In this document: positions 1 to 61,231 of the stretch, in pieces
Layout of the letters: the number at the start of each line of letters is the position of its first letter
How positions within the stretch are numbered: the stretch's first letter is position 1
Assembly: GCA_964016885.1 (NCBI GenBank)
Contig: CAXHJY010000369.1
Span: 1 to 61,231, forward strand
Origin: Eledone cirrhosa
Lineage: Eukaryota
Length of the DNA stretch: 61,231 nt
Reading direction: 5' to 3'
Notes under the pieces: model-generated
Told to the model about the DNA's origin: nothing
The model's input: the letters and a program-made list of their open reading frames with translations, nothing else
Database searches by the model: none
Program-made: the position numbers and the translations under genes

Positions 1-26265: not shown

Positions 26266-28094
26266 GGTTTGCCTTCTCTTTATTTTCTTCTACATAACAC
26301 AGAGAAAGAGGAGAGAGAGAGAACTGGGTAAAAGGGAAAGTAAAAAGAGACGAAATATGAGAAAAAGAGGAGGGAGAGTAAAGGAAAAGAAAGAATAAGA
26401 GAGGGAAACTGAGTAAAAATAGTGACAGAGGAGATAGGGAAGCGTAATATGAAAATGAGCGAAGAGAGAGTAAAAGTGTGACGAAAGATTAAGAAAGAAG
26501 GAGAAAGCGAGAGTTTTACGCTTGGAAAATGGATAGCGCGAGTAATTTAGAAAACCTTAATTAACACGGCAACAAATTAGGAGGCCAACGACTGCAAAAC
26601 AACAAAATTTTATAAAAGATTTGATTACGTTGGTAAATCAAAAGAAAGAAACTAAACGAGGGAGCTCATATTTCATTTGGTCGCTCGAGTTCCAGTCATA
26701 GATCCTTAAAATAACACTAACGTTTTTTAAAAAATCGAATGACACATTTGTATAAATGTAGTTCTTAATTTAAAAGCTTAATCTTAGGTATACGAAAAGA
26801 TGGATTGGTCACGGCTGGAAAGCTCGGATAGAGGTTCTGCTTGAACAGAGCTAAACAGCAACTATTTTACTATAGTGTTAAAAAAACCCAATAACGTACG
26901 ATTCGATGGTGTTCGGTAACAAGGGGTTCAAAACAAAACGAGAGGCCTAGAAACAACATGATGTTAACGAGTTAGGAAAGAGGGTATGTCGAGCGGGAGA
27001 AAGATTGTTAATTAATTGACAAGGATAGTCGATGGGAAAATAAGCTGCAAAATGGATAAGAAAAATATTTTTTTTATTTTTGATTCTATAGTAATCTATA
27101 ACTAATCAATCAACAACTCCATTTGACATTCAATAAAGCGTTCATTAGCAAGGTATAGAGCGAAATAGTAGGTGAGAATAAAAGAGGAAACTAAGCTACA
27201 AGGAAACCTCTGCATCGTCGAGCACCGTGATAGAAATAAAAGCCAATTCTCCTTCAAATGACACCCTAGTGTCTTTAAAGTGAAAGGACATTGTAGATTA
27301 GATTGTGGGGGGGAGGGGCTTTCTATGGTAACAAATATAGGGCCAAATAACGGGGAAATGTCAATCAACCAAGGGAGCTAACTATGGAGAGTGTGTGTGC
27401 GTGTGGCTGGAAAGGAGAAGGCTCAAGTAGCTAAAAGGGGAGTTAATTATGAAAGCTAAATGAAACACGGATATTGTGGGTGCATGGCAAAACAAGGGAG
27501 TTAACTAGTCAATGAAAAAAAAACAGGAAAGCCCAGTAACAGAGGGAACGAAGTAACGAAGTTTTCATTTTACCGATTCCAATGTACTAAGCAATCTTTT
27601 TTCTATGATTTGTTATAGAGGAAGTAATAGTGTTAAGTTCTCCGAAGCCATTGATGTCGATGTTGTTCTTGAACAACTCCATGAAAAACGTACAGAAGAG
27701 GTATTCCAATTGACATATCTCCTGGAAATAATCATTAGTGAGGTATCGTATCTGGCAAAGAAGATACGAATATAGGTGATAAAAGGCTGCCTCGTGGTCC
27801 TAGCGGACAGAATTGGAGAATGCGTTGCACAAGAGGATAGACGCATTGAAACAGCCATTCAAGATCGCAGGGCTCTTTCATGAAGGCGGCCAATACCGTT
27901 TCGATAGCAGTGAGAAGTGGACTTCTCTATATATTAGAGATGTTTATTATCATATAACAAATATATAAGATTAAATAGAAGTACATACATGTAATCAATT
28001 AATTATTGCTAGGAACCTTATGAATATAACACACAAAAATATCTAATCAGAGCGGGGGAAAAAAAAACATCAAATCAACTCTATGTGCGTCAAT

Positions 28095-28740
28095 TGGTCA
28101 CACACGAGAGTATCGGAAACTTTGAAGCAAACCAACACGTTCGCAGCATCATCACGGATGAATGGCGCTGAAAGCACCATAACGGGCATTACCCGACACC
28201 TCAGTATGGCAAGGCGCTAACGATGACAAGAACTTCGTTGTCACCGGCCCAGCTATACCAAACGTCTCGAACGTCACAGGCTGGAAAATAGTTTATAAAT
28301 TTTACCGCGGCATCCAGGATATGGGACGGAACAAAAGAGTCACTGATTGTGGCGTCCCAGATGAGACATCTACCTCTTACCCAAGGACAAAGAGTAAGAC
28401 CATCTGGTCTATTCCCATCAATTTTGGGTAATCCAGCCAGCTCCAGAACTGAGGTGATATTTACTTGAGCCAGAACCCGCTTAATGATCATGTTTAGCTC
28501 GGTGTGGCGGGCGAAGCAACCAGCATTCAGACGACAGGTCAAACCATAGATGCCAGTTGAGTCGAAGGGCCTACCTCCATCTTTGACACCCCCCCCCCCC
28601 GGACATCGGCTCCCATTCTGAAGGTAAAGGAGATGCAGAGCTCGTCCAAACTGAGAAGACCATTAATGTCGGCCACAGACGGGGAATCAAGCTAGTCCCT
28701 CGAGAATTTTGCGCTTGCAGAAAGCAGGCGACACCTTGAA
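28095..28740 (-). mobile_element. Decayed RLE-type (CRE-like clade) non-LTR retrotransposon, C-terminal restriction-like endonuclease
   Basis: ORF 28201-28542: ARHTELNMIIKRVL...DGNRPDGLTLCPWVRGRCLIWDAT..DS, followed in another frame by YFQPVTFETFG. Confidence 0.82.
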
Positions 28741-28812
28741 AATTGATCAGATTTATCAGAGTTAAAGGTATGTGTGTGTGTGTACAAAGAAATTTTTTGA
28801 CACTAATATATA

Positions 28813-29267
28813 CCGTATATAAGCCGAGAAATATGTGGCAAAAAAAATCTATGGTAAAACGGGGTAGATTTATATTCGAGGTCAATATTTTGCTGATTTT
28901 CACCAACTTCAAAATTTTACTAAATATGAGGTGCTAAAATATTTTAGCTTTAGAAGTGAATATTACACCGGTTTCATTTTCGACGGGAAATTCGTATTTC
29001 CTAATGTTTTTCATATTTTGAATGAATATGGTCCTGAAAACGGTCAATCAGTTAAACAATCATTACGTAATGAAGTTATGAAACAAAAACGATACGTAAA
29101 TCATTTTAAATATCAAATTTAAAAACTTAATAAATATATTCTCCACTCGTGAGAATTTAAAAACCACACCATCCATTGTGTGTTGATTTTCTGCCTCGAC
29201 TTATAAACGGGGTTGTTGCCTATTTCTCATGCATAAAATAGGTCAACTTATATTCAAGTATATACGG
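28813..29267. mobile_element. Tc1/mariner/pogo-type MITE with CCGTATATA termini and TA duplication
   Basis: TA-CCGTATATAAGCCGAG ... CAACTTATATTCAAGTATATACGG-TA; related internal subterminal motifs. Confidence 0.75.
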
Positions 29268-29769
29268 TAATACATACATAATGTGTATTTTAAATGAGTA
29301 TCGCATGGTAATGCATATATACATGTAGAGTATGTAGCTAAACTTTGATGAATGTAAAGGGGTGTTTGTTGTATATATATGTATGAGCTCTATGTATGTA
29401 TATATGGAAGATAAAGGTGAGGATTCTGCATATGCAGTTTCCAGAATGAGGCTGACAACACAACACTAGTTGCTTAATGGAGCACATTATGACACTTAAT
29501 AGAATGTAAAGGTGTGAGTAGAATGGCTGCATGCACAATAAGGAAACAAAAACACTATTTGTCAACATACTCCAAAGAACTAACTAATAGAAAAAAAAAA
29601 GAATTCTGAAGAGTTAATTATCTAGTAATATTAATTTGCTGACAGTGGGATAAATAGGCAACCAGAACTTTTTGATTTAGCTTAATGTGTTAGCCAAAGG
29701 AGGGGAATGCCAACAAGGGAAAGGAACAAGAGACAGGAAGGTGGAGAGGTGAAGGAGAATTATGCATGG

Positions 29770-30255
29770 CAAAACTCAAACAAAAAACATTAAAGACAAA
29801 ATTTACTGTAGAGATGAGCAAGGAATTTATCTGATAAGACTAATAACCTATGAAATAGATACTACTAGATATAACCAATTAATTATAAAATCGTTAAAAA
29901 CTAAAAAACCACCAAACATAATTATATTAATACTGAGGTTAAAGCTAAAGCTATAAAAAAAGAAATAAAATAGAGGAATAACTATCTAAGTGTGAGGCTT
30001 ATCTTACAGATAAGGATCACAAAGTAAATTTTACCATTAATCCTAGATATAGGCTAAATAGAACTAATCAACAAAAACATTGTAAATAAAATTAATGACA
30101 AAATTAGCAGAAAAAAACTCACAACAGTGAATCAATAGCAACATAGTTATAAAGTCGCTTAAACTCATTAGTGATAAACAGAATTCTAGATTCATGCAAT
30201 TTGATATTTCAATTTGTAGCCATCAATAACTCCTCTACTTAAGGCACTAGACTTT
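29770..30255 (+). pseudogene. Penelope-like element reverse transcriptase remnant
   Basis: Frame-shifted motifs SDKTNN.YEID, KDHKVNFTINPRYRL, RFMQFDI and LLKALDF. Confidence 0.78.
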
Positions 30256-30964
30256 CATCAGCATTAGCATCATCACTGTCTAACAACCATTTTCTATGCT
30301 GAAAGGAGTTAGACAGGTTGTCATGTTCTGAGATTTAGATAGGTCAGGTGACCACATCCCGCTGATACATTCTGTTTTGCTTTGTATCTATACATGGATG
30401 CCCTTCCTAAAGCCAACCACTTTCCAATGAAAACTGGGAGCTTTTTTTGCACCGCCAGCATTATTATTTTACAAAATGGACTGGGTACTTTTGTCATGGC
30501 CCCAGCAATACTAACCCACAGAGTGGGCTGTACTGTATTCTATCATGACACCAGCACAACCTTATATCATTTGGGTGCTCATTGTGGTTGGCCCAGCGAG
30601 GAGGGAGGTACGAGACAGTGAAGAGGAAAGAGTTAAAAGATGACATAAATTTAAAGATTATTACACATATCACCACTAACTTAGATAATGACAACTTACA
30701 ATAAACCTCGAACATACTAAAATATCATCAGCATTAGTTTAACATCTATTTTCCAAACTTGTATAGGTTAGACAGGTTGTAACATTGTGAGGCTAGACAT
30801 GTCAGGTGAGCATGTCTTACTGATACATTCCACATGCCACAGTTTATTTGGAGAGAGACAGAAGGTAGCAAAACCTCTGAGAAATGTAACGAGATTAACA
30901 TATAGTTGGTTTACTTTTTTTTAAACCAACTTTTATAATTACCTTAACATTAAACTCCAACTTA

Positions 30965-31140
30965 CACAAAGAGCCTCTACCCCTGTCACTCATCATTTCC
31001 GTTCCCCTGGCCACTCTTCCCTAATGTCTGTCATTGATGACCTTTTACATCACGGATCACAGGCCTCATGAACCAGGACTGAGAAGAGTCTGATTGTCTG
31101 CCTTGGGTCCAGTTCCCCAATGGACTCAACTCCATTCCTC
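30965..31140 (+). pseudogene. Penelope-like GIY-YIG endonuclease C-terminal remnant
   Basis: PVTHHFRSPGHS ... EKSLIVCLGS.S.NGLN resembles the PLE pattern PVA.HF..P.HS...E..I..L....P.GLN. Confidence 0.68.
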
Positions 31141-32041
31141 AATTTCTTTAATCTTGCACACATATACTTGTGCTTACTTCTCTACCCCTAGCCACTGTCA
31201 CAGATGCATGCATACATTCACCCCCCCCCCCCTAGGTAGCTATGGCTCTGTTATGGTCAGAAACACACACTCTTACAGCTTATACAGACCATAAAAAAAC
31301 ACAAACATTTCTACACTTAACTTCATAGCTCTGTATGGACCAACAACTAACACACAAACAGACACCCTCATATACACACATATTTGCTCACAGCTTCGTA
31401 CTTACAAACACACACACACTTATACTTACGTATACACACACAAATCCTCTTAGCTTCGTACAGACGTATAACAAACACACACACGTGCACACGTTTTTTT
31501 TTTCTTTTCAGATAGACGCGTTCAATCACCACCTTTTAAAACAAGATCATCTTACACAAAACGCTGGCATCAACAGTTTTCATAGAGATGGTGACATGAA
31601 TAGACCTGTTTATTTTTCTCTAAAAAATGTTTCCTCTCTGCCACTGCCCGTCTCCTCAATCTTTCTATTTCGTTTTTAATTTCTCTTTCTATTTTCTGAC
31701 TAGAGTATTTTCCTACTATATCAAGCGTAAAACAAATTATATATTTCTTCATTGTACTGCTTTGTTATTTCTGTTTGCCTTTTGCATATATATATAAGTC
31801 CCTGTATTTTGCTTGTTTTTCACTACCACCTCTAATCATCTCTCAATTAATGTTTCTATTCTTATAATAGTATATTCTGGAAAATTTTCATGAACCACGT
31901 CTTCCCTATGCTGCTTGGCTGCCACCATAGCCCACCCTCCAATAACCTTTCCACCAAATTCCTGTCTGTCTATTTACCTTTTTCTCTTCCTCTTTCCTAA
32001 ACTCTAGGGCTCTGTGAGCCATGGAAAGGCAGCTTATCTAA

Positions 32042-32246
32042 CCCTTTAGCATTTACATTGCTCTCTATTTACTATTGTATTTTCATGGTAAAGCCTTTAT
32101 CTCACATAATATCTTACACAATATTGAATCTATGAGATTTTGAGAACAATACCTTAACATAAGTATCAGTGGCTAGTTATGGCTGGTTTAAACAGAAAGG
32201 GGTGAGAGAATGCTGGCTGAATACAGCCAGTTTAAATGCTAGAGGG
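32042..32246. mobile_element. piggyBac-like MITE (CCCTTTAGCATTTA / TAAATGCTAGAGGG), flanked by CTAA and TTAA
   Basis: Terminal inverted repeats; a second copy in the opposite orientation lies at 37139-37339. Confidence 0.75.
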
Positions 32247-33244
32247 TTAATAAATAAGATTGCATGGGGGTAGGTGTAGGCACTGTACGCCAAAGTGAAG
32301 GCAATCCATCTAGGAGATCAGTAGCTCTGAATAAAAACTGATACAGGGTGGAAAGGACCCTTGAGTCTGATTAGACAAACTCTCTTGTGCTGGTGGCACG
32401 AAGAATGCACTCAGTCCATGCAGTAAAGTGGTTGGTGATGGAAAAGTACAGATAGATACTAATTGCATATACAGGACTAACACTTCCAGGTACAAAGAAT
32501 AACAGCTAAATGGTGTAAAACCAATGTCATGTAACATACGTCTGGGCTGCCTCTCTTAATGTGGGCACACTGAAAGGTAGATCTGGAGAAAGTGTGGCGT
32601 TGCTTGAGGGGAGATAAGTAGATGTATGCTGTGTTCAAGAGGTGAGATGGGAGGAAAGGGTCAAACAACATAAATACAAGTTTTTTCTGGATAGGAAGTG
32701 ATGATGAAGAAGGTTTTCTACTAGCTGAAGAATGGATAGATAAAGTAATAGAGTAAATGACAGAATTATCAAACTTAGAATAATCATAGGCAATAGAATG
32801 ACAATTATCTCTGCCTATGCACCACAAGCTGGACTGAATAAAGAACATAAGGACCGTTTCTATGAGCAACCATTGTGACGGATGACACGGACCTCATCAT
32901 CCTAGCAGGGGACATTAATGGACATGCGGGGCAACATCAGGATGGCTACTCGAAGGTACATGGGCCAGATTCAAGAAAAGTCTATGTGATGCATATGATG
33001 AAATGGAAGATGAGTTCGATATATACAACATAGAGAATAACTGGAATTTCCTATTTGACAAGCTACTGATGAAACATATAGCCGGAGCAAAGCACCAACC
33101 AGACAGAGAGTGACTTGATGGTGAAACAGCACAGTGGATAGAGCCAATAAGGCCAAGAAGCAGGTGTCAAAGGACTTGAAGAATGGGGGCAGCAGAAACC
33201 ATTGCCAGGTAGCGACAAGAGAAGCTAGACGATGAACATATCTA

Positions 33245-33985
33245 TTAGGTTTTTCCGAAAATAATGGCCGCTCTAAGTGTTGTGTTTTGAAACGCAATTT
33301 TATCATAGTATTTTAATTATATTTTAGATGAATTTCGACATACTTAATAATTGATGTATGCTCTTTAATAATTTTCTACTTATTTCAGACAGAAAACATT
33401 CTTGAAGCATAGGCGCCCTTAATTATGAACATGACAAAAAAGGACCTTCGTTTACTTTTCTTGCATGAGTTCAAGCTTGGGCACAATGCCTCCCAAACAG
33501 CTGCCAATATCAACAGAGCATGGTGAGAGGGGTCCACAAGTGATCACACAGTACAAAGGTGGTTTCAGAAATTCCGTAGTGGTGATGAGAGCCTTGAAGA
33601 TGAAGAAGGTAGAGGACTGTCATGCAGTCTTGACAATGAACAATTGTTGAACAAAACCCACGTCAAAGTGTCAGAGAAATGTCTCAGGCACTTGGTGTTG
33701 GTATTGCAACGGTCTCATGCCATCTGCAGAAGATTGGTAAGGTGAAAAAGCTTGATAAATGGGTACCGCATGAACTCAATGAAAATCAAAAAGTTTGGCG
33801 CTTTGAAGTGTGCTCGATGCTCTTTCTGCGAAACACCAATGATCCTTTTCTTGACCGAATAGTCAATAGGCAGAGATGCAGAGATGTTCATGGCTCATAC
33901 TTTGACTAATCAAAACATTTCTGTTGTTAATTTTTCCAGAATAAAATTGTTTCTGAAATCGGCCATTATTTTCGGAACAACCTAA
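33245..33985 (+). mobile_element. Internally deleted mariner (Hsmar1/cecropia-like) with N-terminal transposase remnant from 33425
   Basis: TIRs TTAGGTTTTTCCGAAAATAATGGCCG / CGGCCATTATTTTCGGAACAACCTAA with TA on both sides; LHEFKLGHNA..., RWFQKFRSGDESLED, KLDKWVPHEL, DPFLDRIV; catalytic DD34D region deleted. Confidence 0.93.
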
Positions 33986-34367
33986 TAGCATGAAAAGAGG
34001 CTGAAAGAAAAAGGTTTGCCTATGTCCTGCAACATGAGGATCAGAGATGGGAGGTATTCTGCATCACAAAGTAGTGAGTAAGTGTAAATCAGGATGTTAT
34101 TGGAGAAAAGTGTGTTTGAAATGACGCCAATGTACTTAACATCACTGATGCTGAAAAGGAAGAGGCTTGGAAATACTAATGAATGGGAGGAAGGGAGACT
34201 ACTCCCAGCTGACCCAACAGACCAGCTAATGAAATCAATAGTTATCGGGTCAAAAAAGCAATTAAGAAAATTAAGAATGGTAAAGCCACTGATTTGTCAG
34301 AGATAGTCACTGAAAAGCTAATATAGCATCTGGAAAAGTAGGAATGGAACTAGTCATTCCCGTGGTT

Positions 34368-34555
34368 AATATTGTTTATATTTTTGGCACAAGGCCAGCA
34401 ATTTTCTCAGTGTATTACTGGTACTTTATTTTATCAACCCCATAAGGATGAAAGGTAAAGTTAACCTCGGCGGGATTTGAAGTCAGATCATAAAGGGCCA
34501 TAAATCTTTGCTGCAAAGCATGGCGTCCGACCCTCTACCGATACTGACAATCCAA
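34368..34555 (-). mobile_element. tRNA-derived SINE (same family as the 22.3-23.6 kb cluster) inserted in the RTE
   Basis: Matches the cluster copies. Confidence 0.8.
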
Positions 34556-34809
34556 CGATGGCCGCTGCAGTATATTCATTAATTGCTACAATGAAAAATG
34601 TGGTGCACTAGAAAGGAGCCACTACAGGGGCATAAAACTAATGGATCAAGTTATGAGACAGAAAGAGTTCTAGCATAACTAATTCAGGAAAGAGTCAAAT
34701 TAGATGAGATGCAGTTCGTTTTTTGCTTTGCAGGAGTATGACAGATGCCCTCTTCTTATTGAGACAACTATAAGAGAAGTTCCTAGCTAATAGCAAGCCT
34801 CTATATCTA

Positions 34810-35020
34810 TATCACTCAACAAAAAAGACCGAGTCCAACCTGTCAGTTGGTCATTTTGGTGCCATGATAAAAAGCACCCGGTCCACGCTGTAAAAATGCA
34901 TAATTAGGAAGAGCATTCAGCCATAGAAACCAAGCCAGAAACAGTTCTGTATGAGCAAGACATGGTCATCTGTCTCACAATGGGACAACTATCCCCTGCT
35001 AGCATGAAAAAGTGATGATG
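34810..35020 (+). mobile_element. RTE-tailed SINE fragment inserted in the RTE RT region
   Basis: aaaagcacccggtccacgctgtaa...aggaagagcattcagc...gatgatgat, similar to 39280-39571. Confidence 0.65.
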
Positions 35021-35669
35021 ATCTAAAGAAGTACAGAGTACCTTGATCTGTCATTTGGTGGTCCTTATAGAAACTAGGTGTAGAAGAATGGCTTGTGAGA
35101 GCAGTGCAAGTCATGTAGAGAAGAGCTATCAGTAAAGTGAGAGTAGGAAATGAGTTTAGCAAGGAATTCAGGATCCAGATGAGTACACCAGAACTCTACT
35201 CAGCCCACTTCTATTTATTATAGTCCTTCAAGCCATAACAGAGGAGTTTAAGATAAGTTGTCCATGGGAACTTCTGTATGTTGATCTGGTTCTTATAGCT
35301 GAATCAAAAACTCAAGCATTAATAAGTAAGAAAGAAGACAAAGCCCTGATACCATCAGAAAAGTGGCCTTGCTTGATATGCAGAAAAGGGATAGGTAAAA
35401 TCTGTATACAATGTACACAATGCAAATCTTGGGTATATAAGATGTGTAGCAGGATAGCTGGCTGACTAACAGGAAAGAAAGACTTTATATGTAAAGGATG
35501 TTCAGAGAAATTTGATAGACTAAGGAAGACCTGGGGAGAAGTGGTGAGAGCTGATTTCAAATTGCTAAAGCTCAAAGAAAACATGACAATGGTGAGATGC
35601 TGTGCTGAAAAATACCTGTCCAACCCATGCAATCATAGAAAAGTGGACATGGAATGATGATGATATATA

Positions 35670-35900
35670 TGTATATAAATTCCTGCCATCCACCCATAGT
35701 GTTTAAGAACCTAATCAACAACATCAGAGCAAGGATCTGTAACTTCTCTTCCACCAGAGATCTTCAACAGGGCAGACTCTTACTATAATCGTAGTTTACA
35801 GCTGTGCCTCTTGAAATACCACCACCAAGGGCAACAACTTCTTGAAATCTATCAGCTATTTATATACATTTGAAGATCTCGCCAAATACACATCAGACAT
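35670..35900 (+). pseudogene. Penelope-like RT thumb/linker remnant
   Basis: SCHPPIVFKNLINNIRARICNFSS/EIFNRADSYYN resembles the PLE pattern SNHPP...I..R.S.LSS..EIFN.A. Confidence 0.65.
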
Positions 35901-36986
35901 AGAGGTATATTATCTTTATTAAAAAATCTGGATCCAGCATGAAACCAGCTAGTAACTATAACTAATGTTGTATCATATTGTTATTAAGTAACTATCTATC
36001 TACCAATATATATATATACTACAGCTATCACTTACAATTAAGTATGACTTGCTAGTATTTGTCATGCTAAGGGCTTTAGGTGTCCATGTAGTCATGAGCA
36101 GACATAGACACCCTCTCAAACCTCCCTCCTTTAATCCAGCAGAACTTCTAGGACATAATAACAGTAAGGAGAGAGGGCTGTACTAGCACTGGGCTGGTGC
36201 TTGAAAGGAGGAAAGGCAATGTAGTCTTCAGCAGGATTTCAACAAATACCGAATGCTCTAACAGCTGTGCCAAATGGACAGCCTTATACATACATATTCA
36301 GGTTTAAATTGTTTAATGAGACCTGTTACTAATACAATAGGAAACTTGACTGCTATTTCTAGGAGATCCATCTATGTCATAGAGGCCTAGCTATTATCAT
36401 TGAAAGCAATTTTGAACAATTATTTCATCAGACATTTGCCTTGCAAAGAGAAGAAATTCAGTGGGCAACCACCATCTGTCCCTTAGGTGCCTTTCACAGA
36501 ATCCCAGGTCTCTGGTTTAGGAATAACTTTCTTCCTTATGCCTTCCATCCCACCAAACTCAAAAGGCTATGGGCATTGCTCTTCCCCCTGACTAAATAAA
36601 AACAACTCAATTCCCTGAAATTTAGACACCTTTCAATACACATATGCAGAGGATAAGAGCTACTAGGTTTTCTGTAACCTCCAGGAAATGTAGTTGAGCA
36701 GTGCAGCAATACTGTCTAAATTGATATTAAAAACATTTAGATGGGAGCTCAAGTTAATGCTTTTGATACCAAACTACCTGAAGTCACCACTGGTTCTATG
36801 ATACAATCCTGTTTGTTTTAAACTGTTTATATTTATCTAAAAGCCTTCCATCATAATTTTATCTAAGAACTCTTATTAAGCTATGCTCCAAACATCAAGA
36901 TAATAATGAATTAGTTATTTGATCAAATCCTTCTTAATTCTTGATTATTTGAAAATTATAAACAGTGTCTTTTATTAGAAATATAA

Positions 36987-37118
36987 TAATTGTTTCTCCT
37001 TTTGTCATAAGGCCAGCAATTACCTCAGTGCATTACTGGTGCTTTATTTTATCAACCCCGTAAAGATGAAAGGCAAAGTTAACTTCGGCAAGATTTGAAC
37101 TCAGAACATAAAGGGCCA
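36987..37118 (-). mobile_element. 5'-truncated SINE of the cluster family, possible ATATAATAAT target duplication
   Basis: Sequence match to the cluster; atataataat occurs on both sides. Confidence 0.7.
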
Positions 37119-37138
37119 TATAATAATGAATGGATTAA

Positions 37139-37339
37139 CCTTTTAACATTCAAACCAGCCATATCCGGCCAGAATTCTCTCACCTCTCTGTTCAAACTAG
37201 CCGTAACCAGCTGCTCATACTTATATTAAGGTATTGTTCTCAAAATCTCGTAGATTTGATATGCGAGATAATGATGTGAGTTAAAGTGTTTACCATGAAA
37301 ATACAACAGTATATATAGAGTAATATAACTGCTAAAGGG
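37139..37339. mobile_element. piggyBac-like MITE flanked by TTAA (37135-37138 and 37340-37343)
   Basis: TIRs; homologous to 32042-32246. Confidence 0.78.
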
Positions 37340-37731
37340 TTAAGGAGGTAGGTAGTCACCACTGGCAAAACTATGTGCAGTGTATTAAAACTATTATACG
37401 GTCATTATAAAGTAATTTTTGTTTCCTGTTGTTTCTTTGTTTTGTCAAATTTTTTGTTTCTGAGTTAGTGAGTGTTGTTTTTCTTTTCCTTTATTTCTAT
37501 TTGTTTTTAAATGTTTTATTATATGCCCCTCCTATCAACACTCTGTTTTGTTGTAAGCTAAAAAAATTTCCCCTTGGATAATACAAAACTTAATTGATTT
37601 CCATTGCTTTGTAATTATTTTGTTGTCTTTGTAAAAAATAAAATAAATGACGCGCCAAAATGATATTTAGATTATAAAGATATATCTATGAAAATGATTA
37701 TATACATACCATAGTCGTTTTAACATCCCTG

Positions 37732-37792
<61 letters not shown>

Positions 37793-37793
<1 letters not shown>

Positions 37794-38105
37794 GAGGCAC
37801 ATGGCTTAGTGGTTAGAGCATTGGCCTTGCAATCGAAAGGTTGTGAGTTCAATTCTCAGACCGGGTGGCACTTTATTTCACATTGCTCCAGTTTACTCAG
37901 CTGTAGAAATGAGATGATAGTGACTGGGGTCCATCTGCAAAGTGGTCGTGGAGGTGCTACCTCAAAAAAGCACCCACCACTCACTGTAAATGAGGTTGGT
38001 GTTAGGAAGGGCATCCAGCTGTAGAAATCAAGCCAGAATCAGTTCCCGTCCCACCCTTGCAAGCAGGGAAAAAGCGGACGTAAAATGAAATGAATGAATG
38101 ATGAT
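37793..38105 (+). mobile_element. Full-length tRNA-derived SINE with RTE-derived 3' tail
   Basis: A box TGGCTTAGTGG, B box GAGTTCAATTC; 3' CCCTTGCAAGCAGGGAAAA(A)GCGGACGTAAAATG matches the RTE end at ~60158-60190. Confidence 0.88.
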
Positions 38106-39104
38106 ATATTTATAATCCTTGCTAGCAAGAAGAGGGAAATGGGCTTTAAAAGATGATGATCAATAGCAGCATCTCCATTTAAGGTCTATTTTTCATGCTT
38201 GCATGGGTGAGACAGATTGTCATATTATGAAGCTAATACAATCTGTTTTTGGCCTGGTTTTCTCTGGCTGGATGCGTTTCATAATGCCAACCATCTTACA
38301 GAATGAACTGGAAGCTTTTTTTCATGACACCAGTACTCCCACTTTATAGAATGAACAGGGTGCCTTTTTTGACACACTACTACCTTACAGTGCAGACTGT
38401 GTGAATTTCATCATGGTACCAGCACTACCACCTTACAGGGTGGATTGGATACTTTTTATCATGCACTAACTCATTACAACATTAAGGTGCATAATGTGTC
38501 TGGAGTTCAGAGTGCAGGTCAAATACTGCTCGCAGATAGGGGAGACATCCTACTGTGAGAGAAAGGCAGGGTCGTGGTGTCTGAAATTTTGTGGCATGTG
38601 CCTGACATTCCATGCTGGTCTGGACTAGAAAGGTGTATCAAGAGAGAGGATAGTTGGGTTGGGAAGGTGGATCAGAGGTCTGTCCTAGATTTCCATACTG
38701 TTATGGATTGAACAAGGGGCTTAGCTGGGCAAATTGTGAGTATATTGGCAAACAGGGGACCTAAATGTTTCACCTATCTGCATTTTGAGTTTTACAGTGA
38801 GGGCCATTTTTCCGATGCTCATTTTATCCCCTTTACACGGAAGGTGAGTCTACAGTACAGCATGTTCATGTGAATAAACATTTTTAAAGCTATGCTAATT
38901 AAAGAACATTTTGTCTATGATACAACTGCATGTCACAGTTTGTTCATCACTGCCTCTCAGGGGACTACAGAGTGCATTCTATCATAAAGCAATAGATAGT
39001 CCCCATCACTCAAGTTTAAGAGGGACCTCTCCTCGCCGTGTAGTCTGTTGTCTCTCACCACAATTGCTTTTATTGCCACAGGGCTTGCATTGGTACTGGT
39101 GGAT

Positions 39105-53218: not shown

Positions 53219-53616
53219 GCTGCCAACTCGTTTTCGAGTACGGCCACTACTTTATATCCATGTAGGAGAACCCCTACCGATTCGCTGAACGAGTGTGACT
53301 TTTTAGTCCAGCCAGCGACTTGAAAACTCTGGTTCAAACACTACACTTGTGACAATTATTGACATATAGTGCTGGGCCCATGGTACTATGTGACGACAAG
53401 TGCAGAGAGATCTCCAGATATAAAGCAATGCCTGTGCCGTGAAGCTTTTATAGTGAGCAAAGGCACTGCACAAAGCCAGTCCCACTCTCTTAACCAAGAT
53501 CATATTTACCAAAAAGAAGAACAAGTCAACATCATTGGATACCATAAGAGTTGCAGGTGTTATATCAGAGTTTTCCTTCTCTTACAATTCTGCCTTGACA
53601 AAGGCTAAGGGGTCAT
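53216..53616 (-). mobile_element. Family A element, copy 6, 5'-truncated
   Basis: Sequence match; truncation at GGTCAT merges into (AT)n. Confidence 0.9.
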
Positions 53617-54045
<429 letters not shown>

Positions 54046-54087
54046 CAATATTAAATAAATGGAAAACTATATTTATAAAACCATATT

Positions 54088-54153
54088 TATTTCATTATAT
54101 ATATTTCGGGGATATCATATTAACAATATGCTATGCCTTCATCAGACAAAATA
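54088..54153 (-). ncRNA. Minimal type-I hammerhead ribozyme (HHR-2, intact AUA site)
   Basis: UAUUUUGU-CUGAUGA-stem II-GAAA-UAUAUA-UA-AUGAAAUA. Confidence 0.78.
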
Positions 54154-54506
54154 CAATATAAACAGTTTTATAGATAAATATATTCGACATACCGTAATAA
54201 ACATCAACTTCATTTGAAGAGGTTTACGCTAGCAGTGAAAATACAGAGAGAAAGAAAGAGAGAAAGAAAAGAGGGAAAAAAGAAAGAAAGAAAGACAAAA
54301 CGAAGAAAAAGAAGAAAAAGAAAAAGAAATGCATGGGACAAAAAAGAGAGATGGAAAATAGATAAAGCGAAGAGCTTCATGTAAAGCGACAGAAAGAGAT
54401 ATATATATATATATAGAGAGAGAGGAAATAGAGATAGATACATATATATATATATAGAAAATTAGGTAGTGTGAGGTCATTTTGAGTAAGTGTATCAATG
54501 ATACAT

Positions 54507-54541
<35 letters not shown>

Positions 54542-54842
54542 GCTCAAGTATTAATGTAAGGGAGATATAGAGAGATATAGAGAGAGAGAAAAAAAAAAAA
54601 AAAAAAAAAAATTTAAAAATAGCCAGACATATTCGAGGCGTAGAAAACCCTATGTTTTAATGTATTAGTATTTATAAAACTTACACTATATTGTAAATAT
54701 CAGTATTCCTGAATGAAACAAGTATTCACAATGTGTGAAAATTCATTATCTTATGTTTAGTTTTAAACGTAAACCTCTTCAAATGAAGTTGATGTTTATT
54801 ACGGTATGTCGAATATATTTATCTATAAAACTGTTTATATTG

Positions 54843-54908
54843 TATTTTGTCTGATGAAGGCATAGCATATTGTTAATATGATATCCCCGAAATATATATG
54901 ATGAAATA
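54843..54908 (+). ncRNA. Hammerhead copy (HHR-3) with G at the cleavage position, predicted inactive
   Basis: Identical to HHR-2 except AUG for AUA (G54900). Confidence 0.72.
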
Positions 54909-55041
54909 AATATGGTTTTATAAATATAGTTTTCCATTTATTTAATATTGTAAATATACTCCAATATTTGTCAAGTGCTTTTATATCAGTTATAAGATAT
55001 TGTACTAGTTGTAACCCAACAATTTTAAATATAACTTTGCA

Positions 55042-59906
<4,865 letters not shown>

Positions 59907-60202
59907 ATTCTATAAAATGCACACAATGTAGGTCCTGGGTACACAAGAGATGTAGCGGGATAGCAGGCAAACTAACAGGTAGGGAGAAATATGTATGCAG
60001 TAGATGTACAGGGAAATTAGACAGTAGAAGTCGCACTGATAGACATTTTGCAAATGCGAGAGGGCGCTATAGAAGTGGTGGATCATTGAAGCTCACGGTG
60101 GAGATGACGAGGGACCGTGACGAGTGGAGAGATGCTGTGCTGAATAAGACCCGTCCACCCTTGCAAGCAGGGAAAAGCGGACGTAAAATGATGATGATGA
60201 TG

Positions 60203-60203
<1 letters not shown>
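59907..60203 (+). mobile_element. RTE-clade LINE fragment: Cys-rich motif joined to the 3' end, with (GAT)n tail
   Basis: [24 protein letters not shown]...VCSRCTG; later [19 protein letters not shown] and the 3' UTR. Confidence 0.85.
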
Positions 60204-60235
<32 letters not shown>

Positions 60236-60394
60236 CATATACATATATATACATATACATATATATATATATACATATACATATATATATATATACATAT
60301 ATATATATACATATATATATATACATATATATATATATACATATACATATATATACATATACATATATATACATATACATATATATATATATAC

Positions 60395-60459
<65 letters not shown>

Positions 60460-60460
60460 C

Positions 60461-60533
<73 letters not shown>

Positions 60534-60564
60534 CATATATATACATATATATATATATATATAC

Positions 60565-60625
<61 letters not shown>

Positions 60626-60672
60626 TATATATATATACACATATATATATACATATATACATATATATATAT

Positions 60673-60745
<73 letters not shown>

Positions 60746-60768
60746 CGTATATATATATATATACATAT

Positions 60769-60834
<66 letters not shown>

Positions 60835-60977
60835 ATATATATACATATATACATATATACATATATATATATATATACATATATATATACATATATACAT
60901 ATACATATATATATATATATACATATATACATATATACATATATATATATATATACATATATATATACATGTATACA

Positions 60978-61051
<74 letters not shown>

Positions 61052-61114
61052 CATATATACATATATACACATATATATATATATATACATATATACATAT
61101 ATACACATATATAC

Positions 61115-61147
<33 letters not shown>

Positions 61148-61231
61148 CATATATATACATATATACATATATATACATATATACATATATATATATATAT
61201 ACATATATACATATATATACATATATACATA
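60204..61231. repeat. TA/TACA microsatellite
   Basis: Direct reading. Confidence 0.97.

Follow-up and report, generated by a model that had tools for sequence, protein, structure and literature searches.

What placed two hammerhead ribozymes head to head, and whether the single base by which they differ carries any meaning, are the questions raised by one locus in the window, by which we mean the whole 61,231-nucleotide stretch of Eledone cirrhosa DNA analyzed here (contig CAXHJY010000369.1, forward strand). A reading made from the sequence alone (referred to here as the sequence-only reading) had described 185-bp inverted arms that are identical except at 54096/54900, with the mismatch at position 17 of a type-I hammerhead. 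Direct comparison of 54044-54228 with the reverse complement of 54768-54952 upheld both statements: 184 of 185 positions match, the match stops abruptly at both edges, and the sole mismatch (T54096 versus G54900) gives A17 on the minus arm and G17 on the plus arm. In order, the ribozyme comprises an 8-bp stem I, CUGAUGA, a 31-nt stem II, GAA, the palindromic AUAUAUAU, and A17 (minus) or G17 (plus); the type-I core (CUGANGA, GAAA, UH, and three stems) is thus present, with the plus arm bearing G at H. The minus-strand copy (54088..54153), with the family allele A17 at 54096, was assigned by arm comparison, relatives, and covariation, and the plus-strand copy (54843..54908), with a private G17 at 54900, by arm comparison and family counts.

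Rfam models returned no hammerhead family at an E value of ≤10, the matches being microsatellite noise only, and identification of the hammerhead therefore rests on its anatomy and on its conservation in relatives. Among relatives in the fetched loci, the core and A17 were invariant, position 7 was variable (T, G, A, or C), and stem III was near-palindromic. Stem II of these relatives shows compensatory changes, with 8 of 13 stem II pairs changing on both sides. Across 13 sequences, 87.2% of cells were paired compared with 82.2% after shuffling, and there were 19 two-sided changes compared with 7.4, although the 13 sequences are related and 49 of 500 shuffles reached the stem II pair count of 8. 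As a monomer, the A allele has a predicted hammerhead fold of −0.9 kcal/mol against a minimum of −6.2 kcal/mol, so that self-cleavage would likely require a dimer or a protein, in keeping with PMC4209133, where PLE hammerheads are weak and depend on dimers. The young subfamily carries C at 54888 (hammerhead position 11.1), which places A.C at the foot of stem II, whereas T occupies this position in older relatives and in most reads from a related organism. The most expanded subfamily may, to judge from these bases, carry a weaker ribozyme.

The arms proved to be the overlap of two oppositely oriented halves of one insertion. Alignment placed the tail-less half at 54044..54767 on the minus strand: it is a 5′-truncated 3′ end of the element (unit positions 3194-3926), ends at a proximal end site beside (TA)n, and is 94% identical to a natural full copy (L041), the differences being mostly in microsatellite lengths. 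The tailed half, also placed by alignment, lies at 54768..55045 on the plus strand and runs from unit position 3742 to about 4020; its last ~93 nt (54953..55045) align to the start of the element's 5′ UTR, up to a distal end site. The locus had initially been delimited as 54044..54952, which stands for the arms but not for the end at 54952, because the ~93-nt tail (54953 to about 55045) belongs to the insertion. The halves meet at 54767/54768 without microhomology, and no second copy of this junction was found in the assembly. By repeat reading, the flanks are target microsatellites, (TA)n/(TACA)n on the left (53614..54043) and (TA)n on the right (55046..61231, the window end); no target-site duplication is readable at the insertion.

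Between the arms lies a 540-bp spacer (54229..54767, minus strand) with poly-T, TAAA, and CT-rich tracts on its sense strand. It had been taken for captured, largely non-Penelope sequence in a nonautonomous element, a proposal that we discard, since the spacer can be aligned over its full length with an autonomous element's 3′ UTR and represents the 3′ UTR of the inserted element itself; each of the 40 candidates scored was 100% identical to part of it. Captured host DNA was looked for in the spacer and not found, the 3′ UTR alignment refuting it at the window locus. It is scarcely credible that the locus is a retrozyme-like, nonautonomous element with captured host sequence. Such a reading would fit the absence of an ORF from the window copy and the very common occurrence of short insertions consisting only of the pLTR in the family, but every spacer base can be aligned with the 3′ UTR found in full-length coding copies, the 5′ ends differ among copies as expected of truncation, and a tandem monomer array was absent among 60 sampled loci. 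Retrozymes are noncoding tandem monomers unrelated to a coding body, whereas the window copy derives by truncation from a coding unit.

The arm is present in thousands of near-identical copies in the 3.0-Gb genome, in which we counted at least 4,388 hammerhead ends of the family. Full copies of the element occur in tandem; the unit of 3,926 bp consists of a 135-nt 5′ UTR, a 737-aa ORF, a long 3′ UTR of low complexity, and the end that bears the hammerhead, and an ORF of 737 to 738 aa was intact in five of the seven full-length copies examined. The protein is encoded by a single ORF, with a reverse transcriptase (RT) followed by a C-terminal GIY-YIG domain. It contains YRDD and IVY..YVG..R..E..N, in which Y, G, R, E, and N were invariant in all 45 aligned proteins. 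Searches of Pfam and of PDB sequences did not recognize the protein, but a fold search did, the top three matches to the predicted structure (pLDDT, 88.8) being telomerase RTs; the Pfam GIY-YIG model matched weakly in 3 of 45 relatives. The motifs RWR (positions 37-39, R replacing K of RWK), DKT (118-120, replacing DKG), the CxCx5C linker CNCRDRSKC (596-604), CDLC (694-697; CxxC), and CKH (721-723; CxH), the linker and the last two being kept in 41 to 45 of 45 proteins, are those given for the Hydra clade in PMC8557442 and would on that basis assign the element to this clade. GVKF at position 84 fits the GxKF pattern, stated in the same source as not conserved in the Hydra clade. The clade is characterized as lacking an IFD and, in the endonuclease, a CCHH motif; a single cysteine, at 618, was read by eye between the two GIY-YIG half-motifs. 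The best named homologue, from the cephalopod Argonauta hians, is 39% identical. Two further Hydra-clade traits, a hammerhead in the pLTR and insertion into (TA)n, are both present, and the 3,926-bp unit exceeds the clade's "generally <3 kb," which is a tendency rather than a diagnostic trait. By these sequence criteria, the locus is a 5′-truncated head-to-head insertion of an abundant, protein-coding Hydra-clade Penelope-like element (PLE) in (TA)n, and the copy is an ordinary member of a new family within a known clade. The earlier description of a young Penelope-like insertion bearing a type-I hammerhead is thereby confirmed, both halves matching the PLE.

The sequence-only reading had also proposed a special origin for G17, by preferential copying of uncleaved RNA or by A-to-I editing. 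An exact search with a 30-base context found 3,835 A, 6 G, and 1 T at position 17 genome-wide. A-to-G changes at nine other A positions added 31 matches (mean, 3.4 per site; a pooled count rather than one taken per site), against which the probability of at least six G17 copies is 0.14 to 0.16, and that of at least five, with the window copy omitted as ascertained, is 0.26 to 0.29. A control of 14 sites, which gave 553 extra matches and was swamped by subfamily variants, was replaced by these nine. With G in 6 of 3,842 copies, position 17 is not significantly more mutable than the other A sites, an outcome that the sequence-only reading had itself named as refuting its proposal and that leaves a special origin unsupported, although the point estimate, 1.5 to 1.7 times the control mean, is compatible with a weak excess. 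The G17 copies lie on at least three subfamily backgrounds; five of the six alleles are on the tailed half, a number too small to interpret, and the partner arm has A in all five copies with a partner, the remaining one having none within 9.5 kb. Among the arm pairs sampled, 12 of 34 were identical and 11 of 34 differed at exactly one base, some of the counted differences being gap-placement artifacts. On the sense strand, A-to-G made up only 1 of 40 arm-versus-arm differences and T-to-C made up 7, which argues against A-to-I editing as the source of the G. Preferential copying of uncleaved RNA by way of G17 fares no better: all 3,835 A17 30-mers span the cut site, so that uncut A17 RNA is the normal template. 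Neither a source lineage for G17 nor an ADAR signature was found when looked for. Moreover, "silenced," as the plus-arm ribozyme had been called, is too strong a word, since G17 slows tertiary-stabilized hammerheads without abolishing cleavage: all four described in PMC3884650 still cut, three of them 8- to 100-fold more slowly. Nor is the A17 form, supposed to be the live one, predicted to adopt the hammerhead fold as a monomer.

G17 in the window is likely a chance private mutation or an assembly error. A consensus error at 54900 in this unplaced 61-kb contig, which would bear on the origin of the base alone and not on the identity of the element, seems to us possible but the less probable of the two. 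The tailed half carries six private differences, the third highest number among 43 halves, five of them in the tail (54953..55045); two are insertions of a single G and one is a deletion, all within about 45 nt. The contig, too, is mostly microsatellite, and the junction lacks a second copy in the assembly. An error is harder to reconcile with a minus arm that matches the family at 185 of 185 positions, with the agreement of 184 of 185 arm bases of the tailed half with the family, and with five further G17 copies on large contigs, which indicate that the change arises elsewhere. Four sequencing runs examined carry diverged relatives rather than the assembled individual and so offer no confirmation of G54900; the two of them that consist of raw reads showed non-A at the site of 54900 in 145 of 15,994 and 181 of 19,765 reads. 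We regard as very improbable the idea that G17 is favored because ribozyme-dead or A-to-I-edited RNA evades cleavage and is copied preferentially. The six G copies against a control mean of 3.4, the share of G among non-A alleles (six of seven), the five of six on the tailed half, and the impairment of hammerheads by G17 (PMC3884650) would fit it, but the excess is not significant, 99.8% of copies spanning the site have A, no sense-strand A-to-G excess is present, A17 is invariant in all diverged relatives seen, and the partner arm was A in five of five cases even though variants are usually common to both halves. The genome-wide counts at position 17 and at the nine control sites largely refute it.

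The head-to-head arrangement itself was more informative at the level of the family. The sample comprised 60 consecutive insertion sites drawn from the first 100 matches listed for one contig (C1), with the last of these matches omitted. Raw head-to-head pairings numbered 50 (47 of a tailed with a tail-less half, 2 of tail-less halves, and 1 of tailed halves), of which 3 were dropped on inspection: L122, whose partner lay 4 kb away; L133, in which diverged neighbors had been paired; and L135, a tandem junction. The remaining 13 of the 60 sites were single or complex. Exactly one half bore the ~93-nt tail in 46 of the 47 head-to-head insertions (the one-tail rule), one half of each of these 46 pairs ending at about unit position 3926 and the other at about 4020. 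Five of the 46 pairs consist of halves without any overlap, which excludes copying of one half from the other. In 17 of 46 pairs (hand count), as in the window, the tail-less half reaches beyond the 5′ end of the tailed half by more than 20 nt; neither half, therefore, contains or copies the other. Family variants were common to both halves in 16 of 34 pairs, at a total of 54 sites, and rarer subfamily alleles were found in both halves of neighboring pairs. Shared variants point to one RNA or one source locus, and later gene conversion between arms could contribute. At unit position 3758, the same T-to-G difference between halves recurred in 3 of 34 pairs (L095, L096, and L126), a change far commoner there than at hammerhead position 17 and one that a single-template model leaves unexplained.

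The 5′ ends of the copies were also concentrated. In the main subfamily, 132 ends fell at unit position 3734, compared with 34 and 8 at the neighboring bases. Position 3734 is the A of an initiator-like TCACT, a word that also occurs in a rotifer pLTR (PMC3846280); the base that precedes it in the element is C. G nonetheless preceded the 3734 start in 42 of the 100 copies listed (hand count), compared with 4 of 42 at the neighbors (Fisher P = 1.4 × 10^−4), and the second subfamily had the extra G in 15 of 30. Of 40 such cases examined, 25 had a G that did not come from the partner half and 15 were ambiguous, G being findable in the partner sequence as well; several extra-G copies join straight onto (TA)n. 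T preceded the start in 48 of the 100 copies listed, and 11 of 20 fetched T cases were joins at a shared AC; microhomology joins may inflate part of the 5′-end peak. In full-length LINE-1 insertions, an additional G at the 5′ junction is recognized as the signature of a copied mRNA cap (PMC11702581). The extra G at unit position 3734 resembles such a copied cap, and 3734 is a likely transcription start of the family; in the window, the putative initiator lies at 54232..54238 on the minus strand, with its A at 54236, the assignment drawing on the 5′-end peak with extra G elsewhere. Hammerhead position 17 falls between position 3734, which is 140 nt upstream of it, and the two end sites, which are downstream; the usual template is thus RNA uncut by the hammerhead. 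Junctions of L161, L155, and L185 contain repeats of the first ~13 bases of the likely RNA 5′ end, each headed by an extra G, as if the RT had jumped repeatedly at the cap.

As a whole, we consider it probable that the locus is a truncated head-to-head PLE in (TA)n, that its G17 is likely due to chance, and that its mirror image likely arose from both cut ends priming on uncleaved sense RNA at two fixed sites ~93 nt apart. In the mechanism we propose, the GIY-YIG domain would cut both strands within (TA)n, and each 3′ end of the cut target would prime reverse transcription, one reaction from the proximal site and one from the distal site. Both would probably use one RNA, or RNAs of one source locus, and would halt at random or at the capped 5′ end of the RNA, after which the two cDNA ends would be joined bluntly or via short microhomology. 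The hammerhead, conserved at the family level, would not have to cut for insertion. An anole PLE in vitro likewise cuts and extends both strands, starts reverse transcription at two internal sites flanking the tail, and can dispense with hammerhead cleavage (PMC11167929). The more specific version, in which one RT-endonuclease complex acts with a capped, uncleaved sense RNA, each cut end priming at a different site ~93 nt apart and the cap G marking reverse transcription that reached the RNA 5′ end, we hold to be evenly balanced. If true, two-site twin priming would account for the one-tail rule and supersede the idea of antisense self-priming.

That idea, in which the inverted half is a product of self-priming or fold-back, perhaps with an antisense template (PMC3846280), would fit the variants common to both halves and for the many pairs whose halves have near-equal 5′ ends and meet at short palindromes. 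We nevertheless think it unlikely, since the halves of 5 of 46 pairs do not overlap, neither half contains the other in 17 of 46 pairs or in the window, and the extra G is located at the 5′ end of the sense strand. The searched literature yielded neither the cap-G signature nor a strict two-site twin-priming model for PLEs, though older Penelope papers may hold them.

Earlier work has described inverted partners, tails on one side only, and hammerhead pairs on opposite strands (PMC8557442, PMC3846280, and PMC4209133), dual hammerheads on opposite strands having been reported at separations of about 100 to 700 bp (PMC4209133). Standard PLE insertions as presented in PMC8557442 and PMC3846280 share with this family head-to-head inverted ends, a one-sided tail, palindromic junctions, and TCACT in the pLTR; their tail is 30 to 40 nt rather than ~93 nt, and the present sample puts a figure on the one-tail rule (46 of 47). 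The G added in front of the initiator speaks for a capped sense template rather than for the antisense self-priming of PMC3846280. Hydra-1_Obim of Octopus bimaculoides and the Hydra clade (PMC8557442) resemble the element in their RT-GIY-YIG ORF, motifs, hammerhead, and (TA)n targets, and the N-terminal part of the published Hydra-1_Obim protein looks similar by eye. Judged by eye rather than by alignment, however, the element is a distinct family: its unit is 3.9 kb rather than <3 kb, with a 1.4-kb microsatellite-rich 3′ UTR ahead of the pLTR; the hammerhead sequence listed for Hydra-1_Obim differs from that of the element; and Hydra-1_Obim is entered in that source without pLTR tandems, which are clear here. 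Poseidon of the green anole (PMC11167929) similarly cuts AT-rich DNA on both strands, has two internal RT starts bounding the tail, is a predicted dimer, and does not need hammerhead cleavage; it belongs to another clade, its RT start sites lie inside the ORF rather than in the 5′ UTR, and in vitro no strand difference in its start site was seen, a point against the proposed priming, whereas the two ends here almost always use different sites. The minimal type-I PLE hammerheads of PMC4209133 also have a long stem II and a palindromic stem III and are likely dimer dependent. In contrast with them, the element has an 8-bp stem I and a 2-bp stem III, and in the young subfamily stem II begins at its base with A.C (or with G-C preceded by an extra A) instead of the A-U of older relatives.

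Other repeats share the microsatellite surroundings. A second, related hammerhead element lies in (TA)n at 52841-53140 (core at 53046), with its tailed half on the minus strand and its tail-less half on the plus strand; the halves differ by one base within ribozyme stem III (GCGC versus GCAC), and relatives of this element occur at L076, L101, L058, and L240. Several older hammerhead families that share stem I and the core but differ in stem II were seen near young copies at L037, L041, L082, L105, L110, L118, L130, and L133, which indicates repeated insertion into the same (TA)n tracts. An ~400-bp repeat of 96% identity, each copy flanked by (TA)n, is found at 53217-53614, 51377-51772, 46770-47167, 47591-47988, 6627-7082, and 944-1263, the copies at 46770-47167 and 47591-47988 being mutually inverted; it is probably another microsatellite-targeting element. 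A SINE-like repeat at 22348-23556 consists of tandem 109- to 196-bp units with AT runs between them.

The single-base difference between the two ribozymes is of no import, being background mutation or error. The family is moderately important, and what deserves follow-up is the evidence on priming that it provides. PMC8557442 names the formation of tandem and inverted PLE structures as an open question, and PMC3846280 leaves template polarity open. This young family, with its intact ORFs and near-identical copies in the thousands, supplies a count for the one-tail rule, halves that do not overlap, and a G resembling a copied cap, and so allows a specific priming model to be tested with the in vitro system of PMC11167929. 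The family shows, in vivo, that the usual template is uncut at the hammerhead.
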